42,546 nucleotides of DNA from Chthonomonadaceae bacterium. Lineage in GTDB: Bacteria > Armatimonadota > Chthonomonadetes > Chthonomonadales > Chthonomonadaceae. Where the stretch lies: NCBI GenBank assembly GCA_035650735.1, contig DASRGZ010000033.1:1-42546 (forward strand), written 5' to 3'. Positions within the stretch are counted from its first letter, which is position 1, and the number at the start of each line of letters is the position of its first letter. Position numbers and translations under genes: made by a program. Under the pieces are notes generated by a model. The model was not told where the DNA came from, made no database searches, and saw only the letters and a list, made by a program, of their open reading frames with translations. Shown here one piece after another: positions 1 through 42,546 of the stretch.

Positions 1-224
1 TCGAGGAAGGCGCCCCCGCCGCCCATCGTCTCCGGCATCCAGCGCTTGCCAAAGGCACCGTTCACGCGAGTAAACTTTACGCCCGCGCTGACGCTCACGT
101 CGCGAAACCGAATCGCGGCAGCGGACGTTCCTGGCCCGTCCGTATGCTGGGAGGCGCAGCCTGCTAACAGCGCGCCGAGCAGAGCGCCGCAAAGCCAGGC
201 CGCGCGGCAGCGCGCGTGCCGCAT
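1..224 (-). CDS. CRTAC1 / ASPIC-UnbV (FG-GAP repeat) family lipoprotein, N-terminal part (runs off window edge)
   Basis: Own translation from ATG at 224-222: MRHARCRAAWLCGALLGALLAGC...IRFRDVSVSAGVKFTRVNGAFGKRWMPETMGGGGAFL. Lipobox LAGC; F-x-DV...AG and PETMGxG-x-AFL match the CRTAC1-type N-terminus. Start overlaps the upstream TPR stop (TGATG). Confidence 0.8.
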   Translation of the reverse strand, partial: MRHARCRAAWLCGALLGALLAGCASQHTDGPGTSAAAIRFRDVSVSAGVKFTRVNGAFGKRWMPETMGGGGAFL

Positions 225-1588
225 CACGGCTTCTCTCCCGGCAGCGCGGGCGCGGGCAGGCCGATACGCGCGTAGAGCGCGGTCAACTCTGCGCGGGCCT
301 CCGGCCCACCGCGCGAGAGAGCATAGGCCGACTGCAACTCCGTGAACGCCTTGAAGAGCTGTCCTGCCCGCAGATAGTGGCGTGCCAGAGTCAGGTGCGT
401 GCGCGGGTCGGTGGGGCGCTGGTTGCGCAGGGTGATCAGGCGCTCCTCCTCCCGGTCGCGTGCGATGAGGTTGCGGGCGATTTCCCGCTGTTGGGCGCCG
501 GTGCGGGCGTCACCCAGGCGCGCGTAGGTACTGGCAAGCTGCAGGCGGCCCGCCGCCGAATCGGGCGTGACCTGGAGAAGCGTCGTGTAGATGTAAGCGG
601 CCTGCCGATAGCGTCCCTGCTCCTGGTAGAGCTCGCCCAGGCGCTGGAGCGCGTCCGGGTCGCGTGCGTTCTGCTCCAGCGCCTGCAGCAGTTGGTTTTC
701 GGCCTGCGCCGGGTCGCGGTGGGGATTTAAGGGGCTATTGAGGATAGCGGCCAGCAGGCGTCGCGCCCGGTTATTGTCCGGGTGCGCCGCAACGAGCGGC
801 TCCAGCAGGCGCTGGGCTTCGGGAAGGCGCTGCAGATCGTACAATAGGTGCGCCAGGGAGACAGCGATATCGGGATTGTCCGGCGCGCTGGCGTGCGCCG
901 CCTGCGTTTCCGCCAGGGCGCGCGGCAGATCCCCATGCTGCTCAAATTCGGCGGCGATGCCGAGATGGCCCCGGGCATCGCTTGCGGAGAGCGCCCTGGC
1001 CGCGCGCTCCAGGGTTTGCATCGCCGCGTCGTTGCGGCCCAAAGCGCTCTGCGCGCGGCTAAGGCCAATGTAGGGCGCGGCCTCCTGCGGCGCGCGCTCA
1101 AGAAGGCGCTGGTAGGTATGCAGGGCGTCGGTATACAGGCCCAATTGAAGCTGGCAGCGCCCCAGCGCCTCCTCGGCAACCGGATCGGCCTGCGGGCTGT
1201 GGCGCAGCGCAGCGCGCCACGCCTCATCGGAGGAGAGTATATCGCCGACCGCCGCGGCCTTGCGCGCAAAATCCACCTGCGCCCCAACATCCTCCGGGTG
1301 AGCGCGCACCGACGCGCGCATCTGCTCTAACGGCTGTAGGCGCTCGTGCAGTGCGGCGCTGTCGTCGGTCGGCAGAGGCGGCGGCGCCGTAAGGGGAACA
1401 TTCTCGCCCAGGCGCAGGCGCGCGGGCGGGCGCGACAGCACCAGCGTCTGATAGGCCCGATACGTGAGGAAGGCGAGCCCGCAGACCACCAGCAAGATCG
1501 CCGGCAGCAAGCGGTGGAAAGCTAGGCGCGTGGCAGGCGTCGTCTGCCTGACGGGAGGGGACGTGGGTTTGGGAACAGTGCGGCTCAT
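224..1588 (-). CDS. membrane-anchored tetratricopeptide repeat protein
   Basis: 454 aa; N-terminal TM (LLPAILLVVCGLAFLTY); repeated TPR helices (e.g. ALQRLGELYQEQGRYRQAA). Confidence 0.85.
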   Translation of the reverse strand: MSRTVPKPTSPPVRQTTPATRLAFHRLLPAILLVVCGLAFLTYRAYQTLVLSRPPARLRLGENVPLTAPPPLPTDDSAALHERLQPLEQMRASVRAHPEDVGAQVDFARKAAAVGDILSSDEAWRAALRHSPQADPVAEEALGRCQLQLGLYTDALHTYQRLLERAPQEAAPYIGLSRAQSALGRNDAAMQTLERAARALSASDARGHLGIAAEFEQHGDLPRALAETQAAHASAPDNPDIAVSLAHLLYDLQRLPEAQRLLEPLVAAHPDNNRARRLLAAILNSPLNPHRDPAQAENQLLQALEQNARDPDALQRLGELYQEQGRYRQAAYIYTTLLQVTPDSAAGRLQLASTYARLGDARTGAQQREIARNLIARDREEERLITLRNQRPTDPRTHLTLARHYLRAGQLFKAFTELQSAYALSRGGPEARAELTALYARIGLPAPALPGEKP

Positions 1589-1643
1589 TGCGGGGGTAAT
1601 TTCGTAGTAAGCGCAACCAATTCCTGCGGTCTTCTCCTCTGGG

Positions 1644-2108
1644 CCTCACCCCGGCCCCTCTCCCACGCTGCGGCTCAGAGGGGCAGGTATGCCCGTTCGG
1701 TGCCTCTGCCACAAGGGAATCCATTCCCTCGCTGTGTGGCCTACGGCCCAGTCTGCCCCTACGGGGAGACGTACCAGGCTCTCAGGCGGTACCTGTCCAC
1801 AAAGGCGTCGCCAGGCGGAGGAACGAGCGTGCGCAGTTCCGACCCTAGCAGTCACTGGGCGGAACGCCACAAAGCGAAGGGCTTTGGCCCGTCGTCGAGA
1901 TAGACCGGGCGAACTTACCTACCCCTCTGAGCCACCCTGCGGGAGAGGGGAGAGACCTCACCCCCAGCCCCTCTCCTTGCGAAGGAGAGGGGAGAGCAGA
2001 AGCCTTGTTCTCCCCTCATCCTCGGCCCTTCTCCCTCCAAGGGAGAAGGGAGACGAGAAGCCGGGTCACCCCCCTCCCTCTCAGGGAAGGGGGGCGGGGG
2101 GCTAGGTG
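1644..2108. repeat. cluster of REP-like palindromic elements (families A and B, nested)
   Basis: CCTCACCCC-n-CCCCTCTCC...GGAGAGGGG units at 1644 and 1956. Inverted arms 1655-1689 / 1916-1950 (29/35 match) enclose a family-B element at 1701-1900. Confidence 0.8.
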
Positions 2109-2205
2109 AACCGGGAGCAAGGCAAGAGAGGAGGCTGGATGGCCCCCTCTCTTTTGGTGTTATCAGATAGATCTTCGGGAACGGAAGCGATCTGTCTACA
2201 GCAGT

Positions 2206-3057
2206 CTACTGGCCGCTATAATCCGTCGGGTCTTTGGGTGATTTCTCCGGCGGCCAGCCGGTGGCCGGAATGGTCTTCCACTTGCGGCCATAAGGAACGA
2301 GCTTGGCGTGGCCGTCGAAGAAGATGGCATTGAAGCCGCGCTGGTGATTGCCGTTGGAGTTCTTGCAATCGCCACCGCAGCCATCCGGACCGTCCCACCC
2401 GAAGACGCCGCGCTCTGTCAGGAAGTAGCGGCTGGCCGGATTGCTGATTTTCTCGCTCGGGTTCTCGTTGGAAAGGTCCGGGCCGGTGGCGTAAGCCGCG
2501 AAGGGGTTCCAATCCGCGCGGAAGCTATAGATCCAGGCCGGGAACCAGTGATAGGATTGCAGACCAAGTCGGAAATTTTGCTCACTTGGAGTGCGGTACT
2601 TGTCCGAGGGGCAGTACCAGATCTGCTTGTTCTTGATGTAGGGCCCGACTTGAACGTTCATCAGCGTCCGGTAGAACTCGCCGCCATAGGCGCACCCCGT
2701 ATAGTCCGGGCCGCCATCGCCGGGATTAAAACCCGCCCATGCATGGCCCGGCCAATTAAACGCGACGCCATTATCCAGGCAGAAATTATCCGGCGGGTAG
2801 GGGTTGACGTCCGGGTTGACTTCCCAGTTGCGCGGGCCGGGGTAGGTGCCCATCGGCCACTCCTCGTCATAGTCCTGGGCATACATCTTAAAGCCCAGGC
2901 CCAGTTGCTTCATGTTGGATAGGCAGGAAATGGTGCGGGCCTGTTCGCGCGCCTGGGCGAAAACAGGGAACAGAATGGCGGCGAGGATCGCAATAATAGC
3001 AATCACTACGAGCAACTCAATCAAGGTGAAGCCCGAAAGCTTGCTTCGAATTCGCAT
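2206..3057 (-). CDS. prepilin-type N-terminal cleavage/methylation protein with H-X9-DG motif (DUF1559-like)
   Basis: [33 protein letters not shown]...[10 protein letters not shown]-terminal [16 protein letters not shown]. Start moved to ATG 3057 because of an AAGGAG RBS at 3065-3070. Confidence 0.92.
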
Positions 3058-3185
3058 TTCCAAGCTCCTTTGCGTATCCCGTTTCAATCCTCGCCCGGCC
3101 CGGAGGCCGGGCGCTACACGATCACACGATCACACCCTATCTCTTCGCCCAACGGCCAGAAAATCCTGTGGGTCTTTTGGCCTCC

Positions 3186-3428
3186 TTACCGGGGGCCACC
3201 GGAGGGTGCGCTCGGACTTACGACAGGAATGCTGCTGTTGGCACCGGGGGGGCCCGCCGCCTTGCCGCCCGTGTACTTCTGCCACTCCTTAGCCACGCTC
3301 TCCGGCATCATGGGCGGCGGCTTCTCTTCGTGTTGGACAGCGCCGCTGCGCATAATAAAAAACGCGGCAATGCCTACGACGATGATAATGACGACAGCAG
3401 CGACGGCGGGAGAGATTTGCTGCTTCAT
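3186..3428 (-). CDS. small single-TM hypothetical protein (80 aa)
   Basis: MKQQISP + hydrophobic helix + Pro/Gly-rich tail; GAGGT RBS; co-oriented between regulator and prepilin genes. Confidence 0.75.
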   Translation of the reverse strand: MKQQISPAVAAVVIIIVVGIAAFFIMRSGAVQHEEKPPPMMPESVAKEWQKYTGGKAAGPPGANSSIPVVSPSAPSGGPR

Positions 3429-3543
3429 GGCTTTACCTCACCTGGCCTAGATTGCGCCTCCCGGTTGGCGCGGCGGATCATGCACGGCTCACCTCCTGGA
3501 GGCCCATGTTCCGGGCATGGGCCATGTCCCTATCTTCTACCGA

Positions 3544-4698
3544 TCACGCCTCTGCGGCGATCCCGTCCCATTCTTTGCCTGTCGACGGAAATATAGGAGC
3601 GGGACGCGGCTCGCGCCAGACGATAGGAACCGGATAGTAGTAGATACGGGGATAGGTCGGCCTGCCGGCGTGCGCTTCCAGCAGGGCGTCTACTGCCAGT
3701 TCTCCCAGGCGCACGAAATCTGGCTTGGATGTAGGAAACAGGGGCTGGAAGAGGCGGGATACCAGCGGCTCGCTGTCGAAGCCGGTAACCCGTATCTCCT
3801 CCGGCACGCGCATGCTGCGATTCTTGAGCGCCTGAATCAGATGCGCTGCGGCCACATCGTTCCAGGCGATCACCGCGTCCGGACGCGGTTCCAGGCAGAG
3901 CAGGCTTTCGGCGATGGCATCATATTCGTCATCGCTGGGAGGTGGGGCATAATCTTTCACCGCTACGGGCCACTCCTGGTAGCTGGCCGGTATCTCTAAC
4001 CCCGCCTCCTCCATCGCGGTGGCCCACCCCCTGCACCGATCATGAATGGAAGAGTGCAGGTAGTCTGAAGAGGTATGCATAAAGGCAATGCGGCGATGCC
4101 GGCAGCGCAGCAGGTGTCGCGTGATGTCGTAGCCCAGGCGGTAGTTGTCAAACTGGACACGCGAGCAGGGCCACTCGTCATAGCCGATATCCAGGGTGAC
4201 GACAGGCACCTCCTGCGCCCAGTGGGTCAGATAGTCGCACGCCAGTTCCTGCCGGCGCCGCGTGACCGGATAGAGCACGATGCCTCTGGCTCCGGCCCGC
4301 AGATGTTGCAGTACCGCTTCCTGCTCTCGCGCGCGGTTCTGTTCCGAGCTGGCCAGCAGCACCTGATACCCCAACTGGCGCGCTCGCCGCTCCACGCCGC
4401 GACACGCGGCCACAATCACCGGAGCGTGCAGGTCCGGCACAATCAGACTGAGGCACTTGAGGCCGGTCTCCTGCGGCAGGGTCTCCGCAACGTACACGCC
4501 GCTCCCTTGCTGCGAGCGGATATAGCCTTCCGCCACGAGTTTGGATAAGGCCCGCACGACGGTCGAACGGCTGATACCGAAACGCTCCGCCAGCTCCTCC
4601 TGGGTGGGCAGTTTTTGCCCTTTCTGGGGGGCCGCGTTCGAAAGCCATTCGGACTTGATCTGCTCGGCGATGCGAATATAGGCGGGAACAGTGCTCAC
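3544..4698 (-). CDS. GntR-HTH / LacI-type ligand-binding transcriptional regulator (AraR-like)
   Basis: KLPTQEELAERFGISRSTVVRAL...QGSGVYV (GntR wHTH) followed by a periplasmic-binding-fold domain (VPEEIRVTGFD). GTG start at 4698 with GAGGT RBS; the longer ORF-track start would include its own promoter. Confidence 0.9.
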   Translation of the reverse strand: MSTVPAYIRIAEQIKSEWLSNAAPQKGQKLPTQEELAERFGISRSTVVRALSKLVAEGYIRSQQGSGVYVAETLPQETGLKCLSLIVPDLHAPVIVAACRGVERRARQLGYQVLLASSEQNRAREQEAVLQHLRAGARGIVLYPVTRRRQELACDYLTHWAQEVPVVTLDIGYDEWPCSRVQFDNYRLGYDITRHLLRCRHRRIAFMHTSSDYLHSSIHDRCRGWATAMEEAGLEIPASYQEWPVAVKDYAPPPSDDEYDAIAESLLCLEPRPDAVIAWNDVAAAHLIQALKNRSMRVPEEIRVTGFDSEPLVSRLFQPLFPTSKPDFVRLGELAVDALLEAHAGRPTYPRIYYYPVPIVWREPRPAPIFPSTGKEWDGIAAEA

Positions 4699-4734
4699 AG
4701 GACACCTCGCAGCGGCGGAACGACGGATCTGTGA

Positions 4735-4862
4735 TTTGTTGAACAAACTCCGCGCAGCAAAGTTAAATCTCTGCTGATGGCAGCCCAGCATTCCGCTACT
4801 GATAGCGGGATTATAACAAGCTCTGGCCAAGATGTCAACCAAAATTTCAATTGTTGGACATA
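4735..4862 (-). promoter_or_regulatory. sigma70 promoter with two candidate GntR/AraR-type operators
   Basis: Minus strand TTGACA (4838-4833)-N17-TATAAT (4815-4810) with extended -10 TG. Palindrome TTTGTTGAACAAA at 4735-4747 and 10/13 variant ATTGTTGGACATA at 4850-4862. Confidence 0.75.
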
Positions 4863-4957
4863 TTTTTTTGCTGCCTGATTCCCGTGACTTCCGACATCTT
4901 AGCCCGAGCCGGGCATGAAAAACTCTAGGATCAGGCGTGCCTATCCCTGTTCGGTTT

Positions 4958-5143
4958 AGCGACGGAATGGAATTCCTTCGCTATAGAGCCCTTCGGGCCG
5001 CGTGTCCCTGCGGGACACTCTCTGCCTGTCGTCGGGATGACCTCACCCCCGGCCCCTCTCCTTCTCAAGGAGAGGGGAGGCGGTCTGTGTCCCGAAGGGA
5101 GACCCAGCCGCAGGCTCTACAGCGAAGGGTTTCTAACCCGTCG
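4958..5143. repeat. family-B REP pair enclosing a family-A unit
   Basis: AGCGACGGAATGGAATTCCTTCGCT ... AGCGAAGGGTTTCTAACCCGTCG inverted ends; CCTCACCCCCGGCCCCTCTCCTTCTCAAGGAGAGGGG at 5041-5077. Confidence 0.7.
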
Positions 5144-5252
5144 AAAAAGTTGTCCGCCCCTAAGCTCTATGAAGGTGGGGTGGGCTAGATGCAGGAAAAG
5201 GGAGCAGGACTGCTGCCCGCCTGCGCCGAAGCAAGGGGCAAAGGAGGTGCGT

Positions 5253-6038
5253 ATGGAGCGGCTGCAAGGCAAGGTGTGCGTGATTACGGGCGGAGCAGGC
5301 AGCATTGGCATGGCGATGGCGCGGCGAATTGCCGCCGAGGGCGCCGAGATCGCGCTGGCGGATCGGGACGAGGCGAAACTACGGCGGCGCTGCGAGTCGT
5401 CGGAAGGGGCGCGCTGGCTGCCGATTGTGGCCGATGTGGGCCGCAATGCCGATGTAGAAGCCCTGATCCGCGCGGTCGTCGAGCGGTTCGGGCGCCTGGA
5501 CGTGCTGGTCAACAACGCGGCGGTCTGGGCCGGGGATGGACTCGCGACGGAGGTATCGGAGGCGGATTGGGATGCGATCCAGACCGGGACGTTAAAATCC
5601 GTGTTCCTGTGCTGTAGGCACGCCATTCCCATCATGATACGGCAGGGCGGTGGCTCGATCATTAACATCGCGAGCGTCAACGGGATGTTCGGCCTGGGAT
5701 TGGCGGCCTATTCGGCGGCCAAAGGCGGCATGCTGGCTCTCACACAAACCCTGGCGGCGCAGTACGGGCCGCAGGGCATCCGCGTCAACGCCATCTCGCC
5801 CGGCACGATCCAGACGGAGTACTGGGATACGCTGTTGGCGCGCGATCCGCAGGCGCTCGACGATTGGAAAGCGCGCACGCTGCTGCACCGGGTCGGCACG
5901 CCGGAGGAGGTAGCGGCGCTGGCGGCGTACCTGGCCTCCGATGAGTCGCGCAACGCCACCGGCGCGAACTTCGTTCTGGATGCGGGCCTTACGGCGGGCA
6001 TGGAGATCCATAGCTACCGCGCTGCCAACCAGCGCTAA
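5253..6038 (+). CDS. short-chain dehydrogenase/reductase (SDR)
   Basis: TGGAGSIG, NNAA, YSAAK motifs; AAGGAGG RBS before ATG 5253. Confidence 0.93.
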   Translation: MERLQGKVCVITGGAGSIGMAMARRIAAEGAEIALADRDEAKLRRRCESSEGARWLPIVADVGRNADVEALIRAVVERFGRLDVLVNNAAVWAGDGLATEVSEADWDAIQTGTLKSVFLCCRHAIPIMIRQGGGSIINIASVNGMFGLGLAAYSAAKGGMLALTQTLAAQYGPQGIRVNAISPGTIQTEYWDTLLARDPQALDDWKARTLLHRVGTPEEVAALAAYLASDESRNATGANFVLDAGLTAGMEIHSYRAANQR

Positions 6039-6055
6039 AGTCCCGGCCCTGCCTG

Positions 6056-6270
6056 ACCTAACCCCCCGTCCCCCACTGCTAGGGTCGGCGCTACAATGGT
6101 TCGCGCCTCCACCTTGCCACAGCCCTCCGCCTGGCGACACCTTGCGACCCTACAAGGGAAGGGAGGGATCCAACCGGTCTAGGGAAGAGCAGAAGCCGGG
6201 TCACTCCCTTCCCTGCCGTGTTAGCGGCGAAGTAGGGAAGGGAGTCGCGCAGCGACGGGTGGGGTTAGGT
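6056..6270. repeat. REP-like composite element (family A variant) between convergent genes
   Basis: Terminal inverted ACCTAACCCC / GGGGTTAGGT; internal part homologous to 24350-24566. Confidence 0.7.
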
Positions 6271-6280
6271 AAATCGGGCG

Positions 6281-7999
6281 CTACAGTCCCGGCAGGTGGG
6301 GAACGTGGCCGGTTGCCGCGATGCGTGTCAGAACCGGCGCGTAGTGCGGATTGGCGACGACATGATAGCGCCGCTCGCCGCCGTCGCGCTCCTCAAAGCG
6401 TGAGATGATCTGCCGGTCTTCGAGGTAGCCCAGCGTGTAATCGAGGATTTTGCGCTGCAGTGGGTCGGCGGGCCGCAGCAGATCAAAGGCCACGCCCACG
6501 GTATGGTAGTTCAAGTCGGCGGGCGGGCCGCCGCCGGGCAGGTTGTTGAGGTCCGGGTCAGGCGGCCAGAGCGGGCCTTTGGGCGGACGGGGCGGATGGA
6601 GCGCCTTCGCCCGCTCCACATACTGCTGCGTGAGCGTCATATCGCCCACGCGCAGCCGCCCCTTGCCGCCTGCCTGCCGATAGGCCCCGGCGACCAGCAG
6701 CAGCGCGCCCTTCGTCTCCGGGCACAGCGCGGCATACTGCTGGGCCTGTACGGTATCCAGCGGCGCGGGACGTATCTCCAACTCTGCGCGCGGGTTCACA
6801 GGCGTCAGGCGGCGGCTGGCACAGGCCGATTGCAGGGCGGGCAGGTCGTCCAGCGTCTGGGCCTGGGCGTTGGGATACCAGAGCGCCGCCCGCGAGCGTC
6901 CCGGCAGCAAAGACTCCCATGCGGAGCGGAACGCCGCCGGGTCGCGCCGGTAGAGCGCCAACGCCTCTTCGGAGGCGCGCAGCTTCCACCAGTAATGCCG
7001 GTGATCGTCGCTGCGCCCGTAGAGGTAGGCAAACGCGGCGGGGCGGGAGCGGGGCGTGGTGGTGAGGTAGAGGTCTTCAAAGCGCAGGGGCCGGCCATGT
7101 CGTCCGTAGCGGATCGCCGTTGCCGAACCGGGCCACGCGCCGCCCAGGTATTTTTGCAGCGTGCGCTGCACTCCGCCCTCACCGCCATGATACGCCTGGA
7201 ACAGCCAGTCCGGGCTGGGAAAGCGGGGATAGAGCCGCAGCAGGTAGCGCGTCTGGGCGAAGATGGCCTGGCGCGGGTCGTAGCGCGCATCCACCGTGCG
7301 GCGTTTGGCCCGCAGCATTTCCAGTTCCTGCTGCAAGACGGGCAACTGCGCCTCGATCTCCTGACGCGAGACGGTGGGCGCTCCCGGAGCGTGCGGGTCA
7401 GCGTCCGGGCACAATAGGTAGGTGTACCAGGCGATTTGCCATTTGAGGTGATCGATCTTGCGGGTCAGGCGATTCGACTCGGCCAGGTTGACCTTCAGGC
7501 CGTGCGCGCGTGCCGTTCCCGCCAGCCACTGCGCCACGCCGACGGCCTGAGAAGGGGAGACGGCATCCGGGTCGCCGCCCGATTCGAGCAGCAGGTCCGC
7601 CTCCTGCATCGCCACCCACTGCGCCCGCATCTCCTCCAGCGAGAGGCCGCTCTCCGCCGCCATCTGCTGCAAGGCGGCGGTCACCTGCGGCTGCTGCGCC
7701 GCCTCCGCCACAATAGGGCCGACCTGAGTGGCGATACGCTCAATATCTCGCAGCGACTCGCGCCGCCCCATGATGCGCTTGCGGAGGCCCTCCAGGATGG
7801 AGGCAGTCAGTCCCTCCTTATCCAGCGCGAGCGGCAGCCTGTTGAGCAAGGGAGCCGGAACGGGAGCGTTGGACGCGGCGGACGGAGCGGAGATGCCCAG
7901 GGCCAGGGGAGGCGCGTGCAGGACCGGCGGACGCTCGCATCCGCCGAGCGCCAGGCCGCATATTATGCCGCAAAGCAGGAGTACAAGCTTGGACTTCAT
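6281..7999 (-). CDS. lipoprotein with lytic transglycosylase (SLT-like) domain and C-terminal DUF5715/M15-like peptidase domain
   Basis: Signal ending LALGGC; LESGGDPDA...AVGVAQW, YDPRQAI...YL, AYHGGEG; C-terminal YHTVGVAFDL and YHVV. Start reset to ATG 7999 because the ORF-track start lies inside a MITE. Confidence 0.75.
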   Translation of the reverse strand: MKSKLVLLLCGIICGLALGGCERPPVLHAPPLALGISAPSAASNAPVPAPLLNRLPLALDKEGLTASILEGLRKRIMGRRESLRDIERIATQVGPIVAEAAQQPQVTAALQQMAAESGLSLEEMRAQWVAMQEADLLLESGGDPDAVSPSQAVGVAQWLAGTARAHGLKVNLAESNRLTRKIDHLKWQIAWYTYLLCPDADPHAPGAPTVSRQEIEAQLPVLQQELEMLRAKRRTVDARYDPRQAIFAQTRYLLRLYPRFPSPDWLFQAYHGGEGGVQRTLQKYLGGAWPGSATAIRYGRHGRPLRFEDLYLTTTPRSRPAAFAYLYGRSDDHRHYWWKLRASEEALALYRRDPAAFRSAWESLLPGRSRAALWYPNAQAQTLDDLPALQSACASRRLTPVNPRAELEIRPAPLDTVQAQQYAALCPETKGALLLVAGAYRQAGGKGRLRVGDMTLTQQYVERAKALHPPRPPKGPLWPPDPDLNNLPGGGPPADLNYHTVGVAFDLLRPADPLQRKILDYTLGYLEDRQIISRFEERDGGERRYHVVANPHYAPVLTRIAATGHVPHLPGL

Positions 8000-8024
8000 G
8001 GTTTTCACAGGCGCAATGCATTTC

Positions 8025-8106
8025 GGTAATCCCTCCCAACGGTGTTGACGTATCTCCTCAGCAGCAGGCTGCGTGAGATTGATCCACACGGCTGGGAGTG
8101 TCTACC
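8025..8106. mobile_element. 82-bp MITE, copy 1
   Basis: GGTAATCCCTCCCAAC...GGGAGTGTCTACC; flanked by 8-bp direct repeat TGCATTTC (8017-8024, 8107-8114); 81/82 identical to 40062-40143. Confidence 0.9.
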
Positions 8107-8130
8107 TGCATTTCGAGAACTGGAGCTTTC

Positions 8131-8159
8131 ATTGTATACCTGCCTGCGATTTTTTGCAA
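8131..8159 (-). promoter_or_regulatory. candidate sigma70 promoter of the SLT gene
   Basis: Minus strand TTGCAA-N17-TACAAT. Confidence 0.5.
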
Positions 8160-8206
8160 GCAAAAAGGGACTCTTGTTTGCGCCTCTTTTACCGGAGGGC
8201 GATGAT

Positions 8207-8244
8207 AAAAAAGGGCCGGCCTGCAACATTGTGCAGACCGGCCC
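8207..8244 (-). terminator. intrinsic terminator downstream of the HtrA gene
   Basis: Minus strand GGGCCGGTCTGCA-loop-TGCAGGCCGGCCC followed by TTTTTT. Confidence 0.8.
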
Positions 8245-8288
8245 ACGCTTATAGAAAGTTGCCGTTTTAGGCGCGAGCGCGCGCCGCT

Positions 8289-9344
8289 CTATTCCTCCGT
8301 CCGGGGCAGCGACTCCGCCGGCATAACCTCCAGCGTCAGCTTTTCGCCGCGCCGCAGGACGGCCAGCGGCGTCTTCTGGCCCACCTGCTGATCGGTCAGC
8401 AGTCGGTGCAGGTCGTCAATGTCGGCGACCGGCTTATCGCCAAAGGCGATGATGACATCGCCCTCCTGCACGCCTGCCTTCCGCGCCGGGCTTTCGGCAT
8501 CCATCGAAACCACGAGGATGCCGCTCTCCTGCGGCAGAGCGTGCGCGCGCACCAGCCGGCGCGGCAGCTCGACGTTCTGCCCGGCCACGCCGATATAGCT
8601 GCGCCGGATCTTGCCGTCGCGCATCAGGCGGGCGGCGACGAACTTGGCCGTGTCAATGGCGGTGGCGAAGCAGATGCCCTGCGCCGGCAGGATAATGGCG
8701 GTGTTGACGCCGATGACTTCCCCGCGCGAATTAACCAGCGGCCCGCCGGAGTTGCCCGGATTGAGCGCCGCGTCCGTCTGAAGGACGTTATCAATGAGCC
8801 GCCCCGACTGCGACCGGAGCGAACGGCCCAGCGCGCTGACGACGCCGGCGGTCACCGTACACTGGAAGCCATACGGGTTGCCGATGGCTATCGCAAGCTG
8901 CCCGACCCGCACCGATTGCGAGTCGCCGAGCTTGGCCGGAACCAGATCGGGCGCATAGATGCGGAGCACGGCCAGGTCGGTATCCGGGTCATCGCCGATC
9001 ATGTAGCCGGGATAGTGGCGGCCATCCGACAGGGTGACCTCGATTTTGGTCGCGTTATGGACGACGTGGCTGTTGGTCAGGATGAAGCCGTCGGGCGTGA
9101 AAACGAAGCCGGAGCCGTTGCCGCGCACCTCGCGCGGCACGCGCGGATCTCTGGCTAGCCGCCCTGTCACCCGCTGCGTCACCTCAATATTGACAACCGA
9201 AGGGCTGACGATCTCCGCCGCTCGAATGACGGCCTGCGAGTAGGCATCCAGCAGGGCCTCATCCGTGAGCGGCGCACCCTCGGAAAATCGCCTCTCCTCG
9301 ACGTGGGCGCCGTTGCCGGCTACCCGCTCCAAAACTTGCATCAT
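8289..9344 (-). CDS. HtrA/DegQ-family trypsin-like serine protease with one PDZ domain (no obvious signal peptide)
   Basis: TNSHVV, DLAV, QTDAALNPGNSGGPL; C-terminal PDZ (SPARKAGVQEGDVI); GAGGAGG RBS. Confidence 0.93.
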   Translation of the reverse strand: MMQVLERVAGNGAHVEERRFSEGAPLTDEALLDAYSQAVIRAAEIVSPSVVNIEVTQRVTGRLARDPRVPREVRGNGSGFVFTPDGFILTNSHVVHNATKIEVTLSDGRHYPGYMIGDDPDTDLAVLRIYAPDLVPAKLGDSQSVRVGQLAIAIGNPYGFQCTVTAGVVSALGRSLRSQSGRLIDNVLQTDAALNPGNSGGPLVNSRGEVIGVNTAIILPAQGICFATAIDTAKFVAARLMRDGKIRRSYIGVAGQNVELPRRLVRAHALPQESGILVVSMDAESPARKAGVQEGDVIIAFGDKPVADIDDLHRLLTDQQVGQKTPLAVLRRGEKLTLEVMPAESLPRTEE

Positions 9345-9450
9345 GGCAGTTCCTCCTCTGTGCAGGAACCAGGAACGAGGATGGTAAGCTGCATCCTGCC
9401 TCTGTTTCTCTCTTGAATATACGCATTATTATATCATCTAGTTGCCGATA

Positions 9451-9480
9451 TTGCAAATACCTATCCAATGATGGTATACT
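9451..9480 (+). promoter_or_regulatory. candidate sigma70 promoter of the HxlR gene
   Basis: TTGCAA-N18-TATACT with extended -10 TG, in an AT-rich divergent intergenic region. Confidence 0.45.
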
Positions 9481-9516
9481 AACTAAAAAGTAACCATTAG
9501 TCTGGAGAGGACGAAG

Positions 9517-9882
9517 ATGGAACCTCAGTGCACCAAATGCCCGGCGGAGACTACTCTACAGGTCATCGGCGGACGCTGGAAGATCCCGATACTCTGGCAC
9601 CTGTTTGGCGGCGAGAAGCGCTTTTCGGAGCTGCGGCGCGCTCTAGGCTGCGTGACGCAGAAGATGCTTACCGAACAGCTCCGGGAGATGGAGCGCGACG
9701 GCATCATCTCCCGCAAGGTCTATCCGCAGGTCCCCCCGAAGGTGGAGTATTCGCTCACCCCCCTGGGAGAGAGCCTCAAGCCGATAGTGGACGCGATGTG
9801 TCAGTGGGGATTGCTGCGGCAGCCTGAATTGGCAAAGAAAGACGCAGAAATTCTTCGCCGCGAGCAGGAAAATGCAGGGTGA
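9517..9882 (+). CDS. HxlR-family winged-helix regulator
   Basis: CPAETTLQVIGGRWK...RFSELRR...TQKMLTEQLREMERDG...PPKVEYSLT. Confidence 0.93.
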   Translation: MEPQCTKCPAETTLQVIGGRWKIPILWHLFGGEKRFSELRRALGCVTQKMLTEQLREMERDGIISRKVYPQVPPKVEYSLTPLGESLKPIVDAMCQWGLLRQPELAKKDAEILRREQENAG

Positions 9883-10024
9883 GCGGCAAACTAACAATTA
9901 CCGTTAACGCCAAAGCCTAATCGCGCCAGTGCAGGATCAATCGCTACTTCATACGGGCTCCTGGCCACCTTTCCGCGACCGCCGCCCTGGCAGCTAGGTT
10001 CTATCCTCACGATGGGAGCCGGAT

Positions 10025-10990
10025 ATGCAGCAAGCCGCCGCCGCCTTTCTCGCCGCTTTAGAGCCGCACCAGGCGCAGAAGGCCCACCAACCGTTCAACT
10101 CCGAAGAGCGTTTGAACTGGCATTATGTCCCCAAAGAACGCCAGGGGCTGTGTTTTAAGGAGATGCGCCCATCCCAACGCGAGGTGGCGTACTCCTTGCT
10201 GCGCGTGGGCTTGAGCCAGAAGGGGTTGGCCAAAGCCGCCGCCATCCGCCAGTTGGAAAACGTGCTGCGCGAGATCGAGCAGGGCAAAGGGCCAGTGCGC
10301 GACCCCGACCTCTACTTTGTCACCATCTTCGGCGAGCCTTCCGAGAAGGGCGTCTGGGGCTGGCGCTACGAGGGCCACCATATCTCCCTGCACTGGACTC
10401 TGCTGCGGGGCAAAGTGATCGCCAGCACCCCCCAGTTCCTGGGAGCCAATCCGGCGGAGGTGCGCGACGGGCCGCTGCGGGGCACGCGCGTCCTGGCCGC
10501 TGAGGAAGACCTGGCACGCGCGCTCGTCAAGTCATTGGATGCGGCGCAGCGGCAGGAGGCCATTCTCAGCGACACCGCTCCGCCCGATATCATCACGCGC
10601 GCAGAGCGGAAAGTCTCTATTCTGGAACACCGGGGGCTTGCCTATCCGCAGATGAACAGCGAGCAGCAGGGATTACTGCTGGAGCTCATCCACGAGTACG
10701 TCAGCGCGCAGGCTTCGATTATGGCGCGGCAGCGGCTGGATAGGGTGCGGCGCGGGGGCCTGGAGAATATCAAGTTCGCCTGGATGGGCGGCCTGGAGCG
10801 CGGTCAGGGCCACTACTACCGCATCCAGGGGCCGGCCTTCCTCATTGAATACGACTGCACGCAAAACGACGCCAACCACATCCATACCGTCTGGCGCGAC
10901 TTTAACGGCGATTTCGGGGCCGACCTGCTGGAGCGGCACTACCAGTCGTCTCCGCACCATCAGCGCATGGCGAACAAATCGGTCAAGTGA
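10025..10990 (+). CDS. DUF3500 domain protein
   Basis: WHYVP, WGWRYEGHHISL, TPQFLGANP, HYYRIQGPAFLIEYD, NHIHTVWRD motifs. Confidence 0.85.
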   Translation: MQQAAAAFLAALEPHQAQKAHQPFNSEERLNWHYVPKERQGLCFKEMRPSQREVAYSLLRVGLSQKGLAKAAAIRQLENVLREIEQGKGPVRDPDLYFVTIFGEPSEKGVWGWRYEGHHISLHWTLLRGKVIASTPQFLGANPAEVRDGPLRGTRVLAAEEDLARALVKSLDAAQRQEAILSDTAPPDIITRAERKVSILEHRGLAYPQMNSEQQGLLLELIHEYVSAQASIMARQRLDRVRRGGLENIKFAWMGGLERGQGHYYRIQGPAFLIEYDCTQNDANHIHTVWRDFNGDFGADLLERHYQSSPHHQRMANKSVK

Positions 10991-11016
10991 CTCCGGCAGG
11001 CTGAGCACAGACGGAA

Positions 11017-11082
11017 GCGCCCATCCCTAAAGGGATGGGCGCCTGCTCCACGGGCTGCAAAGCGAAGGGCTTCAGCCCGTCG
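11017..11082. repeat. hairpin plus single family-B REP between convergent genes
   Basis: GCGCCCATCCC-TAAA-GGGATGGGCGC (11017-11042) and AGCGAAGGGCTTCAGCCCGTCG (11061-11082). Confidence 0.65.
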
Positions 11083-11084
11083 CG

Positions 11085-11612
11085 CTACCCGGCGGCGCGG
11101 GCTATGGCCTCCGCAAGCGCCTCCAACGTTGCCGGCCCCTCATAATGCTCGCCGTTGATAAAGAAGGTGGGCGTACTGCCGATGCCGGTCGGGCGGATGC
11201 CGTCCACATCCTCGCGAACGCCCGCGTAGGCTTGCGGGTTTGCCAACTCCTGCTCGAAACGCTCGCCCTCCAGGCCGATCTCCTCCGCATACCGGCGCAG
11301 GTCCGGGCGGTTGAGTCGGGGGCTATGCTCGTAGAGCGCATCGTGCATCTCCCAGAAACGGCCCAACGCGCCCGCCGCCTCCGCCGCTTTGGCCGCATCC
11401 AGCGCGTGAATATGGATGTCGGTCAGGGGCAGATGGCGAAAGATAAAGCGTAGGCGCTCGCCCTGATCCTCCAGCAGCCGCTTGATAACGGGGTAGGCCG
11501 CCGCGCTATCCTCACACTGAAAGTCGCCATATTCGATTAGAGTAACCGGTGCCTCCGCCGATCCCCGCTGCCAGTCCTTAGGGTTGGGGGGCACAGGTAG
11601 GGTAATAGCCAT
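11085..11612 (-). CDS. DsbA-like thioredoxin-fold protein with CxxS site
   Basis: GSAEAPVTLIEYGDFQCEDS, FRHLPL, STPTFFING; GGAGAGAGG upstream. Confidence 0.85.
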   Translation of the reverse strand: MAITLPVPPNPKDWQRGSAEAPVTLIEYGDFQCEDSAAAYPVIKRLLEDQGERLRFIFRHLPLTDIHIHALDAAKAAEAAGALGRFWEMHDALYEHSPRLNRPDLRRYAEEIGLEGERFEQELANPQAYAGVREDVDGIRPTGIGSTPTFFINGEHYEGPATLEALAEAIARAAG

Positions 11613-11784
11613 TCGCCTCTCTCCTTCTATGGGCGATTCCGGCGCCTCGCGCCGTTGTGTATATCGCAGCGGCGTCAGAAAAGTTCCGGATTGCTGCGAC
11701 CATCGCGCGTAGCCGCCCGGACAACAGGGAGTTCCTTAAAGCAGAGAACGTTTCGCATTGATGCGGCAGGCGGGTTAGCTTCTA

Positions 11785-13116
11785 TCAGCGGTGGGCGGCG
11801 CGGTTTTCGCGCAGCAAGGTGCGGCGATAGCGGGCCAGGCGCAGCGTCTCTGCCGGGTCAGGCGGGGCGGGAAGGGTGCTCAGGTCGGCCAGAATACGGG
11901 CGTTGACCCGGCCATAGCCCATCGGCAGGGAGAGGAAGCCTGCCGCCGCCAGCGCCTCCTGATATTCGGCCAATGCGCCGTGCAGCTTCCGCAGGTTGGT
12001 CGGACGCGCCAGCGGCAGATAGGCCCGCGCCCAGGTCTCCACCTCCGCCAGCCACCAGTTGTCTCCCACCCGACGATGGAGGAAGCGATAGTAGATGGCG
12101 GCCTGCCAGGTGCGCGCCTCGCACGCAAACGCCTCCTGCCCGGCGACCGGCAGGCCAAAGAACGCCGGCAGCGTCTCCGGGGTGACGCGGTAGCGCTGCG
12201 TCAGCCACTCCCACAGCCACCAATCGGAGGCGGGCGTGGCGGAGGCGTGCTGGCTGCGGGCTGCGGAGGCAGCGCCCGGCTGCGGCATGGGGGCCGTCGG
12301 GTGGGCAGCCTCCGGCCAGGAGAGCAGCGCCCAGGGAAAATCCAGGGCCAGAAGCGGCCTGGCGGAGAGGCGGCCCGTCGGGCGTAGCGCCTGCGTGTCT
12401 TCGGCGGGACGGAACCGTGCCAGCGTTCCGGCAGGCAGGCGCTCGCCGATGGCGTCCAAAAACAGCAGCGGGGCGCCGTCCCAGAGCAGGGCGCGCTCCA
12501 GCTCCGCCGTGCGCAGCGTCACCGGCGCGGGGCCGTTCTCTGCCGGGCCAATTGCCGCCGGGCAGGAAGCGGCGGAGGAGGACGAGCGCGTTTCCTGGTA
12601 CAGCCGTGAGCCGCCAAGCAGCCACAGGTCCGCGATGCCTGCCTCCCGGTAGAGGCGATGCCGCCGCCGCCATTCCCGCGCCGAAAGAGGGGCGCACTGG
12701 TATTCGAGGACGATGCGGCGGGGCCGGCGCCCCTGGCCGGGCAGCGTTGCCAGCACATCGGCGCGCTGCCCCGTCTCGCTGAGGATGGCCTCCAGCGTCA
12801 CCTCGGCCTCCGGCAGGCGCGACCGCAGCCAGCGGGCGATGAGCAGCTTGCCGGCGCGGTGCTCCTCCGTTTCCGGCTCGGTCTGCGGCAGGCGGCACAC
12901 GGCCCCCGGCAGGTGGGCGAAGTGGTGGGCGCGCACGGTTCCCGCGTGCAGCACGACGACGGCCCCGCAGCCGGGACAGGTGAGCGCGCGCGTATCCGAC
13001 AGGCGGCGCAGCTCTTCCGGGGATTCGACCCCGATGGTAACGCGGCGCAGGCCCCACTGCGCCGTCAGCATATTTTGCGCGGCTGCTGGTCTTTTGCCTT
13101 CCGTCACGCGTTGCAT
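11785..13116 (-). CDS. CoiA-like protein (Zn finger + PD-(D/E)XK nuclease-like domain)
   Basis: CPGCG...HHFAH...C...ETEEHRAGK...QRADV...LEYQCAPLS...R.RLYREAGI; AGGAGG RBS. Confidence 0.8.
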   Translation of the reverse strand: MQRVTEGKRPAAAQNMLTAQWGLRRVTIGVESPEELRRLSDTRALTCPGCGAVVVLHAGTVRAHHFAHLPGAVCRLPQTEPETEEHRAGKLLIARWLRSRLPEAEVTLEAILSETGQRADVLATLPGQGRRPRRIVLEYQCAPLSAREWRRRHRLYREAGIADLWLLGGSRLYQETRSSSSAASCPAAIGPAENGPAPVTLRTAELERALLWDGAPLLFLDAIGERLPAGTLARFRPAEDTQALRPTGRLSARPLLALDFPWALLSWPEAAHPTAPMPQPGAASAARSQHASATPASDWWLWEWLTQRYRVTPETLPAFFGLPVAGQEAFACEARTWQAAIYYRFLHRRVGDNWWLAEVETWARAYLPLARPTNLRKLHGALAEYQEALAAAGFLSLPMGYGRVNARILADLSTLPAPPDPAETLRLARYRRTLLRENRAAHR

Positions 13117-13448
13117 TAAGAAACGTAAACCTCCTGATAACTGGGCGGCGCTCGCCGGTATGGTAGACGCTATTTCGCTATTTCCGGTTTGCGTTCCTTC
13201 CGGGCCGCCCGCCCAAAAAATCTTTCTGTTTGGGCCAAAACATTTGTCATTCGTCCAACCTCTTGCAGGAATCTTGACGCCCGGACGAGAATTTCACGTA
13301 ATCCCATTGCCCTCTATGTAAGACGCCGCCCGCGAAGCGTCTTAATAGGCAGGGATACTTTCGGGCTTTCCGCCAAAATCCTACTGTCCTCCCTGTCAGG
13401 CGCCCCCATTTTCTGTGTGTGCGGTATTCAAAGTAAGGAGGGGTACGA

Positions 13449-14857
13449 TGGTACCTTCGCGCACGCTTCTTATCTCCCTGCTACTCTGCTGCTTCCCCCT
13501 GATCGCACGCGGCTCCGCCCCGCGTCCAACTCTCTGGCACGAGGATACGCCCGATACGCCAACCGTCGCCGTGACCGATTTTGCCGGCACGGACCGCGAG
13601 TTGGGGCACTTCCTGGCCGAAACGCTGCTAACCGACCTCAACCGCTCGGACCGGCTCCACGTCGTAGAGCCTGCGGAAGTTCAGCAGGCCCTACAGGACC
13701 TGGAGCTTCCCCCTGCGGGCCTGCTGGAGCCGCCGCAGGCCCGACGCCTGGGTCGGGAGGTCGGCGCAGACCGCCTTCTCGTCGGCAGTTACCTGGCGCG
13801 TGACGGGCGTCTCCTGGTCAACGCACGCCTTCTGGAGGTGCAGACGGGCCATACGGTGCCCGGCGGCGCGGCCAATGTCTCCGGCGACCGGCAGGATATT
13901 CTGGCGCTTGCCCACCGGCTCGCCAACCAGATTCACCAGCGTCTGACCGGCGCAGAGCTTGTTCTGGACGCGCCGCAAGCGCCGACGAAGCCCCCAGCGG
14001 AAGCTGACGATCCTCCGGCCTCCCCCCAGGAGGAGGAGCAAGAATCCCTGGAGCCGCTTCAGCAGAGCGGGCTTATCCCGGAGCGGGCACGGCCCGACGG
14101 CATTGTTCGAGAGCGAGATCTGATGGAACTGGTCGGTCGGGTTGCGCGGCGGCTTGGCTCCCGGACCCGGCACGCCGTCTCGGCTACCCAGCCCCGGATG
14201 CCGGTATCACGGGTTCGCGCGCTCACGGCGTTAGTGAAGGTGGCCCTCTCGCCGGAAGACCTGGCGGCCTATCGCACGGCCCCGAACGAAGAAGAAATGC
14301 CCGCAGCGCGGCAGGTGCCCCTCTGGGGACGGCCCTATTTCACGGCGGCGGTGGCACAGGGCTGGTGGCCGGCAGAGCAGCCCTTGCGCGCACGCGAGAC
14401 GGCGACCTGGGGCTTTGTGGCCAGTCTCCTGGCGAAGATGCCCCTGGAGGAGGCCGATCCAACCGCTCCACCCCTGCCAAGGGAGGTGCCGGAGCCCGCG
14501 CCCGAACCCGAGAACTATACGGGCCTGGTCATTGACGCGCGGGATCTGCCGCTGCAGCGGACGATGGGCCCGCGTATCCTAGATGAAAATGGGCGCGCTG
14601 TCTACCCCGATCCGACGCATGTGCCGGATTTCGACTTCCTCCAGGATAGAGGCATGGCCTCCTATGACGAGGATTTAGGCAGCGCACGGCGGGCAGGAAG
14701 CCATCCGCTGATCGTTCGCGCGCTCGACGTCGCCGGGCCGGGCCATGATGATGTGGTTATCTCCAATGAGGCGGCGCAGCGTATCCGCGAGACGAACCGG
14801 CAGTGCGGATTCCTACGGCGCTGGGCGGTCTGCATTCTGGTTACTCCTCAGCGATAG
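13449..14857 (+). CDS. exported protein: CsgG/FlgO-like N-domain plus C-terminal TGLVIDARD-type (LPP20/FlgT-associated-like) domain
   Basis: AAGGAGG RBS before ATG 13449 region; signal peptide; VAVTDF...ARRLGREVGADRLLVGSY...NARLLEVQTG; YTGLVIDARDL...PRILDENG..VY. Confidence 0.65.
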
Positions 14858-14883
14858 CGTCTTCCCGCCTGTGAGTCGGGTCC

Positions 14884-14917
14884 TAAGAGCCGGGCATTTG
14901 CAAATGCCCGGCTCTTA
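14884..14917 (+). terminator. perfect 34-bp palindrome, likely terminator
   Basis: TAAGAGCCGGGCATTTG|CAAATGCCCGGCTCTTA followed by CTTTT, 27 bp after the stop. Confidence 0.7.
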
Positions 14918-15287
14918 CTTTTGCCGCCGCCTCCGCTCAGGTCGAAACCCCGGAGACGAAACTGCAAACACCTGTCTGTGCGTACTTCAAAGCAGGAATA
15001 TGCCGCGCTCTCGCCGGAACGATCTGCCTCCTTCTATCAAGTCCGAGGGAATACTTATCGTATGGCTACCTCAAGGTGCAGCGCATATGGGAAGAAATTC
15101 ACCGGATTGGATATTATGCCTTTGTTCGCAGGCTATCGGCAGGTGGGGAGGGAAACGTTCTGCCGGCAGCGAAAGAGGGACTTGCGGGAGCAAAATCCTG
15201 CGCTGTCGCGTCCTGTCGGCAAACGCGAGTTTGCAGGCCCGAGGCGCGGCGGGAGATTGTAAAGCAACCGAGGAAAGGATTTTCGAG

Positions 15288-15962
15288 ATGGCCGGGCCAT
15301 CGTTATTGGAAGAAGCCGTAGAGTTTGCGGAAAACCCGGAGCCGCGCTGCCCCTGTGTCTTGCTGCTGGATACCTCCGCCTCCATGCGCGGCGCGCCCAT
15401 CGAGGCGCTGAACGAGGGCCTGCGGATGTTCCGGGACGATCTGCTCCAGGATCCGCTGGCCTCGCGGCGCGTGGAGGTGGCCGTCGTTACCTTCGACAGC
15501 GACGTGCACGTCGTCCAGGATTTTGTGACCGCCGATCAGTTCGATCCGCCCACGCTGACGGCGCACGGGATGACGCACATGGGCGCGGCCATCCATAAGG
15601 CGCTGGATCTGATCCAGGCGCGCAAAGCGCAGTACCGCGCCAACGGCATCGCCTACTACCGTCCCTGGGTGTTTCTGATCACCGACGGCGCACCGCAGGG
15701 CGAGCCGGAAGAGGTCGTGGCGCAGGCGGCGCAGCGCGTTCGCGCGGATGAAGCGGCCAAGCGCGTGGCCTTCTTCGCCGTCGGCGTGGAGAACGCCGAT
15801 ATGGCGCGGCTGCGCGATATTGCCGTGCGCACCCCCGTCAAGCTGATCGGGCTTAATTTTGTGGAGATGTTCGTCTGGCTCTCGACGAGTATGCAGAAGG
15901 TCTCGCAGTCCCAACTGGACGAGCAGGTGGCCCTGCCGCCGCCGGGTTGGGGCACGGTATAA
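15288..15962 (+). CDS. TerY/YegL-like vWA domain protein
   Basis: NPEPRCPCVLLLDTSASM (MIDAS DxSxS), YYRPWVFLITDG, FVWLSTSMQKVSQS. Start reset to ATG 15288 (GGAAAGG RBS). Confidence 0.92.
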   Translation: MAGPSLLEEAVEFAENPEPRCPCVLLLDTSASMRGAPIEALNEGLRMFRDDLLQDPLASRRVEVAVVTFDSDVHVVQDFVTADQFDPPTLTAHGMTHMGAAIHKALDLIQARKAQYRANGIAYYRPWVFLITDGAPQGEPEEVVAQAAQRVRADEAAKRVAFFAVGVENADMARLRDIAVRTPVKLIGLNFVEMFVWLSTSMQKVSQSQLDEQVALPPPGWGTV

Positions 15963-16054
15963 GGATTTCATGAGGAAGGCTCCCCTGCCGGCCAGTTCGG
16001 AAAGAAGGACGGCGGTGGGGCAGGGCATAAGGATCTCCGAATGAAGGTAGGTGT

Positions 16055-16855
16055 TTGGCTGGCAGGAGTTGCAGGTTGAAGCGGGCTGCGGAGGCGCACA
16101 GCTGGCGGGTGGTTGCCGCGTCGGTGCGCGGCGCCAGCCATGAGCGGACCGGGCAGCCCTGCCAGGATGCCCACTGTTGGGCCGCGCGGCCCGGCGGCGT
16201 GCTGGTGGCGGCGGTCGCGGACGGGGCCGGCTCGGCGGCGCTGGCGGAGGTCGGCGCGGAGACGGCAGCGCGGACGGCAGTGGAGATCCTCGCCGCGTGC
16301 GCAGGCATCGCACCCCCGGAATCCGAGGCGGCATGGCAGATGCGCCTGCTGGCCGCGCTGCAAGCGGCGCGCGAGGCGGTCCTCGCCGAGGCGGAAGCGC
16401 GGGAGGCGCCCGTGCGGGAACTGGCCACAACGCTGATTCTGGCGGTCGCCACGCCGGATCGGGTCGCAGCGGCGCAGGTCGGCGACGGCGCGGCGGTCGT
16501 GCGCGATAGGGAGGGAAACCTGCACGCGCTCACGGCCCCAGAGTGCGGCGAATATATTAACGAAACCACCTTTCTCATCGCGCCCGGCGCGGCGGAGGCG
16601 GCGAACGTGACGGTGTGGCAGGGAGCCGTCACGCACCTGGCCCTCCTTTCGGATGGATTGCAGCGGCTGGCGCTGAGGATGCCCGACGGCGAGCCGCACG
16701 CGCCGTTCTTTGCGCCCCTGTTTCGCTTCGTCGAGGGCATGACGGATGTGACGGAGGCCGAGGCGCAGCTGGCGGCGTTTCTGCGCTCCCCGCGCGTCTC
16801 CGGGCGGACCGACGACGACCTGACCCTCCTGCTGGCAAGCCTTCTGCGGGAATAG
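16055..16855 (+). CDS. PP2C-family Ser/Thr phosphatase (YegK/TerY-P type)
   Basis: SVRGASH...PCQD, VADGAGS, QVGDG, EYINETTF, SDGL, DDDLTL. Confidence 0.92.
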   Translation: MAGRSCRLKRAAEAHSWRVVAASVRGASHERTGQPCQDAHCWAARPGGVLVAAVADGAGSAALAEVGAETAARTAVEILAACAGIAPPESEAAWQMRLLAALQAAREAVLAEAEAREAPVRELATTLILAVATPDRVAAAQVGDGAAVVRDREGNLHALTAPECGEYINETTFLIAPGAAEAANVTVWQGAVTHLALLSDGLQRLALRMPDGEPHAPFFAPLFRFVEGMTDVTEAEAQLAAFLRSPRVSGRTDDDLTLLLASLLRE

Positions 16856-16858
16856 GTC

Positions 16859-19270
16859 ATGCGGCTGCAACGTAACTCCAACGGACAATCGGTGACGCTG
16901 GACCTGGCCGCGCCGCTCGGCATGGGCGGCGAGGCCCGCATCTACGCCGTGCTCTCGGACGGACAGTTAGCGGCCAAAGTCTATCACAGGCCGACGGAGG
17001 AGCAGACCCGGAAGCTGCGCGCCATGCTTGCCAATCCGCCCGAGACCGCGCCGGAGTCGCCGGGGCAACTGGCCATCGCCTGGCCCGTGGATCTGCTGCG
17101 CGCGATGGATAACGGGCGGCGCGTCGTCGGATATCTGATGCCCCGCGTCTCCGGGATGCACCCGCTGTTCGAGTTCTACAATCCTCTCACCCGCCGCCAG
17201 CACCACCCGCTCTGCAACTATCTGTACCTGCATCGCATCGCCCGCAACCTGACCGCCGCCGTGCGCTCCCTGCACGCGCGCGGCTATGTCATCGGCGACA
17301 TCAACGAGTCCAATATCCTGGTGACCGAGACGGCGCTGGTGACGCTGGTGGATACCGACTCGTTCCAGGTGCGAGACCCGGAGAGCGGCGCTCTCTACCG
17401 CTGCCCGGTCGGCAAGCCGGAATATACTCCCCCGGAGCTTCAGGGCAAGACCTTCCTCCAGACCGACCGCACGCCGGAGCAGGACCTGTTCGGGCTGGCG
17501 GTGCTGATCTTCCTCTTGCTGACGGAGGGCACGCATCCCTTCGCGGGTGTCTATCAGGGCGCGGGCGATCCGCCCTCCTACGATGCGCGCATCCTGGCCG
17601 GGCACTTCCCGTATGGCACGCGGCGCACGCCCTATCGCCCCATGCCCACCGCGCCGTCTCTGGACATCCTGCACCCGACCGTGCGGCAGTTGTTCCTGCG
17701 CTGTTTTGAGGATGGGCACCGGAACCCCCAGGCCCGCCCGGACGCGCAGACCTGGCAGAGCGCGCTGATGGAGGCAGAGTCGGCGCTGGTCGCCTGCTCT
17801 GCCAACGCGCAGCATCGTTATGGCAGCCATCTGAGCGCCTGCCCCTGGTGCGAGCGCAAGGGGCAGCTGGGCGGGCGCGATCCCTTCCCCTCCCTGGAGG
17901 CGGTACAGCGCCGGGAGCACCTGCCCCCGGCTCTGCCCCGGCGCGCGCCCCGGCCCCGCATCCGCCCGGCGCCCACGCCTCCCGCACCATCCCCGACACC
18001 CGCCTACTATGCGGCCTCCGTCGGCGGGTATGCCGCCCCGGCGGCCCCGGCGCTGCCGCCCTACCTCAACCTGCCCTCCAATAACTGGTCGTGGGCAGCT
18101 CTGCTCTTTGCGCTGATCGCGCTGACGCCGGGCATGCACGTTCTGGCGGGAGTAGCGGCGGGCATACTGGGCGTTCTGGGACTGCGGTACGCGCCCCAAT
18201 TTGCGGGCAGCGGGCGGTGGATGGCGGGCCTCTCGCTGGCCTCCGGCACGCTGACCGCGCTGGCCTTTCTGACAGTCACCCTGCTGCAGAACTGGCGTCC
18301 GGCGGACGTGATGACGCTGGCCGGGCATCGCGCCGCCGTGCATTCGCTTGCCTTCTCGCCCGACGGCCAGCGGCTGGCCAGCGGCGGCGACCGGGCCGAG
18401 GACGAGGAGAGCGCCGGCGGCGAGATCAACCTCTGGAACGCGCGCACCGGGGAATTTCTGCGCTCGTTGGCAGGCGCGAAGGGCGGCGTGTACGGGGTCG
18501 CCTTCTCGCCCGACGGCAAGACGCTGGCCGCCGCGACCAACGCGCCTCTGGGCATCAGCGAGATCAAGCTCTGGGACGCGCGCAACGGCCTCTATGAGCC
18601 GCCGCTGTCGGAATATCACTTCTTCCTGCGCGCCCTGGCGTTCTCGCCGGACGGCCACACACTAGCGGCGGGCGGCTGGCAGGAGGCGGAGCGCCGCCGT
18701 ACCTATGGCGCGGTCAAGCTCTGGGACACGCGGGCGGGCGCCGTGACGCAGACCTTCAGCGTCGAAGACGGCGCGGACGTGTTCACGGTCGCCTTCTCTC
18801 CGGACGGTAAATTGCTGGCAGTCGGCAGCGGCTCCTCGGCGGTCTCCGGCATCCTGGGCAAGGTGACGGTCTGGGATGTTGCGACGGGACGCCTAAAGTG
18901 GACGCAGACGCGCCACAGCACCGCCGTGCTCTGCGCGGCCTTCTCCCCCGACGGCAAGACGCTGGCGACCGTCGGCAACGACAACGCGATCCGGCTCTGG
19001 GAGGCGCAGACCGGTGCGCTCCGGCAGACCCTGGAGTCCAAAGGCCCCTGGATCGCCGCCGTGACGTTCTCGCCCGATGGCAAGATACTGGCAAGCGGCG
19101 GCAGCGACCGGGTCGTCCGCCTCTGGAACTTGCAGACCGGCCAGGTCACGCGCGCGTTCGCCGAGCACAGCGGCCCCGTCTACGCCCTCGCCTTCTCGCC
19201 CGATGGCAAGGAACTGGCCAGCGCCGGCCAGGACACGACCGTCGTCCTGCGCCACCTCTCCGCGCGCTAA
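16859..19270 (+). CDS. YegI/TerY-P-type Ser/Thr kinase with CPWC Zn ribbon, TM segments and C-terminal WD40 propeller
   Basis: GMGGEA, AAKVY, IAWP, GDINESNILV, VDTDSFQ, YTPPELQG, C..N..H.Y..H...CPWC; hydrophobic segments; seven AFSPDG-type WD40 repeats. Confidence 0.92.
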   Translation: MRLQRNSNGQSVTLDLAAPLGMGGEARIYAVLSDGQLAAKVYHRPTEEQTRKLRAMLANPPETAPESPGQLAIAWPVDLLRAMDNGRRVVGYLMPRVSGMHPLFEFYNPLTRRQHHPLCNYLYLHRIARNLTAAVRSLHARGYVIGDINESNILVTETALVTLVDTDSFQVRDPESGALYRCPVGKPEYTPPELQGKTFLQTDRTPEQDLFGLAVLIFLLLTEGTHPFAGVYQGAGDPPSYDARILAGHFPYGTRRTPYRPMPTAPSLDILHPTVRQLFLRCFEDGHRNPQARPDAQTWQSALMEAESALVACSANAQHRYGSHLSACPWCERKGQLGGRDPFPSLEAVQRREHLPPALPRRAPRPRIRPAPTPPAPSPTPAYYAASVGGYAAPAAPALPPYLNLPSNNWSWAALLFALIALTPGMHVLAGVAAGILGVLGLRYAPQFAGSGRWMAGLSLASGTLTALAFLTVTLLQNWRPADVMTLAGHRAAVHSLAFSPDGQRLASGGDRAEDEESAGGEINLWNARTGEFLRSLAGAKGGVYGVAFSPDGKTLAAATNAPLGISEIKLWDARNGLYEPPLSEYHFFLRALAFSPDGHTLAAGGWQEAERRRTYGAVKLWDTRAGAVTQTFSVEDGADVFTVAFSPDGKLLAVGSGSSAVSGILGKVTVWDVATGRLKWTQTRHSTAVLCAAFSPDGKTLATVGNDNAIRLWEAQTGALRQTLESKGPWIAAVTFSPDGKILASGGSDRVVRLWNLQTGQVTRAFAEHSGPVYALAFSPDGKELASAGQDTTVVLRHLSAR

Positions 19271-19301
19271 AGCGCTAAAGCCCTATCCGCCCCTCAGAAG
19301 A

Positions 19302-19458
19302 TGCCTCTATCACAAGGGAATAAATTCCCTCGCCCGGTAGCTTAACGGCCCAGTGTCCACCTTCGTGGACACCCAATTGCCTATCGAAAGGGGGTGTCGG
19401 CGTAGGCCGACACTAGGCCGAAGGCCACCCAGCGAAGGGCTTTAGCCCGTCGCCGAGA
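19302..19458. repeat. family-B REPIN-like element
   Basis: TGCCTCTATCACAAGGGAATAAATTCCCTCGC ... AGCGAAGGGCTTTAGCCCGTCGCCGAGA; same ends and internal layout as 1701-1900. Confidence 0.8.
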
Positions 19459-19645
19459 AAAGCCGAGTCTTCTCCTTCTCAAGCCAGACCGGCACAATCA
19501 CGCATTGTTACGAATTCCTCGCCGCAAGCAGGCATGGAAGAACCTTAGCGAGGAGCCGCCTGGAGAGCTGCGCGCGCCTGGAGGGTGAGCCAAGCGCCAG
19601 GGGTAGGAATCTCTACTTTGTGTCTCGTCTTCACAAGGATGCGGA

Positions 19646-20494
19646 ATGATTACCGAGTATATAGCCCATTTTGGCCTGAAGGAAACGCCGTTTGCCCGCA
19701 ACCATGACCCTAAGTGGCTCTACGTCTCCACGCAGCAGAAGGAGGCCATCGTCAAGGCGCGCTGGACCATTCAGGAGCACGGCGGCCTGGCGCTCATTCG
19801 TGGCGATGTTGGGCACGGCAAATCGTTCTTAATTGAATATCTGATGACGGTGTGGCCCCACCAGTTCGGATGGCGCTGCGCCAAGCTGCAAAATACGGCC
19901 ACGATCACAACGCCCCGCGCCCTGCTGGCGGAGGTGCTGGCAGCCTTCGGTCTCGAACCGAGCTGGAATGCGCGGGACATGGCGATCCGCCTGGAAAACT
20001 GGCTCTTAACCAAGGCGTATGAGGACAAGCAGACGGTGGTGCTCTTCATTGACGAAGCGCAATCCCTCGACTCGCATGTCTTTCCGGTGCTGCGCGATCT
20101 GGTCAACCTGGAGGTGCGCGAGCGCATCCTGCTCCAGATCGTGCTGTCGGCACAGCTCAATATAGACCGTAAGTTAACCTACTTTCCGGCACTGCAGAGC
20201 CGCATCGCCTCGGTTTCGACGCTGGAGCCGCTTTCGGCGGGGGAAACGGAGAAAATGCTCCTGCACCGCTTCCGTACCGCCGGGGCCGCTAACTGCCTGG
20301 ATTTCTGCCCCACGGAGACGATGCGGGCCATCCATGCCCACAGCGCGGGCGTGCCCCGCGATATCCTGGTGGTGGCCGAAGCGGCGATGAAGGAGGCGTT
20401 CCTGCAGGGCAGCAACGTGCTGTGCCCGGAACATGTCGCAAAGGCCGTGCGTGATCTGGCGGGCCGCCGCCCACGCCTGGCAAAGGTAGCCTGA
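19646..20494 (+). CDS. ExeA/GspA-like AAA+ ATPase (stand-alone, no C-terminal extension)
   Basis: YIAHFGLKETPF...DP; Walker A GDVGHGKS; Walker B LFIDEAQ; SAGVPRDI. Confidence 0.88.
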   Translation: MITEYIAHFGLKETPFARNHDPKWLYVSTQQKEAIVKARWTIQEHGGLALIRGDVGHGKSFLIEYLMTVWPHQFGWRCAKLQNTATITTPRALLAEVLAAFGLEPSWNARDMAIRLENWLLTKAYEDKQTVVLFIDEAQSLDSHVFPVLRDLVNLEVRERILLQIVLSAQLNIDRKLTYFPALQSRIASVSTLEPLSAGETEKMLLHRFRTAGAANCLDFCPTETMRAIHAHSAGVPRDILVVAEAAMKEAFLQGSNVLCPEHVAKAVRDLAGRRPRLAKVA

Positions 20495-20495
20495 A

Positions 20496-20900
20496 GTGGA
20501 TGATCGAAACAAGCCCTATGATCTGGAGCCGCGCCGGCTCCGCCTGGATCAACTGTTCGAAGACGCCCCGTATCTGTCCCCGACGATGAAGGCGCGCTGC
20601 CTGCATGAGCGGCTGGCCCAGATGCAGGCGCAGGGGATGGCGGCGGAAGTGGTGGTGCAGGAGCCGTTTGGTGAGGAAGACGCCTTTGCCGATGCGCTGC
20701 TGGATGACCTGCGGCGCCCGCACACCGTGCCGACTCCGGCGTCCGTCGAGCGGCCTGCCCCGGAGGCGATGCTGACGCTTGCGGAGGTGGTCCAGTATCT
20801 GCGCGTCATGCGGGCCGTGCCGCACCTGGATCGGCTCTGCCGCTTCCGCGATCAGGTGTTGAAGAGATGGCTGGAGGAGGCGCCGCGCCGCGAAGCCTGA
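20496..20900 (+). CDS. hypothetical protein with degenerate excisionase-like (HTH_17) C-terminus
   Basis: Starts 1 nt after the ATPase stop; C-terminal MLTLAEVVQYLRV...RFRDQVLKRWLEE. Confidence 0.65.
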   Translation: MDDRNKPYDLEPRRLRLDQLFEDAPYLSPTMKARCLHERLAQMQAQGMAAEVVVQEPFGEEDAFADALLDDLRRPHTVPTPASVERPAPEAMLTLAEVVQYLRVMRAVPHLDRLCRFRDQVLKRWLEEAPRREA

Positions 20901-21184
20901 GCGTTGTGCTGGAGGAAATGCGTCGTTTTTCAGAGGTCATGGCTGCGCAGTCCCTCCGCACAGCGGTTAGAGCCTATCCCGCAGGGCACGGTTGTCTTCT
21001 CGCGTGTCTACCTATCGGGAGAGGCCCAGGGCGATTGCGCGAACTGGGTTTCCTATCTCCTCTGAGCGGGCAGGACGATACGCGATGGGGTGACGATGCG
21101 ATGGCCCTGGGAAGAGGCCCTGAGCGCGGACGCCTTATGTGTCTACGGAGAGACGCATACATAGAAAGATAGAAGGATTCGGAA

Positions 21185-22000
21185 ATGATAATCTATGCGA
21201 TAATCAGTCAGAAAGGCGGGGTCGGGAAGACCACCACGACGGTCAATCTCGGCGCGGCGCTGGCCCAGGCGGGCCAGCGGGTCCTGCTGCTGGATCTCGA
21301 TCCGCAGGGCAGCCTGACGCTGGCCGTGGGCCAGCGCGCGCGTCCACTGTCCATTGAGCATGTGCTGCGGGAGCCGGGAGCGATTCTAGGCGCTATTCAT
21401 CCCTGCGCCGGCGGCATGCAGGTAGTCACGGCGGCGGCAACGCTGACCGGCGTCTATATGGAGCTGGACAAGGTGGAGGCTTCCGCCTACCGGCTCGCGC
21501 AGGCGCTCCAGCTCGTCCAGGAGCGCTACGACTATGTCCTGATAGACTGTCCGCCCTCGCTGGGCTACGCCACGACCAATGCGCTGACCGCCGCTCACGT
21601 CGCGCTGGTGCCGCTGCAATGCGAGTTCCTCTCGCTGCGCGGCCTGGCGGATGTACAGGAGATCGCGGCGGTGATTCAGGAGACGACCAATCCCGGTCTG
21701 CGCCTGCGCGTGCTTGGCACCATGTATGACAAGCGCACCATACATACAGCCGACGTGCTCAAAGAGGCGCGCCATGCGCTGCCGGGCCTGGTCTACGAGA
21801 CGGTCATCCCGCGCACCATTCGCCTGGCGGAAGCGCCCGCAACCGGGCTGCCGATCCTGGAATACGCCCCCGACTCCAACGGCACGTATGCGTATCGTAT
21901 GCTGGCACAAGAGATTCTACAGGAGGACAGTATCATTGGAACGACGCGACCATATTCGAGCGGCCATGCAGCGGCTCCTTGTGTCCCCCACGCGGCCTGA
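21185..22000 (+). CDS. ParA/Soj-family ATPase
   Basis: Deviant Walker A QKGGVGKTTT, DLDPQGSLT, YDYVLIDCPPSLG, IPRTIRLAEAP..G.PI. Confidence 0.93.
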   Translation: MIIYAIISQKGGVGKTTTTVNLGAALAQAGQRVLLLDLDPQGSLTLAVGQRARPLSIEHVLREPGAILGAIHPCAGGMQVVTAAATLTGVYMELDKVEASAYRLAQALQLVQERYDYVLIDCPPSLGYATTNALTAAHVALVPLQCEFLSLRGLADVQEIAAVIQETTNPGLRLRVLGTMYDKRTIHTADVLKEARHALPGLVYETVIPRTIRLAEAPATGLPILEYAPDSNGTYAYRMLAQEILQEDSIIGTTRPYSSGHAAAPCVPHAA

Positions 22001-22244
22001 GGGCGCTTCCGGCGCCGCGCCCTCGCGCCAGGTCGCGACTCTGCCAGCGTTCACCGCCGAAGATCAGAGCGCGTTGGCGCTTCCGGAGGCGATGCACTGG
22101 GTGCTGCGCGACCTGCAGGTGACGCTGCGGGATAACGGCATTGAGGCCGCCCCGGCGGAGATCGCCTACGCGCTTATGGAGGCCCTGGCCTATCGTCCTA
22201 GCCTGTGCCGGGGGCTGCTCGCCGCCTATCTGCTGGAGGAGTGA
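21936..22244 (+). CDS. small hypothetical protein (102 aa), putative ParA partner
   Basis: AGGAGGA RBS at 21921-21927, TTG start at 21936 overlapping the parA 3' end: MERRDHIRAAMQRLL...YLLEE. Confidence 0.65.
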   Translation: MERRDHIRAAMQRLLVSPTRPEGASGAAPSRQVATLPAFTAEDQSALALPEAMHWVLRDLQVTLRDNGIEAAPAEIAYALMEALAYRPSLCRGLLAAYLLEE

Positions 22245-22287
22245 GACTCGTGCCGTCTTCTTTCTTCGCACTCACCTTCTGTTAAGG

Positions 22288-22466
22288 CCCTCACCCCCAT
22301 CCCCTCTCCCACGCTGCGGGAGAGGGGAGAGGAGAAGCCTTGTTCTACCCTCATGTTCGCCCTGGTCTGGTGGCTCGGGCGCGGAGGACGCGGGAGAGGA
22401 GAAGCTTTGTTCTCCCCTCCTCCCCGGCCCTTCTCCCTGCAAGGGAGAAGGGGGAAGAGAAGCCGG
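22288..22466. repeat. family-A REP-like composite element
   Basis: Colinear with 1956-2064 (CCTCACCCCC...AGAAGCCTTGTTCT...GGCCCTTCTCCCT.CAAGGGAGAAGGG...AGAAGCCGG) with an internal extra segment. Confidence 0.75.
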
Positions 22467-22763
22467 CATTGTCTCTGCCTGCGTAGGTGGGCAGCGGGCC
22501 TGGCTAGGCCGAGATCGCCAGGCAGAGCCGCGAACCGTTGAGCGGCGTCCCTGGCAGTCGAGCGAGCGCAGCGCCGACCCTGGCAGCGCCCCACAGCGGC
22601 AGGGTTTAGCCTGCCGCGATAGGGGGTGAGGTTCATCGGGGCCGGTGCAGCCCCGGCGCTTTTGTTTGGGAATCTGTTTGTAAAATGCGGAACAAACCGT
22701 TGGAGCCTATGGAAAGGCTGCCCGTCAGAGCGGACGCGCCAGAATGGAGAGGAGGTGCACAGG

Positions 22764-24320
22764 TTGCGCCGCACGTTTTGCTTTGTTGGTTTGAACGCGA
22801 AAATACTTACCGTTCCCCTCGCCGCCTTCTTTGTGGGTCTGCTGCTTCCCGGCGCCGTGGGCTACTGGCTGCTGCAGCGCCAGGCGGAAAGCGCGACGCG
22901 CGACAAGGCGCAGGCGATCCTCCAGACGCTGATGGCGCCGCCCTCCGCCACCGGGGAAGCGCGAACACAATCCGGCAAAAGCTGCCCTGCCGAGATCGCT
23001 AATTTTCCTGCACGGCAGGGGATGCGCGCCTCTGGCGGGGACGGCAAAACGGCGCCGTTCCGCTTCCGCCAGGTGGCGCTGAACCCGGCCAACCCGGCCC
23101 ACCGCGCCGATCCCTACGAGGCATGCCTGATTACCACCTTCGCCTCCCATCCGGAAACCCGGCAGATCGAGGACACGGTGCAGGGCAAGCAGGGCAGTTT
23201 CCAGGTGCTGGCCGTGCCGGTGATCGTCTCCCAGGATCGCTGTCTGCGCTGTCACGGCACGCCCGGCGCAGCTCCGGCGTGGAGGGCGCATTCGTCTGGG
23301 AAGACGGCAGGCTTCGGCTGGAAAAAGGGGCAGGTGGTCGGCGCCTCTATCCTCTACGTGCCCAACGACCTGCCGCGCGCCGGGGCCAGGCAAGCCTTCT
23401 TTACGATTCTGAAGCTGGTCGGCCTGGTCAGCCTGCTGGCCACGGGCCTGCTGCTCTGGCGCACACAGACGCTCATCACGCGCCCCGTCCGTAACCTACT
23501 GACCACCAGCGAGGCGATCCGGCGCGGCGACTGGAAGGCCCGCTTCTCCGCCTACTGGCCGGACGAGCTGGCGGAGCTGGCTACCTCCTTCCAGAACACG
23601 ACGCTCTGGCTGCGGGGGCAGGTTGCCAAGGAAGAGAAGCTGCGCGCGCTGTTCCAGCAGTTCGTGCCGGCTTCGGTGGCGGCGCGCGCGCTGGGCACCG
23701 ACGCGGATCAGTTTCTCACCGGGACCCGTCATCCGGTCACGGTCCTGGTCCTCAACATCCGCAACTTCAAGCTGCTAATGGAGCATCTGCCGCCGGAACA
23801 GACGGTCAGCACGCTCAATGAATTCTTCTGTGCGGTCAACCAGGTCATCGTTGCCAACAAGGGCCTGGTCAGCAAGTACCTGGGCGATAGCGTGGTAGCG
23901 ATCTTCGGGATGCCGATGGGCAACGGGGATCACGCGCTCCAGGCGGTGCGCGCCGCGATGGGCATTCCCTCCGCGCTCCAGAACCTCTACGTCCGGCTGA
24001 GCGAGAGCTACGGCTGGGAACTGGGCGTCGGGATCGGCATCAGCACCGGGGAGCCGATTGTCGGCTACTTCGGCTCGTCGGCGCATATGGAGTACACGGT
24101 GCTCGGCGAGGTGGCGGTCGAGGCGCATCGGCTGGAGGAGGCCACGAAATCCGTTCCGGAAGAGGACACCATTCTTATCAGCGAGGCGACCTATCGCTGC
24201 GTGATGTCCGATGTCCACGTCTATGACTTAGGCGAGCGGGCCGGCGCGGGCGGCAAGCCGATTCACGCCTACGTGGTGCAGGGGTTCCGCTCAGAGGCCC
24301 GCTCGGCGCTGGCGGCTTAG
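22764..24320 (+). CDS. membrane adenylate/guanylate cyclase-like protein: DUF3365 (Tll0287) heme-c sensor + HAMP + degenerate class III cyclase
   Basis: TM; FRQVALNPANPAHRAD..E; CLRCH; GFGWKKGQVVGA; TM; HAMP (ITRPV...DELAELATSF); KYLGD, GIGISTG. TTG start with GGAGG RBS. Confidence 0.85.
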   Translation: MRRTFCFVGLNAKILTVPLAAFFVGLLLPGAVGYWLLQRQAESATRDKAQAILQTLMAPPSATGEARTQSGKSCPAEIANFPARQGMRASGGDGKTAPFRFRQVALNPANPAHRADPYEACLITTFASHPETRQIEDTVQGKQGSFQVLAVPVIVSQDRCLRCHGTPGAAPAWRAHSSGKTAGFGWKKGQVVGASILYVPNDLPRAGARQAFFTILKLVGLVSLLATGLLLWRTQTLITRPVRNLLTTSEAIRRGDWKARFSAYWPDELAELATSFQNTTLWLRGQVAKEEKLRALFQQFVPASVAARALGTDADQFLTGTRHPVTVLVLNIRNFKLLMEHLPPEQTVSTLNEFFCAVNQVIVANKGLVSKYLGDSVVAIFGMPMGNGDHALQAVRAAMGIPSALQNLYVRLSESYGWELGVGIGISTGEPIVGYFGSSAHMEYTVLGEVAVEAHRLEEATKSVPEEDTILISEATYRCVMSDVHVYDLGERAGAGGKPIHAYVVQGFRSEARSALAA

Positions 24321-24349
24321 GCATCATCCTGGCTCCCATTCCAGCCCTT

Positions 24350-24610
24350 CCTGATCTAACCCCCCGGCCCCCACTGCCAGGGTCGGCACTGCAACGGACT
24401 GCAAGGGACGCCGCTCAACGGACTGCCAGGGTCGGGCCTGCCATGGTTGGGGCCACTGCCAGGGTCGGCAGGGTTACGGCCCCTGCCTCCGCCTAGCGAC
24501 ACCTTGCGACACGGCTTTGCCTTGCCACACCCCTCCGCCTGGCGACCCTACAAGGGAAGGGAGGGACCCGACCGGGGATGGTTACAGCCCTCACCCTCGG
24601 CCCCTCTCCT
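24350..24610. repeat. REP-like composite element with internal ACTGCCAGGGTCGG tandem units
   Basis: Homologous to 6052-6168; ACTGCCAGGGTCGG at about 24373, 24423 and 24456. Confidence 0.65.
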
Positions 24611-24621
24611 CTGTCCCTGGG

Positions 24622-24719
24622 TTCCTTTGAGATCCCTGTTCCGGATGCGCCGAAAAAAACTCGTAGACACGGCCCAGAACGCCCCTAAATTCCTTTGAGA
24701 TCCCTGTTCTGGATGCGCC
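24622..24719. repeat. 30-bp direct repeat pair with 38-bp spacer
   Basis: TTCCTTTGAGATCCCTGTTC(C/T)GGATGCGCC at 24622-24651 and 24690-24719 (29/30 identical). Confidence 0.85.
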
Positions 24720-24744
24720 ACCTCCTCAACCAAGGAAAAAGCGC

Positions 24745-24996
24745 CTATCGCGACGTGGGCTGTCCCTGTGCGCTCGTCTCGCGATCCATGTAGTCCGAGG
24801 GCACGCCCGGCGGGACTTTATGGCCCTTGATGATCTTCTCCTGGGAGGCGCCCTCCTCCGTCGGGGCGGGAGGCGCGGGGGGAGGCCCGAACACATGCAT
24901 CCCGATAAAGACGAGGATGCCGGCCAGGACGACGAAACAGGCGGCGATGATGAAAGGACTGACCGGCTGTTTTTCGGGGCGAACTTGCGGTTTCAC
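24745..24996 (-). CDS. small single-TM hypothetical protein (83 aa)
   Basis: KQPVSP + hydrophobic helix + Pro-rich tail; AAGGAG RBS; same layout as 3186-3428. Confidence 0.72.
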   Translation of the reverse strand: MKPQVRPEKQPVSPFIIAACFVVLAGILVFIGMHVFGPPPAPPAPTEEGASQEKIIKGHKVPPGVPSDYMDRETSAQGQPTSR

Positions 24997-25080
24997 TCTC
25001 TGGACTCCTTTCTGTTCACCCGGCCTTGATAGACCGAATTGGGAGGGCAGACACAGCGGCCTGCCCCTACCTGCCGAACC

Positions 25081-27039
25081 CTAGCGGCTGGCCGAATCGC
25101 GCGACAGGCGCACCGGCTCTTCTCGCTCGCGTTGGCGTCGTTCAAACTCCGCCATCGCCCACTTCGCGCCCTCGGCGTCGCCCGCGCGGCTCTTCGCCTC
25201 CGCCAGGCGGGGATAGACGGCGAGGGCGTTGGGATCGAGGCGCGCGGCCTGCTCCAGATCCTGCACGGCGCTCTGCGCCTGCCCGCTCTTGAGCGAGAGC
25301 AGCCCGCGCGCATAGAGGAGCATCGGCGTTACGGAAGGGTCATCCTCCGCCGCCTTCAAGTGGGTCACCAGCGCCCGATGATCATCTTCGCTCAAGGGAC
25401 GCTCCCTCAGAGCCTCCAGCGCCAGCACGACGAAAAGCGTATGCGCGGCGCCATCTTCGGGCGAGAGCGCGATGAGCTGGCGCGCGGTTCCAAGCGCCGC
25501 GACGCTCTCCCGGCGGGCGAACTGGCAGCGCAGGAGCGAACGCAGGGCTCGTGTGTTCTCCGGATCGAGGGAGAGCGCCTGCTGGAGCAGTGCCTCCGCC
25601 TTCGCGGGATTGGTTTCGCGCTGTGCCTGACGAATCTGGCGTTCAACCGGCGCATCGCTGACGGCGATGCGCGTGGCGGCGTCCGCCAACCGCTTCCGAT
25701 AGACCGCTCGCTGGTCTGCTTTCCAATCACGAATGCGCTCGTAGTTGATGGCGGCCTCGTGCAGACGGCCCAGGTGAACGAGGATATTTCCCAGGGTCTC
25801 GAAAGCCTCCGGGTTCCGGCGGCTGCCCTCCAGAACCTGACGCATGAGCGGGAGCGCCTGCGCGCTGTGATCGAAGCGATCCAGATCACGGGCCGCCGCG
25901 ACCAGCGCCCGCGGGTTGTCGGGCTCGGTGCGTTCGGCAAAGGCGTGCTCGCGGACACAGCCGTTGACGTCGGCGATCTGGGCGAGCGCGGCGGCAAGGC
26001 GGCGGTGCGCCTGGCGATCCTGGGGCGCGGCAAGCGTAGCGTTCTTGAGGCGACGGCGCTCCTCGGCGCTCCGCGTCAGGGCCAGGTAGCGCGCCTCCCA
26101 GCGCTGTAGGTTGTCGCGGTCGCCAAGTTGGCGGTATGCGCGGCGCAGGGCATCGGCGCAGACCGGATCGGTGGGCGCAAGGCGAGCGGCCTGCTCCAGA
26201 AACGGCAGCGCATCGCGCGCCTTCCCCTGCGCGACAAGGCAGCGCCCCAGCAAGAGCGCGGCGAAAGAGTCCTGGCCGTCCAGCGCGACCGACCGGCGTG
26301 CCTCCTTTTCGGCGGCGGCGAGATCGCCCGAATCTAGCAGGAAGCGGCCATGCTGCCGATGACAGACGGCATCGTTGGGAGCTAGTTCGACCGCACGAGC
26401 GTATTCCCGCTTGGCGTGTCTCGGATCGCCTGATGCCAGCAGGACGGCCAGTTGCAGATGGTCGGCGGCGACGTTCGGGCGGAGATGAATCGCTCTCTCC
26501 AATGCCTCCTGCGCTCCGCCGTTGTTGCCCAGTTTGATGCGTACCGGCGCGAGCAGGGACCAGGCTTCGGCGTGGTTGGGATCGAGCCGGACCGTCTCTT
26601 CCAGCGCGCGCCGGGCCGGTTCGAGATTCTCCTGCGTCAGGTAAAACTTGGCCATCAAGAAGTGCGCTTCCGCCGACTTCGGACGCGTGCCGACGAACTG
26701 GCGGAGCTGGCCGAAGGCCACCGATACGCGCCCGCAACCCAGCAGTGCTCTGGCCCACTCATCCCGCGCCGCCGCCGAGCCCGGGTCGAGGCCGACGGCG
26801 CACTCCAGAACCGGCACGGCCTCACCGAACCGCTGCCGCGCGTTCAGTTTGCGCCCCAGATGATAGAGAAAGAGCGGATCGTTGACATACTGCTCCTGCA
26901 TCCGCAGCTGCTCTTCCAGGCTCATGCGGGCGAAGCGCGCGTTTCGGTAGGGGGCCGAATAGGGCGCGACACAGATCGCTAGGGTCGCTCCCCCGACGAT
27001 CAGAAACGCCGCTATCCGCATCATCCAGCGTCTACGCAT
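25081..27039 (-). CDS. tetratricopeptide repeat protein with N-terminal signal/anchor
   Basis: 652 aa; many TPR units (LDPNHAEAWSLLA, NPEAFETLGNIL); GAGGT RBS. Confidence 0.87.
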   Translation of the reverse strand: MRRRWMMRIAAFLIVGGATLAICVAPYSAPYRNARFARMSLEEQLRMQEQYVNDPLFLYHLGRKLNARQRFGEAVPVLECAVGLDPGSAAARDEWARALLGCGRVSVAFGQLRQFVGTRPKSAEAHFLMAKFYLTQENLEPARRALEETVRLDPNHAEAWSLLAPVRIKLGNNGGAQEALERAIHLRPNVAADHLQLAVLLASGDPRHAKREYARAVELAPNDAVCHRQHGRFLLDSGDLAAAEKEARRSVALDGQDSFAALLLGRCLVAQGKARDALPFLEQAARLAPTDPVCADALRRAYRQLGDRDNLQRWEARYLALTRSAEERRRLKNATLAAPQDRQAHRRLAAALAQIADVNGCVREHAFAERTEPDNPRALVAAARDLDRFDHSAQALPLMRQVLEGSRRNPEAFETLGNILVHLGRLHEAAINYERIRDWKADQRAVYRKRLADAATRIAVSDAPVERQIRQAQRETNPAKAEALLQQALSLDPENTRALRSLLRCQFARRESVAALGTARQLIALSPEDGAAHTLFVVLALEALRERPLSEDDHRALVTHLKAAEDDPSVTPMLLYARGLLSLKSGQAQSAVQDLEQAARLDPNALAVYPRLAEAKSRAGDAEGAKWAMAEFERRQREREEPVRLSRDSASR

Positions 27040-27058
27040 CGTTGTACCTCAATATAAT

Positions 27059-27197
27059 TCAGACAGGATTAACGGGATTTACAGGATTAGACAAAGACAG
27101 AGAAGCCCTGTTGGCAGTCCTGCCTTAAACCGTGGTGGGCCTCGCGCAGGGAGGGCTGTGTGGTGGAAATCCGGTTAATCTCGTTAATCCTGTCTGA
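27059..27197. repeat. ACAGGATT-type inverted tandem repeat element (family C)
   Basis: AGACAGGATTAACGGGATTTACAGGATT ... AATCCGGTTAATCTCGTTAATCCTGTCT. Confidence 0.8.
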
Positions 27198-27220
27198 ATT
27201 TGCTTTTGTCTCTCTCCGTG

Positions 27221-28102
27221 TTAGTCGTGGTTATGCCAGATGTCGGCGGGAGTTCCAATGCGCGCCTGATAGGTTCCGGCGGATACCGATTTGGCATGTC
27301 CATCCGCAAAGGTGACGTTGGCCCGCTTCTGATGGCGGAAGTGGGGGCGGCGCTGGCGGTTGGTGCCCGTATTGCAGTAGTCGCCGCCCATGCCGGGGAT
27401 ATTGAACTCCCATCCCACCGAGCGGCCTTTGTCCTGCCACTGCTCCGGCTGCATCTTGAACGGCCCGCAGTTGGGATCGTTCGGATCGTCGGGGTTGCAG
27501 ATGCCCTCGCAGCCGCTGTAGATATTGGGATCGGACTCCGGCTTGATCTGGGCGGCGTCGGCGAAGGCGACCAGATTCGCCGGCGCTCGCAGGGAGGCCT
27601 GCGCCACGCCGGGGAAGGTGTGCAGACCGCCGGGCAGGTCCGTCCAGCCGGTGGTCAGCACCTGCGAGTTGATGCCGTAGGCGATGCCGACGCCGCTGGC
27701 TATCGGGCCGCCTTCGGAGTTCTCCGGGAACCGGACGGAGGGGCAGGAGTAGATGTTGGCGATGCCTTTGAGTTCGCCGTTGACGAAGTCCGTTCCCGTA
27801 TCGCCATACTTCTGAATGTAGGGCGTGAGCGAGACGGTCCACATATCGCCTCCCCAGGGCCCGCCCTCCTGCCAGGTATAGCCCAGCGGATAGGTCTCGT
27901 CATAGTCCTGGAGATACATCATGCAGCCTGTGCCGATCTGTTTGAGGTTGCTGAGGCAGGAGATGGCGCGTGCCTTCTCGCGGGCCTGGGCGAAGACCGG
28001 GAAGAGGATCGCCGCCAGGATAGCGATAATGGCAATAACGACCAGCAACTCGATCAGCGTGAAACCGTGCTTGCGGCTTCGCAGGGGAGCGAAGAACGTC
28101 AT
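27221..28102 (-). CDS. prepilin-type N-terminal cleavage/methylation protein with H-X9-DG motif (DUF1559-like)
   Basis: [34 protein letters not shown]...[34 protein letters not shown]. Confidence 0.92.
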
Positions 28103-28123
28103 CGAATTCTCCTTTCGAGTAGA

Positions 28124-29179
28124 TCAGACACGACGCGGGGGAGCCAGCGTGGTTCCCTCCGTCAGTGTCACAGGGATCAGCCGCTCGACCACGCCCTGTT
28201 CGTGGCCGTGTACGTACTGCAACAGCAGGTCAAGAGCCTCTTCGGCGAGAGCGTCCAGGTCTACGCGGATGGAAGCGGCGATGTGCCGCGTGGCGGCGGG
28301 CCAGTGCAGGCCGTCATAGCCGACGATGGAAAGTTGTTCCGGCACGGCGATCCCTAGCGTCTCGCAGACTTCGAGCGCACTATAGGCGGTGCGGTCGTGC
28401 CAGCAGAAAAGCGTGGTCGGCGGCTCCGGCTCGCTGAAGAGGAAGCGGAGGGCCGCCTCGTGGGTGAACTGCTGTGATTCGCGTGCCGGCACGATCCAGC
28501 GGTCCGGTATGACCACCCCTTTCGGTTGCAGAAAAGCTTGCAGTCGCGCGATCCGTTCCGGGGCATCGGGATTGCCGCCGGGCGGCTCGGTCAGCGCCGC
28601 GATGCGCCGATGTCCCAGCGCGAGGAGCCGTTCGGCGATCTGGCGCATCCCGTCTTCGCCGTCGTCTCGAACGCTGGGCAGAATCCCCTCCCTGTCGCGC
28701 GCGCCCAACAGCACCGTCGGAAGGCGAGAGGCCCGCAGGTAGGGCAGCAGGGCATCGTCAGGCGGGGGAGCAAAGAAGAGGACACCGTCTACCACGCCCC
28801 CATTCAGGTGGCGATAGGTTTCCTCCGGCGAGCGATTAAAGTCGCAGTGCACCAGGATGTCGTAGCCACGCGCGCCCCCCGCCCTTTCAATGGCGGTGGA
28901 GAGGGTGTCCATATAGAGGTCATGGACGCTGCGTAGGCGGAAGCCGTTATAAAAAGAGAGGATATGGGTCGCACCGCGCTGCAGGGAGTGGACGAGGCGA
29001 TTGGGGGTATAGTCCAGTTCGCTCGCCGCCTGCAAGACGCGCTGATAGGTCTCCTCGGAGATACGGTGCTGGCCGGCTTTGCCGCCGAGAATCAAGGAAG
29101 CCGTCGTGGTGGAAACGCCGGCCCGGACGGCGACCTCGTTGAGGGTCGCGCGGGGTTTTCGAGACGTGGATGCTCGCAT
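28124..29179 (-). CDS. LacI-family transcriptional regulator
   Basis: TLNEVAVRAGVSTTTASLIL...ELDYTPN; GHRRIA; VPEQLSIVGYDG. Confidence 0.93.
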   Translation of the reverse strand: MRASTSRKPRATLNEVAVRAGVSTTTASLILGGKAGQHRISEETYQRVLQAASELDYTPNRLVHSLQRGATHILSFYNGFRLRSVHDLYMDTLSTAIERAGGARGYDILVHCDFNRSPEETYRHLNGGVVDGVLFFAPPPDDALLPYLRASRLPTVLLGARDREGILPSVRDDGEDGMRQIAERLLALGHRRIAALTEPPGGNPDAPERIARLQAFLQPKGVVIPDRWIVPARESQQFTHEAALRFLFSEPEPPTTLFCWHDRTAYSALEVCETLGIAVPEQLSIVGYDGLHWPAATRHIAASIRVDLDALAEEALDLLLQYVHGHEQGVVERLIPVTLTEGTTLAPPRRV

Positions 29180-29190
29180 GTCGCGCCTTT

Positions 29191-29260
29191 GCTAAAATAC
29201 TTTAGCGCAGTATAACAAGAGACCGGCGGGATGTCAAGGGGTCTGCTAAAATATTTTAGC
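29191..29260 (-). promoter_or_regulatory. sigma70 promoter flanked by two LacI-type operators
   Basis: Minus strand TTGACA (29237-29232)-N17-TATACT (29214-29209). Operators GCTAAAATACTTTAGC (29191-29206) and perfect palindrome GCTAAAATATTTTAGC (29245-29260). Confidence 0.85.
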
Positions 29261-29430
29261 GAAATTTTAACCCGCCGATAAGCGAACGATGGGCGGCGGC
29301 GTGTCAAAGGCGAAATCGGAAAAGCCCACGCTTCAGGAGCGCTGCATTTAGAACTTCCGCCTCATGTCTACTGGACGAGGGGTTAGAGGGTGAGGGCCTG
29401 TGAGGGTATCATGGAGGCGTGGAATCCCAT

Positions 29431-30463
29431 ATGCCGCATGTCGAAAAGTCAATCTCGAAGCAGGCAGTCGCCAGCACACGCCGACGCAGACGGCGGGGGC
29501 TGCGCCGGATAGGCGCGGCGATTGTGCTGTTGGCGCTGTTGCTTATCGCCGACTACTGGGCCTATCCTTATGGAACTCATCTCGGCGGGCGCAGCCTCAA
29601 CACGGGGGAGAACGGCCTGTGGCTGCGCTATACCTGGTACTTCGGCCAACACAGCGACGCCGACCTACGACGTCTAGCGCAGCAGTTGGGCGAGCGGCAG
29701 ATTCGCTATGCCTACTTCCATGTGCGGGGCATCACCAGAGCGGGCACGCTCGCGTACCGCTATCCCGACCGGGCGCGGCATCTGATCGCGCTGATGCATC
29801 GGGAAGTGCCCTCGGTCAAGGTCATCGCCTGGGTCTATGCGGGCAATCGGCGTGGCGCAGGGGAGGTGGATTTAAGCAATCCGCGTGTTCGGCAGGCGAT
29901 GGTCGGCGAGGCGGTCTGGCTGGTGACGGCGGGCGGTTTCGACGGTGTGCAGTGGGACTACGAAATCTGCGACAATGCCGACCCTGACTTCCTGAACCTG
30001 ATGCACGAGACCCGTGCCGCGCTGCCGCAGGGCAAGCTGCTCTCCACCGCCACTCCGCTCTGGCTGCCGCGCCCCCTGCTGCGGTGGGGATGGAGCGAGG
30101 ACTACTTCCGTCAGGTGGCAGCAACGTGCGACCAGATCGCCGTCATGTGCTACGATTCGGGCTTCTACCTGCCGCGCAGCTACGTCTGGCTCGTCCGCCA
30201 GCAGGCGATTCATGTGACCCAGGCTGTCGCCAGAAGCAACCTGCGCTGCCGCGTGCTGTTGGGCATACCGACCTACGAGCGCGGCTTCTTCTCGCATAAT
30301 CCCCACGCCGGGAAATATCGCCCTGGCGCTGCGCGGCGTGCGCGAGGGGCTATCCCATCCCAGCGCCAACCCCTCTGTTTGGGCGGGCGTCGCGCCCTTG
30401 GCCGACTACACCACCGACGCCAGCGAATGGGAGACATATCGCACCCTCTGGCTGGAGCGCTGA
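29431..30463 (+). pseudogene. membrane-anchored GH18-like glycoside hydrolase, frameshifted near 30310
   Basis: TM anchor; FDGVQWDYE and DQIAVMCYD motifs. A +1 shift after HNPHA restores NIALALRGVREGL...ADYTTDASEWETYRTLWLER ending at TGA 30461-30463, just before the convergent csaB stop. Confidence 0.7.
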
Positions 30464-30468
30464 TAGCG

Positions 30469-31596
30469 TTATTTTGTTATGGCGAAGCGGTAGAGACGTT
30501 CGGCGAGGGAGAAGGCGATTTCGGCGTTGCGGAGGGCGAGGCGTTCCAGGTGCGGGACCTGAGCGCAGAGGGAGGCGGAGCGCGCTTCCCGGTCGGCCAG
30601 GATAGCGGCGACGCGCGCGGCGACCTCCTCCGGGTCGAAGCCGCGCCAGTGCTCCAGAGAGTCGGCCAGGCCCAGGTTGCGCATCAGGTTTTCCACTTTG
30701 GGATCGTAGGAGAGCGCGAAGGGAGGCACGCCCATGCGGGCCGCGAAAATGAGCGCGTGCAGGCGCATGGCGACGACCGCCTGCATCCGCCCGACCAGTC
30801 CTAGCAGCATGTCCGGCGGATAGGGACGGCCCACGATGGGGAAAGTGCCCGTTCCCTCTGCGTTCCGAGCGACCTCCTCCGTGAAGGCCACGTCGCCCGG
30901 CGTCTGCATTGGCAGCAGCACGACGCGCGCCTTGCACTGTGCCTCCAGCTCGGCCAGCAGGCGCGCGTAGGACTTGACCGGGGACTCGCCCCCGCCGCCC
31001 CAGGGCCGTAGCGCCACGCCGATCAGCGGCGCGTCGGCGGGCAGGTTTTCGGCCTCAAAGAGCGCATCTATGGAGCGCGCAGAGGCCGGCGTGAGGGCAA
31101 AGGCCGGGTCTGCCGTGACCTCTATTGCCGGGCGGGAGACGCCCAGCGCGGCCAGCAGTTGCGCGGAAGGCGCGTCGCGCACCGTGATATAGGCGGCGCG
31201 GTTCGCCACGAGGCGCACCAGCGCGCGCGAGACGGCGCGGCGCAGCGGCCCCACCCCCTGCGCATAGAACATCGTCGGTACGCCCGCGCTATAGGCCAGG
31301 CGAATCACCCAGAGGTAGTAGAGCAGCGAGCGGACGCTGGTCGTGTCCTGGAGCAGGCTGCCGCCCCCGGAAAGCAGCAGGTCACTTCCCTTCAGCGCGC
31401 GGCGCACCGCCGACAGGTTCATGCGGTCTACCGCCGCCAGCCCATGCAGCCGTCGGGTTTCCTCCGGGTTTTGGGAAAGAACCGTCAGATCCGCCGCCTC
31501 GCCGGCACGCCGCGCGAGCGACTCCTTGATCCCCGCCAGGACCGCCTCATCGCCCGCGTTGCCGCACCCATAGTAGCCCGATACTACAAATCGCAT
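30469..31596 (-). CDS. csaB: polysaccharide pyruvyl transferase CsaB
   Basis: SGYYGCGNAGDEA, SGGGSLLQDTTSVRSLLYY, AQGVGP, MRLHALI, YDPKV. Confidence 0.92.
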   Translation of the reverse strand: MRFVVSGYYGCGNAGDEAVLAGIKESLARRAGEAADLTVLSQNPEETRRLHGLAAVDRMNLSAVRRALKGSDLLLSGGGSLLQDTTSVRSLLYYLWVIRLAYSAGVPTMFYAQGVGPLRRAVSRALVRLVANRAAYITVRDAPSAQLLAALGVSRPAIEVTADPAFALTPASARSIDALFEAENLPADAPLIGVALRPWGGGGESPVKSYARLLAELEAQCKARVVLLPMQTPGDVAFTEEVARNAEGTGTFPIVGRPYPPDMLLGLVGRMQAVVAMRLHALIFAARMGVPPFALSYDPKVENLMRNLGLADSLEHWRGFDPEEVAARVAAILADREARSASLCAQVPHLERLALRNAEIAFSLAERLYRFAITK

Positions 31597-31610
31597 GACT
31601 CTAGGTCGCC

Positions 31611-33764
31611 TCAGGTTGTCATCGTCTCAGGAACCGTTTCCCGCACAACGGGGCGCGCCTCCCTTGTGGTTACAGACGCTTCATCCGACGGGGGCGGAAA
31701 AAAAAACTCGGCCAGGATAAACAGCGCCGCGCCGATCAGCGCGCCCAACACCAGCCCGATACCGTCGCGCCAGATAGAGAGGAGCAGCGGCGTGTGGATG
31801 TGGCAGAACGTGTTGAGCAGCGAGACCTGCCCCAGGCTGCCGACCACGAAGAACGGGAGCGCCAGCTTGCGCCGTCCGCGCCACCACCACGCCAGCCCCA
31901 GCAGCAGCGCCGGATGCCCGATCAGGAATTCTTTCGTGCGCGGGCGCACTGGCAGCACCCGGTCGAGGACGGCCCGCACCTTCATCTCGAAGCCCGAAAC
32001 GCCCACGCCGGGATCGTTGCCTGTGCGCGCCACCACCAGCGCCAGTGCCGCCAGCGCCGCCACGCCCAGCACCAGCAGGCCGAACCGCACTGGCTCATTC
32101 CAGAGGGCGCGTAGGCGCTCCGTAACACGACGCCGGTAGTGGTCCCAGCTTTCGCGCGGCGCGGCGGCACCGCCCAGAAGGGCCGCCACGGCCACCAGCA
32201 CGACGGGAATGGCGTGCTGGGCCTTGATGCCCAGGAACTGGCTGGCATGGAGCATGAAGGGCCGCGTCGCCAGCAGCCCGATCACCTGGAGGATGCCGAG
32301 CGCCGTGATCGCGCTGGCCAGTCCCAGGCCGCGCAACGCCGCCACCAGGCACAGGCGTTTCTGGTTGCGGTCGAACGCGCTGGGATCATCGCCGGATACG
32401 AGGGCAAACGCGGAGCCGGAGCGCGGGAAGACCCGCAGGCACGCCGCCGTCGGGAAGACGATCCCCGCCAGCAATGCGACCAGCTTGCGGCCCATCTCGC
32501 CCGCGTCCGCCGCCAGCCCGGCGCAGATCACGCACAGCCCGATCAGCAGCAGCGCCTGGCTGCGCGGCGGCAGCGGACAGAACAGGCGCAGCATCCAGAC
32601 CGTGCCCGCCGCCGCGCCCAGCGCGACCAGGGCAAACAGCACGGCAGGAAGGTGCGTCTCCTCGAACGGATGCGCCTCGCCAAACTCGAAAGCCCCGCCC
32701 GTGACCGCGCTGTTGCGCTGGATGCCCTCCGCAATTTTCTTGACGTATTCGACGTTCGCCGCGACGGGATCGGCCCCGGCCATCGTCAGCAGGCGCACGA
32801 AGCAGAACCGGATGTTGCGCTCGCGGGCGGCCCGCACGAAGCGTTCGATGGCCTCGTTCTCGTCGAGCTGAGCCATCTCCGCCGCCTGAACGGCGTGCAC
32901 GCGCACGTAGTCGCCGTGCAGCGCCGCCGTCAGCTTATCGTCGCCCTTCTGCTTGCTGAACTCTACCGCGCCATAGGTCAGCGGGATAGGCGCAACGCCT
33001 GCCGAAGCGCTGGCCTCGCCGGGGGCCGGATGGCGCAGCAGCGCCGCGACCTCCGGCTCCAGGCCGCGATAACCAAGAACGTCGTCGCCGACAAAAATGA
33101 CGGTGGAGGTGCCCTGTGCGCTCAAATTCCGCAGGACGTTGGCCGCCGTAGTGGGCGTGACGCCGGGAAAATTGCTGATGCGCCCGGCGATATATAGGTG
33201 CGCCGCCCGTGTCGCCGCCACCGCATCCGGGTTCAGGCCCAGGCCCAGCGTCCGCAGGTTCGCGTATTCGACCGGAACCGCCACGCCTTCCAGCGTGCGG
33301 CCCGTCGCCTTATCCACCAGGGCAAAGAGCGTTCCCCCGACGGGCACGCTGGTGGCCTGCCCCCCGCCGAGCGGCAGGAGTCCGCGCACCTGCAATGCCG
33401 TACGTATCCGCTGCAGCGTCGCCGCGTTATCCACCTCGACCAGCGTGCCCAGCCCGCCATGGGCCGCCGGAACGCGCGCCGGACGAGTCGCGCCCGTCTG
33501 ATCTAAGGTCGCAAGGGTCTCCTCGTTGAGCACCAGGGTGCTGACGCCCTGCGCCTTGAACTGGTTCAGTACCTCCCGCAGCGGCATATGCTGCGGATTC
33601 ATCTGCGCCAGGTTGGAGATTTCCGACCACTCCAGCGCGATCTCGACGCGCCGATTCCTGGCTTCTACATGGAACCGCCGGAACGCGGCCAGCAGCCCGG
33701 CCACCGTTCCGACGGCGATTAAAACTGCCCATACCAGCGGGAGCGCCCGCAAACGATTTTGCAT
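31611..33764 (-). CDS. DUF5693 family membrane protein
   Basis: RAARERNIR, FLGIK, RTGN, VRPRTKEFLIGHP, NTFCHIHTP; typical upstream neighbour of csaB. Confidence 0.85.
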   Translation of the reverse strand: MQNRLRALPLVWAVLIAVGTVAGLLAAFRRFHVEARNRRVEIALEWSEISNLAQMNPQHMPLREVLNQFKAQGVSTLVLNEETLATLDQTGATRPARVPAAHGGLGTLVEVDNAATLQRIRTALQVRGLLPLGGGQATSVPVGGTLFALVDKATGRTLEGVAVPVEYANLRTLGLGLNPDAVAATRAAHLYIAGRISNFPGVTPTTAANVLRNLSAQGTSTVIFVGDDVLGYRGLEPEVAALLRHPAPGEASASAGVAPIPLTYGAVEFSKQKGDDKLTAALHGDYVRVHAVQAAEMAQLDENEAIERFVRAARERNIRFCFVRLLTMAGADPVAANVEYVKKIAEGIQRNSAVTGGAFEFGEAHPFEETHLPAVLFALVALGAAAGTVWMLRLFCPLPPRSQALLLIGLCVICAGLAADAGEMGRKLVALLAGIVFPTAACLRVFPRSGSAFALVSGDDPSAFDRNQKRLCLVAALRGLGLASAITALGILQVIGLLATRPFMLHASQFLGIKAQHAIPVVLVAVAALLGGAAAPRESWDHYRRRVTERLRALWNEPVRFGLLVLGVAALAALALVVARTGNDPGVGVSGFEMKVRAVLDRVLPVRPRTKEFLIGHPALLLGLAWWWRGRRKLALPFFVVGSLGQVSLLNTFCHIHTPLLLSIWRDGIGLVLGALIGAALFILAEFFFPPPSDEASVTTREARPVVRETVPETMTT

Positions 33765-33804
33765 TTGCTATCCTACGTTTAGGGAAGGCCCTTACTCTAG
33801 TTGG

Positions 33805-33956
33805 CCTCACCCCCGTCCCCTCTCCTTCTCAAGGAGAGGGGAGAGTCCATTCCTGGCTTGCCCGTTCCCCCTCTCCTTGTTAAGGAGAGGGGGTCAGGGG
33901 GTGAGGTCTGCTTCCCCTCTCCCGCAGCGCTGGGAGAGGGGGATAGGGGCTGAGGG
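33805..33956. repeat. family-A REP cluster
   Basis: CCTCACCCCCGTCCCCTCTCCTTCTCAAGGAGAGGGG plus two inverted units ending GGGGTGAGG / GGGGCTGAGGG. Confidence 0.8.
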
Positions 33957-33962
33957 CATGTG

Positions 33963-34769
33963 TTATGAACCGCGCCACCAGCGGTTTGCGTTATAGTCTT
34001 CATCGAAGCCGCGCGAGACGGGCGGAGGTAAGAGCTTACGCCCGCCCAGGATCACAATCAGCAGCATGCCGGTCACAAAGCCGCCGACGTGGGCCAGATA
34101 GGCCACGCCGCCGCCGCGTTGCAGCATTCCGCCACTGCCCAGCAGCCGCGCGTTGAGGAATTGGAGCAGAAACCACTGGCCAATAACGATGATGGCCGGC
34201 AGATCCAAGAACATACCGAAGAAAAAGATCGGCACCAGACATAAGACCTGCGCGCCCGGATAGAGCCAGAGATAGCCCCCCATCAGCCCGGCTATCGCGC
34301 CGCTTGCGCCGATGGTCGGAATGGTGGAGGCGGGATCGCTGGCGATGTGTATGGCGGCGGCGCCCAGGCCGCTCAGCAGATAGAAGACGATGAACCGGGG
34401 ACGGCCCAACACATCCTCAATATTATTGCCGAAAATCCATAAATAGAGCATGTTCCCGCCCAGGTGCAGCCAGTTGGCGTGCAGGAACATGGCCGTAAAG
34501 ATCGTCAGCCAGGATGGTTGGAAGGCATACGGTATCCGATCCGCCACGCCGGGCTGTCCCGTAACCAGCGCTGGGATCATGGCGTATTGAGCGGAGAGAA
34601 TGCCGACAGGCATCTGTACCTCTCTGGGGCCGACGCGCGTCATGACCACCTCGCGTATCAGCACCGGGTGCAGTTGATCCCATAGGAAGACCAGCACGTT
34701 GGCCACGATCAGCAGCACGCAGATTATAGGGAAGCGTCGCGTCGGGTTGTTATCGCGCAGCGGTATCAA
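33963..34769 (-). CDS. rhomboid-family intramembrane serine protease
   Basis: IPLRDNNP start (TTG 34769), MFLHANWLHLGGNM, FGNNIED, GASGA, VAYLAHVGGF. Confidence 0.92.
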   Translation of the reverse strand: MIPLRDNNPTRRFPIICVLLIVANVLVFLWDQLHPVLIREVVMTRVGPREVQMPVGILSAQYAMIPALVTGQPGVADRIPYAFQPSWLTIFTAMFLHANWLHLGGNMLYLWIFGNNIEDVLGRPRFIVFYLLSGLGAAAIHIASDPASTIPTIGASGAIAGLMGGYLWLYPGAQVLCLVPIFFFGMFLDLPAIIVIGQWFLLQFLNARLLGSGGMLQRGGGVAYLAHVGGFVTGMLLIVILGGRKLLPPPVSRGFDEDYNANRWWRGS

Positions 34770-35267
34770 GGGGCCAGCCTTTCTCGCGGGGCCGCATTCC
34801 ACCCTGCTTGGTTAGCGCACTTATGCTGTTTTGAAACACCGGCACGGTATCCAGGCCGAAGCAGAAATTCAAAGAGCATTAGCGCGCGTTCGTCCGATGG
34901 AGTCCTTAGGTTCCTGTCGCGCGGCGTATGGCAGCGTTTTCACCAGCCATTGTGACACGAAATGGGCCTCTATTGCAACCATCGGGCCGCATGTGCCTGT
35001 CATGAGCCAGGAGGCAGGGGCGACACGGCAACTGCCCTGCCTCATCCTCTTTACGGGAGCGCGCCGCGTTTCGTTTCCCCAAAAAGAGGCCGGCCTTTTT
35101 CACTGCTGGAAGAGGACGATACCCTGCCCTGGTAGAATACGCTTCTGCATAAATCATGCAAACTTCCGGCGTCTCCCGGTCGTAGAAGAGGGGTTAGCCG
35201 CCGTGTCCCCGCTTGAGAGGCGGCGCTTTCCCCTCCGGCCCAACGCCGGAATTGCCTAAGGATCGTT

Positions 35268-36806
35268 ATGTCTCATTCCAATCATGGCTCTTTCGAAGTC
35301 GAGCCGAGCCATCCTGGCTATTCCGAATATACGGCCCTGCCCGTCTCGGCGCGCGAGGCTGCCCTCGGAGACGACTCGGGTGAGCTTGTCCCAGCTTTCC
35401 CTGCGGTCGTCTCCCCGGAGCCCCTGCCGATTCCAGAGGCCGCTGCCGAGCCGACGCCGCGTGAGCTCCATCGGGCCGTCTGGACGCTGGCCTGGCCGTC
35501 CGTGATGACCATGCTGCTCCAGACCTTCAACAGCCTGATGGACACCTTCTTCGTCGGGCACCTGCCCTACGGCGCGCAAGCTCTGGCGGCAGCCGGCGTG
35601 GGCGGCAACGTCATCTTTCTGATGGTCTCGCTGGCGATGGGGGTGACGGTGGCCGTGACGGCGCTGGTGGCTCGCTTCACCGGAGCCGGTGATCACGACC
35701 AGTGCGCTCATGCGACGGGGCAAGGGCTGACGCTGGCCTTTTTGCTGGCGCTGCTCTTCGGCGTTCCGGCCTATGCCTGGCGGACGCAACTGGTCGGCCT
35801 GATGCTGGATACGCATCACAACCCGCAGGCGGCGGCCCTGTGCGTGCAGTTCCTCGGCGCGGCGCTCCTGGGGACGGTCCCGCTGTTCCTGATGAACGTG
35901 TTCCATGCGACCTTTCGCGGCCTGGGCGATACCCGCACGCCCATGCTGGTAACGTTGGCGGTCATCGCCACCCATATCACCTTCAACGCGCTGCTCATCT
36001 ACGGCAAGCTCGGCTTCCCAGCGCTCGGCGTGGCTGGCGCGGGAACGGCGCTGGCGATCTCGCAAACCGTCGGCATGCTGCTGTTTCTGTTTATCCTGCC
36101 CCGCTACTCCTCGGTTGCCGATGCCCTGCAGCGCAAGCATCTGATCTTACGTCCGGAGTGGGCCTGGCGTATCCTGCGCATCGGCCTGCCTGCCGCACTG
36201 CAAGCCGTGATCCGCACGCTCTCCATGACCTCCTTTATCGGCGTGTTGGCGCGCGCGGCGGAAGGGGCGGCGGGCGTGGCCGCCCTCCAGATCGGGCTGC
36301 GCGCGGAGTCGGTGGCCTTTATGCCGGGCTTTGGCTACAGCGTGGCGGCCTCGGCGCTGGTGGGGCAGAGCCTGGGAGCGCGCAACCCGGAACGCGCCGA
36401 ACGCTACGGCTGGGCGGCGACAGGGCAGGCGATCCTGGTGATGTCTACGATGGCTGCGCTCTTTTTCTTAATGGCCCATCCGTTCACGCGGCTGTTCACC
36501 GGCGACCTGCTGGTGCGGCGCCTGGGCGTGGAGTACCTGCAGGTGATCGCGCTCTCGGAGCCGTTCCTGGCGCTGGGCATGGTGCTGACCGGCGCTCTCC
36601 AGGGAGCAGGCGATACGCTGCGCCCGACCGCCATCACCATCTTCACCATGTGGATTTTGCGCCTGCCGCTGGCCTACTGGCTCATGTTCCACCTGCATAT
36701 GAACTCGCGGGGCGCCTGGATCGCTATGGCCATCTCCACCGTCGCCGGTGGCCTGTTGACCGTCGGCCTCTTCCGATCCGACAAGTGGAAGCGGATCAAG
36801 GTCTGA
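35268..36806 (+). CDS. MATE family efflux transporter
   Basis: LAWP...MDTFFVG, FRGLGDTRTP, LGVAGAGTA, RIGLP, GQSLGA, LQGAGDT. Confidence 0.92.
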   Translation: MSHSNHGSFEVEPSHPGYSEYTALPVSAREAALGDDSGELVPAFPAVVSPEPLPIPEAAAEPTPRELHRAVWTLAWPSVMTMLLQTFNSLMDTFFVGHLPYGAQALAAAGVGGNVIFLMVSLAMGVTVAVTALVARFTGAGDHDQCAHATGQGLTLAFLLALLFGVPAYAWRTQLVGLMLDTHHNPQAAALCVQFLGAALLGTVPLFLMNVFHATFRGLGDTRTPMLVTLAVIATHITFNALLIYGKLGFPALGVAGAGTALAISQTVGMLLFLFILPRYSSVADALQRKHLILRPEWAWRILRIGLPAALQAVIRTLSMTSFIGVLARAAEGAAGVAALQIGLRAESVAFMPGFGYSVAASALVGQSLGARNPERAERYGWAATGQAILVMSTMAALFFLMAHPFTRLFTGDLLVRRLGVEYLQVIALSEPFLALGMVLTGALQGAGDTLRPTAITIFTMWILRLPLAYWLMFHLHMNSRGAWIAMAISTVAGGLLTVGLFRSDKWKRIKV

Positions 36807-36963
36807 CCCTGCCCTCGCAATTCTGCCTAAATTTTCCCCGTAAAAAAACTATGATACAATATAGAGATAGGCGGTCCGAGGAGGAACGGGAGGAGCGGAT
36901 CGCCTCCCGTTTCCCGCATCAGGTCCGTAGTGCAGCCGTTTTCCGGGCGGGGAGGAAACCGAG

Positions 36964-38316
36964 ATGAACCAGACACAACCCTGGCCGCGCTGTCCGGAGG
37001 CAGCCGGCTTTTTTGACAGGCAGCTTCGCACTTTTGCTGCCGCCAACCCACCGATTGAGGCGATGGCGGCGCGCTTCCATAATGCAGCGGGCGTCCTGCT
37101 GCAAAACCTGATCGATCACTGGATTCTGCCGGAAACGCCCGGCCTGCCGGAAGAACTGGCGGCGCTGGGCTTGGTGGAGACGGTACTGCCGGAGGGCGAC
37201 CGCCTCTGGAAGCATCCACAGGCCCGTCTGCCGGGCGTGCGGTTCAAGCGCAACCTCCAGGCGCCCCGGCTGGCGCTGGCCGTCGAGGACATTCCGCTCT
37301 TTGCCGAGGCCAACGGCCTGACGCTGACCGGCTGCCACGGCGACCCCGACTCGCGCTACCAGTGCGGCCATGTTGCGCTGCCTCACGGCGAACTGATGCC
37401 CATTGCACGGCGGGGCTATGGCGGATTTGCGCCCGGCACCCTCAGCCTAGCGGAATCGCAGCAGTTGGGACACGCGCGGGAGGCGCTCCACAGCCGTGAC
37501 CGCAGCGGCAGCGCCCTGGAGGTCATCACGCGCACGCAGAAGCTGGTCGAGAGCGTCATCGGCGACATCGGACGCGACCGGGCCGTGGAGGAGTTCTTCG
37601 CCGCCGAGCGCGCCTACTATATGACCCGCAACCGCGCCGCCCGCTGGCAGTATGAGCAGCAGCAGCGGATCGGCATTGGCTGGGCCAACCACGACCACCA
37701 CACCTACCGCTGCTCCCGCGATAGTTTCCGCGCCCTGATGCAGCTCTGGCAGACGCTCGGCTTCGAGATGCGCGAGCGGTTCTATGCGGGCGCGGAGGCC
37801 GGATGGGGCGCGCAGATCCTGGAGCATCCGGTCAGCCGGATCATCCTCTTCTGCGACCTGGATCTGGCCCCAGAAGAGCTGGACATTGATTTCTCCCGCG
37901 TCGATCTGGCGCAGCGCGACACGCTGGGAACCATCGGCCTGTGGTGCGCCCTGCACGGCGACAGCGTCGGCACAGCGGGCCTGCATCACCTGGAGGCCGA
38001 GTTCGACTTCGCTCAGGAGCAGACGCTGCTGGAGGCCGCCGGGTTCGGCGTGATGGCTCCCTTCACCGACCTGCCGATGCTCAAGCAAGCCTTCACCGAA
38101 GCCGAGATCTGGCCGGTGGCGCCGGAGCGCGTCGAAGCTCTGCGCGCGCGCGGCCTGATCACTGCCGGGCAGGCGGAACGCTTCCTGGCACAGGGCGCGG
38201 CGGGCAGCCACCTGGAGATCCTGCAGCGCTGGGAGGGCTTCAAGGGCTTTAACAAGACGGGCGTGAGCGCCATCATCCAGGCCACCGACGCCCGAAAAAC
38301 CTCTCAACAGGATTAA
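36964..38316 (+). CDS. uncharacterised VOC-superfamily protein with HPPD/HglS-like metal motifs
   Basis: 450 aa; GGAGG RBS; NHDHHTY, AGLHHLE, LKQAFT, HLEILQRWEGFKGFN. Confidence 0.65.
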   Translation: MNQTQPWPRCPEAAGFFDRQLRTFAAANPPIEAMAARFHNAAGVLLQNLIDHWILPETPGLPEELAALGLVETVLPEGDRLWKHPQARLPGVRFKRNLQAPRLALAVEDIPLFAEANGLTLTGCHGDPDSRYQCGHVALPHGELMPIARRGYGGFAPGTLSLAESQQLGHAREALHSRDRSGSALEVITRTQKLVESVIGDIGRDRAVEEFFAAERAYYMTRNRAARWQYEQQQRIGIGWANHDHHTYRCSRDSFRALMQLWQTLGFEMRERFYAGAEAGWGAQILEHPVSRIILFCDLDLAPEELDIDFSRVDLAQRDTLGTIGLWCALHGDSVGTAGLHHLEAEFDFAQEQTLLEAAGFGVMAPFTDLPMLKQAFTEAEIWPVAPERVEALRARGLITAGQAERFLAQGAAGSHLEILQRWEGFKGFNKTGVSAIIQATDARKTSQQD

Positions 38317-38453
38317 CAGGATTTCTCAGGATTTACAGGATTAATGTATAAGCCTTATAGACAGGATTGACAGGATTTCAACAACACAGACAAACCCTGT
38401 GTGATTGTGTGGTTGAAATCCTATCAATCCTGCAAAATCCTGTTAATCCTGTT
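38305..38453. repeat. family-C ACAGGATT inverted tandem repeat element
   Basis: CAACAGGATTAACAGGATTT... / ...AATCCTGTTAATCCTGTTG; supplies the stop codon of the upstream gene. Confidence 0.8.
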
Positions 38454-38482
38454 GGGTTTTTGTTTTTGAGGGAGTTTTAGGT

Positions 38483-39982
38483 ATGCACGACGGTAGGACG
38501 AACTACATAGGCGGTGAGTGGCGCGCGGCCATGGCGGGCGCGACGTTCGAGTCGGTCAACCCGGCGCGCACCGAGGAGGTGTTGGGGCGCTACGCGCGGT
38601 CGCAGGGTGAGGATGTGGAGGCGGCGGTCGCGGCGGCAGTGGCGACGTTTCCGGCATGGCGGCGTACCCCGGCCCCGGCGCGCGGCGCCATTATAGAGCG
38701 CATGGGGCGGCTGCTGGAGGCCCGCAAAGAGGAGTTGGCCCGCCAGATGGTTGCCGAGATGGGCAAGGTGCTGGTGGAGGCGCGCGGCGACGTGCAGGAA
38801 GCCATTGACATGGCCCACTATATCGCCGCGTTTGGCCGTCTGCCCAACGGCAGCCTCGTGCCCTCGGAGCGCCCCGACATCTTCTGCGCGGCCCAGCGCG
38901 TGCCAGTCGGCGTCGTCGGGGTCATCACGCCCTGGAACTTCCCTATCGCCATCCCAAGCTGGAAGATCTTGCCGGCGCTGCTGGCAGGCAACACGGTCGT
39001 CTTCAAGCCGGCGGAGGATACGCCGGGCCTGGGCGTCGCCTTTGTGGAGCTGCTGATTGAGGCCGGACTTCCGCCGGGCGTGGTCAACCTAGTCACGGGC
39101 TACGGGCCGGAAGCGGGCGCGGCGCTGGTCGAGTCGCCAGGGGTCGCTGTTCTCTCCTTCACCGGCTCAACCGAGGTGGGACGCCAGATCGCGGGGCGCT
39201 GCGGCCAGTTGATGAAGCGGATAAGCTGCGAGTTGGGCGGCAAGAACGCGATTGTGGTATTAGACGACGCGAACCTGGAGTTGGCGCTTAAGGGCGCGCT
39301 GTGGAGCGCATTTGGCACGGCAGGGCAGCGCTGCACGGCGGCCAGCCGCCTGATCGTGCAGCGGGGCATTAAGCAAAAGTTCCGTGATGCACTGGTGGAT
39401 CGCACGCGCGCACTGAAGATCGGCGCAGGAGCCGACCCGTCCGTAGAGATCGGGCCGGTGGTCAATCGCGCGCAGTTGCGCCGTATTCATGGCTATGTCG
39501 AGATCGGCAAAGCGGAGGGCGCGAAGGTGCTGACCGGAGGGCGCATCCTGGACGAGCCGGAGTATGCGCCGGGCTGCTTCTATGCGCCGACGGTGCTAGA
39601 TGAGGTTGAGATGCCTATGCGCGTGGCTCAGGAGGAGATCTTTGGGCCGGTCACGGCGCTCATCGAGGTGGACAGCCTGGACGAGGCCATCGCCGCCGCC
39701 AACGGCACGCAGTACGGCCTCTCGCTCTCCCTCTACACGCGCGACGTCAACAGGGCGTTCCGCGCCATGCAGGAGCTGGAGGCAGGCATTGTCTATATCA
39801 ACCTGCCCACGAGCGGCGCAGAGATTCAGTTGCCCTTCGGCGGCGTCAAGCAGACCGGCAACGGGCATCGGGAGGCGGGCTGGACGGCGATGGACTACTG
39901 CACCGAATGGAAGTCCATCTACGTCAACTACGCCGAGACGGAGGAACTGGTCCGCGCCCAGATCGACACGCAGCCAGGCTAA
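38483..39982 (+). CDS. NAD(P)-dependent aldehyde dehydrogenase
   Basis: ITPWNFP, KPAE, FTGST, ELGGKN, GQRCTA, EEIFGP, PFGG. Confidence 0.95.
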   Translation: MHDGRTNYIGGEWRAAMAGATFESVNPARTEEVLGRYARSQGEDVEAAVAAAVATFPAWRRTPAPARGAIIERMGRLLEARKEELARQMVAEMGKVLVEARGDVQEAIDMAHYIAAFGRLPNGSLVPSERPDIFCAAQRVPVGVVGVITPWNFPIAIPSWKILPALLAGNTVVFKPAEDTPGLGVAFVELLIEAGLPPGVVNLVTGYGPEAGAALVESPGVAVLSFTGSTEVGRQIAGRCGQLMKRISCELGGKNAIVVLDDANLELALKGALWSAFGTAGQRCTAASRLIVQRGIKQKFRDALVDRTRALKIGAGADPSVEIGPVVNRAQLRRIHGYVEIGKAEGAKVLTGGRILDEPEYAPGCFYAPTVLDEVEMPMRVAQEEIFGPVTALIEVDSLDEAIAAANGTQYGLSLSLYTRDVNRAFRAMQELEAGIVYINLPTSGAEIQLPFGGVKQTGNGHREAGWTAMDYCTEWKSIYVNYAETEELVRAQIDTQPG

Positions 39983-40011
39983 ATTTTCGCCTAAGAGATA
40001 CCGAAAAGACT

Positions 40012-40266
40012 CAACAGGATGAATAGGATTTTGCAGGATTTACAGGCTGAAGATAAAAGCCGGTAATCCCTCCCAACGGTGTTGACGTATCTCCTCAGCA
40101 GCAGGCTGCGGGAGATTGATCCACACGGCTGGGAGTGTCTACCTAAAAGCCATTTAGACAGCATTAACGGGATTAACCGGATTTCAACAACTCAGAGAAG
40201 CAAGGCTTGCTTGTCTTTTTCTAATCCTGTAAATCCTGTTCATCCTGTCCAATGTTAATCCTGTTG
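40012..40266. repeat. family-C ACAGGAT inverted tandem repeat element interrupted by MITE copy 2
   Basis: CAACAGGATGAATAGGATT..., AGACAGCATTAACGGGATT..., ...AATCCTGTAAATCCTGTTCATCCTGT...AATCCTGTTG. Confidence 0.75.
40062..40143. mobile_element. 82-bp MITE, copy 2
   Basis: 81/82 identical to 8025-8106; flanked by 8-bp direct repeat TAAAAGCC (40054-40061, 40144-40151). Confidence 0.9.
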
Positions 40267-40292
40267 GAAATAGAAATAGAGTAGAGAAAGGC

Positions 40293-41627
40293 ATGGTGGG
40301 TATGTTGACGGAAGAGCGCGTTGTGGAGTTATGTGGGGAGGGACTGCTGGCGGAGGTCGTTGGCTTTGAAACCGACGAAGTGGCTCTGGCTGCGCAGGGA
40401 GCCTCGGTAGTCACCTATCGCGGAACGCGCTACATTGACTTTACCGGCGGTATTGCCGTGCACGCCTGCGGCCACAACCACCCGGAGGTGATTGCGGCGA
40501 TTGTGGAGCAGGCCGGGAAGGTCATGCACGTCTCCGACACCATGCGCCACGCCCCACAGTTGGAGCTAGGCCGGTGGATGCGGGATCTCTTCGGGCTGCT
40601 GCTGCCCGGCGCTCCCTGGTCGTTTCTGTTCCTCAACAGCGGCAGCGAGTCGATAGATGCGGCGGCCAAGCTCGCCCTGAAGGTGACGGGCCGCACGAAG
40701 TTCGTCGCATTTGAGGGCGCGTTTCATGGGCGAACGCTGTTCGCTACCGCCCTGTCCCACTCCAAGCGCCTGCATTGGGAGGCGTACGAGGGCTTTCTGG
40801 TGCCGCTGCGCGCCAACATCCATCATGCGCCCGCCCCCCGCTGCGCCAAATGTCATGCCTGCAAGCCGACAGCATGCTGCGTCGCGGGGCTGGAGCGGCT
40901 GCTAAACGAGATGGGCGGCGACGTGGCGGCGGTCGTTTTCGAGCCGCAGCAGGGCGAGGGCGGCTACGTTCCGATGGCGCCCGCCGCCGCGCAGCGCATA
41001 CGCGAGCTAACCAGCCAGCGCGGCATCCTGCTCATCGCCGACGAGATCCAGACCGGATGGGGCCGCACGGGCCGCTGGTTTGGCTTTGAGCACCTGGGCA
41101 TCGCCCCGGATATCGTCGTCTTTGGCAAGGCGGTCGGTGGGGGCCTGCCGCTGGCGGGCGTGGCCGCGCGCCAGGAGATGATGGCCCTGTGGCAGCCTGG
41201 GGAGCACGGCACCACGTTTGGCGGCAATCCGGTGGCGTGCGCAGCCGGGCTGGCAGCCTTGCGGATCATCGAGCGGGAAGGGCTAATCGAGCGCGCGGCG
41301 CATCTTGGCGAGATCCTCAAGGCGCGGCTGCGGCCCCTGGTCGGCCAGCACGGCGTCGTGGATGTGCGCGGCAATGGCCTGATGATCGGCGTGGAGCTAC
41401 GCGATGCGGCGGGCCGACCGGACTATGCGCGCTGCGAGGCGGTGAAACGCCGCGCCCGGGAAGCAGGGCTGCTGCTGCTGACTTGCGGCGCCAAGATCGG
41501 CAATCCGGCGACCGACAATGCGACTCTGCGCCTGATCCCGCCGCTCAACATCCCAGAGGAGGTTTTGCAAGAGGGACTGGACATCTTCGAGGCCGCGCTG
41601 CAAGAGGCCACCGCCAAAGCCGCCTGA
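40293..41627 (+). CDS. class III PLP-dependent aminotransferase (GabT/ArgD/LAT-like)
   Basis: YIDFTGG...GHNHP, NSGSES, AFHGRT, EPQQGEGG, DEIQTG, FGKAVGGG, HGTTFGGNP. Confidence 0.93.
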   Translation: MVGMLTEERVVELCGEGLLAEVVGFETDEVALAAQGASVVTYRGTRYIDFTGGIAVHACGHNHPEVIAAIVEQAGKVMHVSDTMRHAPQLELGRWMRDLFGLLLPGAPWSFLFLNSGSESIDAAAKLALKVTGRTKFVAFEGAFHGRTLFATALSHSKRLHWEAYEGFLVPLRANIHHAPAPRCAKCHACKPTACCVAGLERLLNEMGGDVAAVVFEPQQGEGGYVPMAPAAAQRIRELTSQRGILLIADEIQTGWGRTGRWFGFEHLGIAPDIVVFGKAVGGGLPLAGVAARQEMMALWQPGEHGTTFGGNPVACAAGLAALRIIEREGLIERAAHLGEILKARLRPLVGQHGVVDVRGNGLMIGVELRDAAGRPDYARCEAVKRRAREAGLLLLTCGAKIGNPATDNATLRLIPPLNIPEEVLQEGLDIFEAALQEATAKAA

Positions 41628-41700
41628 TCCTCTGTTCCGACATTGGCGCATCGCTCTATCCGTTCGTATGTTATAATTAGGATGAAGGCAAAAGGTAAAC

Positions 41701-42546
41701 GTTAGTCCTCCCGAATTTTGCAGATTGGCACCGGGATAGGCTAAGAAGAGACGGCTTAAGGCCGCTCGCAATCGGTACAGCGGAGCCTGGATTTCCTGGC
41801 TCCGCTTTCCTGTGCGATGGCAAAAGCAGCGCAACAGCCATTGACATAGTGGTTGGAGCAGCGGATCGAGCAAGCTCAAGAGGAACGCAGAACAGAGCGT
41901 GACCATCCGTAATAGTTTGCGCCGTCCCTCCCAACTCCACAGCCGCGGACTCTCCATGGCCAGTTCACTCTTGGTGTAGCGGAAGGTCTGTTCGATCTGC
42001 CAGCGGCGTCCATGGCGCAGCACACTCTTCCAGGCCACTTCGGCGCTCTCTTGGGGCTGGTTGGTTAGCAGATACCAGGGAGCCAGGCCCGGCTTGCCGG
42101 GACGAGAGACCACCAACCACAGAGGCGTGTCGGGATAGTCCGGATGCTTGACCGGCACAGCCACTACGCCTACCAGACGATGACAGCGCCGCCTGGCATC
42201 AAAGAGCAACCGCTTCTGCCAGCTACGCTTGCCTCGGGCTATCTGCCAGGCTTTGCGCTTTCTGCCCTGGGCGTCGAGCAGGCTCCAGCCCTTGGGCCAG
42301 CGCACAATAAAGGGTACTTTCTTCTCCAGCAACAGTCCCAGCCAGGAACTGCCCGCAAAGCCCCGGTCGAAGATATGCCGCAGGCGCGCTCCCCAGGCGG
42401 CCACACACTCCCGGAGCAAGCCCTCCTGGACGGTGCGGGCCTTTGTAGCCTGCGGGCCCCTTGTGCTAAACCAGCGCATGCAGGCCCCATGCGGCCTACC
42501 CTGCCTGCCACAGACCAGCAGGCACAGCCAGCGCAAGCCGGGCACG
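41701..42546 (-). mobile_element. IS4-like DDE transposase, 3' part (5' part outside window), probably degenerate
   Basis: HIFDRGFAG, PWYLLTN, HGRRWQIEQTFRYTK (YREK signature with Y replaced by H). Transposase-like sequence ends near QNSG (~41708); the ORF then reads antisense through the aminotransferase. Element boundary approximate. Confidence 0.8.

Follow-up and report, generated by a model that had tools for sequence, protein, structure and literature searches.

A tandemly duplicated, remote relative of HglS as a putative 2-oxoadipate dioxygenase/decarboxylase beside candidate lysine-degradation genes in Armatimonadota

A 450-aa protein encoded at the head of a co-oriented gene trio in a Chthonomonadaceae bacterium is likely to be a remote, duplicated form of HglS that converts 2-oxoadipate to 2-hydroxyglutarate, as judged from sequence alignments, a predicted structural model, gene neighbourhoods and co-occurrence. 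Where the known HglS is missing, it would probably take over that enzyme's O2-dependent reaction in the degradation of lysine. The three ORFs of the trio were found where the earlier note had located them and are given below with the other elements discussed here from the window (the whole stretch of DNA that was analysed, 42,546 nt long).

35268–36806, + strand: MATE gene, upstream of the 450-aa gene and on the same strand
36851–36860, + strand: candidate promoter element of the extended -10 type, 3' of the MATE gene, read by eye
36964–38316, + strand: 450-aa ORF, duplicated HglS-like protein, putative 2-oxoadipate dioxygenase/decarboxylase
36964–37437, + strand: N-terminal HglS-like domain, approximately residues 1–158 (pLDDT 95.9 when folded alone)
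37540–38316, + strand: C-terminal HglS-like domain, approximately residues 193–450, with predicted ligands H245/H342/E418 and predicted clamp R249 (from fold, conservation and alignment)
38303–38461, no strand: palindromic repeat in the first spacer, built of tandem 9–10-nt units and their reverse complement (fold z -9.7)
38483–39982, + strand: aldehyde dehydrogenase (ALDH, 499 aa; Aldedh E 6.7e-169), putative aminoadipate-semialdehyde dehydrogenase
40005–40267, no strand: another copy of this palindromic repeat, lying in the second spacer (fold z -7.4)
40293–41627, + strand: class III (omega-type) aminotransferase (444 aa; Aminotran_3 E 2.6e-108), putative substitute for lysine 6-aminotransferase (LAT)

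The 450-aa gene, previously called divergent, is so in sequence but not in orientation, the upstream MATE gene being on the same strand. None of the four sites called by a sigma-70 scan coincided with the candidate -10 element. The palindromic element occurs about 59 times in the genome and is not specific to the operon; a rough test found no association with GxxExxY-like genes.

The 450-aa protein has no Pfam match and no meaningful NCBIfam match (a hit to SfnG, with E 0.0018 and 17.7 bits against 383, was rejected as noise), yet it has at least 5,497 relatives (clusters at 90% identity) and 511 family representatives at 50% identity; its description as an unrecognised family holds. The HglS family model PF07063 did not match the protein, gave no match at E 0.01 among the 80 members of an alignment (0/80) and was not found in the protein's own genome (0/1); the model of 4-hydroxyphenylpyruvate dioxygenase (HPPD), TIGR01263, did not match the protein either. 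PDB sequence searches with the protein and two profiles gave nothing significant. In the ESM Atlas, only unnamed clusters were retrieved by features, and VOC, HglS and HPPD clusters by structure. No published description of the family was found among titles and abstract openings from a collection with few subscription journals.

The motifs that had been read from the sequence are present in the claimed order: NHDHHTY (242–248), GLHHL (339–343), LKQAFT (373–378), LEILQR (417–422) and GFKGF (425–429). In an alignment of 80 relatives with a mean column identity of 35%, the key residues are kept in 70–76 members (H245 in 76, E418 in 74, H342 and Q375 in 71 each, R249 in 70) and are therefore not a matter of chance. 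Other conserved positions of the C-terminal half are D298 (70/80), H416 (69/80) and F377 (66/80), as well as H341 and R422, while F296 was present in 97 of 98 rows, the remaining row being a gap. Conservation was taken from this alignment because the invariance among 175 locus proteins is partly imposed by the search patterns. Two long "fusions", P0287 with a FAD-linked oxidase and P0288 with a class III aminotransferase, were rejected as single-member clusters and are signs of adjacency only; P0288 lacks the C-terminal motifs of the family and P0287 part of the first helix pair.

The structural model of the 450-aa protein, predicted with confidence, is a VOC barrel of the DUF1338 type. Its top three VIA matches were 3iuz (Z 16.4), 6w1k (Z 16.2, rmsd 3.3 over 212) and 3lho (Z 15.7). 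The long-form HglS chains gave Z 12.1–12.4, and hydroxymandelate synthase (HMS) and HPPD Z 8.7–13.0, under the range of those three HglS/DUF1338 chains. The same three chains led the matches of the N-terminal half (3lho Z 11.8, 3iuz 11.6, 6w1k 10.7), the next being 2rjb with Z 7.7, and the profile of this half matched short HglS with an E-value of 1.2e-5, outscoring all 40 decoys. The N-terminal half alone thus matches whole short HglS chains, whereas one domain copy per chain is the HglS trait, and the model suggests two tandem HglS-type domains in a remote relative of HglS. Neither this internal duplication nor R249 had been pointed out in the earlier note. Comparison of the C-terminal half with short HglS gave a colinear profile alignment of 178 columns, which is weak when taken alone (probability 2.5%, E 0.019).

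This alignment pairs H245-x3-R249, H342 and E418 with the corresponding residues of short HglS. HglS is described as using His70, His226 and Glu294, with Arg74 as a clamp for 2-oxoadipate (10.1101/2020.01.30.927905). The His/His/Glu set H245/H342/E418 aligns with this triad, as the motif reading had predicted, and R249, at the His+4 position, would be equivalent to the substrate-binding Arg74. The proposed likeness to HPPD and HglS is borne out on the HglS side, the protein being nearer to HglS than to HPPD both by Z and by Arg instead of Asn at His+4. The N-terminal half keeps D51-H52, but the positions of the second and third metal ligands (102 and 145) are variable; this copy is probably non-catalytic, having lost its metal site.

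The metal, the geometry of its ligands, the substrate and product and the substrates of the partner enzymes are proposed as follows. The C-terminal domain would bind Fe(II) through H245, H342 and E418; the iron site would chelate the 2-oxo-acid end of 2-oxoadipate, with R249 holding the far carboxylate, and O2-dependent decarboxylation and hydroxylation would yield 2-hydroxyglutarate, probably the D-form. Upstream of this step, the class III aminotransferase would take the epsilon-amino group off lysine, the ALDH would oxidise the semialdehyde to 2-aminoadipate, and an unlinked aminotransferase would turn the latter into 2-oxoadipate. An unlinked FAD dehydrogenase would finally convert 2-hydroxyglutarate to 2-oxoglutarate.

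An earlier reading of the locus as a lysine operon with LAT and a semialdehyde dehydrogenase holds for the enzyme classes but not for the curated LAT and AmaB models. The window ALDH scored 367.6 bits with the AmaB/ALDH7 model NF050084 (cut-off 730), and its best-scoring models, two for 2-oxoglutarate-semialdehyde dehydrogenases, gave 514 and 495 bits, short of the cut-off in each case. Nevertheless, aligned with AmaB proteins, it keeps the aminoadipate-binding set of ALDH7, namely E106, R283-C284-T285 and G445-A446; the one-by-one comparison covered these Glu, Arg-Cys-Thr and Gly-Ala positions, with the equivalents of Phe168, Trp175 and Phe468 outside it. The roles of the ALDH7 substrate residues, including a Glu that binds the alpha-amino group, are described in PMC11362210 and PMC13162559. 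All three motifs were found in one of the five ALDHs of this genome. The window aminotransferase reached no curated cut-off among its best 25 of 69 models, the best NCBIfam model being PRK08117 (372.8 bits, cut-off 574). The LAT model TIGR03251 (cut-off 520.8 bits) was absent from these 25, so the protein scores under 226.9 bits on it. The closest solved structure was the E. coli GABA aminotransferase (E 3e-76).

The lysine role of the two partners would follow from the active-site residues and from their counterparts in other phyla. An unlikely, though by no means far-fetched, alternative is that the first gene is HglS-like while its partners serve ornithine, GABA or 5-aminovalerate, or that the aminotransferase is a 2-aminoadipate transaminase, instead of the epsilon route drawn above. 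Such a reading is consistent with both partners staying under the LAT and AmaB cut-offs, with GABA- and acetylornithine-aminotransferase models outscoring the LAT model, and with the 289 bits (of 650) given by the 2-aminoadipate transaminase model NF049976; an enzyme of this kind, PP_4108 of P. putida, is described as a 2-aminoadipate transaminase (10.1101/450254). Against it, the ALDH/aminotransferase pair occupies the place taken by LAT and AmaB in other phyla, neither LAT nor AmaB nor the saccharopine-dehydrogenase-like gene has an orthologue in the genome, and the anchor loop of the ALDH is Gly-Ala, as in ALDH7, not the Gly-Ser of ALDH4.

Gene neighbourhoods link the family to lysine catabolism in several clades, as the earlier note had supposed, through LAT, AmaB, saccharopine-dehydrogenase-like and FAD-linked dehydrogenase genes. 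Among the 21 closest loci, a window-type ALDH was present in 15 and the aminotransferase in 10; the other 59 loci had a saccharopine-dehydrogenase-like gene in 18 cases, an AmaB-like gene in 15 and a LAT-like gene in two. At one locus (L159), amaB, lat, a FAD dehydrogenase and the family gene form a single run. The four lysine gene sets occupy separate clades of the family tree, and in one clade (9/80 loci) the family gene instead lies downstream of genes for a PfkB kinase and an epimerase. The FAD oxidases encoded next to it at L002, L032 and L061 were GlcD-like; they were discounted as evidence of a D-2-hydroxyglutarate dehydrogenase and serve as a tree label only. This genome has no YdiJ over cut-off.

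In Verrucomicrobiota, amaB lies within approximately 3 kb in 5/5 carriers against 2/196 non-carriers, and in the window's phylum the aminotransferase orthologue was found in 18/25 carriers against 0/20 non-carriers tested. PF07063 was detected in none of 46 carriers across three phylum samples; HglS was found in 0/251 genomes of the window's phylum. In Planctomycetota, where 16 of 201 genomes carry the family, 15 carry HglS and none has both, mutual exclusion was not significant (P 0.27), AmaB there being at chance level (4/16 carriers). The linkage to lysine genes is absent in most loci and in the anammox lineage: the flank covered, often a short one, showed no lysine gene in 38/59 genome loci and 64/80 metagenome loci. 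The seven carriers with proteins 65–100% identical to a Ca. Brocadia record are all without AmaB, and the four tested carriers of the anammox lineage were all without LAT or a saccharopine-dehydrogenase-like gene (4/4). Of five tested carriers in the window's phylum without the operon partners, four were also without AmaB, LAT and the saccharopine-dehydrogenase-like gene.

Against an HglS role speak D298, H341, F377 and H416, at positions occupied in short HglS by Ser, Asn, Ser and Tyr. These four residues would set the chemistry if the family formed a fourth branch among the two-substrate 2-oxo-acid oxygenases, or an offshoot that needs no O2, which we regard as rather doubtful; in that case the anammox lineage, which has retained an intact family member but none of the upstream lysine genes looked for, would harbour a novel O2-consuming or O2-free reaction in an anaerobe. 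It is improbable that the protein, as an oxygenase of the HglS type, acts on a different substrate or gives a different product (the substrate being, for instance, the 2-oxo acid derived from lysine itself or some other polar 2-oxo acid), with the aminotransferase and ALDH acting downstream. D298, H416 and F377 do replace HglS residues on strands that would line the site (their orientation following from the strand register), and the best models of the ALDH point to 2-oxoglutarate semialdehyde, albeit under cut-off. However, the same residues are present in relatives beside LAT and AmaB, in a pathway leading to 2-oxoadipate, and the Glu of the ALDH equivalent to the one binding the alpha-amino group in ALDH7 fits an amino-acid semialdehyde.

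Less credible still is an O2-independent VOC metal enzyme, whether isomerase, epimerase or lyase, whose substrate is an intermediate of the lysine pathway. It would account for members in the anammox bacteria, which are anaerobes, and is in line with the extra conserved His and Asp residues and with matches to methylmalonyl-CoA epimerase and glyoxalase folds (Z 8–9), but the closest folds all belong to decarboxylating dioxygenases or their family. Moreover, the conserved F296 occupies what we take to be the place of the fourth metal ligand in such isomerases, and most named carriers belong to aerobic lineages. An HPPD- or HMS-like enzyme acting on an aromatic 2-oxo acid is highly improbable: the two-domain layout with a silent N-terminal half, the QxFT motif with its Phe and the lead of HPPD and HMS in Foldseek E-values are outweighed by the rmsd of 18–20 A of those Foldseek matches, by the higher VIA rank of HglS-type chains, by Arg in place of the HPPD Asn at His+4, by a canonical HPPD already present in the genome (the sole TIGR01263 match, a separate gene adjoining an hmgA-like gene) and by the absence of aromatic-catabolism genes among the recurring neighbours scanned.

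If the duplicated protein is indeed a 2-oxoadipate-converting relative of HglS, thousands of "hypothetical proteins" would gain a function, and a gap in lysine breakdown would be filled in genomes of Armatimonadota, Planctomycetota and Verrucomicrobiota where HglS was not found. The partners would then represent a second, non-orthologous enzyme pair for the steps from lysine to aminoadipate in Armatimonadota. The reaction itself is already known from HglS, and the anammox members are the remaining puzzle.

Among known systems, short-form HglS/DUF1338 (PF07063; rice FLO7 6W1K, 3LHO and 3IUZ) provides the closest folds to both halves. The His-x3-Arg, the second His, the Gln, the Glu and a C-terminal GF...TD motif are in register, and DUF1338 genes are described beside lysine aminotransferases (10.1101/450254), next to which some genes of the 450-aa family also lie. 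In comparison, the 450-aa family lacks a PF07063 match, has 15–18% structural identity to short HglS, carries two tandem copies in one chain and differs at the four aforementioned positions. The long-form HglS (P. putida PP_5260, 6W1G/6W1H; YdcJ, 2RJB) shares the core fold, a similar length and the same predicted reaction, but the extra length of the 450-aa protein is a duplicated domain, and the match of its N-terminal half to the long form is far lower. HPPD and HMS share the VOC fold, the His/His/Glu set, the silent N-terminal domain and the QxFT motif; they differ in having Asn at His+4 and Asn in the PxNE strand, where the 450-aa protein has R249 and D298, the register of D298 against this strand being in part our assumption. 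Finally, the window's aminotransferase and ALDH are non-orthologous to LAT (TIGR03251) and AmaB/ALDH7 (NF050084), with 27% identity to true LAT and 34% to AmaB, respectively, but they belong to the same enzyme classes, stand in the same place beside the family gene and, in the case of the ALDH, keep the ALDH7 substrate residues.

Three genes in one orientation form the putative operon, and a palindromic element fills both of its spacers:

36964–38316, + strand: family gene encoding the 450-aa protein, without a Pfam match and with a single NCBIfam match at noise level
38303–38461: palindromic element, first spacer (fold z −9.7)
38483–39982, + strand: aldehyde dehydrogenase (ALDH) gene, second in the operon (Pfam)
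40005–40267: palindromic element, second spacer (fold z −7.4)
40293–41627, + strand: class III aminotransferase gene, third in the operon (Pfam)

All four motifs named for the 450-aa protein in the earlier note were read from the sequence in the order given there, and the Pfam matches bore out the two enzymes placed behind it. The word "divergent" is valid for its sequence only, since the upstream MATE gene shares its strand. The palindromic element consists of tandem 9–10-nt units facing their own reverse complement and occurs at about 59 places in the window's genome (G000), with 197 tandem arrays across the genome versus 0–40 for control hexamers. No copy turned up at the loci of close relatives, and the element resembles a MITE- or REP-type repeat. 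Contigs C18, C52, C161 and C219 of this genome together carry four short ORFs with a GxxExxY-like motif. Just after the operon, a DDE transposase fragment (41397–42545, − strand) runs off the contig end. Elsewhere in the window, a csaB-type polysaccharide pyruvyl transferase (above cut-off) follows a DUF5693 gene (30469–33764, − strand), a cell-wall anchoring pair mostly discussed for Firmicutes; a glycosyl hydrolase 18-like ORF (29419–30804, + strand) seems to drift in frame near residue 300 and enters the csaB gene, a possible frameshift.

At least 5,497 relatives of the 450-aa protein (E 0.001 or better) were present among 8,000 scored candidates, with 511 family representatives at 50% identity. 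Among the relatives with a name, Chthonomonadaceae and Armatimonas proteins come closest, which probably places the window in Armatimonadota; named carriers include Armatimonadota, Planctomycetota, Verrucomicrobiota, Chlamydiae, Aminicenantes and Ca. Brocadia. None of 80 aligned members (the query, five from the relatives search and 74, mostly full-length, from 150 representatives listed) matched a relevant Pfam family, sequence searches with the 450-aa protein and with two profiles found no solved structure, and searches of the paper library turned up nothing published on the family.

The predicted model (mean pLDDT 93.2, pTM 0.92) favored the hydroxyglutarate synthase (HglS) side of the HPPD/HglS kinship proposed earlier. 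HglS-type chains led in VIA-align (3iuz, Z 16.4; 6w1k, rice hydroxyglutarate synthase, Z 16.2, rmsd 3.3 over 212 residues; 3lho, Z 15.7), all covering residues ~163–449, with hydroxymandelate synthase (HMS, 12.5–13.0), P. putida HglS (12.1–12.4) and HPPD (≤12.2) ranked lower. HPPD and HMS led in Foldseek by E-value, yet at an rmsd of 18–20 Å, and 3lho was aligned at 6.2 Å. Residues 5–180, folded separately (pLDDT 95.9), were best matched by 3lho, 3iuz and 6w1k (Z 11.8, 11.6 and 10.7; next 7.7). Profile comparison with 120 short HglS proteins gave E 1.2e-5 for the N-half and 0.019 for the C-half (178 colinear columns), and E 0.0023 between the halves; both scores against short HglS exceeded 40/40 block-shuffled decoys, the C-half narrowly (23.3 vs. 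20.8). Since both halves match short HglS in fold and profile, the 450-aa protein is, as modeled, a tandem duplication of a short HglS-type domain.

One study gives His70, His226 and Glu294 as the HglS metal ligands and attributes its strict 2-oxoadipate specificity to Arg74; in rice FLO7 the corresponding Arg64 alone serves (10.1101/2020.01.30.927905). The C-half profile alignment places H245, R249, H342, Q375 and E418 at the His, Arg, His, Gln and Glu of HglS (conserved in 76, 70, 71, 71 and 74 of 80 rows, respectively), with H245/H342/E418 as the predicted metal site. The N-half keeps D51-H52, whereas its residues at the sites of the remaining two ligands are variable, so that it is probably catalytically silent. 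By analogy with HglS, the C-domain would bind Fe(II), chelate 2-oxoadipate with R249 holding the far carboxylate, and with O2 yield CO2 and 2-hydroxyglutarate, a conversion we consider probable.

The window ALDH scored 367.6 bits on the aminoadipate-semialdehyde dehydrogenase (AmaB) model (cut-off 730), its best models being 2-oxoglutarate-semialdehyde dehydrogenase, still below cut-off. Its alignment with AmaB shares E106, Arg-Cys-Thr 283–285 and the Gly-Ala loop 445–446, elements that hold aminoadipate in ALDH7 according to PMC11362210 and PMC13162559; it alone has all three among the genome's five ALDHs examined. Among solved structures, E. coli GABA aminotransferase comes closest to the window's aminotransferase, which shares 27% identity with a true lysine 6-aminotransferase (LAT). 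No orthologues of LAT, AmaB or saccharopine-dehydrogenase-like proteins and no HglS were found in this genome (97.6% complete), and the two last-step candidates are a YdiJ-like protein of 1,042 aa, scoring 348 bits where the cut-off is 1,350, and a GlcD-like protein. On these sequences, the simplest reading is that the two window enzymes replace LAT and AmaB; that they serve another omega-amino acid, a separate question, is rather unlikely.

The lysine-gene linkage held at a minority of loci. Among the best 80 of 571 genome loci, the 21 closest had window-type ALDH in 15 and window-type aminotransferase in 10; the other 59 had a saccharopine-dehydrogenase-family gene (18), AmaB-like ALDH (15) or LAT-like gene (2), with at least one lysine gene in 21 and none within the flank in 38. 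All five AmaB-like neighbors tested passed the NF050084 cut-off, as did one of two LAT-like ones for its own model, the other being an incomplete ORF. In metagenomes, 554 loci were ranked by a distant family member; the best 80 had AmaB-like (10), LAT-like (6) and saccharopine-dehydrogenase-like (2) genes and, ≤1.3 kb upstream, an FAD-linked dehydrogenase (5), with at least one in 16 and none in 64. At locus L159 the gene order is amaB, lat, FAD dehydrogenase, family gene. The substrate of the saccharopine-dehydrogenase-like gene rests on the amaB link because that family also holds polyamine enzymes. In a FastTree tree of 175 members, lysine-gene contexts sit in separate clades. In one clade the family gene is preceded by PfkB-kinase and epimerase genes, which at L052 were typed as ADP-heptose enzymes (L052, L069 and nine of the best 80 metagenome loci: L133–L135, L139, L141–L143, L148, L150; some records titled Chlamydiae), and seven loci have it after ABC-2 transporter genes; we infer lineage synteny for both.

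In the window's phylum, the family occurred in 25/251 genomes (14/14 in the window's taxonomic family) and PF07063 in 0/251. The aminotransferase orthologue was present in 18/25 carriers vs. 0/20 non-carriers (20 of 226 tested), and ALDH at ≥60% identity in 17/25 vs. 0/20, two non-carriers holding 52–56% matches. Five carriers without either partner had AmaB in 1/5 and LAT or saccharopine-dehydrogenase-like genes in 0/5 each. In the phylum of Verrucomicrobium (L067), the family, AmaB and HglS were found in 5, 7 and 3 of 201 genomes; amaB lay within ~3 kb of the family gene in 5/5 carriers (P 2e-7 once the seed genome is excluded, though related genomes are not independent), and HglS was present in none of these five and in one of the two amaB genomes that are not carriers. 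In the phylum of Schlesneria (L025), 16, 15 and 85 of 201 genomes held the family, HglS and AmaB; the family and HglS overlapped in none (P 0.27), and AmaB occurred in only 4/16 carriers. There, 74 of the 85 AmaB genomes lacked both HglS and the family, so 2-oxoadipate must exit otherwise. Canonical short HglS genes adjoin succinylarginine dihydrolase (astB) in two genomes (L110:2-1315, L112:104-1426), which hints at arginine catabolism. An HglS-type enzyme with another substrate or product is unlikely for the family.

Seven of the 16 carriers in the Schlesneria phylum encode proteins 65–100% identical to a Ca. Brocadia record (L084, L086–L089, L091, L094; genomes G385, G435, G281, G424, G323, G304, G371); these are intact family members of the anammox lineage. 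A class I aminotransferase lies just upstream in 5/7, the one tested matching PRK06836; AmaB was found in 0/7, and LAT or saccharopine-dehydrogenase-like genes in 0/4 tested, controls being positive. Anammox bacteria are anaerobes, and the presence in them of a putative O2-using enzyme without the upstream pathway counts against the HglS-like reading; O2-independent chemistry, to which these carriers would point, is nonetheless improbable. A second, internally deleted copy in G304 (L098/L100, C5:1852169-1852524; profile positions 6–61, then 412–451) directly precedes an FAD-linked oxidase gene.

An aromatic substrate, despite the Foldseek E-values, is very improbable: the window's genome has a canonical HPPD adjoining an hmgA-like gene, with Asn at the His+4 position. 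Compared with short HglS, the 450-aa protein has D298 for Ser, H341 for Asn, F377 for Ser and H416 for Tyr, F377 being HPPD-like; its predicted action is HglS-like, yet by model and architecture it is no PF07063 member.
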